Below, piece by piece: positions 1 through 64,000 of a DNA stretch of 64,000 nucleotides (positions within the stretch are counted from its first letter, which is position 1; every line of letters begins with the position of its first letter). The stretch covers positions 59,768,001 through 59,832,000 of the forward strand of contig OX597817.1 in assembly GCA_951406725.2 (NCBI GenBank), given 5' to 3'. The notes beneath the pieces are model-generated. The model did no database searches and had not been told where the DNA came from. It was given only the letters and a program-made list of their open reading frames with translations. The translations under genes and the position numbers were made by a program. The stretch is from Octopus vulgaris (lineage: Eukaryota).

Positions 1-1010
1 CTGACTTCTTGTGCAAGCACGGAAAAGAGGACATTCAAAGCAACCTTTTATTTGATTCCAACCATGCTGGGACACTGCCTTGAATGAAAATATTTTTCAT
101 TGTCTGCTAGGATTGGAATCCAGATCTACTGTAAATCCTGCAGCTGTGGTCACCATTTAGTCAAACGGCTATTTTTTTCATGGATGATGTTTCTTGTATG
201 GTTCCGGAATGTCAGCCACAGCGTTTTTCTTCATGTTGTTCAATTTTCGAAGTTTGGATCCTGTGTATTCTGTTCTCTTCTCTAAAGACCCAGCTGGGCT
301 GGTGGCTTGTGTCGGTTGGCCTCATGGTTACAGTGGAGATAGGGACTGACTGGGACACTGCACCAGGGGTTGCTCAGGACAACCCAAGCAGATACCCAAG
401 AAATGGTGAATGTAGCAATGCACTGCAATGGCACATGCTTGATGCTTTCATCAAAATCCAATTTTATTTTCATGGTTTTAGTCAAACGACAACAGGATGT
501 GCTTTCCTTGCATACATCATGGCTATTAATGATGTATACGAGTGTTTTATATCTTGCTTAGCTGAATATACTTGCTGTATACAATAGGATATATACACAA
601 GTGTATATAGAAACTCAGTCAAGCCTGAACTGGCTTTACAGCTTGCTCCACCAAATCGTAAACAAATTTGCAATATCTTTCCATGCATAAAATTTTGAAC
701 GAATGAAAAAAGAGAAGAATGAAATGCCATGGAAGAAGTTTGCATATTTCTTTGTTGTTGACATTCGTTTATGTTTTCGGTAAAGAATGGGCTGCATTGT
801 AGGTGCGCGCCTGTAAAGGTGTGGCTTGGACTATGTCACTGTGAAGTTACTAAAATAGTTTAGTTATATATTATGTAACTGTGAACTTAGCCACCAGACT
901 GAATAAGAATCTGTTAAAATATCTTGGATGAATGCTACAGTTAGTTTGCCTTTTCCTATTTACATTAAGTATGATATATGGATGACTATTTTAATCTAAT
1001 ATTGCTTTTG

Positions 1011-1051
<41 letters not shown>

Positions 1052-1070
1052 CTTGCTTTTCTAATTGCAG

Positions 1071-1174
1071 GAAAGGAGTTCCATTACAAATGGTCAATGA
1101 TAACATTCCCTAAAGGTGCTGAGAAACAAGGGTCAATGACTGGACCAGACAGTCAGACATTTATTCTCAAAGAT
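1071..1174 (+). CDS. KIAA0319L: KIAA0319-like (AAVR-like) internal coding exon, PKD1 part (KEFHYKWSMITFPKGAEKQGSMTGPDSQTFILKD)
   Basis: ttgcag acceptor and gtaagt donor, phase 1 to 0. The translation resembles my recalled human KIAA0319L PKD1 (TYDWQLITHP..GEMEGKHSQILKLSK) and joins the next exon in frame. Confidence 0.85.
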
Positions 1175-3233
1175 GTAAGTGGATTGCCAATTTACTCTCC
1201 CTCTCTTTGTCTTTCTCTCCCTTTCTTTCTCTCTCTCTTTCTCTCCCTCTCTCATTGTATGAATTAATTGACTGACAAGGGACTAAGAATTATGTAACCA
1301 ACATCATTAACATCGCAGTTTGTTTCTGCAGTGTACTCAGATTTTAAAAGCTCTGAAGAAGCTATCGGATGTTGCCCAAGCTCTCAGCTCTGAGAGCATT
1401 GCTTCTTTTAGCAGAAACATCTGTAAGCCAATGAAGCTGATTATGTATTTTCAGTTCTTGTCATTCAATCAATTTATATTATGCTCTCTACTTTACTCTA
1501 AAGCATATCTTTATTGAGTCCTAACATCAGGTTGTCTCACTATGTCTATGCAAAATCATCACAAATATGCACACAAGAATTGGTAATTCTGAAACATGGT
1601 ATTGATTTTTTTTTTAATATTCCATGTTGAGGATCTTTCAGCCCCACCCGACTTATTATTCTCTACATACACGGAAGATATTAATGTGACTGATTTTGCA
1701 TCTCAAACATCTGAAATCAGTGTCTGCGAGAAAATCCTGGTCGGAGACAATATGCAAAAAGATTGGGTTCCATTTGCTCTCAATATTTCTCATTTCTTTT
1801 GGTTAGTGTTTTTTAGGAGCAGAGGCACGGCTGTGTGCTTAAGAAATTTACTCTTCAACCACATAGATTTTGGTTCAGTGCCACTGTGTGGCACCTTGGG
1901 CAAGTGCCATCTTCTATAGCTCCAGGCTGACCAAAGCCTTGTGAGTGGATTTGGCAGACAGAAATGAAAATAAATCTGTCCTATATATCTTCCTCATCAT
2001 CTTCTTCCATTTTAACATCCATTTTCTGTGCTGCTATGCATTGGATGGCTTGACAGGACCCAACAAGCCACAGGGCTGCACCATGTCCCTTTGTCTGCAC
2101 TGGCATCATCTCTATAGCTGGATGACCTTCCTAATGCTAGCAGTTGGACTGGTGGGGGAAGCTTGTTTTCATGCCACCAGCACTAGTGAGATTGCCGACT
2201 AACTGGGAAGACAGGAAAACACCCCGCCTAAACAGCGTGTGCCTGGGGGAGTTGGTTTTACACTAGGTGTTGGTGGTGGTTAAAGTTTGGAAGGAGGGAC
2301 AAGTCCAGATGTGTTACTATGGTGAATATAAATATTTGCCCCACATTATATAAGAGTGGATGGGACTAGCTAGGAAGTAAGAAGAGATGGTTGTTATGGT
2401 GAGCCAGTGCAAACCCTCTAGGAGCCAGAAAAGATATGGATGAGGAGGAGAAAGAAGGGGGAGAGTGACAACAGATGGTTAGAGATAGGGGTTAGAAGTG
2501 AAGGCGGTGACAAACGAGTGGGAGTGCAGCTTGGTGGGAAGTAGCAGTATTGAGGGAAGGGGTAAGGGGAGAGATAAAAAGGCTGAAGGATAACAGATCA
2601 GGAAGTAGGGGACAATGATCAAGGAGTGGAAGGGAGGGAGACATGATGGTGGTATGTAAGTGTGGCCATGGTTAGTGGACATGGTAGCTGATGGAGGAGG
2701 GCATTGGGAATGAAAGCAGATATGAGATGGAGAGTCACTGGAGGGAGAGATAGGAGGGAATTGGTGAACATGGGAAAGGATGAGGATGGAAATGCAGGCT
2801 GGAGGCAGTGACTGGTAACGCAAAGAGTTAGGGGATGTGATGGTATGTGTGCCAAGGGGGGGAGGATGGGGAAAGAGTGATGTGGGGAATATTTGATGGA
2901 GCAGAATGAGCATAGGAACAGGGCCTAGCATGCACCCATAGACAATGCTTTTAGGACATGCGTGCGTGTGTGTGTGTTTGTATCTCCTTGTGACTTTCTG
3001 TAATAACTGTAAATTCATTCATTTCCAATATTCTGTGGAATCATCTGTGGCCAGGGAGAAATGTTACTTTGCTTGGAAGCAAGGGAGGGTTGGCCATAGA
3101 AAATCCGCCTCACTAGTTTCTTCTTCTTCACTTTTTAACCTTGAAGAAAAGAAATATGTGCATTTTTTTGTCTTTTTTTTGTGTGTAGTGTATTATGATT
3201 GTTTAATTACTAACTTATTATTTTAATATTTAG

Positions 3234-3321
3234 CTTGTTGCTGGTCTTTACACCTTGAAACTTGAAGTCACTGGAAACAACCGAGCTGGTGAAGCCTATG
3301 TCAATGTAACTGTTATCCCAC
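3234..3321 (+). CDS. KIAA0319L: KIAA0319-like exon, end of PKD1 (LVAGLYTLKLEVTGNNRAGEAYVNVTVIP)
   Basis: tttag acceptor, gtaagt donor, phase 0 to 1. Matches the PKD1 motif GLYEFKV..GEGYVNVTV. Confidence 0.9.
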
Positions 3322-4033
3322 GTAAGTAATGAAAATAACCACCTGCATTGTGTTGTGTTGCTCTCATTAGACGGAATGGTCAGAAATGGTTAAGAAGCTT
3401 TCTTGACAATCGCAAGGTCCTACTTCTTGGCATTTTGAGCAAATGTCTTTTACTGTAGCTTCACATCAAGACAAGCCTTCTGAGTGAAATTGGGTTGATT
3501 GAAACTGTAGGGAAGCCCATCAAACAAATCATATTTGTAATTCAATCCTTTAGTATTCAGGGGCATTTTGTCTGTTTTTACATTCTGAGTTCAAATCCCA
3601 CCAATGTCGACTTTGTCTTTCATCCTTCCAGGGTTGATGGAATCAACTAGACTCTCCTCCACTAAAATTTCAGGCTTTATCCCTTATCACAGAAAAGACT
3701 TTAATTATTATCAAGGCTATTAATTGCTATATTAATTAGCAGGGATTTTATCTTGAGGTTTGGTGACAACAATTCTCCTCAAATCTCAAGAATCTTTCTT
3801 AGGATTCTCAAAGAATATGGAATGGTACTTTTCTGCAGGTTGACATTGTGAGTCTCAGTTCCAATAGTTTTCAGTCTTTTTGGTAACATTTTCAGTGTTG
3901 TGCCAAGAGCATTCTTTACCACAGGAAGGAACTTTTGAAATTTTTGTCTTCCACAATTTCTTCTTCTCTTTGATTAGTCCCAGATATTTCTCAATTTTCT
4001 CTAAATATTATCATTATTATTATTATTATTTAG

Positions 4034-4123
4034 CAAAGAGGATTAATAAACCCCCAGTCGCTATAATTAAACCAACATCTCTCCAGATCAAGTTACCTAC
4101 ATCTGCTATCCTTGACGGCTCAG
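4034..4123 (+). CDS. KIAA0319L: KIAA0319-like exon, first half of PKD2 (KRINKPPVAIIKPTSLQIKLPTSAILDGS); donor site missing
   Basis: tttag acceptor, phase 1, NxPPxA..LP...LDGS PKD motif. No GT follows ...GGC TCA G, and the sequence runs straight into a retroelement 3' tail. Confidence 0.8.
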
Positions 4124-4607
4124 CAAGGAAAGCAGACATTAAATAATGATGATGATGATCATTATCATTTAATGTTCATTTTCCGTGCTAGCTTTGGTTG
4201 AATGGTTTGATGATCCAGCATGCAATAGGGCCGTGTGTCAAGTTCCAGTGTCAGCTTTGGCATGGTTTTTGTGCTGATTGGTTGCCCTTTTTAATGCCGA
4301 CCAATTCCGAGCGGATACTCAGTGCATTTTGGAGAGGACAATAAGTAGAGAAAGGAAAAAGAGACTCCCTTGACTAAGTGTGGGGGAGAAGTATTTGAGA
4401 GGTGGGGGGGGTCGTTTTATGGACAGTGTTGAAAGGCTATGTAAAGATGCTACATGGCTTGAACCCTGCATTATATAAGGGTTGTGGGTAGTAGGTAGGA
4501 AGATAGTATAGTAGTGAAAGGGTGTCCAGAGCAGACCCTCAGGGAGCAAGGAGGTGTGCATAAGAGAGGATGTAGTGGATCAAGGGGAACAGTTATAGAT
4601 TATCTAT

Positions 4608-4970
4608 TACTCTTTTACTTGTTTCAGTAATTTGACTGTGGCCATACTGGAGCACCGCCTTTAGTCGAGGAAATCGACCCCAGGACTTATTCTTTGTAAA
4701 CCTAGTACTTATTCTATCGTCTCTTTTGCTGAACCTCTAAGTTACGGGGACCTAAACACACCAGCATTAGTTGTCAAGCGATGTTGGGGGGACAAACACA
4801 GACACACACACACATACACACATGCATATACGACGAGCTTCTTTCAGTTTCCGTCTACCAAATGCACTCACAAGGCTTTGGTTGGCCCGAGGCTATTGTA
4901 GAAGACACTTGCCCAAGGTGCCATGTGGTTGGTAAGCAAGCTACTCACCACACAGCCACTCCTGCGCCTA
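4608..4970 (-). mobile_element. tRNA-headed SINE, family A (CORE-like accttgggcaagt segment)
   Basis: Reverse complement of the copies at 20604 and 58108. Many further decayed copies occur across the window. Confidence 0.8.
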
Positions 4971-5151
4971 TTCTAAGTAATTAGTTTCTTTTTGAGAAAA
5001 TTTTTTTGTTCCTGGCTTCAGTGATTTACAACCCTTCAACGTTAATCTCTCATTTCATTGCACAATGGACTCCCACTCTCCCCATTTCATTCTCTGCCTT
5101 TTTTTTTTATCAACCAATGTTATTTGTGTTTGTTGTTTCCTTGCTCTTTAG

Positions 5152-5312
5152 AAACTGATTACCGTCCAACAGCCAACGCAGGATCTGACGTTGTCATCAA
5201 CCTGCCAGAGAATTCGGTCACTCTCTATGGAAATGCCAGTACTGATGATAAAGGTATTGTCAGTTATGAGTGGACAAAATCATCAGATGACCACTTAGTG
5301 GCTGACATGATG
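5152..5312 (+). CDS. KIAA0319L: KIAA0319-like exon, first half of PKD3 (TDYRPTANAGSDVVINLPENSVTLYGNASTDDKGIVSYEWTKSSDDHLVADMM)
   Basis: Polypyrimidine tract plus ttag acceptor, phase 1 to 0. Strong PKD3 similarity (DYPPVANAG..ITLPQNSITLFGNQSTDDHGITSYEW). Ends at a GC donor (ATG|gcaaga). Confidence 0.9.
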
Positions 5313-6169
5313 GCAAGACACAGTTTTTTTTAGCTTATTTTTTTCTCACTGGATTGACAATGTTGTGTGTGTGATTGTGATGGTCACTTTGCAATCATGT
5401 GGTTTTAGGTTCAGTGGCTTTGTGCAGCTCTTTGGACAAATGTGAATTTGGCTGAAGGAAACTGGGCAGAAGCCCATCTCACACACACACATGCATACAT
5501 GTGTGTGCGTGTCTGTTTCTCACTGCTTAACAACCTGTGCTGGTTTGTTTCCATTCCCACATTTTGGTTGAAGGAAACTGGGCAGAAGCCCATCTCACAC
5601 ACATGCATACGTGTATGTGTGTTTTCTCACTGCTTAACAACCTGTATTGGTTTGTTTACATTCCTACAATTTAGCAGTTCAGCGAAATAAATGTTGGTGG
5701 GGATAAGTACTGGAGCCAATTTGATTAAATTCTTCAATGTGGTGCCCCAGCATAGCCACAATCCAATGACTGAAGCAGAAGATAAAAGATAAAATCCAAA
5801 ACATTCTCCAGAACTTTCTAACATCTCTGCCTGAAACCTTATATTCTTTGTGTGTGGCAACAGCTGAAGAACAAGGCATTCTTCAGTTGGTAGTCTGTCT
5901 AAGTAGCCTGGTCTTGTAATGCCATTGGCAGAATGTGGGGAGAGAGAGAACTGAGAAGCATGCAGCAGCCTTGGAAGTAATTGTTGCGTCTTTGAACTAA
6001 TTGAAGACTTGTGTGTAGAAAAGGCTGTTGCTTATTAGGCGTTAGGTAAGGGCATCCAGCCATGGAAACCATGCGAAATCAGACTGGAACCTGGTATAAC
6101 TCTACGACTTACCAGTTCCAGTAAGACCATCTAACCTTTGCCAGCATAGAAAACAGATGCTAAATAATG

Positions 6170-6525
6170 CTAGCATCGCCTTACCGGCACATGTGCCGGT
6201 GACACATTAAAAACAACATTCGAGCATGGTCATTACCAGTGCCACTGGACTAGCTCCCATGTAGGTAGCATGTAAAAAAAAAAAAAAAAAAACACCTTTC
6301 CAGCATGGTCATTGCTCGTACTGCCTGACTGGCCCTCGAGCCAGTGACACGTAAAAGCACCCACTACACTCTCTGAGTGGTTGTCATTAGGAAGGGCATC
6401 CAGCTGTAGAAACCTTGCCAGATCAGATTGGAGCCTGGTGCAGCCTCCTGGCTCACCAGTCCTCAATCAAACCATCCAACCCATGCCAGCATGGAAAGTA
6501 GACGTTAAACGATGATGATGATGAT
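6170..6525 (+). mobile_element. RTE-tail repeat with internal ~60-nt tandem units
   Basis: gacacgtaaaagcacc units, then cactacactct..gagtggtt..taggaagggcatccagc and a (GAT)n tail. Confidence 0.8.
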
Positions 6526-6630
6526 ATTTTTAAATGTAGAGATACTGAAAGACAGACAAAATTTTGGTATCCAAAAGCTATCATTCTTCCACTTTTGTAT
6601 GGTCTTAATATGAAAATATATTTCTTTTAG

Positions 6631-6754
6631 GGGGTTCGCTCTCCAGTCCTGAAAATCTCAAACCTTGAGGTGGGAAATTACAAGTTTACTTTGAAAGTCA
6701 CGGATACAGGTGGACAGAATGCCACAGCAGACGTACATGTTTTTGTGAAACCAG
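6631..6754 (+). CDS. KIAA0319L: KIAA0319-like exon, second half of PKD3 (GVRSPVLKISNLEVGNYKFTLKVTDTGGQNATADVHVFVKP)
   Basis: ttttag acceptor, CAG|gtttgt donor, phase 0 to 1. PKD motif GxYxFxLxVTD. Confidence 0.92.
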
Positions 6755-7142
6755 GTTTGTTGAAAAAAAACTTAACACCATATTCCTTGTCTGTTTTTTA
6801 TAATGTCCATGGTTGAATATTTCAGTTTTATTTTCATATTTTTATCGATGGGAAATTTATATCTCTGCTGTACAATCTTATCCAAAATGTTTACAGTTGT
6901 GTTAGGAGCATGTAGTCCTTGCACTGACCAAAGCCTTGAGACTTGATTTAGTAGATGGAAGCCTGTCAAGTGTTGTAGTTGTTGTTGTTGCTTTGCCTTG
7001 TTGTTGTGTGATAGCTATGAATGAATGTTAACATGGAAGTGGTCCCCTTCAGTTCCAGTGTTGTGGGAAAACATGCCCAGCCATGGGGAAATGTTACCTT
7101 GTTTGGAAACAGGCAAGAGTTAGCAGAAGGAAGGGCAGTCAA

Positions 7143-7618
7143 CCATAGAAAGCTTGCCAACAAATTCTGTGTGACCCATGCGAGCGTGGGAAAGTGGACG
7201 TTAAAACAATGATATTGATAATGATGAAAACACATCAAACTAATAAGGGAGCATCTGCAGTTTGCTTGACCTGCGAGAAATAGTTGTGTGCATCCCAACT
7301 ACATCGTCCAGTGTGAACATTTTTCTAAAAAAACCAATAAGGTATGATTAGAGGGAGATCATCATCACCTTCCGAAAATGGACATTAAAAGAGGATGATG
7401 ATGATGGTGATGCTGTTGTTGATCTCCTTCAAATCATACCTTATTGTTTTTTGTTGTTTTTTTTTAAATATTCACATTGGATGATGTCGTTGGGATGCAG
7501 TGTCTGGAAAGAATACAAGTTGTTTGTGTCTTGAAGAGTTTTAATAAGAAATCAGCTGAATCTCGTCTGACATGGGATTAAGGAACAATGTTGTGTTTTG
7601 GATAGATCGGAAGAACAG
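7143..7618 (+). repeat. Intronic block of about 475 bp, duplicated at 11608-12080
   Basis: Near-identical from ccatagaaag..tgccaacaaattctgtgtgacc to ttggatagatcggaagaaca. Confidence 0.92.
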
Positions 7619-7829
7619 GAGTTGTTTGTTGTATTAATGAGGGGGCCGCCTGAGGTCAGTATTAAATGGGAGCTAGAGAGGAGAAGGGAAAGACAGAGAT
7701 GACAAAAGAATAGGGATAATGTTAAAAACCCAATTGATTTACCCATATTCAAACAACATTATTTGTTTCATAGGGAAATTAATGCTCAACAGTAAGGTTT
7801 ACTCTATAGTGGGTGTGTGTGTGTATATA

Positions 7830-8070
7830 TATTACCTTCGAAACGCAGAGTAGCCAAAACAGGGACAACTGAAGAAGGGGAATATTCCTTGTGTTGCATG
7901 TCTTGTACTCTGTTTTTTCATTGTATGAAAAAAAGTTCGTTTCCATGTTTTTGTTTTTATGTTTTCGTTTCTCATTGTATTCAACGTTTTTTTGATGTCC
8001 TGTACCCATATATGCATGTATATATACATATAGATGTAGGTATGTACATATATGTATATATTTATATATT
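7830..8070 (+). mobile_element. Penelope-like pseudo-LTR fragment, homologous to 59056-59280
   Basis: Shared caactgaagaaggggaatattccttgtgttg...tgtcctgtacccatatatgcatg, with hammerhead-like half motifs ctgaaga and cgaaac. Confidence 0.5.
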
Positions 8071-8131
8071 ATTTATATTATTCTATGATCGAACACCATG
8101 CATCCTTTTCCAAGTAAGTTTTATCTTAATT

Positions 8132-8197
<66 letters not shown>

Positions 8198-8236
8198 CAC
8201 ACAGACACAAATCTATACAGATCTTCTCATTTGCAG

Positions 8237-8369
8237 AGGTGAACCAGCCGCCAGTTGCTGTTACTGCTGGAGAAATAACTGTTGTATTACCAGTTGCCAG
8301 CCTCGTCCTCGATGGTCAGAACAGCACGGATGATAAAAACATTGAAACCTACTCATGGAGACAAACAAG
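8237..8369 (+). CDS. KIAA0319L: KIAA0319-like exon, first half of PKD4 (EVNQPPVAVTAGEITVVLPVASLVLDGQNSTDDKNIETYSWRQT)
   Basis: ttgcag acceptor, AG|gtagga donor, phase 1 to 2. LDGxxSxDD..Y.W motif. Confidence 0.92.
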
Positions 8370-8701
8370 GTAGGACGAATGTTTGTTACTTTCAAAATTG
8401 TTTTTCTGAGCTGGCGGAAGCGATAGGACATGAGACAAAATGTTTAGTGGTATTTCTTGTGACTCGTTATGTTCTGAGTTCAAATTCCAACAAGATCATC
8501 TTTAACTTTTAGTCCTTTTGGGCATTGATGAAATAAAGTACCAGAGATGTCGTTAGTTGACAAATGGGAATAATCTTATTGTGAATACTGTCCCTACTCG
8601 TTTTCTATCTCATTCTCCATCTTTTTCTTTTCTTAAATCTACACACTATCAAAAAAAAAAGATGAAGACAGAAAGTTGAAATGGAGTGATAGTGGCAGAA
8701 A

Positions 8702-8732
<31 letters not shown>

Positions 8733-9247
8733 TGAGTGGTACAGGCATGGTTGTGTGATTAAGGTGCTTGCCTCCCAGTCATGTGATCTTAGGTTCTGTC
8801 CTGCTGCACAGCACCTTCAGAAGGCGTCTTCTCTAGCCCCGGGCTAACTAAAGCTTTGTGAGTGGGTTAGACAGAAACTGTAAGAAGCCCAACGTGTGTG
8901 TGTATGTACCTTTATCTTGACATCACATGACAGATGTAAATGACCTTCACTGTTATACAAGCAAAGTTATTCATTTCTAGTTTTCTTTAGGAAACGTGTG
9001 TGGTCAAGGGGAAATATTACTTTGCTTAGTAAAAGGTGGGGGTTGGGGATGGTGCTCTTCCTGTCACCAACCCTATGACAGGAAGAGAATCCGGGTGTAG
9101 AAAATCTGTCTCAACAAATTCCATCTAACTCATACAAACATGGTGGTTATTAAATGATGATGTGTTTGCAATATTAAATGATGTTCTGCTAATTACTGAG
9201 GTTCCGTGTTTTGTCTATCCTCAATCCCCATGCTGTCTTTCTCGCAG

Positions 9248-9396
9248 TGGACCCCAGTTGACATTGTCCAATTCAGACAGGAACATTGCCACAGCAACTG
9301 GTGACATCAAAGTGGCAGTGTACATGTTTAAACTCACAGTCTACGACATACAGAAGCAGTCCAGCTCAGCAAATTTGAAGATCACCGTCACCCAGA
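9248..9396 (+). CDS. KIAA0319L: KIAA0319-like exon, second half of PKD4 (SGPQLTLSNSDRNIATATGDIKVAVYMFKLTVYDIQKQSSSANLKITVTQ)
   Basis: cgcag acceptor, gtaagt donor, phase 2 to 1, consistent with both neighbouring exons. Confidence 0.9.
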
Positions 9397-10368
9397 GTAA
9401 GTGCTTTGGCTATCTTATTGTCTCTCATAATATTCATTGTGGCTGCTGGCATGGCTGTGGGGTTTTAAGAGGTTTACCCATAAATGGTTTCGGGTTCATT
9501 GTTACTGCTTGTCTTCTAATTTAGCCCTGGGGTAAATGCTTTGTGAGTGGATTTGGTAGATGGAAACTGAAAGAATCCTGATGTGTATGTGTGTGTGTCT
9601 TGTTTTGACATTGAGTGACAGTTGTAAATGAGTGTCCCTGTCATACAAGCTGTGCCATTCTTTCCAGTCTGGCTGTGGAGAAATATTACCTTATCTGGAA
9701 AGAGGTGAGGGTTGGCCACAGGAAGAGCACCCGGCTGTAGGAAATCTGCTTCATTCAAACTCATTCCAACCATGCAAATGGATGTTAAAAAAGAAGGATG
9801 ATGATTTGTCTGGTGTCCCTGGATAAATTCCTTGTTGCTTAGAGGCTCTGCTCAATGCCAAGCATTGGTGAACAGTTCCAATAATGTTGTTGCAAAATCA
9901 TCCTTTTTCCCAGATTCTTACGATTTTGTCTTTGAGCTGATTGGTTGCTTGGATTTTCTTTTTCTTCAAGAACCACATGGTTTCAGGTTCAGTCCCATTG
10001 TGTGCCACCTTGGAAAAATATCTTCTACTATGGCCTGGGGCTGCCAAATCCCATGTGAGTGAATTGGATAGACAGAAACTGTGTGAAGCCTGTCATATGT
10101 GCATTTGTGTTTGTCCCCACCACCACCACCACCACCACCACCACTCACTAACCAGTATTGGTTTGTTTATATTCTTGTCATTTCGTGGTTCTGTGACATA
10201 AATACTAGACTATAAAGAATAAGCAGAGTGGAGTTGGTTTGTTTTTAACCAAACTCTTGAAGGTGGTGCCCCAGCATGGTCGTGATTCAGTGACTGAAAC
10301 AAGTGAAAAGAGAAAAGACAAAGAAAATAATGTCTATATGTTTTGTAATTTCTAAATTTATCTTTCAG

Positions 10369-10520
10369 AGGAAAACAAGGCCCCCATGGCGGACGCTGGA
10401 GGGGACAAAGTGATTCAACTCCCAAAATTAATAGTTTTGCTGGATGGATCCCGTTCACATGATGACCAGAAAATTGTTCGCTATCAGTGGACCCGAGATC
10501 CAAGCAGTCTGGCTGCAGGG
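10369..10520 (+). CDS. KIAA0319L: KIAA0319-like exon, first half of PKD5 (KENKAPMADAGGDKVIQLPKLIVLLDGSRSHDDQKIVRYQWTRDPSSLAAG)
   Basis: tttcag acceptor, gtaggt donor, phase 1 to 0. WTRDxxSxAAG motif as recalled for KIAA0319-family PKD5. Confidence 0.93.
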
Positions 10521-10811
10521 GTAGGTCACCCCAGTTTGAATATTGAATTTCTTCTAAAGTTATTGGGTTCTTGTCTGGAAACAGGTGAAGGTTACTAAAA
10601 AGAACAACAACATCCAGCAGCAGATAATTCTTCTCTGTGGATTTGTCTGACTCTGTAAACTCAGAAAAGTGAACACACACACATACACACACACACTCAT
10701 TGTTTAGGATAGAAAATGAACTTGTGCACTAATGTAATGTAATGTGATAAAACTGGTTCCCTTGCCTGACTTTTTGTGATTCAGTGGCCTCCAAGTTAAC
10801 AGTTCCGTTGG

Positions 10812-11300
10812 GATCATCATCATCATCGTCTGCTTTCCATGCTGGCATGGGTTGGATGGTTTGACTGAAGACTGGCAAACCAGATGGCTGCACCAGGCTC
10901 CAGTCTTGATCTGGCAGAGTCTTTAAAGCTAGATGCCCTTCCTAATGCCAACCACTCTGAGAGTGTAGTGGGTGCTTTTACGTGCCACCAGCACGAGGGC
11001 CACTCAGGCAGTACTGACAACGACCACACTCAAAAGGTGTTTTTTTATGTGGTACTTTCATGGGAGCCAGTCCAGCAGAACTGGCAATGACCATGCTCAA
11101 ACATTTTTCACTTGCCACCGGCACATGTGCCAGTAAGGTGATACTGGCAATGATCACACTCGAATGGTGCTTTTTACGTATCACCGGCACAAGAGTCAGT
11201 CAGCAGCCCTGGCAACAATCATGCTCAGATGGTGCTTTTAACGTTCAACTGGCACAAGTGCCAATCTGGTGCTATTGTCATCGGCCATGTCAGCAATTTT
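10812..11300 (-). mobile_element. RTE-tail repeat with internal tandem units
   Basis: Reverse complement of the same family. Confidence 0.8.
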
Positions 11301-11607
11301 GATGTTTATGCCTTTCCCAAGAATGTTCTCCCACTCTATCATCTCCCCCCGCTATTCCCTGCTGCATATAATGTGGGATAGCCATTATATCTCCTCCACA
11401 AAAAGACACCTCTCAACACCTGGCATAAAGCCACTGCCTCCACCCCCTCCCCTTTCAAATATTACCCCCTATTTAGTAGGTCTGAGGGGGTGCATTTTCC
11501 TTTTCTTTTCTTTTTCTTTGTTGTTTTCTTGTCTTGGCAAGTTAGTTGGTAGCACGCAGTAAGCACTCTGTACATACCGTAATGTGGTTGGCATTAGGAA
11601 AGAAGGC

Positions 11608-12080
11608 CATAGAAAGTCTGCCAACAAATTCTGTGTGACCCATGCGAGTGTGGGAAAGTGGGCGTTGAAACAATGATGTTGATAATGATGAAAACACATC
11701 AAACTAATAAGGGAGCATCTGCAGTTTGCTTGACCTGCGAGAAATAGTTGTGTGCATCCCAACTACATCGTCCAGTGTGAACATTTTTCTAAAAAAAACC
11801 CAATAAGGTATGATTAGAGGGAGATCATCATCATCATCCGAAAATGGACATTAAAAGAGGATGATGGTGGTGGTGGTGTTGTTGATCTCCTTCAAATCAT
11901 ACCTTATTGTTTTTTTGTTGTTTTTTTTAAATATTCACATTGGATGATGTCGTTGGGATGCAGTGTCTGGAAAGAATACAAGTTGTTTGTGTCTTGAAGA
12001 GTTTTAATAAGAAATCGGCTGAATCTCGTCTGACATGGGATTAAGAAACAATGTTGTGTTTTGGATAGATCGGAAGAACA
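11608..12080 (+). repeat. Second copy of the 7143-7618 block, inserted within a retroelement
   Basis: The flanks ggcattaggaa and catccagctgtagaaa are normally near-contiguous in the repeat consensus seen elsewhere in the window. Confidence 0.88.
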
Positions 12081-12352
12081 TCCAGCTGTAGAAATCAGGC
12101 CAAAGAATGCCACTAGAGCTCAGCAGATCCCATCAAACCATCCAACCCATGCCAGTATGGAAAATGGACATTGAGTCATTATGATGATGATGATGATAGC
12201 AGACGGATGGTCAGGCTGGCTGGCTGGCTGGCTGGCTGGCTATGGGAAATATTTTTTTTTACCGTTGCAGGAATAAAGATTAAGAAAACTGTGTTTGTCT
12301 TTTAGTGCCTGCCTGAATCACTTGTTAACATATTTTCCTTTATATTCCACAG

Positions 12353-12491
12353 GAGATTGCCAACAACTCAAACTCGGAAGCTGTGCTGCAACTTATTAAC
12401 CTAATCGCTGGCAGATATATCTTCACTCTTCATGTCTTTGACAGTGATGGTCTGTCCAGCTCTGATTCTGCTTCCATTATTGTCAAACCAG
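12353..12491 (+). CDS. KIAA0319L: KIAA0319-like exon, second half of PKD5 (EIANNSNSEAVLQLINLIAGRYIFTLHVFDSDGLSSSDSASIIVKP)
   Basis: ccacag acceptor, CAG|gtaaga donor, phase 0 to 1. This is the last recognisable KIAA0319-like exon in the window. Confidence 0.92.
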
Positions 12492-12911
12492 GTAAGAACT
12501 GGGTTTTTACTTCTTCCCCACCCACTCTCATCCATACAAGTTATTTTTAATGGTTTTTTTTTTGCATGTGTTTTTAAAGAAAACAATAAATTGTTCTATA
12601 AAGAAACCTTACCCCATGTGTGACCCAGCAGATCTTGTGCTTTCAGTATTCTGTGATCACATTGTTTTCTCTTCTCTGTTCTCGAATGACCTCATTTCAG
12701 TCACACTCTTGCAATAATGCCCCTTGCAGGGATCTTTCCATGGCCCTTTGTACCCAATCAATGTTCTTCCTCCTTGATAGTAACCCATTTGTCAGATAGG
12801 AGTGTAGGGGGACAGTGCCATTGAAGAGACTAGTGTGTAGGCCCTAGTCTAGCTTTGCTTTGAGCACATCTTTTATTGAGGGTTTTTGGGGTTGACGTGT
12901 GTGTGTGTGTA

Positions 12912-14360
12912 TAAGGTGGTATCAAAGAGTTCCCAGTCTAGTTATATGTTTATTAAAAAAATGACTTATTTACTTAAGTTTTAACATCATCATCATTATT
13001 GTTTAACGTCTGTTTTCCATGCTGGCATGGGTTGGGTGGTTCGACTGGGGTCTGAGGGGGCTGCTCCAGGCTCCAATCTGATCTGGCAGTGTTTCTAATA
13101 CTGGATGCCCTTCCTAATGGCACCACTCCAAGAGTGTAGTGGGTGCTTTTTACGTGCCACCAGTACAGGGGCCAGAGGGGTCTGGCATCGACCACGTTCA
13201 GATGGTGCTTTTTACGTGCCACCAGCACAGGGGTCACAACTACAATTTCCATTTGATTGTAATTTATTTTGATTTTGATGTCTTTGACTTAATAGGTCTC
13301 CTCAAGCACGGAATGTTGCCCTACAATCCAAGGTACTCTTGAGTGGGCTGGGGCTGATTATGCGACACTGGTGTAGGTTACAGCTGTGAACTCGCTTTGT
13401 TTGCCAAGTCTTCTCAGTCACAGCATATCTCCAGAAGTCTCAGTCTTTCATCATTGCCTCAGTGAGGCCCAATATTCGAGGGGCATGCTTCAGCACCTCA
13501 TCCCATGTCTTCCTGGGTCTACCTCTACAGTCATATTGTACAACAACACACCAGTTCAAATGTTCCCCCCACTTTCGGAATCCAACCTGGAAGTTGGTTT
13601 CCATAAGTGAGACAAGGACCTTCTGCAATTCACTCTTGATCTCGACAATGGTGCTAAAATGGTGACCCTTGAACTGCATTTTCATCTTGGGGTTAGAGAA
13701 AGAAGTGCACAGGTGCTAAATCTGGCAAATAAGGGTGGGTGCAGACGTGATACCCTGTTGTTTTTGGCAAAAACCTCACGAGTGGAGAGAGCTTGGTGAC
13801 ATGAGGCAATGCCATTGTGAAGAATTCAGTTCTTAGTGCTCCACAGATCTGATCACTTTTGCCGAATGTCTTTCTCCCTCAAATGCTTCAAAGTGTCACA
13901 GAACAACTCACAACTCTCCATTGATGGTCTGGCTTTGGTGGAAGAATTATCAATGTACAATTCCACATTTATGGGACATGACACACCTGGCAGGTCTTCC
14001 AGATTGCTCATTGTCTACCAGGGACATTCTTCAACTATTAAAGGACCTGTGCCACTCGAAACATTGCCTCCTCACCATAAGCTTGCCAAGGCATGTTCAA
14101 TGTCTCTGTAGCAGACTTCCCAAGCTTAATGCAGAATTTCATGTTAGCCCTTTGTTCCTGTCCATGACAAAATTGCAGACTACAGCAGACACGGGATCAC
14201 AAGATTGCAAATTTCACAATTTGCAGAGTAAACACAGCGATATCGCTTGGCACATCGCTTCATGAAGGTTCACAGCTAGCTCTCACTGCACGTGCAACCA
14301 CATGCTGCCATTTGTTGGTGCACAACAGAACTAATCCAGGAACTTTTTGATACCACCTTG
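12912..14360 (-). mobile_element. Decayed mariner/Tc1-type DNA transposon with terminal inverted repeats, interrupted by an RTE-derived insertion
   Basis: TIR pair aaggtggtatcaaagagttcccagtctagt (from 12913) and actaatccaggaactttttgataccacctt (to 14359). Minus-strand remnants HPYLPDLAP (YSPDLAP-like) and KGHHFSTIVEIK..FQVGFRKW. Confidence 0.8.
12985..13530 (-). mobile_element. 5'-truncated RTE-type LINE 3' end with long 3'UTR and (GAT)n tail
   Basis: Minus-strand RTE C-terminus CRGRPRKTWDEVLK..GLTEAMMKD, followed by the tail gcatggaaaacagacgttaaa(tga)n shared with many repeats in the window. Confidence 0.75.
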
Positions 14361-15360
14361 TGTGTGTGTGTGTGTATATATATATATGTATATATATATG
14401 TATGTATGTGTGTATATATATATGTATGTATGTATGTGTGTATATATATATGTATGTATGTGTATATATATATGTATGTATGTGTGTATGTATGTATGTG
14501 TGTATATATATATGTATGTGTGTATATATATATGTATGTATGTGTGTATATATGTATGTATGTGTGTATGTATGTATGTGTGTATATATATATATGTATG
14601 TATGTATGTATGTGTGTATATATATATATATGTATGTATGTATGTGTGTATATATATATGTATGTATGTGTGTATATATATGTATGTATGTGTGTATATA
14701 TATGTATGTATGTGTGTATATATATGCATGTATGTGTGTATATATATGCATGTATGTGTGTATATATATATGTATGTATGTATGTGTGTATATATATATG
14801 TATGTATGTATGTGTGTATATATATATGTATGTATGTATGTGTGTATATATATATGTATGTGTGTATATATATATGTATGTATGTGTGTATATATATGTA
14901 TGTATGTGTGTGTGTATATATATGTATGTATGTGTGTGTGCATATATATATGTATGTATGTGTGTGTGCATATATATATATATGTGTATGTATGTGTGTG
15001 TGCATATATATATATGTGTATGTATGTGTGTGTATATATATATATATGTATGTGTGTATATATATATATGTATGTATGTGTGTATATATATATATGTATG
15101 TATGTGTGTATATATATATATATGTATGTATGTATGTGTATATATATATGTATGTATGTGTGTGTATGTATATATGTATGTATGTGTGTGTGTATGTATA
15201 TATATATGTATGTGTGTATGTATATATATGTATGTATGTATGTGTATATATATATATATGTATGTATGTATGTATATATATATGTATGTATGTGTGTGTG
15301 TATATATATATATATGTATGTATGTGTGTATATATATGCATGTATGTGTGTATATATATG
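14359..15360. repeat. Compound (TA/TG/TATG)n microsatellite, about 1 kb
   Basis: Direct inspection. It is the source of the long spurious YIHT/VCMY ORFs. Confidence 0.97.
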
Positions 15361-15683
15361 CACCCACTACACTCTCGGAGTGGTTGGCGTTAGGAAGGGC
15401 ATCCAGCTGTAGAAACACTGCCAGATCTGACTGGCCTGGTGCAGCCTTCGGGCTTGCCAGACCCCAGTTGAACCGTCCAACCCATGCTAGCATGGAAAGC
15501 GGACGTTAAACGATGATGATGATGATGATGATGTGTGTATATAGGAAGGGCATCCAGCCGTAGAAACATTGCCAGATCAAACTGGGCTTGGTGCAGCCTT
15601 CTGGCTTCCCAGACCCCAGTTGAACCGTCCAACCCATGCTAGCATGGAAAGCGGACGCTAAACGATGATGATGATGATGATGA

Positions 15684-15728
<45 letters not shown>

Positions 15729-15909
15729 ATATATATATATTTATATATATTCCCCTTTAATCATTTAGTAAAGCCATTTGGTTCTGCTTTTGGAAAACTA
15801 TGAAAAATAGGTTTGTTTTTAGTCTTAAGTATCCTCCCTATTTTATTAACATAAAACAAAACATTTCGCTTTTCTGTGTTTATAATCATTTGACTTTTTT
15901 TCCCCCCAG

Positions 15910-16002
15910 GAGAAGATTTAGGGAAAAAATTAGGTTTGTTTTTCTGTAGCTTATGTAACATTTCTGTGAACTCTATGCAACAGTTGGAAGCTCATAAGAG
16001 TG
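15910..16002 (+). CDS. Matrin/U1-type zinc-finger exon, copy 1 (GEDLGKKLGLFFCSLCNISVNSMQQLEAHKS), ZNF385/ZNF346/ZMAT-like
   Basis: Long polypyrimidine tract plus cag acceptor, gtaagt donor, 93 nt, phase 1-1. Carries the C-x2-C-x12-H part of the finger. Confidence 0.75.
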
Positions 16003-16355
16003 GTAAGTATAGCCAATACATTTTCTGACAACCTTCCCCCCCGTTTTTAATCAGAGCTGTGCTCATTAATTACTGTATTTTAATTACTGCATGTTCAATG
16101 TCTCTGTAGCAGACTTCCCAAGCTTAATGCAGAATTTCATGTTAGCCCTTTGTTCCTGTCCATGACAAAATTGCAGACTACAGCAGACACGGGATCACAA
16201 GATTGCAAATTTCACAATTTGCAGAGTAAACACAGCGATATCGCTTGGCACATCGCTTCATGAAGGTTCACTGCTAGCTCTCACTGCACATGCAACCACA
16301 TGCTGCCATTTGTTGGTGCACAACAGAACTAATCCAGGAACTTTTTGATACCACC

Positions 16356-16356
<1 letters not shown>

Positions 16357-16389
<33 letters not shown>

Positions 16390-16654
16390 GTATATATATA
16401 TGTATGTATGTGTGTATATATATATGTATGTATGTATGTGTGTATATATATATGTATGTATGTGTGTATATATATATGTATGTATGTGTGTGTATGTATG
16501 TGTGTATGTATGTATGTGTGTATATATATATGTATGTATGTGTGTATGTATGTATGTGTGTATGTATGTATGTGTGTATATATATATGTATGTGTGTATA
16601 TATATATATGTATGTGTGTATGTATGTATGTATGTGTGTATGTATGTATGTGTG

Positions 16655-16685
<31 letters not shown>

Positions 16686-17336
16686 ATATATATATATGTA
16701 TGTATGTATGTGTGTATGTATGTATGTGTGTATATATATATGTATGTATGTGTGTATATATATATATATGTATGTATGTATGTGTGTATATATGTATGTA
16801 TGTATGTGTGTATATATATATGTATGTATGTGTGTATATATATGTATGTATGTGTGTATATATATGCATGTATGTGTGTATATATATGCATGTATGTGTG
16901 TATATATATGCATGTATGTGTGTATATATATGCATGTATGTGTGTATATATATATGTATGTATGTATGTGTGTATATATATATGTATGTATGTATGTATA
17001 TATATATGTATGTAAATGTGTATATATATATATGTATGTATGTATGTGTGTATATATATATGTATGTATGTGTGTGTGTATATATGTATGTATGTATGTG
17101 TGTATATATATATGTATGTATGTGTGTGTGCATATATATATGTATGTATGTGTGTGTGTATATATGTATGTATGTGTGTGTGCATATATATATATGTGTA
17201 TGTATGTGTGTGTATATATATATATATGTATGTGTGTATATATATATATGTATGTATGTATGTGTATATATATATGTATGTATGTGTGTGTATGTATATA
17301 TGTATGTATGTGTGTGTATGTATATATGTATGTGTG

Positions 17337-17367
<31 letters not shown>

Positions 17368-17460
17368 GTGTGTATATATATATATATATGTATGTATGTA
17401 TGTGTATATATATATATATGTATGTATGTATGTATGTATATATATATGTGTGTGTGTGTG

Positions 17461-17522
<62 letters not shown>

Positions 17523-17588
17523 TATGTATGTATGTGTGTATATATATGCATGTATGTGTGTATATATATGCATGTATGTGTGTATATA
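16357..17588. repeat. Compound (TA/TG/TATG)n microsatellite, about 1.2 kb (duplicate copy)
   Basis: Direct inspection. Confidence 0.97.
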
Positions 17589-17708
17589 GGAAGGGCATCC
17601 AGCCGTAGAAACATTGCCAGATCAAACTGGGCTTGGTGCAGCCTTCTGGCTTCTCAGACCCCAGTTGAACCGTCCAACCCATGCTAGCATGGAAAGCGGT
17701 CGCTAAAC

Positions 17709-17739
<31 letters not shown>

Positions 17740-17961
17740 TGTGTGTATATATATATTTATATATATATGTATGTGTGTATATATATATATTTATATATAT
17801 TCCCCTTTAATCATTTAGTAAAGCCATTTGGTTCTGCTTTTGGAAAACTATGAAAAATAGGTTTGTTTTTAGTCTTAAGTATCCTCCCTATTTTATTAAC
17901 ATAAAACAAAACATTTCGCTTTTCTGTGTTTATAATCATTTGACTTTTTTTTCCCCCCCAG

Positions 17962-18054
17962 GAGAAGATTTAGGGAAAAAATTAGGTTTGTTTTTCTGTA
18001 GCTTATGTAACATTTCTGTGAACTCTATGCAACAGTTGGAAGCTCATAAGAGTG
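17962..18054 (+). CDS. Matrin/U1-type zinc-finger exon, copy 2 (same coding sequence as copy 1)
   Basis: Same splice sites. Spliced to the 18974 exon it completes C-x2-C-x12-H-x5-H (CSLC NISVNSMQQLEA H KSGNK H). Confidence 0.85.
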
Positions 18055-18973
18055 GTAAGTATAGCCAATACATTTTCTGACAACCTTCCCCCCCGTTTTT
18101 AATCAGAGCTGTGCTCATTAATTACTGTATTTACCCATAAGTTGTACCCCTTTCTGTTGATAGTTTCAATTTTGCCCCCAAACGTGTCCCATCCCAGTGT
18201 TTTTTTGTAAAAATCAAGTACGAAATGGTAGGACTTATCCACAAGTAAATCTGATGATCACTGTGTGGAGACAAATTATTTTGAAAGATTATCTTTAATA
18301 ACTTAATGTCTTTCTAGTTACGATTATCTATGATTATTTTAAAGCTGCAGTGTATTCAGAGTATAATTTTCTTTGTGACTTTGAAGTTTCAAGCTGTTAG
18401 CCTTCAGTGGGAAGTGGAGTGCTGCAAAAGTCCAATGAAGGAGGTTACCTGTTGGAACCTCCAGAGTCACTGCCACTCCTCGTTTTATAAAGGTGTAATG
18501 GATTATGTACTCTACACAAAGGAATTGACTAATTCTTCAGTTTAATGTTGTTTTTATTATAACACAACATAAAAACAAATATTAATATTTTTTTATCTTA
18601 GAGTTACAGGCATTTCCTTGTTGTGCTCACGATGAAGTGAACTTGTACTTAGCTTGTTAGAACTTTGTAACCATTTTGCTATTGTTCACCACCAATTTAA
18701 AATTAATAAATTAAACCAGACTGTTGGCATCAGTTTCTGTTTTGGTGGACTGTGAACTGCAGTCACTAGCTTCATCGGGCATTAAAATATAGTATCCTGC
18801 CTTAAATCTAAGGCAAATAACTACAGTTTGTTAAAATATCTCGCTTCTATTTTCATAAGGGACTTAAGATACATCAACTTAGCAAAAGGGTTTTCCTTTA
18901 TACGTTTCCCCCTGTTTTTTTTTTTTTTATTTCCTCTTAATTTTATATTATGATTTTTTTCAATTTCCTACAG

Positions 18974-19065
18974 GCAATAAGCATGGAAATAAAATGCAGA
19001 AATTAGATGGCAAATGTCTTGATGACAAAGATGGAGACTCTCTAGAGTGCAAAGATGATGACTAA
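18974..19065 (+). CDS. Stop-containing exon of the zinc-finger gene (GNKHGNKMQKLDGKCLDDKDGDSLECKDDD*)
   Basis: U-rich tract plus tacag acceptor, phase 1. Supplies the last His of the finger (HxxGxKH). TAA at 19063-19065. Confidence 0.8.
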
Positions 19066-20603
19066 CACTTGAGTTTTGGTAATGTCTGTTTCCTTCAAAA
19101 GTTCCTTCATTTTGTTTGTCTACAGATGATAATGTATTACAAATATTTTCTAACTCTTTTGATGCCAGTCTGCATAAAGCTGCCCTTGGTTCTAGGATAC
19201 AAAACCATCTCTTTTAAAGTACAGTGGGACACCCATGTACGAAGGGTCCTCCGAATGAACAAATTGAATAATGAATGGGTTTTTTCCAATCGATAAATAA
19301 AACTTGCAGAATGAACTGAAATTTGATCTAAGAACTACAAGCAGGCTATGGGAGAGCATAGTTAAATGGTGTGCTAAAGGAACCAGTTGCATAGTAGTTT
19401 TCTGAAGAAAAATTATATTCAGCCAACAGGCATTTTAGCAACAAACCACAAGTCAACTCTAAGGGACTAAGAGAAGGTCTACAAATGGTTGAAGTTCATG
19501 GATACAGTTTGATGTGGCTTGCAAATTTTCATGTTTTATCTAGGAAGTAATAATATTTCTCATTATTTTTTGATTAAAAAAGAAAACATAACTGTTGATT
19601 GAGACAAGGAAAAAAAAATAACATGCGTGTGTGTATATATTTATTGCTATAGATGATTGGATAAACAACAGATCATTTCAAGCTGTGGAGGGTGGATATG
19701 GCTTAGAATGAATTCCCCTTACATGTGTCTCAAATATTCATACAATAAACAGTTTGGTTAATGAACAAGACTCCAGAATGAGTTATGTTTGTATATAGAG
19801 ACCCCCCCATCAGGATTCCACACAGTTTCCACCTACCGAATTTGTTCACAAGGCATTGGTTGACCAAGGGTTATGATAGAGGATGCTTGCTCAGTGTACT
19901 ACCACACAGTGGGGCTGAACCTGAGATCCTGTGATTGCAAAGAAAGCTTCTACAGTATTTGAAACGAATCAATATGCAAGGAAATGAAAATCGGCAAAAG
20001 ATAATTGCTGTTTCTCTGGGAAAATTTACCAGCATTATTACAGCGAAATGTAGCAAATTGCTCGATTGATGGTAATGTGTATACCAACTATTCAGCCATG
20101 GAGGGATTGTCTTATGATCCTAATGCTTTATTTTCATGTGATTGATCATTATCGTCATCATCAAACATCCAGTTCTGCATGCTTGCATGACTCAGATAGA
20201 ATTTGTTGAGGCAGATTCTCTATGGCTGGATGTCTTTCCTGTTGTCAATCTTCGTTTCCAAGCCAGACATGCTTTACAAGGACAACTGGAAGTGAACAAC
20301 ACTGCTTGTATGACATGGACGCTTGTTTACACTTGTCTCATTATGTCAATACAAAGGTCAACACACACACACACAAATCCATTCATAAGGCTTTGGTCAG
20401 TGTTGGGGCTGTAGTAAAAGAATTACTCAAGGTGCCACGCAGTGAAATGAACTTGAAACCATTTGGTTGGGACCAAGCTACTCAACCACATGGCCTTATA
20501 TGTATATTATAGATTATATACATGGTGGGCTTCTTACAGTTTCTGTTTACCAAATCCACTCCTAAGATTTGGTCGTCCCAGGGCTTTAGTAGAAGACAAT
20601 TTG

Positions 20604-20915
20604 TGGTAAGTAGCTTGCTTACCAACCACATGGTTCCGGGTTCAGTCCCACTGCGTGGCATCTTGGGCAAGTGTCTTCTGCTATAGCCTTGGGCCGACCA
20701 ATGTTTGTGTGTCTGTTTGTCCCTCTAGCATTGCTTGACAACCGATGCTGGTGTGTTTACGTCCCCGTCACTTAGCCATTCGGCAAAAGAGACCAATAGA
20801 ATAAGTACTGGGCTTACAAAGAATAAGTCCTGGGGTCGATTTGCTTGACTAAAGGCAGTGCTCCAGCATGGCCGCAGTCAAATGACTGAAACAAGTAAAA
20901 GAGTAAAGAGAGAGT
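20604..20915 (+). mobile_element. tRNA-headed SINE, family A
   Basis: B-box-like ggttcagtccc, then cttgggcaagtgtcttct, and 3' cagcatggccgcagtcaaatgactgaaacaagtaaaagag. Confidence 0.85.
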
Positions 20916-21899
20916 AAGGTGCCATGCAATGAAACTGAACCCAAGACCACATGGTTGAGAAGCAAGCTGCTTAACCACCCAGCCAACCCCGCACCTATGC
21001 GTCTGTTCATGTCAGTTTTTCTTTTGTTTGTTTCGCTGAGGTTGATGAGTTTTTGGTTTGACTTTCAGCATTTTGAAAATTCTTATTAACTCGTTGACTG
21101 AATAGCTGAAAATGGAATCCAACTGTTTTAGTTAATTGAATTAATTAATGGAGTTGTATCAACGTCAGTATGTAAGCAAGTATGTCTGTTCCAAGTTTTG
21201 TAGTCTGGAACCTACCATTTCCACTAATTTCTATATTTTATGAATTTTCCTTAAAAATACCTCAATATGTCTGCTGTTTGTAATTATGATAGAAGCAAGA
21301 TTAATACTTTGTACTTTCATTTTGTCATTGGTTTTAGTGTTCACATCTCCTTGCTTGCGTGGGTTGGACAGGTTTTCTGTGACTGGATGCTTTTCCTGTC
21401 ACTAACTCTGACTTGTTTCCAAGTGAAGGAGAATATTCACCCATGGCCAAACATGTTTTCATACAAGATCGGAAATGCACATCACTTGTAGAACCAGTTG
21501 TCCGTTTCGTTTTACCGAATCTACTCACATGGCATTGGTTGACTCAGGGCTATGGAAGACATGCAATGGGACTGAACCCAGAACATGTGATTGGGAAGAA
21601 AACTTCTTAATTTTTAACCACACAGCCACGCCTGTGCTTCCATGCATGCGTGTGCACCTACAATTTTCTATTTGAAAATGTCAGTACAATTTCATCTTGG
21701 TGTCAATGAGTAAACTTTCATTGCATTTATTCAAAGTAGCAAAAGGATTTAATCCTGATGTTTTCCTTAAGTTTTCTGCATAAAATGGAGTTGGTTCTGA
21801 AAATGTTTTGAATGTTTACACTTAGCAGAATGTAGCCAGATTAATGTAACTCGTATCGAATTAAACTGCCTTTAATACAATTTCTTTTTCTTTTTCCAG

Positions 21900-24186
21900 C
21901 CTGGTTTCATATGCCTCATGTTGGCACATTGGAGATGGGTACTGTCTTCATCATCTATTAATGCTACTATTTCTACTGTTAACCACCACCACCACCAACA
22001 ACAACAACACTACATATTCAGAGCAGCTTACTTTCTGTCTACCAATTTAGTTATTGTCATTTTATTAAAAAAAACAAAATACTGGACACTCTTCCATTTA
22101 TTTTTCCTTTGAATTTTTAACAAGTTTTTTTTTCTAACCTTCCCTGTTAGGTTTTTAATTTTTCTTTTGTGTGTATAGCTTCCCACTGTCTCCTTTATGG
22201 TTGGCTATTTACAGAAAGGACTGAATCTGACAAAGACAATGTGTCGAAACCTTTTAACCTCCCAGTTGTAACTCATTCTTCACAATTTAGAGAACAAAAC
22301 CCTCTAACTTTTTATATGTTGCCATTTACTGTAACAACAACAACAATAGCAAACACAGCTCACACACACTCACACACACTCTTCATATCCACATGTTATA
22401 TAGCCAAACTCATTTTAATTTTTATGAATTATTTTGTTCCCTACATCCATATTTTGTACATTAAGTCTTTTTTTTTTTTGTCTTATGATGCCAGTGATTC
22501 ACATGTAAGTAAATGTTGTTTTGCTGTTGTCTTTAAAAAAAGAAAAAATCTCTGAAGTTTAATTTTAGTTCCATTTGTTTAGTGTGTATGTTTGTGTGTG
22601 TGTTTATGAACAATTTAACTTAGTAGGCCCTTGTGAAGAATTGTTCCTTCTACAAAAGATTTTTTGATTTAGGTTTTAGTGGATCAGGATAATTCTAAGA
22701 ATGAAACGAACCGTCTCTCTCTTCTACCAGAATAAGATGAATTTATATCTATCTATTCGTAAGGAAATGAGAATTCTACCAACTGAAATCCTTCATCATA
22801 ACACAGTAAAATTTTATTCTTTTTATTCCAAGAACTGATTTCACAGATTTTATTCATTTGAGCTGAAATGAAATTACTTTGATCTTCTACTGCTATTCTC
22901 TACTCTGAACTAACCCCCTTATATAAGGGCGTCTGTATGTACCACTAGCTGTGTGTGTGCGTGTGTATGTATGTTAGTGTACCACTTAATGCTAATATTG
23001 AAATAGCAAACACTTCTCCCATTATTCCATTTATTTGAAATTATCTTTTAGTTTCTTCAGTTTTGTGTTTATAAGTAATTTAACAGGGTATCTTTTATTC
23101 CGTTTTCTTTTGTTTGTTTCCTCTCTTTTGTATCAAAATATTTATAGCTCAGTATTCCACCAAGAACAAATTTTCATCAGGTTGTGTTTCTAGAATTTTG
23201 TTTATTCAACATAACATTCTGATACATTTGTGTTATTTAAACATTATCTTCATTTAGTTTTTCTCCTTACAGAATCACCTGGCTAATATTAGACAATAGA
23301 AGGCATTTAATGGTAAACCTCTCCCCCTACTAAAGTATAAAATATAAGGCAACAATTCTTATGCTTAATGTTAGATTGGGGGTTGTTTGTTTCCCTACTC
23401 TTAACAAGTTTTCTTCTGATAATTTTATTGTAATCTCAGTTAATTAAGCTCTTTAGCCAATGTAACCTGTTGTTTAGGTGATCTTGTTAGCATCATACCT
23501 TGACATCATCATCATTATTATTATTACAGTCTACCTGTGACTCTGGGAATTGGTGTGTGTAAAGCAGGTTTAATTGACAAACATGCCTTCACCCACTGAA
23601 ATTTTAGTTACCTTTTTATTATTCCAGACATATCACAGCAATTGCGATGTTAGACAGCAAATAGACGGGTGGATGTCCTTCCTGCTACTCGTGAGCAAAT
23701 CCTGAAGTAGTTTTAAATACACATCATAGCCATTTAATTTTTTTCTCTTCAATGGTGTTAACATATAAATTTGCTGCTAACATAATTGAAGTTAATTTTC
23801 TACTCATCCTTTGAATGTAAAACTTAGGCAGTGGTAGCTTTTATGTTCTGATATAATAGCTGGAAATAAATTGTGCATTCTGCCCAATTTGTGTGTAAAT
23901 GTGTACATATAAGAATATTCCTACTGCGTACAGAGGTGCCATTCAGTAAGGGCATAGAAGGACAGTACATTGCATTTCAGATTGCTGTGCAAATGGGATT
24001 TGTCTGTTTCTGATGACTGTTTTATTAAAAATTTAGTGTTACAAGTAATTAGGTGGTGTTGTAGAAAATGGTCAACTCTGCTAACTTCCATCCTTGTTTG
24101 GTTGTTAATTCTATCTACATTTTCTGAGAGAGAATGTGACTGAACCCTTTTAAATAAGAAACATTTAATTTCCAACTCTTACATCA

Positions 24187-24222
<36 letters not shown>

Positions 24223-27200
24223 CTCCTTTAAAATTCCTAAGCTTCAATCATTTTTATACAAACCCCAGTTTAGATAAAACCTCCAATCTCCTGATTCAAA
24301 CGGCCTTCATAGTCTTTCTTTCCTTGATAATGTCTACATTGTGGTAATTCAATCCAGTCATTTGGGCTTTCTTTGTGATGGAACGCAGCCAGCATTTCCA
24401 TTATCTGTTTCCATTTTATGCTTGTACAATTGCTAGCCTTTCTTTGCATTAAATTCTTATAATCCACATATATTGTCAAACTCAAATAGCTTTTTTTTTT
24501 TTTGTCCCCCACCCTGTATTTTCTTTGTGAGCTTTTTCAAAATATTAGAAATCTAGCACAACTTCTTCAATTCAATTCAAGATTTTTGATATAAAATTTT
24601 AGATTCACTTCATGTTTGGCATCTTTTACTAGTTTCATTGGCATGTTTTTACACTCTTTTTCTGTGGAATTATTTTTGTTTCATTCACCAATGAAATCTT
24701 TCTGACCATTGATTTCCAAACTTATTGGAATTCCCACTTGTAATTTAGTACTAATTATGGTAGCAACCTAATTTTACTGATGGTGGAATGGTGGAATTTT
24801 AATCTAGACGTCTGTCATTAAGTTTGTAGACGTGAATTGTTGATGGATTACCATTTTCTTTCAGTATCCATTGAAATGAAAGTGGTTATAACAATGATAA
24901 TATTGATAACTAGCAGTATCGCCCGGCGTTGCTCGGGTTTGTAAGGGAAATAACTATAAAGCATTTTTAGAGAGTTATAGCCAAAAAATAGCAAAAAAAT
25001 GATGGTAAATTTTTTTTTTGATAGTTAAAAAGGTCGAGTTGCGTCCCCTAGACCATCTGTGATTTGTGTTTCTGATTGTCGACCCCATGTCGAATTTATT
25101 GATCTTTTTCAGAACTGGGGGAACTTTTCAAAATTTTCGCTGCGTTAGTTTTGAATTATGACATTGGGCTACTGCCGTTTATATATAGAGAGATAATATT
25201 AGAGATAATTATCACAAACCAACTTTAGTCATTACTTCCCTTGTGTTGCTATGAACAGCATCAATTGGTTGCATTTAAAACTGATTGCACCTTGTTGTTT
25301 TACTGCTATCATGAAAACAAACATTAAGGTATAGTCTCTTGTTTTCTTTACCCATTTTATTAAAATGACTAATAACCAATTAGGTTGTAGACTTTTGTGG
25401 GTGCTTTTTTTTTTCTTCTTTTTTTTTTTTAGTTTTTTTCTCTCCCCCCCAAATGTTTGTTTCTTTTATTTTTTACAATTCTAGTTGTATTGAGTAGTTT
25501 GTTGACCTTTCATGATATAGATGTTGTGTTACATGTCCTCCTCTAACTCTCTCTCTCTCTCTCTCTCTTAAAGGAAAAACAAAAAAAGATCAATAAATTA
25601 AATCTGGCCTCACCAATCTGTAGTTTTATCTTGATTTTTTTTAATGTTGGGTGTAAATTGTATGGAGCATTGTGTATTATATAATATATATATATATATT
25701 ATATATATCATGTTATGTCATATATGTTTATATATTATTATTATGTTATATATATAATATTATATATTTATGTAATTAAGATAATGGTAGGGACTTAGTA
25801 AGGGCTTGTTATTACTATCAGATCTACTAGCGTTGCATAGTCTTACTTTTCTTTTTTTTTGTATATTAGAAGAGGATTTAAAAAAACTCTAAATTAATCT
25901 AAAGTGATTCAGTGATTAGATTACAAGAAAAAAATATTACTTTCTGTGTAATGCTCAATGCATTTGTTACATATATTTTTAGGGGACAAGGTGTAATGAT
26001 TATTTTGGTTGCCCTGCAATAGAAAATTCTATCAGAAGAGAAAATCTTTCTCTCATCTGCATCAGACAATGAATGTTAAGCAGCTATGAGAATGTGATGC
26101 ATGTCTGTCAACCTCATAATCATCATCATCATCATCCTCATCAACATTTAACGTTTGTCTTCCATGCTGCTATGGGCTGGACAATAAAGCCAAAAGACTC
26201 TACCAAATGCCACTGTCTACTTTGGCGTGGTTTTTATGACTGGATGTCCTTCCTAATGCCAACCACCTCACAGGATATGATTTTTAAATACCCTTGACAA
26301 CTGCTGGCTAATCTTGCTCATATTCTGCTTCAGTTTTTAGTGAAATACTTTATATTTTCATTCACTTATGTCTAATTGAAGAATTGGCTGATTAGTATTA
26401 ACTATTATGTCGTGAGTACTTGAGAGTTCCCCAGAATAACCATAGCTGTGACTTGGTAGCATTTACCATGATTTTGCTAATTGCTGTTGGTAGTTGTGAA
26501 CCCCCCCGTCATTGAACCAGCAGAAGAAGATCCAGGCCACAAGAGGTGGAGAGGAGGACTGCACTAGTATTAGGCTGGCACTCCTTTCAAATGAGAAGTA
26601 ATGAAGGGCCTTGCTTGAGCACATCTGGTTCAGGAAGAAATCCGTGAACCCTAGTGTTAGCATAACAACCTAAAACCAGGCCACAAAATTAGATTTTATT
26701 AGCTTTGTTACACGTAATTAATTTCTATTGAATTTAGTAGCTTTACAAACTGTTTGCTATGGTATCTGCCTCAGTAAATATATACCTAGGTTTAATTGCA
26801 GTGATTTATTAATTAATTTTTTTTCTTCATGAATTTGAATTGAAAAAGAAAACAAAAAATCTGTCTGGGTATTGCAGCTAATCCTGAATCTTGCAACAGG
26901 ATGATCCTTAATGGAATTAAGTTTATTTACTTCAGGTTTTACTGATCAAGAATTATTGTTCTGGGCCAAATAAAATGAACCATTTTTAATTGGTTTCCTT
27001 TGAACAATTTCTTTCAATAACTCAAATTGCAAACTCATGGATTTTTTGTTTTTGGTTTTTCAATATTTTTCTTCAGCAGCAACAGCCATTTAGATAAAAC
27101 TGCAATGTTTTACATAAAAACTATGTGCATCTAGTTTGAGGCCTGTTTGATTTGTTTCTTTTATTATTTTTCTGCTTTAATGTTGAAACCAGTTTTTATT

Positions 27201-27330
27201 TATTTTTTTTTTTAAAAAAAAGGCTTTTTCTGAATAGCTTTTTTATTCTTTCTTTTTACTTTCAAATGGACATGAGTTAAATATTTTTGCAAATTTTGTG
27301 TTTTTCTAAATATAAAGTGTTGGAACAAGT
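21900..27330 (+). other. Probable terminal non-coding exon / long 3'UTR of the zinc-finger gene
   Basis: Strong acceptor tttctttttctttttccag ending at 21899, candidate donor TTG|gtaatg at 19079, and U-rich TE-poor sequence. A TATAAA variant near 27310 is followed by a U-rich tract. The 3' end is approximate. Confidence 0.45.
24910..25193 (-). mobile_element. Non-autonomous Helitron (284 bp)
   Basis: On the minus strand it starts TC(tctctatatataaa), ends CTAG, has the GC hairpin cccgagcaacgccggg shortly before the 3' end, and sits between A and T with no TSD. Confidence 0.8.
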
Positions 27331-30300
27331 TTTTTTTTTTTTTTTGTGTTTTTTTAATGACTGACTGCCTATCTTTTCTACCACAAAACATTCTGCTTGG
27401 CAGGAGTTGTGCAACTTAAGATCAGTAATACATATGCATTGCCTTAATGGTACAACACTGCTTTCATCTTGGTTCAGTTAATGAACTGTGATCATGCTGG
27501 GGCACCACCTTGAATGGGTTTTATTCAAATGCATTGACCCTGTACTTATTTATTGAAATCTGGCACTATTATCAAACCATTAGGTTACAGAGACGTAAAC
27601 AAACCAACTTTGGTTGTCAAACAGGACAGGCAAGAAACAAATCCATTCCCCCCTCCCCCATACATACACACTGAGCTTCCACTCCTTTTCCATCTACCAA
27701 ATTCACTCCTAAGATCTAGGTCCTCTTGAGGCTTTAGTAAAAAAAAGCACTTGTTTGAGATGCTGCACAATGGGACTGAACCTGAAACCAATGTTTTCAA
27801 ACCAAGCTTGTTAATCACCTAATCATGCCTGCATTATGGCACTTCAAAGAAATTGACCATAGTGTTCACAGTGCCAGATTCTTGACCATCGTGTAATTAG
27901 TTGCTTTGTGACAAAGCACAGCACTTTGGTCTTGTTTGTCTCCGTTTAAATAAGTGAAGTTTGTGTCCCCAGTTCCATGTAGTGATCGGATGGTTTTTAC
28001 TGGAGGTGGGAGATGGGGAACGAGGAAAAAAAAAAAACAGAACTTGTTCTTCTGAGTCTCAAAAGAAAAACCTGATTTTGTCAAAACTATTTAACTTGCG
28101 TTGGCATGGAAAAGTGAATGTAAAAAAGTTTGAGAAGAAAATAACCAAAAAAAAAAAAGATTAAAAAAAGCCAGGTATGGATCAAATGTTAGTTTCCATT
28201 AAACTGTTTGATTTGTTGGTTGTTGTTATTGTGTGTGAAAACCAGAGGTGAAAGACTGACCAGTTCTAGAATGGTCCTGTTTCCTTTAGCATGGAATCAT
28301 CTTGAGAGTAAATGTTTGCAACTTGGATTACTTCTCTTTGCTCACCAGATGTAGTCTGTAACATTATCAGTTTCTCATCATTTCTTGCTTTAGAGTGGAT
28401 TATTTCGGTTGTTGAATGTATTTCATCCTATTTAATTCCCCCTCCACACACACGTCACAAATCATAATCATATCCTAAGAAAATGAGAAATGAACAACAC
28501 AATACAATCATCTGCTAAAACGTATGTCTTTCAATTAAATTTTTTTTTTATTAAAAGATTGTTTTTTTTTTTTTTGTTTCTACTCCAAAGTGTTGAAGTG
28601 CTTAATTATGTTAAATAAGGGCAAATTTGATTTTATTTAAAGATGATTTTCCTTTCTTTTTCACTTGGATTATAGTCAGGCACTTCTGTCTTCATTTTGT
28701 ATTTTATCAACCAACTCTTTCATTCTTTCATTTTGATTCTCTTAAAAAACGGCTGTGGTGTGTTGATGGATCTATTTTCAATATTATCAAGATTTTAATA
28801 GTTTAACATAAAATGAATTTGATTATCAGATATCCATTGACTGGATAAGTTAATCCCTCCATTAAAAAGAAGCTAAGATTGGTGAATGTTGTTAGGAACA
28901 AAAAAAAAAATCAAAACAGTCAAATTGTTAAACTATTTAAAAGTTCATTCATTCATTAAAACTGCAGGTATGGTTCTTACAATTCATAAATTTGCTAAAT
29001 ACAAGATTCATAATTAGTTCTATGTTTATAAAGCAACTAATTTCTCTTCAAAGTATATTAGTTCACCACGATCAGTTGCTTTTCATTTCTTTTCAGAGTT
29101 GCTTTTCCCTTTTCTTAATCTGTTTGGTTTTGAATTTACTGCTTTGAAATTCAGGAAATCTGCAATTTCTATTTGATGCGTCTTATAAAAACCATCTTCC
29201 TGTCTTTCTTCTCTCCATCTTTGAAAGCTGTCTCTATCCCAGCTTTACGTTTTCCTGATTTTGTAGAATCCTTGTTTGTAGTATAGAAGTGCAGCTCATA
29301 ATACTTCAACACTTTGTTCATTCATCATCCTCACTCACACACACACACTGCATCAATCAAACGATAATCCTCTCATAGGGCAGCAACCATTCCATTTCTC
29401 TGCATCATTCCCCACTTGTCTGTCGGCTGTAGAACCATCTTTCACCAAACAGAACCATTATTCCAATGATTTACTTGGGTTGATATTTTTCTTTGAGCCA
29501 TTCATTCTTCATGTACTTTTAGTTAACCATTCAACTGTTTTGCTCAACATGATTTTATTGGAGTGATTGATTTTTTTTCTTTTCCTCTTTTTTTTTTCCC
29601 CCTCGTATTATTTCTCAACAGGGTGGTGGGGGTACTGCACATGCCTGCATCATGCAGTGAGAACGACCAGTATTTTATGTCACCTGGACTTCACAAAGTG
29701 ATACAATCCATTCCCATCAAAATAAAAATGAATCATGTCAATTTTTATAAAGAGAAATTTGTATATATTTAATTTTGTTTCATTTTACTTTGCTTTTAAA
29801 AAAAAAAAACAAGTCAAAGGTTACATGTTGCGTAAGTTGGGATCTCTCTCCCCTATTTTGCACCAAACTCATTTTGTTTGAGGATTGTTTGACGAGTTGA
29901 AAGAAATCTGTACTTCCATTCAGCATTGTCCTGTTCAGATAGAAAACAATTGCTCTGGAATCTATGGCCAAAGTGAAGCAGTTAATGTTAAATCCAGACA
30001 GGTAATACGCATCATTGCCAGGAATATGGAGCAGATATTTCATAGGCCCATGATTTTTTTTTTTTTTTTTTTTTGTACCCTGATACACGGTCACAGTTCG
30101 GAAGAAGTTGCCTTGTCTACTGAGTCCAACGTAGAACTAACTGCCTGTTTAGATTGAAAGGTAAGGTTTGAGCTTGGAACACAGCTGAATAAAAATACTG
30201 CAATCATTTGATTCATTACTCTGTTTCTGCTGGTCCATCGTAGTTCATAATTCTCATGAATTATATTGACACAAAGCCATCAGGAAGGACACGGTTGATT

Positions 30301-31698
30301 GAGTTGGTGCTTGTTTCAGTGACTTTAGAAAGTTGAAAGGTAAAGTAAAACAAAAGCACTTTGACTCCCTTTATTACAACTTGTTTGCTCCTCTTTCACC
30401 TGTGTTCTGATTGACTGACAATTCCAACTTCTCTCTGCCCTTAACTCTGCTTGCCACACGAAATCTCTTTTGAATTAGCACAGCAATTTTCACTGGTGTC
30501 AATATGGTCAATTGAAACAACTTCTTGTCCATTTTATCAATCTTCTAAGATAAACAAGACAAAGCTGATCCCAGTCGAATATTGCCTGAGCATAAAATAA
30601 AGATAAAACTTTTAATCCTGAGCACCCCCCCTTCATTGTTCCTGTTAAATGAACGAAGAATGAATTCTGTTTATTCAGATCAATGGTTGAAGTGTTATTT
30701 TATCTCCTGTGTTTCCAGCAAACTCGAATCCTTTTTGCTCCCTATTTTGGAGAGTGGCAGGGGAATATTTGTTTCTCCTGCTCTGATTTATCTCTAAATC
30801 TGAGTGAAGATAAACATAATCTCAGTAGCCAAGACTTTGTAATCAGTGTATCTATTTCAACAAGACCCTTGGGTCTGGCTGTGATTTTGATTTCTTGTTT
30901 GACTAAATGATTTGATTTTATAGGATTGGAGGACGAATAAGATTCGGTGATCATCATTTTTTCAGGAACATTTAACAATTCAAATTATGGCAATAAGAAA
31001 ATTCACCAGGAACAATATTTGGTGCCAAATATGCAACTGAACAGAAGAAGCGATATTCTGGATGTACACTTTCATCATCTCATTGGATGGAACCAAAGAA
31101 ATATATTTTCCTTTTCTGGTTGTTTGAAGCCATCATCATTGATTGTATTTCCAGTGCAGTTTCCTTCAAGCTAATATCATTGAAGTTGATGGTTCGTCCC
31201 CTTCACTTCATCTATTGGCTTTCACAACATAGATTTGCCGTGCTCTTCAAGATGTCTCCTCAAGCAGTAATCCGCCAGTTGCCGTCTTTGTCTCGTTTAT
31301 CTTTTCAGTTGGAACACTCGCACCACCACCAATCTTAAGTTCAATGTTTTTACCAAATGATTTTAAGAACCAACATGTAGGTGTACATTCCATTTCATTA
31401 TTTTTCCTGACGTTTATATGTGTGTCCATGTGTCACAGCCATACAACATAGACTCACCTGTTGCTAAAGTATTTATTTCTTATAATGTTACCTTTATGAC
31501 AGCTTCCAGGTTCTTAGTTGACAGATGACATAATTACCTTTCTGCCATTGGTATAAGAAACCAAAATGTCACCCTGCAATATGCTTCCTAGATTGAACAT
31601 CGAAGAGATTTGCTGCACTGTCCAGGATCACTACTAGCTCTTGTATCTTCATAGTGTAGGATGAAAGATGATTGCATTCTCAAGTTGCTTCTGTATCC

Positions 31699-32227
31699 AT
31701 AAGTTTCACTTTGGTTGGATGACGCCTCCACGAGAGATTTTGAGCTCTGATAAGGAGGTGAGTGTAAGTTCCATCCAACTGCCTCTCATGCTTCTTTGAT
31801 AACGTCCAGGTTTCTGAGCCATATAGTAGAACTGGTTCGACTGTGGCTTTGAAGATTTTAAGTTTGAAATCTCTACTTAGATTTGATGACCAGATCTTAT
31901 GCATATCATTACAGGCTGACCAGGCCATACCCATTCTAGTTAGAAATATATGGGAAATTACCACCTGTATTATCTCTAGTAAAAGGTAGAAGAGTCCAGT
32001 TTGCTGGACATTGTTGTAGAGCTGAAAATGAGGTAATTTCTACTCTTCTCTGGAAGCCATCTGCTCACGATACCAGAGGGCGCACACTCTCTTACTCTGA
32101 TGTAATCTCCAGGGATACAGGCATCCAGCAACAGGACCTCCATAATGCTATGATGGACCGTGAAGTCTGGCGTAACATTCCATTGTCTCGACCACAGTCG
32201 AACAATGATGATGATAAGTTTCACTTT
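31699..32227. mobile_element. RTE-type LINE insertion with 5' inversion and 14-bp TSD
   Basis: Inverted part (-) encodes AWSACNDMHKIW..VEPVLLYGSETWTL..SWRRHPTK. Direct part (+) encodes IYGKLPP..RRVQFAGHC..MMDREVWR and ends in (GAT)n. TSD ataagtttcacttt at 31699-31712 and 32214-32227. Confidence 0.9.
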
Positions 32228-33143
32228 TTTGATACTTCTTGCATGAGACCATTCCTAGGATACGAATTTCATGTTTATTTACGTTCTAAACAACAACTTA
32301 ATCATGACAGTTATTATTTTACTAAATTCTTCGTTATTTTCAAAATTAATTGAAACTAAGTGTATTTCAAAAGAAATCTAGTAAGAAGGAGGTTAATGGA
32401 TTTCTATCATCGCAGTTGAGCAGTTTTTGTCTTGCAAGGTACATGGTGACCCTGTTGGTGCTGATGTTACATAAAAGTGAACCCAGGACACTCTGTAAAG
32501 TGGTTGGCATTTGGAAGGTCCTAATCGGACAACGGAACCTGGTGTGGCACCTGACCATGCCACTTCCTGTCAGACCATTCAACGTATGCCAGCATGGAAA
32601 GCTGACATTAAATGATGATGATAAACCTCTGGATAGAACCAGATGATTCACAAATTGCTCTGGTGTTCAGTAATGAAATTTTATCATTTAAAACCTCTGC
32701 AAATGTTGTCTTAGATTTTCATGAAGTCAATCAGCAATGCTGTTCGTTTTGATTCTTTGATGCAGGAATGGGAGATGTTTTGATGTTTTAAGCCCAAAGA
32801 AATTTTGTCTGACATTTTCAATGTCATTGATGTTCAATTGACCCTTCTTTGTTTTGTAACTCATCTTGCCTGATTTAAGCAAAAATTATATAGGTGCAGA
32901 CATGGCTGCAATGTTAAGATGCTCACATTGAAACTATGTGGTTTCAGGTTCAGTCCCACTGCTTGGGCAAGTAAGAGTCCTCTGTTATCACCCCCTCAGC
33001 TGAACAACCAACGAATTTGGTAAGCAGAAACTGGACATCCATCATGTATATATGTGTTTGTTTTGTCCCCCTATCACTGCTTGACAACCAGTGTTGTTTA
33101 TTTAGTGATTCATCAATAGAGACCAATAGAATAATTAAAAGAC

Positions 33144-33365
33144 AAGGCGGCAAGCTGGCAGAAACGTTAGCATGCCAGGCGAAATGTTTAGTGGTATTTT
33201 GTCTGTCTTTACGTTCTGAGTTCAAATTCTGCCGAGGTCGACTTGGCCTTTCATCCTTTCGGGGTCGATAAATTAAATACCAGTTGCGTACTGGAGGCTG
33301 ATCTAATCAACTGGCTCCTTCCCCGAAAATTTTGGGTCTTGTGCATCGAGTAGAAAAGAAAGAAT
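33144..33365 (+). mobile_element. SINE family B (ggcggcaagctggcagaaacgttagca...gagttcaaattc...gcctttcatcctttcggggtcgataaa)
   Basis: B-box-like gagttcaaattc. Homologous to 45600-45830 and to decayed copies near 3560 and 8410. Confidence 0.75.
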
Positions 33366-33593
33366 AAAAGACTAATAGTGGTGTAAATTTGTTTGACTAA
33401 ACCCTTTGAGGCAGTGCTACAGCATGGCCACAATTCAATGACTAAATTGAGTAAAAGCTTGGACTGAAGCCCTGTGAGTGGATTTGGTTGGCAGAAACTG
33501 AAAGAAGCCTGTCATGTGTCTCCCACCACTTCTTGATAACTGGTGTTGGTGTGTTTATGTTCCTATGACTTAGCAGTTTAACAAAACAGACTC

Positions 33594-34490
33594 ATCATCA
33601 TCGTTTAACGTCCGCTTTCCATGCTAGCATGGGTTGGACGATTTTGACTGAGGGCTGGTGAACCAGATGGCTGCACCAGGCTCCAATCTTGATTTGGTAG
33701 TATTTCTATAGCTGGATGCCCTTCCTAATGCCAACCACTCCAAGAGTGTAGTGGGTGCTTTTTATGTGCCACCGGCACGGGGGCCAGTCAGGCGGTACTG
33801 GCAACGACCTCGCTCGAATCCTTTTACACATACCACCAGCACAGGTGCCAGTAAGGTGATGTTGGTAACGATCGCGCTCAAATGGTGCCCTTTTACGTGT
33901 CACTGGCATGGAAGCCAGTTGGCTGCTCTGGCAACGATCACACTCAAATGGTGCTCTTGGCATCCTACTAGCACGGGCACAAGTGCCAGTAAGGTGACAT
34001 TCTACTAAATTTGTTATTTCCAAATTAAATTGAAACAGAAGCAATGTATCTCAACAGAAATATGGTAACAAAAGGGGCGAATATTGTAGGATGCAAACCT
34101 TGGAAAATACGTCGATGCCATCCTGATCCGAATGGATTTGTTGGAAGGACATCAAGATAAAATTTCAAATGGAAATTGTAGTTAAGATACCTATGCCAGT
34201 GACACGTAAAAGGCACCGTCTGAACGTGGCAGATGCCAGCGCCGCCTGGCTGGCGTCCGTGTCAGTGACACGTAAAAGCATCAATCGATCGTAGCCGTTT
34301 GCCAGCCTCCCCTGGCACGTAAAAAACACCCACTACACTCATGGAGTGGTTGGCGTTAGGAAGGGCATCCAGCTGTAGAAACACTGCCAGATCAGACTGG
34401 AGCCTGTTGCAGCCTCCTGGCTTCCCAGACCCCGGTCAAACCGTTCAACCCATTCTAGCATGGAAAACGGACGTTAAATGATGATGATGA
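33594..34490. mobile_element. Divergent (inverted) pair of RTE-tail repeats: 33594-34000 (-) and 34160-34490 (+)
   Basis: (CAT)n start on the left and (GAT)n end on the right, with the same family core in opposite orientation. Confidence 0.8.
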
Positions 34491-35531
34491 TAGTCACAAA
34501 TGTTAAAATAGATTTAAAAGCAGATTTGAACCCCAGGCTTCTGAGTTGCCAAATAAACACCACACTCGGGAAGACTTTAGTTCGTTTGCTTTTAATAAGC
34601 AGACTAATACAATAGCCATTATTAATGGCTTGTGAAGCTGCTGTTCCTGTTTGGTATCAGTGGGGATGATAAAATGACAAACCAGAAGCAGGTAATAAAT
34701 AATACATTCGTTATTCTTCAGGATAAACATAATGAAGATCAGATAAATAATGACATAAATATTGATAAACAAACGGCAGAAATAGTTCCTCATGCTGTGA
34801 ATGGATGTCTAGATTCTATTTATAAATATTGTGATTGTAGACTGACATCGGAACATTGCATGTTGGAAGCGGTTGTTGTCTGCATGAATTACTTGCTGTA
34901 AAGACTTGTGTTAGATAATGTCAGCCTTCACTCTATTCGAACCTGCCACACAGGCGTCCTCCTCTGCATACATAGGCACAGGCATGGCTGTGTGGTTAAG
35001 AAGCTTGCTTTTCAGGTTCAGTCCCTCTGTGCAGTATCTTGGGTAGGAGTCTTGTATTATAGCCTCAGGCCAACCAATGCCTTGTGAGAGAATTTTATTG
35101 ATGGAAATTGTGTTGAAGCCCATTGTGTGTGTGTGAGCATATATATATATATATGACTAACAGCACCCAGCACACTTTGAAGTGGTTGGTCTTAGGAAGG
35201 GCATCCAGTGATAGAGGCCATGCCAAAGCAGACACTGGAACCCGACGCAGCTCACTGGACGCTACCAAAACATCCGGTCCATGCCAACATGGAAGGCACA
35301 TGTTAAATGATGATGATATATTTGTGTCTGTTTGTCCTCCACCCCCAAAAGAGACCAATTGAATATGTAGCAGACTTTAAAAGAAAGAAACAAGTACTGT
35401 GGTTGATTGGTTTGACTAAATCCTTCAAGACTGTGCTCCAGCATGGCCACAGTCCAATTACTGAAACCAGTTAAAGATATAAAGATGCTGCATAGAGATT
35501 CTAATGGAGAAACAGACACAAACACACACAC

Positions 35532-35565
<34 letters not shown>

Positions 35566-38500
35566 GGCTTCTTTCAGTTTCCGTCTACCAAATCCACTCA
35601 ATGCTTTGGCTGGCTCGAGGCTATAGTAGAAGACACTTTCCTAAAGTGCCATGCAGTGGGACCGAACCTGGAGCCATGTGATTGGGAAGCAAGTTTGTTA
35701 CCACACAGCCATGTCTGCACCTATGGAAGATTGGAAATGGACATCACTAGTGTGATGGTGGCACTTGTTTACTATTATTGTGATGTCAGGGCAAGGCTGC
35801 AATAACAAACATACACACATGTACATATATATACACACATACATGATGGGCTTTTTTCAATTTCTGTCCACCACATCCACTCAGAAGGCTTTTTTTGACC
35901 AAGGGTTATAGCAGAGGGCACTTGTCCAAGGTGTCAAGCAGTAAGAATGAACATGAAGCCATAGGGTTGGGAAGCAAAATTCTTAGTATACAGCCACATT
36001 TGGTTTCTGGTGGGGTGGCCACAACAACCTGCAACCTTCACAACTCAACATATTTCTTTCATGAAATGCTGACCTGATAATCTCAAGTACACAATTGCTA
36101 GGGATATTAAGGGAGTAGTTATCAATTACCTCCCATACATGACTAACTCTACCCAAATTGTTACATTATCCTTTAAAATCCATTTTCCATACTGGCAGGG
36201 ACTGGACAGTTTGACAGGATCCAATGGTCCCAAGATCTGTATTATGTTCTACGGTCTGCTTTGACATAGTTTTTATGGCTTTAATACCAACCGTTTTTCA
36301 GCATGTACTGGGTGCTTTTTTTGTGTGACCACCATTAGAGAAACTGTCATATAGATGGTAAGACTATGATCCCCAACAGTATGACTTTATGCTGGCAGAT
36401 AGGGGACAAAACGTATGTAAAAGTATGAGGGAAGGGGTCAGAGCAGAATGGATTTTAGAAGAGGGATGGGAGAGTATAGGAGATGACAGTGCTAAACAGT
36501 AGAAAAGTAATGACGTTGGGTAAGTTGTGGGAGGAGAGATGTAAGGTGGTGGAGGAGCAGTTGTAATTGGTGGAGGGTGGATAACTAGTGAAATGGTTCT
36601 GGGTGGCAAGAAAAGTGGTTTCCGAGAAGAGCTTGGTGTTAGGGAAGTGACGAGGGTATCTTTGGGAGGAATATGAGATGTGTTGCCAAAAGACTAGACA
36701 ATATCCAAAAGAAGGAATCTCCATTGATTGACAAAAATATTCACTGATGATATAATTGGTTGCTGGTCCTGTTGGTTATTCTCTCTACCGCTTCAGCTCT
36801 ACAAGGGTCTCTTATAAACAAATCAGCTTGGGTGGGGACATTAGGACAACAATCGACCCCCATGGCTTTAATAAAGGGTTCAATTCTAAGAATGTTACTG
36901 AAATAGACAGATGAAAACTGTCAGCAGCAACAACCAAAATGTGATTATTGCAATCAGTATGAAAACATAAACCCCAGTATATAACAGTGTATGCGATATG
37001 TATTTGTATATCGTCATTGTTTTAATGTCTACTTTTCAATGCTTGAATGGGTTAGACAAAATTCATTGAAGCAGGTTTTTTTGTTACAGATGGATGCCCT
37101 TCCTGTCTATAACCTTTACCTGTCTCCAAGTGAGGTAATATTTCCCCCTTGTCCTTTGAACATGAACAGCACAGTGGTCAGGCATCATTTCATGGAAGAT
37201 TACAAACAACACTGCTTGTATGGTGGGAGACATTTACTTACAATCACCGTATGACCCTGAGACAAAGTGACACATATATACACACAGTGGACTCTTTTCA
37301 GTTTCCATCAACGAAATCCACTCTGAAGGCTTTGGTCTGTCCAAGGTGCCACGCAATAGGACTGAACCTCTCTTTTTTTATATATATGCAGAGGCGTGGC
37401 TGTGTGGTAAGAAGTTTGCTTCCCAACCACATGGTTCCAGGTTCAGTCCCGCTCTGCACCTTGGGCAAGCGTCTTTTACTATAACCTCGGGATTTGGTAG
37501 ATGAAAACTGAAAGAATCTTAATGCGTGTGTGTATATTTACATCATTTAGCATTCGTTTTCCATGCTAGAATGGGGCAAGACAGTTTTACTGGAGCTGGT
37601 GAGCCAGAGAGCCACACCGGGCTCTAGTCTGTTTTGGCTTGCTTTCTATCACTGGATGTCCTTCCTAATGCCACCCACTCCAACGAATGTACCAGGTGCC
37701 TTTTACATGCGTCACCGCCACTAGCCACAACCACAATTCCACTAAAGCTTAACATGTCTTCTCAAGCACAACAAATCACCAAAAGTCTTCAATTGCCGTC
37801 ACTTCCATCAGACTCAACATCCAATGGTTATATTTCACCACCTCATCCCACATCTTCCTGGGTCTACCTCTTCTGCAGTTTCCATCTACTGAATTTCACT
37901 CACAAGGTGTGGAGCTTTTGACAATAACATCTCAAGTTGTGATGCTGTGGGATGGAACCCAGGAGCTTGCTGTTCCATAACGAATTTCTTAATTCAGCCA
38001 CACTTTGCCTATGTAGTGTTCACATGTATCTTTTACTTGTTTCAGTCATTGGACTGTGGTCATGCTGGGGCACCAACTCGATAGGTTTAGTCAAACAAAT
38101 TGTACACACTACTTATTTTGAAGTCTGATATTTACTCTGTTAGTGTTTTTGCTGAATCGCTAAGTTATGGGGATGTAAACAAACCCACACCAGTCGACAA
38201 GTGGTAGTGGGGACAAACGCACACAATACAGGCTTCCACACAGTTTCTGTCAACTAGATTCACTCACAAGTCATTGGTTAGGCCAGGGCTGTAGTGGGAC
38301 TGAACCCAAGACCTCATGGTTGCCAGTTGAGCTTTTTAACCATACAGCCTTATCATGTTAAGAGGAGTGTAATCACATGCTAACCTCTTGAAATCTCTGT
38401 TAACATTTATCTTCCTTTATTCACCAAACAAAATATTTTTACTAAGCTTCTTAATGTCACCATACTACAACTGTGCATGGACTTCAGCATTTAGCTGTCG

Positions 38501-38667
38501 TTTCACTGACAGAAATCACGTACAGTCTCATGACTGCAGACCTATGTGGTTTCCCAGTTTTTGAATTACAAAAATTCATTTAATGCAAACATTATCCCAA
38601 GTGTCAGCTGACAGAGAAGCAGCTTTGAAATTGTACACTTTGCTCAAAATAACAACCATGGCCATTC

Positions 38668-39075
38668 TGACACAAGCGTTCCCCACCCCACCCTGGGGAT
38701 TTTTTCCCTCATAACACTTTTTGAAAAATGGGTGTTTTTAATGACATTTCCTTATAAATACTTTTCAGATGGTGTAGATTACGATCATATTGGAAGAATT
38801 TAATTTTAGAAAGAGATAGGAAAAGATTAAAAAGTTGGTGGGCGTGTACATATTGACACATTTTATATTTATGTTATCTATGAAGTGAAACTTGAAATTT
38901 TGAAAAAGGAAAAAAAACGTGAAATTTATTTATTTTCTTTATATATTAAATTCTAATATAATTGTAATCTATACCATCTGAAAGGTATTTGTAAAAAAAT
39001 TTCATAACAAATATTCATTTTTCTTCTTTTTAAGTAATGAAGAAAGCAAGTTAGGAGTGTGGGAGGCATACATGT
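38668..39075. mobile_element. MITE-like foldback element
   Basis: Inverted arms aaatacttttcagatggtgtagattacgatcatatt (~38756) and aatatataattgtaatctataccatctgaaaggtattt (~38955). Outer boundaries are approximate. Confidence 0.55.
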
Positions 39076-39099
39076 GTATGTCTGTAAAAATCTGTCAGA

Positions 39100-39865
39100 T
39101 CATGCTGTAACTTGGATCGTAGGGTGACATGCAGTGCTTGAGGAGACCTATTGAGTTCAGTACATCAAAATCAAATGGAAATTGTAGCTGTGCCAGTGGC
39201 ACGTAAAAAGCACCATCTAAACGTGGCTGATGCCAGTGTCGCCATGACTGGCTTCTGTGCCAGTGGCACGTAAGAAGCACCAACCAATCATGGTCGTTGC
39301 CAGCCCCCTCTGGCTCCTGTGCTGGTGGCACATAAAAAGCACCCACTACACTCAGAGTGGTTGGCGTTAGGAAGGGCATCCAGCTGTAGAAACACTGGCA
39401 GATCAGACTAGAGCCTGGTGCAGCCTCCTGGCTTCCCAGACCCCGGTCAAACCGTCCAACGCATGCCAGCATGGAAAACAGATGTTAAACGATGATGATG
39501 ATGATGAAGGGACACATTAAAGAATGTAGTCTTACATTTATGCTTACTGGCACTCGACCCCGTGCTAGTAGGGTATTAAGAGCACCATCCGAGCATGATC
39601 GTTACCAGCATCGCCTTACTGGCACCTGTGCCAGTGACATGTGATTCGAGCGAGGTCGTTGCCAGTACCGCCTGACTGGCCCTGTGCTGGTGGCATGTAA
39701 AAGCACCCTCTACACTCTCGGAGTGGTTGGTGTTAGGAGGGCATCCAACCGTAGAAACTTTGTCAGATCAAGATTGGAGCCTGGTGCAGCCATCTGGTTC
39801 GCCAGACCTCAGTCAAATCGTCCAACTCATGCTAGCATGGAAAGCGGACGTTAAATGATGATGAA
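39100..39865 (+). mobile_element. Two tandem RTE-tail repeats (39100-39505 and 39545-39865)
   Basis: Family core and (GAT)n tails. Confidence 0.8.
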
Positions 39866-40494
39866 AAAACAAGATTACCATGATTAAATTGCTTTTGATC
39901 ACAAGTTTTGCACAATCAGGGCTAATCTGGGATAAACTGTGGTGAACTCAGAATTGGTGAAGGTGTTTGATTACAAATTGGATTTCGTCTAAAAGAAAAG
40001 GGCAAAGATTCATCACAAGGTAAAAAAAATACACTACTACCCCCACCACCACCACCAGCAGATAAGACCAACTTGTGACAGAGGCCTGTTACCAGAGGTT
40101 GTCTGTGAGTCTGTAAACAATATTCGGTTGTATATTCTGAAGTTGAAATAATTGTTGAAATAATTCTGATTCCAAATTTTGGTACCTAGCTTCAAAGAAA
40201 AAATATTTCATTTGACTATAAATTCTTCAAGGCAGTGCCCCAGTATGGCCACAATCTAATAAAACCAGTAAAAGATGGGGATATCTGATGAATGCCGTGG
40301 AAACATTCTCTTTGTGTGACCAATGCTAAGTAATCAGTAAATGGATTGTCAACAGAGTTGGTCCAAGTATCATTGCATGGCACCACAGTATTTACTCTTT
40401 GCACGTATTCCTTCTCTCATATCTGTATGTAGTTTTGGATTGATGGGGTCTGAGACAGACCAGCAGACATATTATACTGACTTATGGACCACTT

Positions 40495-40935
40495 ATACAT
40501 GTAGTTGTGGCCGATGCCAGTGCTACCTGTGCTGGTGGCACGTAATAAGCGTCATTCAAGTGTGGCTCAATGCTAGTGCTGCCTGACTGGCTCCCCATGC
40601 CAATGGCACTTAAAAAGCACTATCCGAACGTGGTCGATGCCAGAGCCTCCTGACTGACTTCCTGTAAAAACCACCATTCAAACGTGGTTGATGCTAGTGC
40701 ACCCCCAACTGGTGCTTGTGCCGGTGGCACGTAAAAAGCAGCATTTGAGTGTGACTGGCTCCTGTGCCAGTGGAATGTAAAAAGCACCCACAACACTCTT
40801 GGAGTGGTTGGCATTAGGGAGGGCATCCAGCTGAAGAAGCCTTACCAGATCAGATTGCAGCCTCCTGGCTTGCCAGTCCTCAGTCAAACCGTCCAACCCA
40901 TGCCAGCATGGAAAGCGGACGTTAAATGATGATGA
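40495..40935 (+). mobile_element. RTE-tail repeat with about 5 internal tandem units
   Basis: Repeated gtgcc.gtggcacgtaaaaagcac units. Confidence 0.8.
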
Positions 40936-41314
40936 GGATATATAATGGCTGTGTAATTTGGAGACTTGCCTATGGTCATGAGTTCAGTCCCATTGCATGG
41001 AATTGTGCAAATGTCTTCTACTTTAGCCCCGGGCTGGCCAAAACCTCAACAATGGATTTGCTAGACGAAAACTGAAAGAAGCCCCAAGCACTGGTGCGTG
41101 TGCTGTTGTTTATTGGTGCAATGACCCCCGACAAAATTTGTTTCAGCACACGAATTCACATCAAGAATCCTGGAAATCAAATACAAAAACGAAATACGAT
41201 ATTATGTGTGTGTGTTTGTCCTACCACTTGACAACCGGTGATGGTTTGTTTACACATCCGTAACTTAGCGGTTCTGCGGAAGAAAATAACGTCACCTTCA
41301 AAATAAGTGCAACT

Positions 41315-42816
41315 ATGCCTCCCCTGGTCTTGATGGAGTTACATACCTGCTTCTCAAACGTGGCAGGCACTTCCTTTTACACCAGCTTTCTATTTTCTTC
41401 CAGTACTGTCTCAACAATGGTGCTACTCTGGAGCAGTGGAAAACTGCCAGTGTCATTCCTCTGTTCAAAAAGGGCGACCGCACATCACCTGTCAACTATC
41501 GCCCAGTCAGTCTCACTAGCTGTATTGCAAAACTGATGGAATCATGTGTCAGAGAAACACTCTGGAACTTCTGGAGCTCTCACAGCCTCATCCGACCCTC
41601 ACAATATGGATTTGTCCCTAACTCCAGCTGCAGTGATCAGCTTGTCGAGTTCCTTGAGGACATTACACAGATCACTGACAGTGGCTCATGGGTGGATGTT
41701 GTCTACCTTTACTTTGCTAAGGCTTTCAACTCTGTGCCACACAAAAGGCTTATGGTGAAACTCTCTGCAATGGGTGTGGGGGATGACCTTTTTAACTGGT
41801 TGAAATCCTTCATCCTCAGCCGAAAGGAGGTAGTCACAGTTCTAGGACAGCACTCTACACCATATGAGATGTCATCGGGTGTACCACAGGGATCTGTCCT
41901 TGGTCCCTCTTGTTTGTGGCATACATTAATGACATAGATGCCAATTTAAAGAATGCCACAGTATTGAAATATGCAGACGACATCAAGTTGTACCTTGAAA
42001 TCAAGAGGACAGATCCTGATGTCTACAACTCTTTCCTGCAATCAGACCTAGACACAATGCAGCAATGGATCACAGACTGGCAACTGAAACTGGCTGTGGA
42101 CAAGTGTACCACCATGCATTTTGGGAGAAAAAACCCTGCGTCCACATACTCCCTCCACAACACTGATATCAAGAAATCCTCTTGCGAGCGTGACCTAGGC
42201 ATCACTGTCAGCAGTGATTTGCGTTGGACAAAGCATATCTCTAAAATTGTCAAGAAGGCCGAGGGTGTCTTGGCATCACTCAGCAAGACTTTTGTTAGCC
42301 GCTCTCCAGCCATCTATTTAAAACTGTATACAGCTATGGTACGACCACACTTGGAATTCGCATCATCAGTTTGGAACCCCTATCTTGCTCAGAACATTGA
42401 CCTCCTGGAATCTGTCCAGAGACGTGCAACCAAACGCATACAATCCATCAGACACCTACCATATTCTGAGCGCCTTGTTTCCCTGGACATGGATTCACTG
42501 AAGCTCCGGCGTCTGGCGACGGACTTGGTAAACACCCACAAAGTTATCAACCACCTCACCAACAACAACACTGAACACCTTTTTGATCTCCATGTGGACA
42601 TGCCTTCAAAGTCAGAAAACAGCACAGCTCCCATGACTTTCGGAAACATTTTTTCACGCTCAGAGTTGCTGAAGCATGGAATAAACTGCCTGCGTCAGTT
42701 GTTGACTGCCATGACACTGCATCCGTTAAGGCCCTCATGCTTTCCGAAATCCGCCGAAACTACACCTGATTATATATACACTTTAGATGAGTTGTAGTGC
42801 ACCTGAGCACTGTACA

Positions 42817-42847
<31 letters not shown>
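41315..42847 (+). mobile_element. 5'-truncated CR1-clade LINE (RT ORF2 with frameshifts), 3' stem-loop and (TTA)n tail, inserted into a family-A SINE
   Basis: RT motifs NYRPVSLTS, QYGF, VDVVYLxFAKAF, SGVPQGSVLGP, YADD and VRPHLEFASSVW. Frameshifts near 41909 and about 42595. Tail at 42819-42847. SINE halves flank both ends. Confidence 0.92.
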
Positions 42848-42849
<2 letters not shown>

Positions 42850-43459
42850 AGATAAATCCTGGGGTCGATTTGTTCGACTAAACGCTTTTAAAGTGGTGCC
42901 CCAGCATGGCCACACTCAAATGAGTGAACTAAGTAAAAGCTGTGTTGTATGACCGCAGCCCAGTTTCCGTTGGAATAAACAACTTCAAGATTGTTGTCAT
43001 CGAAGTCAGTCTGTACTAATCGATAACCGCATGAGGTTGGTTCTTGTTTAGCCCCAGGTCAACCTTTATGACAACGGATATATGATCAAACGTATTCCAG
43101 CCTTGATCATCCCGTCTTTTAAAGAGCATCAACGGCTAGATTGCGTAATGTAACGTTTACTTTTTAAAACCTTAGCGTGTGATTTGAGCAAGATTTGATT
43201 GCCATTTCTAGAAGTTTCGAGCGACCTTGTAGGGGCACAGCTCGTTATGTTTTTACCTGCGTAAGAGAGAGACATAGAATGGGGGGGGGGAGGTATTCCA
43301 GCCGTGATTCTCTCGTCTTTTTAGGTGTATATAGGACTAGATTGTGTTAATGTGCCTCATTCTTTTTAAGATTTTAGGCTATGATTTGAGGGAGATATGA
43401 CTGCTATTTCTAGAACTTCAAAATAGAAGCACTCCTCGTTACCTATGTATTTTTTTACC

Positions 43460-44200
43460 TGCGTGAGAGAAGGAATGAGAGGCGAAGAGAGAGAGAAGGA
43501 GTAAGAAGCGAAGAGAAGGAAAGAGTAAGAGGCGAAGAGAGAGAAGGAGAAATACAGTGGTGACTAATCCATTCATGTTCCTTGAAAATGAGGCTGGATT
43601 GAGCAATACCAATAAATAAAAGATAGGCAGATAGATAGAGAGAGGGAAGGAGAGAGAGAGAAATGGTGTGTACATGTATGAAGGAGAGGGAAAGAAAGAT
43701 AGAGGGGATGGGCGAAGCAATGAAAGAGAGGGTGCGGGTGTTGAAATGTACATAGAATGAGGGGAGGGAGAGAGAATTAAAATAGAGATAGAATGAGAGA
43801 GGGAGAGCGTGAGGCGTTAAAGACATATTCGCGGAGTGTAAATGTACGGAAATAGAAATATATATAAAGAGTGTGAGGGAATTGTGATATATATATATAT
43901 AGAGAGAGCGAGAATGACAGAGAGAGAGAGTGAGTGTGGGAAGGAAGAGAGAGAGAGGGAGAAAGGAAGATTAATTGAAATATTTAGAGAGGGAGAGAGA
44001 TTAATTGAAATATTTATAGAGAAGCGGGGAGAGAAAGATAGAAAGAAAGGAAGAGAGCGATAGAATGAGTGTGTGAAGGAAGTGAGAGAGAGAGAAAGTG
44101 TGCGAGAGAATTGAAACACAGAGAGAGGGAGAAAGGAAGATTAATTGAAATATTTATAGAGAAGGAGAGAGAGAGAAAGAAAGGAAGAGAGAGAGTTGTG
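43460..44200. repeat. Purine-rich (GA)n low-complexity tract with repeated agattaattgaaatattta motif
   Basis: Direct inspection. Confidence 0.8.
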
Positions 44201-44601
44201 TGTGAAGATTACTACAAAATGTTTAGACATACACAAAGAGCATAGATGTACATTTCATATTTTATATAGAGAGCGGTGTGGAAAGCAAAACAGTGAAAAA
44301 GGAATATATATATATATACATGTATTTATAAACATTTTGTAAAACAGACACAACTAATTAGGTTTGTATTACGATTTTTCATTGGGTTTTTGTTGAGAGG
44401 AAGACAAAAAACAGATGGTTTTTATCTTTGAAATACTAAATTGTTTCTTAATTGTGTTGTTTAATGACATTGTTTTTGTTGCTAATCTTCATAACAACTT
44501 GTGTACTATTAATCTGTTTAGCAGGAATTCTCCTTTCATTTCTTTTTTTTTATTTGGAATATATGTTCATACCATTATATACACACATTACCTATATACA
44601 T

Positions 44602-44644
<43 letters not shown>

Positions 44645-45599
44645 CATACATGCATGCACGTATGTACTTGGGGATATATATATATATATATACGAAAACG
44701 AAGTATATATACGTGTGTATACACACACACACAGGTCAGTTATACAATATATTTTTATAAGTATACACACACACAAACACGTGTGTATGTATAAACACAC
44801 GCAGGGAAACGGTTACTGCAGTTATAAAAGTAAAAATAATCTTTTTCGTTTCTTCTCTTCAACAGTTTTTCCTTTTAATTTTTTCCTCCACAAGCGTTTT
44901 TTTTCCCATTTCTTTACATTCAAATGCCACCCCATACAATAACCAACTTCTATATATTCAAATATATCCTATTTTCTTCTAAATTCAAATATTTCTCTAC
45001 ACACAATGCAGTCACTCGTCCATGTGTTGCCTATTCATGTTAATTGTTATAACAGAAATATATTTAAAACTAAGTTTCTTGCATAGAGACAAGGCTCCAT
45101 ATATACATGAAAGGTGTTTGTGGGATTATGTTTCACGTCCCTGTTATTTTTGCATTTAATATACAAGTCACTGTGTCATGTCTACATACATTTGTGGTCC
45201 TTTCTTAATTGATTCTTAAACTCGCATCTTGTAGAGAGATGACTCAACAAAGTGGACTCGAAATCCAGGCTTTGGTGCCACCGTCACCCAACTACAAATA
45301 CTACAAAAACTCCTTAAAATTAGGCATCGTATTTTAGATTGGATGGTAGTATAGTCACAGAGGTGTGGAATGGTAACTAATCGAATGGTAGTACTCAATA
45401 CTTTGCGATGAGCGGGATATTTATGGCAATCTGAGCCTGTGTTGTTTAAAATCGTTGGAGAAACTTCGAGTAGTGAGTGACTCATAAAAATCTTAATTTC
45501 GAATTGTATATATGCGTGTGTGTGTGTGTGTATACAGAGAGAGAGAGAGAGAGACTGTGTGTATCTTGCTACCCTGAGTTTCGTCTGTAGGTACACAGG

Positions 45600-45830
45600 G
45601 TCGGTCGGCAGAAGCGTTAGCACACCGGGCGAAATGCTTAACAGTATTTTGTCTGCCGTTACGTTCTGAGTTCAAATTCCCCCGAGGTCGACTTTGCCTT
45701 TCATCGTTTTCAGGGTCGAGTAAATAAGTACCAGTTACGCACTGAGGTCGATGTAATCGACTTAATCCGTCTGTCTGTCCTTGTTTGGTCTCTCTGTGTT
45801 TGGCCCCTTCTGGGTAGTAAAGAAATAGGT
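45600..45830 (+). mobile_element. SINE family B
   Basis: Homologous to 33144-33365. Confidence 0.75.
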
Positions 45831-46971
45831 CTTCAAGCAAGTTCTGATCATATAGAAGACTGACTCGACCAAAATAGAAATATTATTAATCTCTACCATA
45901 ATATCGAGTGCTTATATATAACGAAACTTTTCCCTATAATATATATAGCTATACATACACACACGTCCATAAGATGCTTTCTTAAGATGAATACCGCAGT
46001 TTGGAAGGCTTTGAATGGTCTACACTCTCTAAGTATGTATACAGATAACTAATTTTGAACTCTTTCTGCTTCCATCGCTAATAATAGACACATGTGTGTG
46101 TGTTTGTCCACACCTTTGTTAAGTGGTGACAAACAAAACCAGACAAAGACAACAGAATAATAATAAAATAACAATAAACGCTGTGTCAGTTCCATAGAAG
46201 CACCATCATCGTTATAAAAGACCATTTCAGTTAATCTGTTGCCTCTCTCAAAACCGGCTCCAAGAACTTGGACAAACAGCCCCAAAACGTGGTGATAGTA
46301 ACATCAGATGTGAGAAACTGACATTAACTTATATCTTCTCTATTTGTCATTTCCGTCAATTGTATTCCTTCCTAGATTAGAAATGGTGAATATGTAAACA
46401 TCATTGACTTTGGGAGTAGATGAAAGCAGCGTATGTTTTGATTTTTAAGCTTTCGGATTGCTGGAATCGTATGATTCTTAACTCGGAGTGGCAGACTCTG
46501 TTTCGATTCCAGGTTGGGGTTGACTTTTAAGAACGTCAGTAATGCCTACACTGTTCATTTTCCCTCCACCTTGTTTTTGCCCTACCCCAGGAATTTGCCA
46601 ACTTGTGTTCTTTAATGGTTGTTGCTCTGTTCAATAGTAGTACCATGTCTAATAAGCTGGTGGTGAGCAGTGTCGTCTGTGAATCCGATTTCAGAAAAGG
46701 GCAGGGACCTAAAATAGTTTCACACTTTCCTATAAAGCCAGACAGAAACCTTATAACCATGTAAGAAACTTGAGTGTGTGCTACTGTTTTGGTGTTGTGC
46801 TTTTAATGTCGATAAAATATTAAGTGCTGAAGGTTGCGCACCCGGTTGCCGTTATTACAAGGAACCAAGCCAAACCTGAACAACAAGTTAATCACCATTG
46901 ATGGATACCTTTCTAATAATTTGGTTATCACTCTAGAACCTCGGATAAATAATACGTGAACAGCTTTTTTT

Positions 46972-47002
<31 letters not shown>

Positions 47003-48117
47003 ATTAAGGTGACATGATTAATGCAGTAGAGCAACAGGTAAGCTCCCTACCCGTATACAGACGGGGTGAATAAAACTGCAGCGCCGGTTTCAGTTTCTAG
47101 TCGAAGCAATTTAAACCTCATTTATCTTAATTCTTTCGAGTAAAGGTATGGGTGTCACGACATCACATTTTTTTTTCTCGCTTCAAACATAAAGCCTTTG
47201 GACATAGTCAAAAACTAAAAAATATATTCTTCTTCACCCGTAACATATGGCTATTTGTCAGAAGAGAAAAATGATGGTTTGCTCTTCGATTAACCCTCGC
47301 TATTGTTCACTTTAATTGATCTTATGACACGGAACATTCGACATTCAATGAAGTTAGAAAGCCATGGTTGTTGTGGGACACGATGCTATTAAGGATTTCA
47401 CATTGTGTGTTGCTCGTTTTTTAATAACATTTAATTTTTTATTTCTCATATCTGTTATAATTTTATTGTTTAGCCACAGGTCAGCACCTATTGCGCACAC
47501 CTATGTTCAAAGGCGTTCCATCCGTGAACTACCTCGTCGTTTTGTTTATCTAGGACTGCATTGCCTTTCTTTTACTTTTATTAGTATTAATATTGGACAG
47601 TGTGTTTGAGGAGAATTTGGTTGTTATTTCTTGCAGACCGAACCAACGTCTTAATAGTGTTGCAATGAATTCAAGTGTTTGCGTTGTTGTGGCGGTTATA
47701 ATGGCATTCTTTGACGTTGGCGTTGTTGTTGTTGTTGTGGTCTGTCCATTGCAGTCGCAGAGTTACCATTCAAAGTGTGGCATTGTTTAAAGTTATATGT
47801 TTCTTTGGGGGAGATTTGGCAGCTATGTTTACCACGATGATCGACCATATGAAGCTACAAATAACAGCGTGTAAATATTGGCTTGAAAAGCCATTACGGG
47901 TAGAAAAAAAAAAGTCAAAGGGGATGTGGGTTCGTGTTCCACGATCAGCCTTTGACTTGAGTCTTTTTTTTTTTATCGAAAAGAGTTTTTCAACCCAATA
48001 TATACATGCTATTATTTGTAGCTTTATGTGCTTCGAGTTTCCACTGTTCGAAAAGCAGATTATTTCACATTCCCTCGAAAGTTTACACATACGTATGTGT
48101 GTGTGTGTATGTATGAA

Positions 48118-48173
<56 letters not shown>

Positions 48174-49044
48174 CATACACACACATACACATCACTTCAA
48201 ACGCTACATACACACACAGACACGTATGTATAAAATCGTTTTAAAGTCAACCTTCCCATGCTTGCATGAACCTGATGGAGTTCGTTGAGGGCAATTTTCA
48301 TCTGTTGAATTCGTTTCTGGTCCCCAACCCCCACCTGCTTCTAAGCAAGGTAATATTTCCTTGTGGTTGGACATGTTTTCACAAAAGATTGCGAATGAAG
48401 AAGACACTGCTTTACAGTTTGTAGTGGATGATTGCTTTTCATGCCACCAGCACAATTGAGGTCACCCTGCGGCTTGCAAGACTACAAGTCCCAAGATAAA
48501 TGGCTTTTTACTAGGAGATGAGGGGCCAGACAGAACAGGTTTCTTGCCGTAAAGGAGCTACATGGTGACTTTTTAGAAGAAAGTGTGGGTGAAGTTAATG
48601 AGGTGGGAGTTGCGAGAGAGAGAGAGAGAGATATATGGTTGGGTAGCTTGCCAGTGTTTGTGGAAAGAGGCAGGCGTAATGCAGGGGGAAAGTGAGACGT
48701 ATATGGGTGGAGGAGGAGAAATAGTTTGGTGGGCATGTTGGGAGGGGGGATCAATGTGAAAATGTGGGTGGAGAGGATAGTACGAGGGTAATGGATGGAT
48801 ATCAAGTGAAATGGTTCCAGGCAATGAGGAAAATTAATGGAATCAAGGAAACACTGCAGTTAGAAAGATAAGTGGTGAGGTCACTTGGGGTGGAAATTGA
48901 ACAAGGAGATCAGCTGTGCACACACACATACACACACATTGTGCTTCCAAAGCTTAATTTCAACAATTTTGCAGGTGTTCTTGAGAACTGAAAATTATTA
49001 ATCATCCCCACTTATGAGTACCCCTCATTCATTGGACAATGAAC

Positions 49045-49570
49045 TTTGCTTGTGAAGACCTATAGAGACAAGTGTAAACAAATCAAAATCGCTGATCTGG
49101 CCGATGACAGTACCACCTGATTGGCACTCGTGCCAGTGGAATGTTAAAAGCACATCTGAGTGTGATTGTTGCCAGAGCCACGGATTGGCTCCCGTGCCGG
49201 TGGCATGTAAAAAGCACCATTTGAGCATGATCATTGCCAGCGTCACCTTATTGGCACATGTGCCGGTGGCAAGTGAAAATCATCCGAGTGTGGCCAGTGC
49301 CACCAGACTGGCTCCCATGCAGGTAGCACGTAAAAAATACCTTTTAAGCGTGCTCACTGCCAGAGCCACCTGACTGGCTCCTGTGCCAGTGACATGTAAA
49401 AGCACCCACTACACTCTCGGAGTGGTTGGTGTTAGGAAGGGCATCCAGCTGTAGAAACTTTGCCAGATCAAATTGAGCCTGGTGCAGTCTTCTGGTTTCC
49501 CAGTCCTCAGTCAAACTATCCAACCCATGCCAGCATGAAAAGCGGATGTTAAACAACAGTGATGATGATC
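49045..49570 (+). mobile_element. RTE-tail repeat with about 5 internal tandem units
   Basis: Same family core and tail. Confidence 0.8.
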
Positions 49571-50450
49571 CCAGTCCCTTGTCATCTCCTCTATGAGGTT
49601 CAGAGTCCTAAGGTTAGCCTTCATCATTTTGTCCACGTCTTCCTGGTTCTCCTTCTTCTGCAAGCTCCATCCACCTTAAGTAATTAACACTTTCTTTATA
49701 CAGCTATCTTCTGCCACACTTATCCCATCTCCAAAAACCAACACAGTCTTTCTTGCACACCACAGCTGATTCCTCTTAGGCCCAGTTTTTCTCTCAGCAC
49801 TCTCATCCTGTGTCAGACGTGCACACTTAGATTGCTCATCCCACAGAGCATGCTTGTTTCATTTCTTCCTAATCTTCAGTTCTCCACATTCAACACCCAT
49901 GCTTCACTGTCATGCAGTGCTAGTAGCTCCTTCCTTGAATTTTCTCCATCTTTTCCTTATCTTGGCTGCTATACTTTCAGAGCAATCACCTCCCCGATAA
50001 TTACATCTTGATAACTAGTGAACCATCCAGGCATTTCCGAGAATTTATTTCTAGTTAGCTCATACTACACACAGTACCAATGCACCCATCACATACGAAG
50101 CTTACTTTCTCTGTTACTATTTCTGTGATTCCACTGTCACTCTTGTGTGTCCATAGCTTACAATGGGCTCAGTTGTTTCTGCATATTGAGCAAGGTCAAT
50201 GTATAGGTGTTCCCATGGTCAACCAGTCTTAAACTCCACAATAAGGAATAAGAGAGGACTGAGAACTGAGCCTTAATGAACCCCTGCCTTCATGCTAAAA
50301 TTGTTGACTTTTTCTGCCTCTTTTGTACATAGGTTTTAGAACCCTTGTAAGCCATTTGGGTTCCTTCGTGACCACCAAATTACTGATTGTGCTGCCCTGT
50401 CAAGTGCCTTCTCCAAGTCAATGAATGCTTGGAATAGGGCTTTACCCTTA
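49570..50450 (-). mobile_element. Heavily decayed RTE-type LINE RT fragment
   Basis: Minus-strand remnants AFIDLEKALDR (~50395-50430) and GVH*GSVLSPLLF (~50245-50285). Confidence 0.65.
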
Positions 50451-50456
50451 GCCAAG

Positions 50457-50817
50457 GGCAGCGGACTCGTGGTCGTAGGATCGTGGTTTCGATTCCCAGA
50501 CCGGGCGTTGTGAGTGTTTATTGAGCGAAAACACCTAAAGCTCCACGAGGCTCCGGCAGGGGATGGTGGTGATCCCTGCTGTACTCTTTCACCACAACTC
50601 TCTCTCTCTCTTACTTCCTGTTTCTGTTGTACCTGTATTTCAAAGGGCCGGCCTTGTCACTCTCTGTGTCACGCTGAATATCCCCGAGAACTACGTTAAG
50701 GGTACACGTGTCTGTGGAGTGCTCAGCCACTTACACGTTAATTTCACGAGCAGGCTGTTCCGTTGATTCGGATCAACCGGAACCCTCGTCGTCGTAACCG
50801 ACGGAGTGCTTCCATCA
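50457..50817 (+). mobile_element. GC- and CpG-rich tRNA-headed SINE (family C), apparently young
   Basis: tRNA-like head ggtttcgattccc with CpGs retained. A decayed related head lies at about 55370-55500. Confidence 0.65.
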
Positions 50818-50822
50818 TATAA

Positions 50823-50855
<33 letters not shown>

Positions 50856-51681
50856 TACATATACACGCACACGTTTATATGCTTATGCCAATTTATTACC
50901 AGTTGGTAGTCATCTGCACACATCAGTGAACAGTTTGTTTGCTGAAGTTACAAGAGCTTTAAACTCATTAAATTAATTAGCCTAGGATCCCTTTGGCTGA
51001 TGAGACACACTGATGTTGACACACCAGGTGTCTCATAATTCCTTGCGTTAATTAATGAATAGTCTGTTAGGAACATACATTTGTTGTAATGGACCATTTT
51101 TTCTCCTGTGCTGAAGCACAATTTTCACATTGACATTCAAATCTGTTGGAACTTACCAAGAAGAAATATGCAAGTAATTTCCATCATCCTTTAACATCCC
51201 CTTTTCTGTGCTGGCATGGGTTGGACAGTTCAAGAACAGCTGAGCCTCAGGGCTGCATCTGTTTTGGTGTGGTTTCTATGGCTGGATGCACTTCCTAATA
51301 CCAACCTCTGTACAGAGTGTAGTGAGTACTCTTTGCATGGCCCCAATACCAGTGAGGTCAGCAAGTACCCACAAGACCCCTCAGTTGAGTGGGGTATAGA
51401 ATGGAGGAGCAGGTGTCTTGCAAGTCATCATATATATATGTGTGTGTGTGTGTTTATGTATGTATAGTGTTTGAAGTGGTGTACAGGTATTGTATATTAT
51501 GAAAAGGGGACAGTCAGAATTTTGGATAATTCTTTATTCGCACTTTTGTTCATTTAACCAAACTCAAGAAGAATTGAACCAAAACGAAAGCATAAATAAA
51601 GAATTGTCCAAAATTTTGACTGCCTCCTTTTTCTTAATACATATGATGATACACACACACACACACACACATAAAAGAAGA

Positions 51682-51938
51682 AAAAGAAAATGGAGATTGG
51701 GAAGTTAATAATTGTTTATTATTAACAGCAAATTAATCATCAACCCTTACAGCTGTTTCAATTAATACTCAATAAATATTAAATTTATATGACCTGAGCA
51801 TATCTTCAGAGGGAATAAAAAAATATACCTTGGATATTTTATAGTATTTACTTTATATTAATTGAAACAGCTGTAAAGGATGATGATTAATTTGCTGTTA
51901 ATAATGAACAATTAACTTCCTAATTTCCATTTTCTTTT
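51682..51938. mobile_element. Penelope-type inverted pseudo-LTR remnant (foldback) with a hammerhead-like motif
   Basis: Arms of about 85 bp at 51682-51768 and 51856-51938 are inverted copies. The minus strand of 51744-51813 reads ccct-CTGAAGA..GAAAC-agct-GTA-aggg. Confidence 0.6.
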
Positions 51939-52067
51939 ATATGACTATAAAATATGTTTACCTATTATTTAAAGGAAATTAATTCCCCAAAATACTAGGT
52001 ATTGAACCAGTATTTCCTTGGATGTAACCATCTCTTCATGAGTTAACACAACTTCTAATCGAATTTA

Positions 52068-52355
52068 ATCATCATCATCATCATTTAGCGTCCGTTTTCC
52101 GTGCTAGCACGGGTTGGACGGTTCGACCGGGGTCTGGGAAGCCAGGGGCTGCACCAGGCTCCAGTCTGATCTGGCAGTGTTTCTACAGCTGGATGCCCTT
52201 CCTAACGCCAACCACTCCGCAAGTGTAGTGGGTGCTTTTTACGTGCCACCTGCACAGGTGCCAGGGGAGTCTGGCATTGGCCACAATCGGTTGGTGCTTT
52301 TAATGTGCCACCGGCACGGAATCCAGCCAAGGCGGCGCTGGCATCGGCCACGTTA
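52068..52355 (-). mobile_element. RTE-tail repeat
   Basis: Same family, reverse orientation. Confidence 0.8.
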
Positions 52356-53259
52356 TATATATAAAGCATATGTTGCATTCTGTATAGAATAGATCCCCTT
52401 TCACCAGAGATAAGTACGTTGTTGCCTTTCCAAGTCAGATGCAGAGACAATGGCTCTTAACTCCAACAACATGGTTACTATGTTCCACATCCAACTTATT
52501 CACCAGTGCTACTTTTTATGGTATTTATACTAAAGCAAGCACTACTGTGTAATGTTAGTAGCTCCCAGGTAACCAATTTGGATTCTGTATCCTTAAAAAA
52601 GCTCACGGATATGTGGTCCACTCTTGTGCTAGCTTATGAATTGTGGCATTCTGCTCGTGTAAGGAATTTCATTTAACTTTTGTCTTGAATTGAAAAAAGC
52701 ATGAACATCTCCCAATCTTCTGTAGTCTCTTGGCTGGGATTTCACGGCAGCTGTGAATAATTTTTTACCCTTCCCAAATGTTCACAATGCGGAACGACCA
52801 TCACATCCTATTTAGCCTCTCAATCATTTGTGTTGCCACCAAGATACTCCATGCTCCACTGAACTTCCCAAACTACTTCACTCCAACCTCACTCAATTTG
52901 TTTCAATTTCAAACTTATGACTAAATACTTTTTGCCACTCTGACTTTCTCCTTTATATCCTCTTTGCATTTCCCTTGTCAAACAGCAAACCTGTTGAAGT
53001 TCAAAGTGGACTCAGCAACAGCCACACCTGTTGTAAAGTTTTTTTCTCTGATTGATATTAAAAAAAAAAAATCCATAGGTGCAGGGCATGGCTGTAAAGG
53101 TTAAAAATGTTTGTTTTGCAACTCTGTGGGTCTTGAGATCCTGAAACATGTATGGCCATGGAGGGGAAATATTACCTCGTTTGGAAACAAGTGAAGGTTG
53201 GCTACAGGGAGGGCATCCAGCCACAGAAAACTTCCTGTAATAAATTTCATCTGACCCAT

Positions 53260-53696
53260 GCTACAGCAAAGAATAAAATTACATACGTTCACAATTTTCT
53301 CTCTCATGGAAAGTAACCGAACATACGGCATTTCTTTACGCTTTTTACTGTATTAAATATTTCTGACGCAGACTATTAGTACTTTGTCGCATGGAAAAGT
53401 AGAAGTTAAAATGATAGTGATGATGATGGGTTATCTATCATATTCTATGGGAGAATAACGTTTAAAGTTATGTTGTAAGAATTGTGCGTCGTTCATTTGT
53501 TCCTAGAAGTAGATTAATGAATCGTGTGTAATCCAGTGGTTAACTTTCTAACAGGATGCTTCATGATTTAAGGGTATTAATAGTCTGCGTCAGAAATATT
53601 TAATACAGTAAAAAGCGTAAAGAAATGCCGTATGTTCGGTTACTTTCCATGAAAGAGAAAATTGTGAACGTAAGTAATTTTATTCTTTGCTGTAGC
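53260..53696. repeat. Near-perfect inverted repeat with arms of about 119 bp (53260-53378 and 53578-53696) and a ~200-bp spacer
   Basis: gctacagcaaagaataaaatt...ctgacgcagactatta versus taatagtctgcgtcag...ttctttgctgtagc. Confidence 0.93.
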
Positions 53697-54138
53697 TATT
53701 TGTTTGTTTTGTAGGAGGAATTGTTATGTGTTTCGTATTTCTTTTATCACCACACTTTCATTTTACATGGTTACAATTGAGAATTAGAACTAGGTCGAAA
53801 GTTCGTGAAAGCAGTTCATTGATAGCTTACCTTATAAACACCCGACTTTTTGTCACTTTATACTTAGTACCTGTCTATGAATATGCATCAATGGTGACAA
53901 TTATCTAACACTCGTTTTTTTTCCTTCTCTTTCAGCAAACACGTGACTTATGCTATTTCTCTCTCGTTTACTCTGAAGAAAAAACACAGGAATCTCTTTT
54001 GATCCGGCACAGATAAATATATCGTTGTCATAAAGAGAAGTAAATTACGAAGACTACAGTCGCAGTAACACCAGACAATAAAACAAAAGGAAGTGTGTAT
54101 ATAAAGAAGACTAAATGGGCCAAGTATTAGATGCATCG

Positions 54139-54165
54139 AGGAGGACCCGGAAGTGACCTTTGGTC
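54139..54165 (+). promoter_or_regulatory. ETS/GABP-type promoter motif CCGGAAGTG in a CpG-enriched TE-free region
   Basis: ccggaagtg at 54147-54155, about 265 nt upstream of a candidate first coding exon. Confidence 0.55.
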
Positions 54166-54417
54166 TTCTTGACCAGTAAATGAATGAATATTATTGTGTA
54201 TCACCAATAATGTTGTTATTCAATTTCTTACGTTGATTTCGTTGAACTCGTCCACCTTTCACATAACAAGGTTTTGCTTTTCCTTATTGAATCACTCTGT
54301 CTCCCTCACTTTGTCATTCTTCGATTTTCTCCTACGTCTCGCTTCGGCTCTTTTTCTTTTTGATTGTATTGTTCGGTCTACCACAAGTGGATATTTCATT
54401 TTACACCAGAGAGGAAA

Positions 54418-54550
54418 ATGTGGCGACATCCGACGATGTCCTGTTATCATCGCAGTCGGAAGAAAACCGTCCTTCACTGCTTCTGTGTTCGCTACAGCTG
54501 TAGTGACCTATCATTACTTCTTTTGGCTATATTCCTGCTGTTCCAGCCAG
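54418..54550 (+). CDS. Candidate first coding exon with a signal-peptide-like end (MWRHPTMSCYHRSRKKTVLHCFCVRYSCSDLSLLLLAIFLLFQP)
   Basis: aaaATG context, hydrophobic LSLLLLAIFLLF stretch, consensus donor CAG|gtaagt, phase 1. A second in-frame ATG lies at 54436. Confidence 0.6.
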
Positions 54551-54579
54551 GTAAGTTTGAGAATCTTTTTCTTTCATAC

Positions 54580-54845
54580 TCATCATCATCATCAAGTGTT
54601 TTAAATCAGAGTTTTATCCCCGTTAACGGGTGTGGCCGGATCTACCTCAATGCTATTAGCAACCGAGGTAGGCAGGTGCAGCCCACCCCCACCCTTTCTC
54701 CTTTGCTATCATGAGGCTTTTTGGGAACTGGTTTTTCTATGGGGAACATGCCCTTGCTTACCCCCAACCTCAGTTTCTAGACATGAGTGGTCCCAAGACC
54801 AAGGCCTCTACCACGATTGGAAAATTAGCTCAAGAAGGCAGGGAT
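54580..54845 (-). mobile_element. Repeat with a (GAT)n tail; an opposite-orientation family member lies at about 61140-61430
   Basis: gaggtaggcaggtgcagcccacccc is the reverse complement of gggtgggctgcacctgcctacc, and tttaaaacacttgatgatg is shared. Confidence 0.7.
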
Positions 54846-57800
54846 GCTACTCCCTGAGACCTCTTTCGGAGCCTCCCCTCTACCCTTTGATACTATTTTT
54901 TTAAACACACCTTCAGTTTTCACTTCATGGAATTCAACGGATGAATTGAGCATAGGAGATGCTTTACTCCATGCAGAAACTCCAGGAGCCCTTCATCGGT
55001 TTTGCAAGCTCTTCTAGACCCATCACAGTGTTGGAGACCCTTCTGCATTGTCAACAAGTACTTTAGGATCACTAGGGTTTCATTCCTTCGCATGTACACA
55101 TCACCTGAGTGGGGGTAGTGAGGACTGACTCAGTCATTTTCGCCTGTGGAAGAGTTCCACTTGCAGTTACTGTGCTTCATTTCCATTTCTTAAATCCTGC
55201 CCTTAGGTTTCTCTGAGGTCCCATCCCTCAAATACATTCTTTGAATATGTTCATCAAACATTGCCATATACGCCGACTGAATATACAAAACTTGTATTTG
55301 AATGTCATCCATTTGAGATGTAATTTAGTTTTCAAATTGTTGATTACTGTGCATGCATACATACACGGTGAAGGGGTGTGGCCTAGCAGCTAGGCTGTTG
55401 CCCTCACAATCACAAGATTGTGGTTTCAATTCCTGGACTGGGTGGTGTGTTGTGTTCTTGAGTAAAACGCTTCATTTCACATTACTCCAGTCCACTCAGC
55501 TGCAAATGGATCCCTGAGGTGGGCTGGCAAAATATTTTCAGGTGAAGAGAGTCATTTCATACGTCACGTACATCACACTTTTTACATCCTCTTCATAAAA
55601 ATTTTACATAAATTCCCAGTAAAAAGTTTGTTTATACTTAGCCTGCAAAGTCGAACTTTACTATGAAAAATGAATCAATACAATTCTTATAAATGTTTGA
55701 TTTTTACATCTCAGGTATTTCATAATCTGTTTTTCTGACCGTCACATACATCACACATGAATGGTTCAATATTACAGTTTTGTGGTGAATTTGAGTCCTT
55801 TTCAAAGAATTTTTTATACGAGTATTGACAAATTAATTACCTTTGATACCTCTCAGTTGATTTGTACTGTTGTGGAGTATCCTGAATTTTCTGGACTGGT
55901 TCTAAACAAAAAATTTCTTAAGTGGTCCCTGGGTTGAGGATATCTTTCTTTCTTTCTCACAAGTCACAGGGGTTCTCTGCCCTTGTAAAGAATTAAGCGC
56001 CACTACTCCCCCCCCCCCCGCCTCCAAGCTAAAAGATAAAAAGAAAACAAAAAACAACCACTGTAAGCTCCGAGTGTCCAAACTTCCAGCATGTTTCAAC
56101 TGGAAGAAAATACTTGAATTTAATTTTTCTTAAGTTTCATTTTGATATTTATCTTCTATACAAGCAGGTGTGGTTGAGTGGTTAAGAAGCTTGCTTTGCA
56201 GCCACTTGACTACAGGTTCAGTTCCACTGCACAGCACCTTGGGCAAATGTCTTCTGCTCTAGCCCCAGGCCAACCAATGCCTTGGGAGTGAATTTAATAG
56301 ACAAACTTTTTGGAAGCCTGTTTGTTTGTGTGTGTGTGTGTGTATTATCATCATCATTTAATGTCCGTTGTCCATGCTGGCATGGGTTGGATGGTTTGAC
56401 TAGGGCTGACCACCAAACACTAGCCTGACTTGGCATGGTTTCTATGGTTTGATGCCCTTCCTGATGCCAACCACTCCGAGAGTGTAATGGGTGCTTTTAT
56501 GTGTGTGTGTGTCTTTGTTTCCCCACCCCCTCTACTGCTTAACGATCAGTGTTACTTTGTTTACATCCCTTTAACTTAGCGGTTTGGCAAAAAGAGTCTG
56601 ATAGACTAAGTACTAGACTTTGAAAACCAAAATAATTTACTGGGCTAAATTTGTTCTATTAAAGCCCTTTCAATTGGTGCCCCAGCATGGCTGCAGTCCA
56701 ATAACTGAACCAAGTAAAAAATGAGTCTGATTTTTGAGGAAGCACTATTAAAACAGCTGCATCTGTTGTCATCCTCTTTCTTTCTTCTCTCCATCTGGAA
56801 TATTTAAATGACAATGGCTTGGGAATTCAATGAGGATTTTTTTTTCCTTGTGGCCTTCACCTAAATATCTATGACATAAAACTAGTTTATAAAAGTTGAA
56901 AAGAAGCAACACAAGGTGAAAATAGCTAATTAATAAGTACGACCTTAATTAGTTTTTTTTTTTTTTTTTTTGATGATGTGGCACAGACTAATTAAGCAAG
57001 ATTGTTTTCCGTTTGCCTTTTAAACGTTTTGCTCGTTTCAGTCATTGGATTGCAGCCTTAAATGGTTTCAGTTGAATCAATTGACATGAGTGCTTACTTC
57101 CTTTTTTAAGTCTATGACTTATTATGTCAGTCTCTTTTGTTGAGCTGTGAAGTTGCAGGGGATGTAAACAAACCACCACTGATTGTCAATCAGTTGCAGC
57201 AGGGGGCAAACATAATGTGTGTGTATACACACACGCACACAATGGACTTCCACACAGTTTCCATCTCTGACATTCACTCACAGGGCATTGGTTAGTGAAG
57301 GGCAATAGTAGAAGACACCCATGGTGCTAGGTGCTGGTGATTGGAACTGAACCTGCAACCACATTGTTGCAAAGTGAACCTTTTAAACCACCCTAATTTA
57401 CCTTTTGATCTCAAATGCAAGAAACGAGTACAAAAAAGATCTCACTGGAATCTCAGGTGGGTTCGAGGAGGAGGAGGAAGAGGAGGATTTCATAGGTAAT
57501 GGATTCAAAGAAATACCGAAAAATGGATCACTACCGTGAAAATTCTAGTAGTAATTGATAATTTCTGACATGTTCGTCAGTATTGCACCCGTCTCTGAAG
57601 GGAACTGTAGATATTCAGGTGTGTGTAATCACAAGAATGTGATTACACGAGTCAGACAAAAGCCGATTTGAATATCAGCAGAAGTATTCCTTCTGACCTT
57701 TTAACTGTGACCGTCCTAATTCTATTTTGCACTGTAGGCAAGTTGTACTAAAACACGTGGTTTGCTTCTTTAAAGAGAGCAAGTGTTGGTGGATGGTGGC

Positions 57801-58107
57801 TGACAGAATGGAAATGTCAAGAATCCATTATACAGACATGCCTTTGTTGGTAAGGGCTGTTAGAGTTGGAACATAACCATTGTTCTGCTCACATGTCTAT
57901 GCTGGTATCATTGTGTCAGCATTTCTGGCGAACCTTATGTCCCAAAGTTGTGCACTCTTGACGTAATGGAATAAAAATTCCCTTAATTTGTTGAATGAGA
58001 AAGGCTTGGTGCCAGGAAGAGCATGCAACTGTAAAAATACTGTCTCAAATAAGTTCCCAGCCAGTCTATGCATGCTTAGCAATGTGAAGCAAATGAACAT
58101 ATGCCTG

Positions 58108-58456
58108 AATAGCTTGTTTACCAACCACATGGTTCCGGGTTCAGTCCCACTGCGTGGCATCTTGGGCAAGTGTCTTCTGCTATAGCCCCGGGCCGACCAA
58201 TGCCTTGTGAGTGGATTTGGTAGACGGAAACTGAAAGAAGCCTGTCGTATATATGTTTATGTATGTGTGTGTGTATATGTTTGTCTGTGATTGTTCCCCT
58301 AGCATTGCTTGACACTTAGCAGTTCGGCGAAAGTGACCGATAGAATAAGTACTGGGCTTACAAAGAATGAGTCCCGGGGTCAATTTGCTCGACTAAAGGC
58401 GGTGCTCCAGCATGGCCGCAGTCAAATGACTGAAACAAGTAAAAGAGTAAAAGAGT
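58108..58456 (+). mobile_element. tRNA-headed SINE, family A
   Basis: Closely similar to 20604-20915. Confidence 0.85.
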
Positions 58457-58505
58457 ATATATATATATATATACACGCACACATAGAGACACAACACACA
58501 CACAC

Positions 58506-59044
58506 AAGAGGTCTGCTGGAAAAGTATCAGGACTGTTGCTATGCTAACAGAGCTAAAGTATGCAGGGTGAAGCTACACAGCACAGATTGACCTTGAATAA
58601 ACACCCTGTTGTGATTATGCTTTTGCTCACTTGTGTTGTTCACAACAGAAATTCTTGGAAGTAAAGTGGGAAGGGTGTGGTTCTCTCAGAAAAGAAGGTC
58701 AGGTTTCAGCTGTGTCAGATCTCCTCGATTGTGTGGAGGAAGAGGAGAACTTTTTGAAAGCAGTCATGGCCATGACCCTGAAATCAAGGCTCAGTCTTTG
58801 CGGTGGAAAACCCCAACATGGCTTCAAGACATTGAGGAAATCCAAGAGAATGCAACAAGACAGTTGCTCACCCCCTATCCCCAAAAACAGAGTTCCAGGA
58901 ATGCTTCCATCAGTAGAAACAAAGCTGGATGAAGTGGGTGGCTTCAAAAAAGGGACTAATTTGAAAGGAAATTAATTGCTTAATTGATAGGTGTTGTAGT
59001 TTTGTTTTTATAGAACCAGTCCTCATACTTTCTCATCAGATCTT
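58506..59044 (+). mobile_element. Internally deleted mariner-type element
   Basis: Imperfect TIRs aagaggtctgctggaaaagtatcaggactg and cagtcctcatactttctcatcagatctt. A remnant FQECFHQ..gggactaatttgaa resembles the mariner C-terminal GDYFE motif. Confidence 0.6.
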
Positions 59045-59485
59045 TTATTTATTTATCAACTGAAGAAGGGGAATATTCCTTGTGTTGTACGTCTTGTGCT
59101 CTGGTTTTTCTTTGTTTGAAAAAAAGTTTGTTTTTATGTTTTTATTTCTCATTGTGTTCAACGTTTTTTTGGTGTCCTGTACCCATATATGCATGTATAT
59201 ATACGTATAGATGTAAGTATGTACAAATATGTATGTATATATGCATATGTTTATATATTATTTATATATATATATATAATGAAAAGATCCAAGGATCTAG
59301 GTGTGGGAAGTTATTAAGCTTCAAGCATTCCGTGGGAAGTATAAAGAAAACTTTTCAGGCACAATAATAGTCTATTGGTGGAGAAGGTTGTCGGTTTTTC
59401 TCATCAAAGTTTGATAAGCTGAAAAAAGTTTTTTCTTTTATAGTTCATGGTTAGCATCCAGGGTTGTTAGGAATGCAAATATCTA

Positions 59486-59521
<36 letters not shown>

Positions 59522-62500
59522 CACATACACACACACATGGGTATATATATTTATATTTTATAGTCTCAGGCCGACCAAAGCCTTGTGAATGGATTTCGTA
59601 CTCGGAAACTGAAAGAAGACTGTTGTATATATGTGTATATTTGTGTCTGTGTTTGTACCCCCACTATCACTTGACAACCGATGTTGCTGTGTTTGTGTCC
59701 CCATAACTTACCGGTTTGGCAAAAGACACTGTACTAGGCTTACAAAGAATAAGTCCTGGGGTCGTTCTATTCAACTAAAGGTGGTGCTCCAGCATGGCTG
59801 CAGTTACATGACTGAAACAAGTAAAACAATAAAAAAACCATGCCTTTTTAATCTCAAGCAATGCCAGGGTTCTCTGCTAGTATAGAATATTAAGGGGTGA
59901 GTCACTTTGGGTTGCTAGAACTGCAGGCCAACCAATGCTTTGAGTCAGTTTAGTCAATGGAAACTTTGTGAATGCTCATTTTGTGTGTGTGTGTGTGTGT
60001 GTGTGACCTCATGGAAACAATGCTTGGCAGCTGGTGTCTGTTTACATCTCCATAACTTGGTGGCTCGGCACCAGATCTTAAAAGCACAGGGGTCGATTTG
60101 TTCAGTTAAATTCTGCAAGGTGGTGCCCCAGCTTGGTCACAGTCAAATGACTGAAAGAAATAAAAGATAAAAATCTTTTGTTATTTTCTCTCAGTAAATA
60201 TTGATTTCGCTGCTGTTTTTCATTTGGAGATCTTTCTCCATGGTTAGTCTTTTTTTGTTTTTTTCTTCTTCCGGTCTTTGGTTTCTAGAATTTAGTTTTA
60301 AGAAGAAGACTGCGCTTTAGGAAAAACATGTTACAGAATATGTGGGAATATTCAAATTTGCCACAGCATTTCCAGATCATTGGAGAATGAAGAGAAATAA
60401 AGATGATAATGTCAGCCTTACATAGGTGTTAATGAAATCCACTTGAACAGGTGGAGACGGGATTCTTCTTATTTGAGTATTGATCTAGTTTTATCAATAA
60501 AGAGAGAGTTTCCCATGGCAGCATCTGGTGGCAAGTGGTTGCTGTGGCCCTAAGCTGACAAATGCCTTGTGAGGAAATTTGGTAGAGACACTTGAAACCT
60601 GTGTGTGTCTATATTCTTTTACCTGTTTCAGTGATTGGACTGTGGCCATGCTGGGGCACCGCCTTGAAGAGTTTCAGTGAAACAAATCAACCGCAGTACT
60701 TTTCTTTCTCTTTTTTAAGTACTTATTCTGTCGGTCTCTCTTTGCTGAATCTCTAAGTCACATAAACAAACGAACACCAGTTGTCAAGCAGTGGTGGAAG
60801 AGAAATACAAACCCAAAGACACACAGACATGCATGTGCGCGTGCACACATGCGTGTGATATGGTGTTTTTACACCTTTTTTTATCATAAGAGAATTTTTC
60901 TCCACAGTAAATGTAGTGAATTGGCTTTTAAAAATTAAAATATGTCACAAACATATTTCAACTAACCAAAAGTTCACACACACACGATGGGCTTCTTTGA
61001 ATTTCCATTTACCAAATCTACTCATGAGGCTTTGGTTGGCCTAAGGCTATGATAGTAAACCCATACCCAAGGTGCCATGTAGTGGGACTGAACCTGGAAC
61101 CATTTGGTTGGGAGTAACGTCCCTGCCTTCCTGAGCTAGTTTTCCACCACATTTCTTAAAAATCATGGTAGAGGCCTTGGTCTCGGGACCACTCATGTCT
61201 AAAAGCTGAGGTTGGGAGTAAGCAAGGGCATGCTCCCCTTAGAAAATCCAGCTCCAAAAAAGCCTCATGAAAGCAAAGGAGAATGGGCACCAGCCAGTCA
61301 GCCAGCCCAAAGGTTGGGGTGGGCTGCACCTGCCTACCTTGATTGCTATGACACTGAGGTAGACCCAGCTACCCCCCTGTATTAACTGGGACAAAACTTG
61401 GATTTAAAACACTTGATGATGATGATGATCATGTATAAGCTGTAAAGCCCTGCCTCAAATATGCCCCCCCCATCCCCCCACTGCTCTGTTTATTTAATCA
61501 TAGCAGGAAAGAAGAGATGATGAATATACAAATGGAATGAAGCAAGTGTTCCTCATATAACAGTGAGGTCAGCTATTTGACCTTTTTATTGTTCTAATCA
61601 ACAGCCTCCTTTCCTCCTCTTGTCTGTGTAACCATCATCACCACCACCACCCTCATAATTATTGTTACTTTTAGGTGGGTTTCATGTGATTTAGATAAAC
61701 CAATAAGAGATTTAGGCTGCAAGAGATAATCCTATCCACTACTTCCTAATCTATTGACATTGTGTTGGTTCAGGAATTAAGAGTGTAAGCATGATAAGGA
61801 TTTAATTTTGTCTCTCATCATCATCTGTCTGTTGTCCATGCTGACATGGGTTGGACAGATTGACTAGGCTGGCATGCTGGAAGGCTGCACCAGACTCCAG
61901 TCTGAGTTGACATGGTTTTCTACGGCTGGATGCCCTTCCTAATGCCAACCACTCTGAGAGTGTAATGGATGCTTTTACATGCCACTGGCACAGGTGCCAT
62001 TTGCGTGACACCAGGGTGTGTTTACATGCCAATTTGCATGATACCAGTATCTGCCATGACTGTGATTCTGCTTGGCTTGATAGGTCTTCTTCTCGAGCAT
62101 GACATAATGTCAAAGGTCTTGATCATTGCCTCTGTATATAAGAATTGGGAGGGATGAGAGATGAATGCATATTCTACTTGCGTGTGTGTGTGTGCGTGCG
62201 TGTGTGTATGATATGGTGTTTTTATGCCTTTTTTTTCAAAAGAGAGAATTTTTCTCCACAGTAAATGCAGTGAATTCTGTGTTTTACAAATCCTATTAAA
62301 TTTTCATTATTGAATATTAGGAATTAAAGAAATTAAAATATTTGGTGCATTGTAGAATTATAAGCAAGTTATTGCTCCTAAATTTTAACATCAAAATCTT
62401 ATATGAACCTCTAAAGGTTGCATGGACCTCTGAGAATCATATGCCCCTCCCCGCTTCCAAGGATCGTATGGACCCTAGATGAGAACCAATGGGTTTCACA

Positions 62501-62750
62501 GTTTCTTTGAAAGTATTTGGGTTTGATTCCACTGCTTTTTAGGCAAGTGTCTGCTGCTCCTGTCACAGACTGATCAATGGTGTGTGAGAATATTTGTTAG
62601 ATGGTAACTGTGCAGAAGCCTATTCTGTGTGTGTTTGGTAAGAAGTTTGCCTCCCAGCCACATGGTTCTGAGTTCAGTCTTGTTGTCTTGGTAAGTGTCT
62701 TGAGCTGACCAATGCCTTGTGAGTAACTTTGGTAGATGGAAACTAGAAGA

Positions 62751-62800
<50 letters not shown>

Positions 62801-63060
62801 ATAGGATTAGCTCGTATACGAGTAGGTATATATTTGTAAAAAATGAAGTTCGAAAATGCTGCTGTATTATACAATTTTTAATTTTTATATATACATTATA
62901 ACATGTTTCAGTTCCTGAAATGAACCTTATCAAAAAAAGTTATATATAAAAAGAGACAGCTCATGCCGTCAAACACAAGAAATTCATTTATAATACACAA
63001 CGGAGTCAGACATCTTAGAGTTCATGTATAGTTGATATATAGTTTGAAGTATATTTCAAA

Positions 63061-63354
63061 GTGTTCGATGCAGTGGCCCACGGAGGCTGCAATAGGCAGT
63101 ATATAGGCCATACAAAAAATAGCTTACGTAACAGGATGGCGGTGCATAAATCACAAATTAGAAACCCTGATTACCGCAAAATACCGGTCAGCGGACACAT
63201 AGATAGATGTGCTGGAAATGTAAATCCGAAATTTACAACTAACCCGCTCTATAAATTCAGTGACAACGCAACCTTCACACAACGCCAAAATAAAGAACTA
63301 TATTTCATAAAAAAATTTAGACCAAGTTTAAACACCCTGGGCCAGGAATACTAA
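63061..63354 (+). mobile_element. Penelope-like element GIY-YIG endonuclease C-terminal fragment
   Basis: GCNRQYIGHTKNSLRNRMAVHKSQIR...RQNKELYFIKKFRPSLN matches the YIGxT..L..R..H and E...I....P.LN motifs. A degenerate hammerhead-like motif lies on the minus strand at about 62897-62940. Confidence 0.85.
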
Positions 63355-63514
63355 AACAAAAGATAAGTCCTCCGAAAAGGAGAACCAAATTTCACCACGG
63401 CCGCTACTTCAGACACTCACTCTGACGGAAATATGCCTTAGTAAAAAAAGGGAAAAAAATTCTTTCGTGCAAATCTGACCCTGATACATACGATACAGCT
63501 AAGGGTCAGACCCG

Positions 63515-63895
63515 ATTCTGATTGGTCAACAAGTTGATGACGTCTAGCTCTGCTAGAATGGACAGGATACAAACAGGGGACAGTCATTAGTCAGAATACT
63601 GATGACGTCCTTTTCTGCTTGAATAGTCACCTAACAAGTACAGACAGGGGACAGATCTAATGTAGCTATAAGTCGTGATTGGGCAGAATCTGAATGACAT
63701 CCCGCTATGCTTGACTAACGAAGCGACTGGTCAAGACAGGAAACAAACAAGAGGGAGTTATAATGCAGCGATTGGTCAAAATAATGATGACGTCCCGTTC
63801 CACTTGATTAAAGCCACCTAACGAAACGATTGGTCAAAACATTGATGACGTCACGCTACGCTAGATTGACCACCTAACAGGCATTATAAAACCAA
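63515..63895 (+). promoter_or_regulatory. Tandem CCAAT/CRE modules plus TATA box, probably the promoter in the Penelope pseudo-LTR
   Basis: Five ATT(G/A)G-N12-TGAC(G/A)TC modules and TATAAAA at 63885-63891. Confidence 0.6.
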
Positions 63896-64000
63896 GCATT
63901 TCACAAAAAATCACTAGAACCACCCAGCGAACTTCCACCATGGGTCATCACAATTGCTTAAGGTAAAAATGAATTCCTCGCTCTTTCGGAAACATCAATC

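What the first reader, a model, noticed from the sequence alone, without database searches (positions are those of the whole stretch)
4034..5152. Microhomology deletion removes the donor and second half of PKD2, and an in-frame PKD2-less isoform is possible
Seen: the exon ends ...GAC GGC TCA G and continues caaggaaagcagacattaaataatgatgatgat. This is the 3' tail of the window's RTE-tail repeat (cf. ccagcatggaaagtagacgttaaacgatgatg at about 6486), joined through a shared CAG. The interval 4124-5151 contains repeats and no STDD..YxW..GNYTF..LTV exon. The flanking exons (ending 3321 and starting 5152) are both phase 1, so skipping the broken exon deletes PKD2 cleanly (VTVIP-Q-TDYRP). Known: in human AAVR, PKD2 is the main AAV2 capsid-binding domain. 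Any link to virus resistance here is speculation.
Basis: partly seen in the sequence, partly recalled or inferred. Interest (0 to 1): 0.7.

Follow-up and report, generated by a model that had tools for sequence, protein, structure and literature searches.

The report
Broken spare copy of duplicated exons
The missing piece of this octopus gene (a relative of the human gene-therapy-virus receptor AAVR) is missing only from what is likely a spare, duplicated block of exons, while intact copies are annotated on both sides and an intact spliced copy shows up in RNA, so the animal has likely not lost the domain and nothing points to virus resistance.

Summary
The junction is in the sequence as described. 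Exon PKD2a (4034-4123) runs without a donor into a repeat tail, and the 65-aa PKD2b exon is absent from all 64 kb. The window's exons match, letter for letter, Octopus vulgaris model CAI9721075, which reads PKD 1-2-1-2-1-2-1-3-4-5. The broken exon is the last of four tandem PKD1-PKD2 blocks, behind three intact PKD2s. That gene copy stops after PKD5 and runs into the last exons of a zinc-finger gene, with no transmembrane exon. A second gene copy with intact PKD1-5 starts at 54.4 kb. An RNA run splices 4123 onto PKD2b, and an independent DNA run continues past 4123 into other sequence. No listed contig bridges the junction, though the tables were cut. The in-frame skip (VTVIP-QTDYRP) is already in public models, including O. 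sinensis RefSeq X4. Likeliest: a real small deletion in a redundant duplicate (about 0.6); otherwise an assembly error (about 0.3). The 2-3 nt microhomology is possible but unproven. No virus link was found. The residual lead is the opposite of the claim: PKD1-PKD2 exons appear multiplied, perhaps variably between animals.

The parts
1071..1174 (+). PKD1b exon of the fourth PKD1 block of gene copy A (SQTF variant)
   Evidence: Exact match only to P0001 res. 726 among the four models tested; X11 contig 9 matches 1069-1174 with 0 differences
3234..3321 (+). PKD1c exon, ends phase 1 (CCA C|gtaagt)
4034..4123 (+). PKD2a exon, complete in its coding part, donor missing
   Evidence: X11 loose end at 4123 continues into PKD2b, which fixes the exon end at 4123
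4121..4124 (.). Junction: exon-end CAG joined to the repeat tail. It also makes a possible GC donor one base early (TCA|gcaagg), which is phase 0 and would frameshift into PKD3a
   Evidence: frame read
4121..4191 (.). Tail-to-tail inverted pair of the (GAT)n-tailed repeat; imperfect hairpin
   Evidence: minus-strand copy at 4187; z -3.1
4124..5151 (+). Likely the surviving 3' part of the PKD2b-PKD3a intron; repeats, no PKD2b exon
   Evidence: contigs of X1, X2 and X4 cover 4159/4220-4630 and 4949-5450
5152..5312 (+). PKD3a exon, starts phase 1, ends at a GC donor (ATG|gcaaga)
   Evidence: X11 contig 16 leaves the window at 5313; run X4 has T at 5314
6631..12491 (+). PKD3b, PKD4a/b and PKD5a/b exons (6631-6754, 8237-8369, 9248-9396, 10369-10520, 12353-12491); the last KIAA0319L-like exons of copy A
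   Evidence: residues 652-909 of P0002 have no match in the window
15910..19065 (+). Last two exons of a three-finger zinc-finger gene (penultimate exon present twice, 15910-16002 and 17962-18054; last exon 18975-19065), fused onto model A
   Evidence: zf-met; P0203 matches only from res. 149 on
54418..54550 (+). First coding exon of gene copy B (MWRHPT...), whose model has intact PKD1-5
   Evidence: Matches P0048 (MWRHPT) and not gene A models (MWRHST)

Best explanation
The window shows a PKD2a exon joined to a repeat tail with PKD2b gone, and this is likely a real small deletion in the last of four tandem PKD1-PKD2 exon blocks of a truncated duplicate of the octopus KIAA0319L/AAVR gene, so PKD2 is likely kept in several intact copies. 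Inferred steps: (1) a tandem segmental duplication made copy A, which has the gene's 5' part up to PKD5 fused to the 3' exons of the upstream zinc-finger gene, ahead of copy B; (2) the PKD1-PKD2 block multiplied inside copy A; (3) a break at a tail-to-tail inverted repeat in the PKD2b-PKD3a intron was repaired by end joining to the AG/CAG at the PKD2a donor, removing intron, PKD2b and most of the left repeat arm; (4) transcripts that include the orphan exon would meet a stop (4141-4143) or a frameshift, and those that skip it stay in frame. With no transmembrane exon and spare PKD2s upstream, the lesion is predicted to be of little consequence.
For: All 12 copy-A exons tested occur exactly in P0001 (PKD2a in its upstream blocks only, since the model skips the window's copy), and the 54.4 kb exon occurs in P0048. 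Architecture is 1-2-1-2-1-2-1-3-4-5 in 4 models against intact PKD1-5 in P0048/P0049 (Pfam PF22352 10 vs 5 stretches). The PKD1 blocks in the models come in four versions (KIFIT/Q, EIILT/Q, KIFIA/Q, EIILT/K), more than two haplotypes could give, so the array is real at least in part. The window's copy differs from the contigs of X1, X2 and X4 alike at 7 substitutions and a 19-nt gap with matching ends at 3089, as a diverged extra copy would. X11 splices 4123 to a 198-letter loose end that I read by eye as D-S-T-D-D-M-K-V-V-K. X2 contig 21 goes 76 letters past 4123 unlike the window. Contig depth around PKD1 is 2.5-3.6 (X1) and 1.0-3.8 (X2) times that near PKD3, against 1.1-1.4 in organism B (a hint only, the tool says depth is not copy number). 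End joining at splice-site microhomology is a described route (PMC3020277, passages).
Against: No listed contig bridges 4123/4124 in any of 4 runs, and X2's contig runs through that point unbroken (161,523 pieces, 334 joints and 1,645 loose ends not shown; contigs drop rare variants). The window has homopolymer-length differences against the runs (2153, 2575, 2855, 4404, 5000) and near-duplicate segments (15525-16080/17568-18132 at 97%, 7143-7617/11607-12080 at 96%), which are signs of an imperfect long-read assembly. The upstream blocks lie outside the window and are known only from gene models. The breakpoint falling exactly on the exon end is not explained by chance repair alone.
Confidence: 0.6

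Rival explanations
1. The junction is an assembly or consensus error: a mis-join inside a repetitive tandem array at a hairpin-forming repeat pair. The fourth block is intact, or does not exist as drawn.
For: No bridging contig listed in 4 runs; X2 contig 21 passes 4123 into other sequence; homopolymer differences and local near-duplicates. A published O. vulgaris assembly was built from 27.5x nanopore reads with NextDenovo, Hypo and purge_dups at 1.22% heterozygosity (PMC10700109, passages); I did not establish that the window comes from it.
Against: Long-read mis-joins usually need long shared sequence, not 2-3 nt (own knowledge). Substitutions and the 19-nt gap mark the window's copy as a distinct sequence. 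Four PKD1 versions exist in the models. The output tables were cut, so absence was not shown.
Confidence: 0.3
2. The junction is RNA-templated: the PKD2a donor was spliced to the repeat's (C/T)AG as a cryptic acceptor, and that joint was copied back into DNA.
For: The break sits exactly at the exon end, and 19 of 20 repeat copies have AG just before the tail, so the lost piece would read as a donor...AG intron.
Against: Neighbouring introns are retained. The same geometry is expected from end joining at splice-site microhomology (PMC3020277, passages). No RNA contig with this joint is listed.
Confidence: 0.06
3. One reading: the animal's receptor has lost PKD2, giving a PKD2-less membrane isoform, perhaps selected against a parvovirus.
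For: The skip is in frame. O. sinensis RefSeq X4 has a full-length, transmembrane-bearing PKD 1-3-4-5 form. AAV2 uses mainly PKD2 of human AAVR (PMC5571256, abstract).
Against: Intact PKD2 in three upstream blocks and in copy B; PKD2a-PKD2b splice in RNA; copy A has no transmembrane exon in the window. X4 sits beside X1-X3, which keep PKD2, so it needs no deletion. Dependoparvoviruses are dated to about 50 My and discussed for amniotes (PMC13431526, passages). None of the 10 listed of 12 papers holding 'cephalopod' and 'parvovirus' concerns a cephalopod parvovirus by title or abstract start.
Confidence: 0.03

Closest known systems
KIAA0319/KIAA0319L (AAVR) family; O. vulgaris models CAI9721072-075 (copy A) and CAI9721076/077 (copy B)
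   Same: The window's exons are identical to these models, and model A already uses the VTVIP-QTDYRP junction.
   Different: Family members have five PKDs (144 of 165 fetched proteins of 499 aa or more have five domains starting 1-2-3). Copy A has ten, ends in zinc-finger exons and lacks the EGF, transmembrane and tail parts.
O. sinensis KIAA0319-like isoform X4 (XP_029634783.1)
   Same: Same PKD1-to-PKD3 junction, whole PKD2 skipped in frame.
   Different: A splice variant of a gene whose X1-X3 models keep PKD2, with transmembrane segment and tail. Its RNA support was not visible to me.
End-joining deletion at splice-site microhomology (Farlow et al., PMC3020277)
   Same: One breakpoint lies exactly at an exon-end AG and the other at an AG.
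   Different: The second end is a repeat's AG rather than the true acceptor, so an exon is lost and not just an intron. The microhomology is not verified.
Human AAVR PKD2 as AAV2 binding site (PMC5571256)
   Same: Orthologous second PKD domain; P0049 res. 168-454 aligns in order to human chain 6nz0_Z (E 2.8e-88).
   Different: No evidence that an octopus virus uses it; the domain is not lost here.

Membership tests
KIAA0319/KIAA0319L (AAVR) family | K319L-type PKD domains homologous, in order, to human PKD1-5 | tested here: met
   PF22352: 5 stretches in P0048, 10 in P0001; alignment to 6nz0_Z
KIAA0319/KIAA0319L (AAVR) family | Exactly five PKD domains | tested here: not met
   Copy A models read 1-2-1-2-1-2-1-3-4-5; copy B meets it
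KIAA0319/KIAA0319L (AAVR) family | Transmembrane segment and cytoplasmic tail after PKD5 | tested here: not met
   P0002 res. 652-909 has no match in the window. Model A ends in zinc-finger exons; model B ends at the EGF-like part, without the transmembrane exon
AAV receptor function | Capsid binding through PKD2 or PKD1 | not testable with these tools
   Known for human AAVR (PMC5571256, abstract); no cephalopod counterpart found
Microhomology-mediated deletion | Same short word at both breakpoints of the intact allele, kept once at the junction | tested here: inconclusive
   The junction keeps CAG once; repeat copies have CAG 11, TAG 8, CAA 1 of 20; the intact allele's letters were not seen. 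CAG is expected at about 1 in 93 places, AG at 1 in 17
Real germline deletion | Reads span the junction | tested here: inconclusive
   No listed contig bridges it in X1, X2, X4 or X11; X2 passes into other sequence; tables cut
Symmetric in-frame exon skipping | Flanking exons in the same phase | tested here: met
   Phase 1 and phase 1
Symmetric in-frame exon skipping | 3321-to-5152 joint in RNA | tested here: inconclusive
   Not among the listed joints. X11 contig 16 enters PKD3a through an upstream AG, which fits the PKD2b end and not the PKD1c end (inferred). The joint is present in models P0001 and P0004
RTE retroelement 3' tail | Homology to an RTE LINE 3' end | not testable with these tools
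   No repeat library here. The element is a common (GAT)n-tailed repeat; PMC13282606 (passages) lists RTE families but showed no sequences

The most novel reading that the evidence does not exclude
Common octopus carries a real, copy-number-variable tandem array of exactly the PKD1-PKD2 exons, with amino-acid changes in PKD1, and expresses from it a ten-PKD, membrane-anchor-less (secreted) version of its AAVR orthologue. This would break the five-domain rule of the family and could act as a soluble decoy or competitor. The broken exon is then one scar of an array that is still turning over.
Probability: 0.12. Interest if true: 0.55.

Novelty: new member of a known kind. Interest (0 to 1): 0.17.

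Why it matters
As found, it matters little: it is a lesion, or an assembly error, in a redundant duplicate, and the skip junction is already in databases. It is a practical warning that this locus and its gene models are unreliable. If the PKD1-PKD2 array is real, expressed and variable between animals, it would be a rare departure from the five-PKD layout, which PMC13431526 (passages) describes as conserved with constant spacing. The one search for 'KIAA0319' with 'octopus' returned a single unrelated review.

Tried and rejected
No whole genome was held, so the upstream blocks and the rest of copy B could not be read as DNA. Motif scan and tblastn for a hidden or inverted PKD2b exon found none, so 'unrecognised exon in the interval' is rejected. 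A new GC donor at 4123 was rejected as a rescue: phase 0 against phase 1 frameshifts to a stop in PKD3a. The search of shorter proteins gave 47 hits; by its table none was above 80% identical, so it supplied no transcript-derived octopus fragment with the skip or the tandem junction. The run search listed no holder on record as RNA. X4 has almost no cover at 3970-4120; a filter leaves records out, so this was not used. X11 contig depths were not used to rank exons. A k-mer model of variant share (X1 0.90, X2 0.98, X4 0.96; expected 0.91 for a quarter share) lies within noise and was not used. The direct-repeat finder was swamped by the microsatellite. Earlier-findings look-ups returned nothing. 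No structure or complex prediction was run because it would not change the verdict. Supplements of the papers were not opened; assembly quality figures there could bear on the artefact rival.

Full report
Observation. The window has an acceptor at 4033, an exon 4034-4123 encoding KRINKPPVAIIKPTSLQIKLPTSAILDGS, and then caaggaaagcagacattaaataatgatgatgat with no GT. Read-through stops at 4141-4143. The following letters belong to a common (GAT)n-tailed repeat. A fuzzy search gave 24 other hits; I dropped 4 as off-register or unrelated. Of the remaining 20, 11 are preceded by CAG, 8 by TAG and 1 by CAA. So a 2-3 nt overlap with the exon end is plausible but cannot be fixed without the intact allele. 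One of these copies lies on the minus strand directly beside the junction, making a tail-to-tail hairpin at about 4121-4191 (-17 kcal/mol, z -3.1, 0 of 200 shuffles). The second half of PKD2 (65 aa) has no match anywhere in the 64 kb. Exons ending at 3321 and starting at 5152 are both phase 1. The 'RTE' label and the microhomology are untested or unproven.

What the locus is. A search with the PKD3a exon returned 43 proteins among 72 candidates, led by Octopus KIAA0319-like proteins. Cluster look-up gave two sets of O. vulgaris models on a contig of the same length: CAI9721072-075 and CAI9721076/077. All 12 exons tested between 1071 and 19062 occur exactly in CAI9721075 (P0001), including the SQTF and WRQT variants and the doubled zinc-finger exon. 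PKD2a occurs there in the three upstream blocks, because the model skips the window's copy. The exon at 54418-54550 matches CAI9721076 (MWRHPT) and not the first set (MWRHST). The first set ('copy A') reads signal peptide, Ser/Thr region, PKD 1-2-1-2-1-2-1-3-4-5, zinc-finger exon(s). The second ('copy B') has intact PKD1-5 and continues to the EGF-like part. The broken exon is therefore the PKD2a of the fourth block, behind three intact PKD2s, and model A already uses VTVIP-QTDYRP. After PKD5b (12491) the window has none of residues 652-909 of the O. sinensis protein. It has instead only the last two exons of a three-finger zinc-finger protein: P0203 matches from residue 149 on, and its earlier exons are absent. 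This is the layout of a tandem segmental duplication whose first copy is cut after PKD5 (inferred). The upstream blocks lie outside the window and are known to me only through the named models. The domain numbering follows the in-order alignment of P0049 168-454 to human chain 6nz0_Z.

Reads (four runs, all contigs). RNA-like run X11 has a loose end at 4123, 198 letters long, whose first 30 letters I read by eye as D-S-T-D-D-M-K-V-V-K. This is PKD2a spliced to PKD2b, and it fixes the true exon end at 4123. X11 contig 16 covers 5150-5313 with 28 further letters upstream. Its match to the AG at 5150-5151 fits a PKD2b end (K-E) and not a PKD1c end (inferred). DNA run X2 has a contig over 3781-4123 with 76 more letters beyond 4123 that do not fit the window (orientation inferred from contigs that overrun the stretch end; letters not shown), at the same depth as the contigs near PKD3 (40.5 against 40.2 and 41.1). 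No listed contig of X1, X2, X4 or X11 bridges 4123/4124, and no 3321-to-5152 joint is listed. However, 161,523 pieces, 334 joints and 1,645 loose ends were not shown, and contigs drop rare variants, so absence is not proven. The window differs from the contigs of X1, X2 and X4 alike at 7 substitutions (3554, 4218, 4339, 4365, 4483, 4497, 4573), a 19-nt gap at 3089 and short homopolymer gaps at 4404 and 5000. It is thus not the copy that dominates the short reads. Contig depth in PKD1-region introns relative to the PKD3 flank is 2.5-3.6 in X1, 1.0-3.8 in X2 and 1.1-1.4 in X4 (organism B). The tool warns that depth is no copy number, so this is a hint only.

Real or artefact. For a real array: the PKD1 blocks in the models come in four versions (KIFIT/Q, EIILT/Q, KIFIA/Q, EIILT/K), more than two haplotypes can supply, and X11's contig carries the Q version with no difference from the window. 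For error: homopolymer differences, near-duplicate stretches and no bridging contig. A published O. vulgaris assembly used 27.5x nanopore reads, NextDenovo, Hypo and purge_dups at 1.22% heterozygosity (PMC10700109, passages); I did not establish that the window derives from it. I put a real deletion in a spare block at 0.6 and an artefact at 0.3. Both give the same biological verdict: PKD2 is not lost.

Mechanism. Shown: junction letters, missing exon, phases, stop on read-through, intact splice in RNA. Inferred: a break at the inverted repeat pair repaired to the AG/CAG at the donor. End joining at splice-site microhomology is a described route of intron loss (PMC3020277, passages); here the partner is a repeat's AG, so an exon goes too. 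Because the break is exactly at the exon end, an RNA-templated origin is kept as a minor rival. Including the orphan exon gives a stop, or a frameshift through the possible GC donor at 4123. Skipping stays in frame.

The PKD2-less form. Among 165 fetched proteins of 499 aa or more (the best hits of three searches, not all 1,315 hits), 144 have five PKDs starting 1-2-3. PKD1 sits next to PKD3 in 5: the four copy-A models and O. sinensis isoform X4. The other 16 have other patterns and appear partial or non-animal. X4 coexists with X1-X3, which keep PKD2, so the skip is an annotated splice variant that needs no deletion. Its RNA support I could not see.

Virus link. AAV2 uses mainly PKD2 and AAV5 PKD1 of human AAVR (PMC5571256, abstract). 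Invertebrates have a single ancestral gene, and dependoparvoviruses are dated to about 50 My (PMC13431526, passages). Searches for 'KIAA0319' + 'octopus' (1 unrelated review) and 'cephalopod' + 'parvovirus' (12 papers, 10 listed, none on a cephalopod parvovirus by title or abstract start) gave no support. With intact PKD2 expressed, loss-based resistance is not tenable.

Verdict. A correct sequence observation with the wrong consequence: a lesion or mis-join in a redundant exon block of a truncated duplicate. Interest 0.17. The lead worth keeping is the multiplication of PKD1-PKD2 exons (probability 0.12 of being an expressed, anchor-less form).

Noticed in passing
window 5313-5314: The PKD3a exon uses a GC donor (ATG|gcaaga). 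Runs X1 and X2 (organism A) agree with the window, while X4 (organism B) has GT, so this is a GT/GC donor difference between close relatives. X11 splices there.
   Followed up: partly
window 12491-19065: Copy A is cut after PKD5 and followed by only the last two exons of a three-finger zinc-finger gene (relative P0203), a likely duplication breakpoint next to a 1 kb TA/TG microsatellite.
   Followed up: partly
window 14091-16080 and 16089-18132: A roughly 2 kb tandem near-duplicate that includes the microsatellite and the zinc-finger exon (97% in the non-satellite part); possibly a haplotype or assembly doubling.
   Followed up: partly
window 7143-7617 and 11607-12080: A 478-nt stretch repeated at 96% in two different introns of copy A.
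   Followed up: no
window 3089: The window lacks 19 nt that runs X1, X2 and X4 all carry; the gap has matching TTGGCCA ends, like a second small slippage or microhomology deletion in this copy.
   Followed up: partly
models P0001/P0044-P0046 (upstream of the window): The first three PKD1 blocks of copy A are modelled without the first half of PKD1b (EPLE joined to GAEKQ) and carry PKD1a changes (EIILT to KIFIT or KIFIA), which suggests decay or divergence of the extra blocks.
   Followed up: partly
models P0048/P0049 (copy B, starts at window 54418): Copy B's models stop after the EGF-like part, without the transmembrane and tail exons that the O. sinensis and O. bimaculoides proteins have; the assembly or annotation there may be incomplete.
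   Followed up: no
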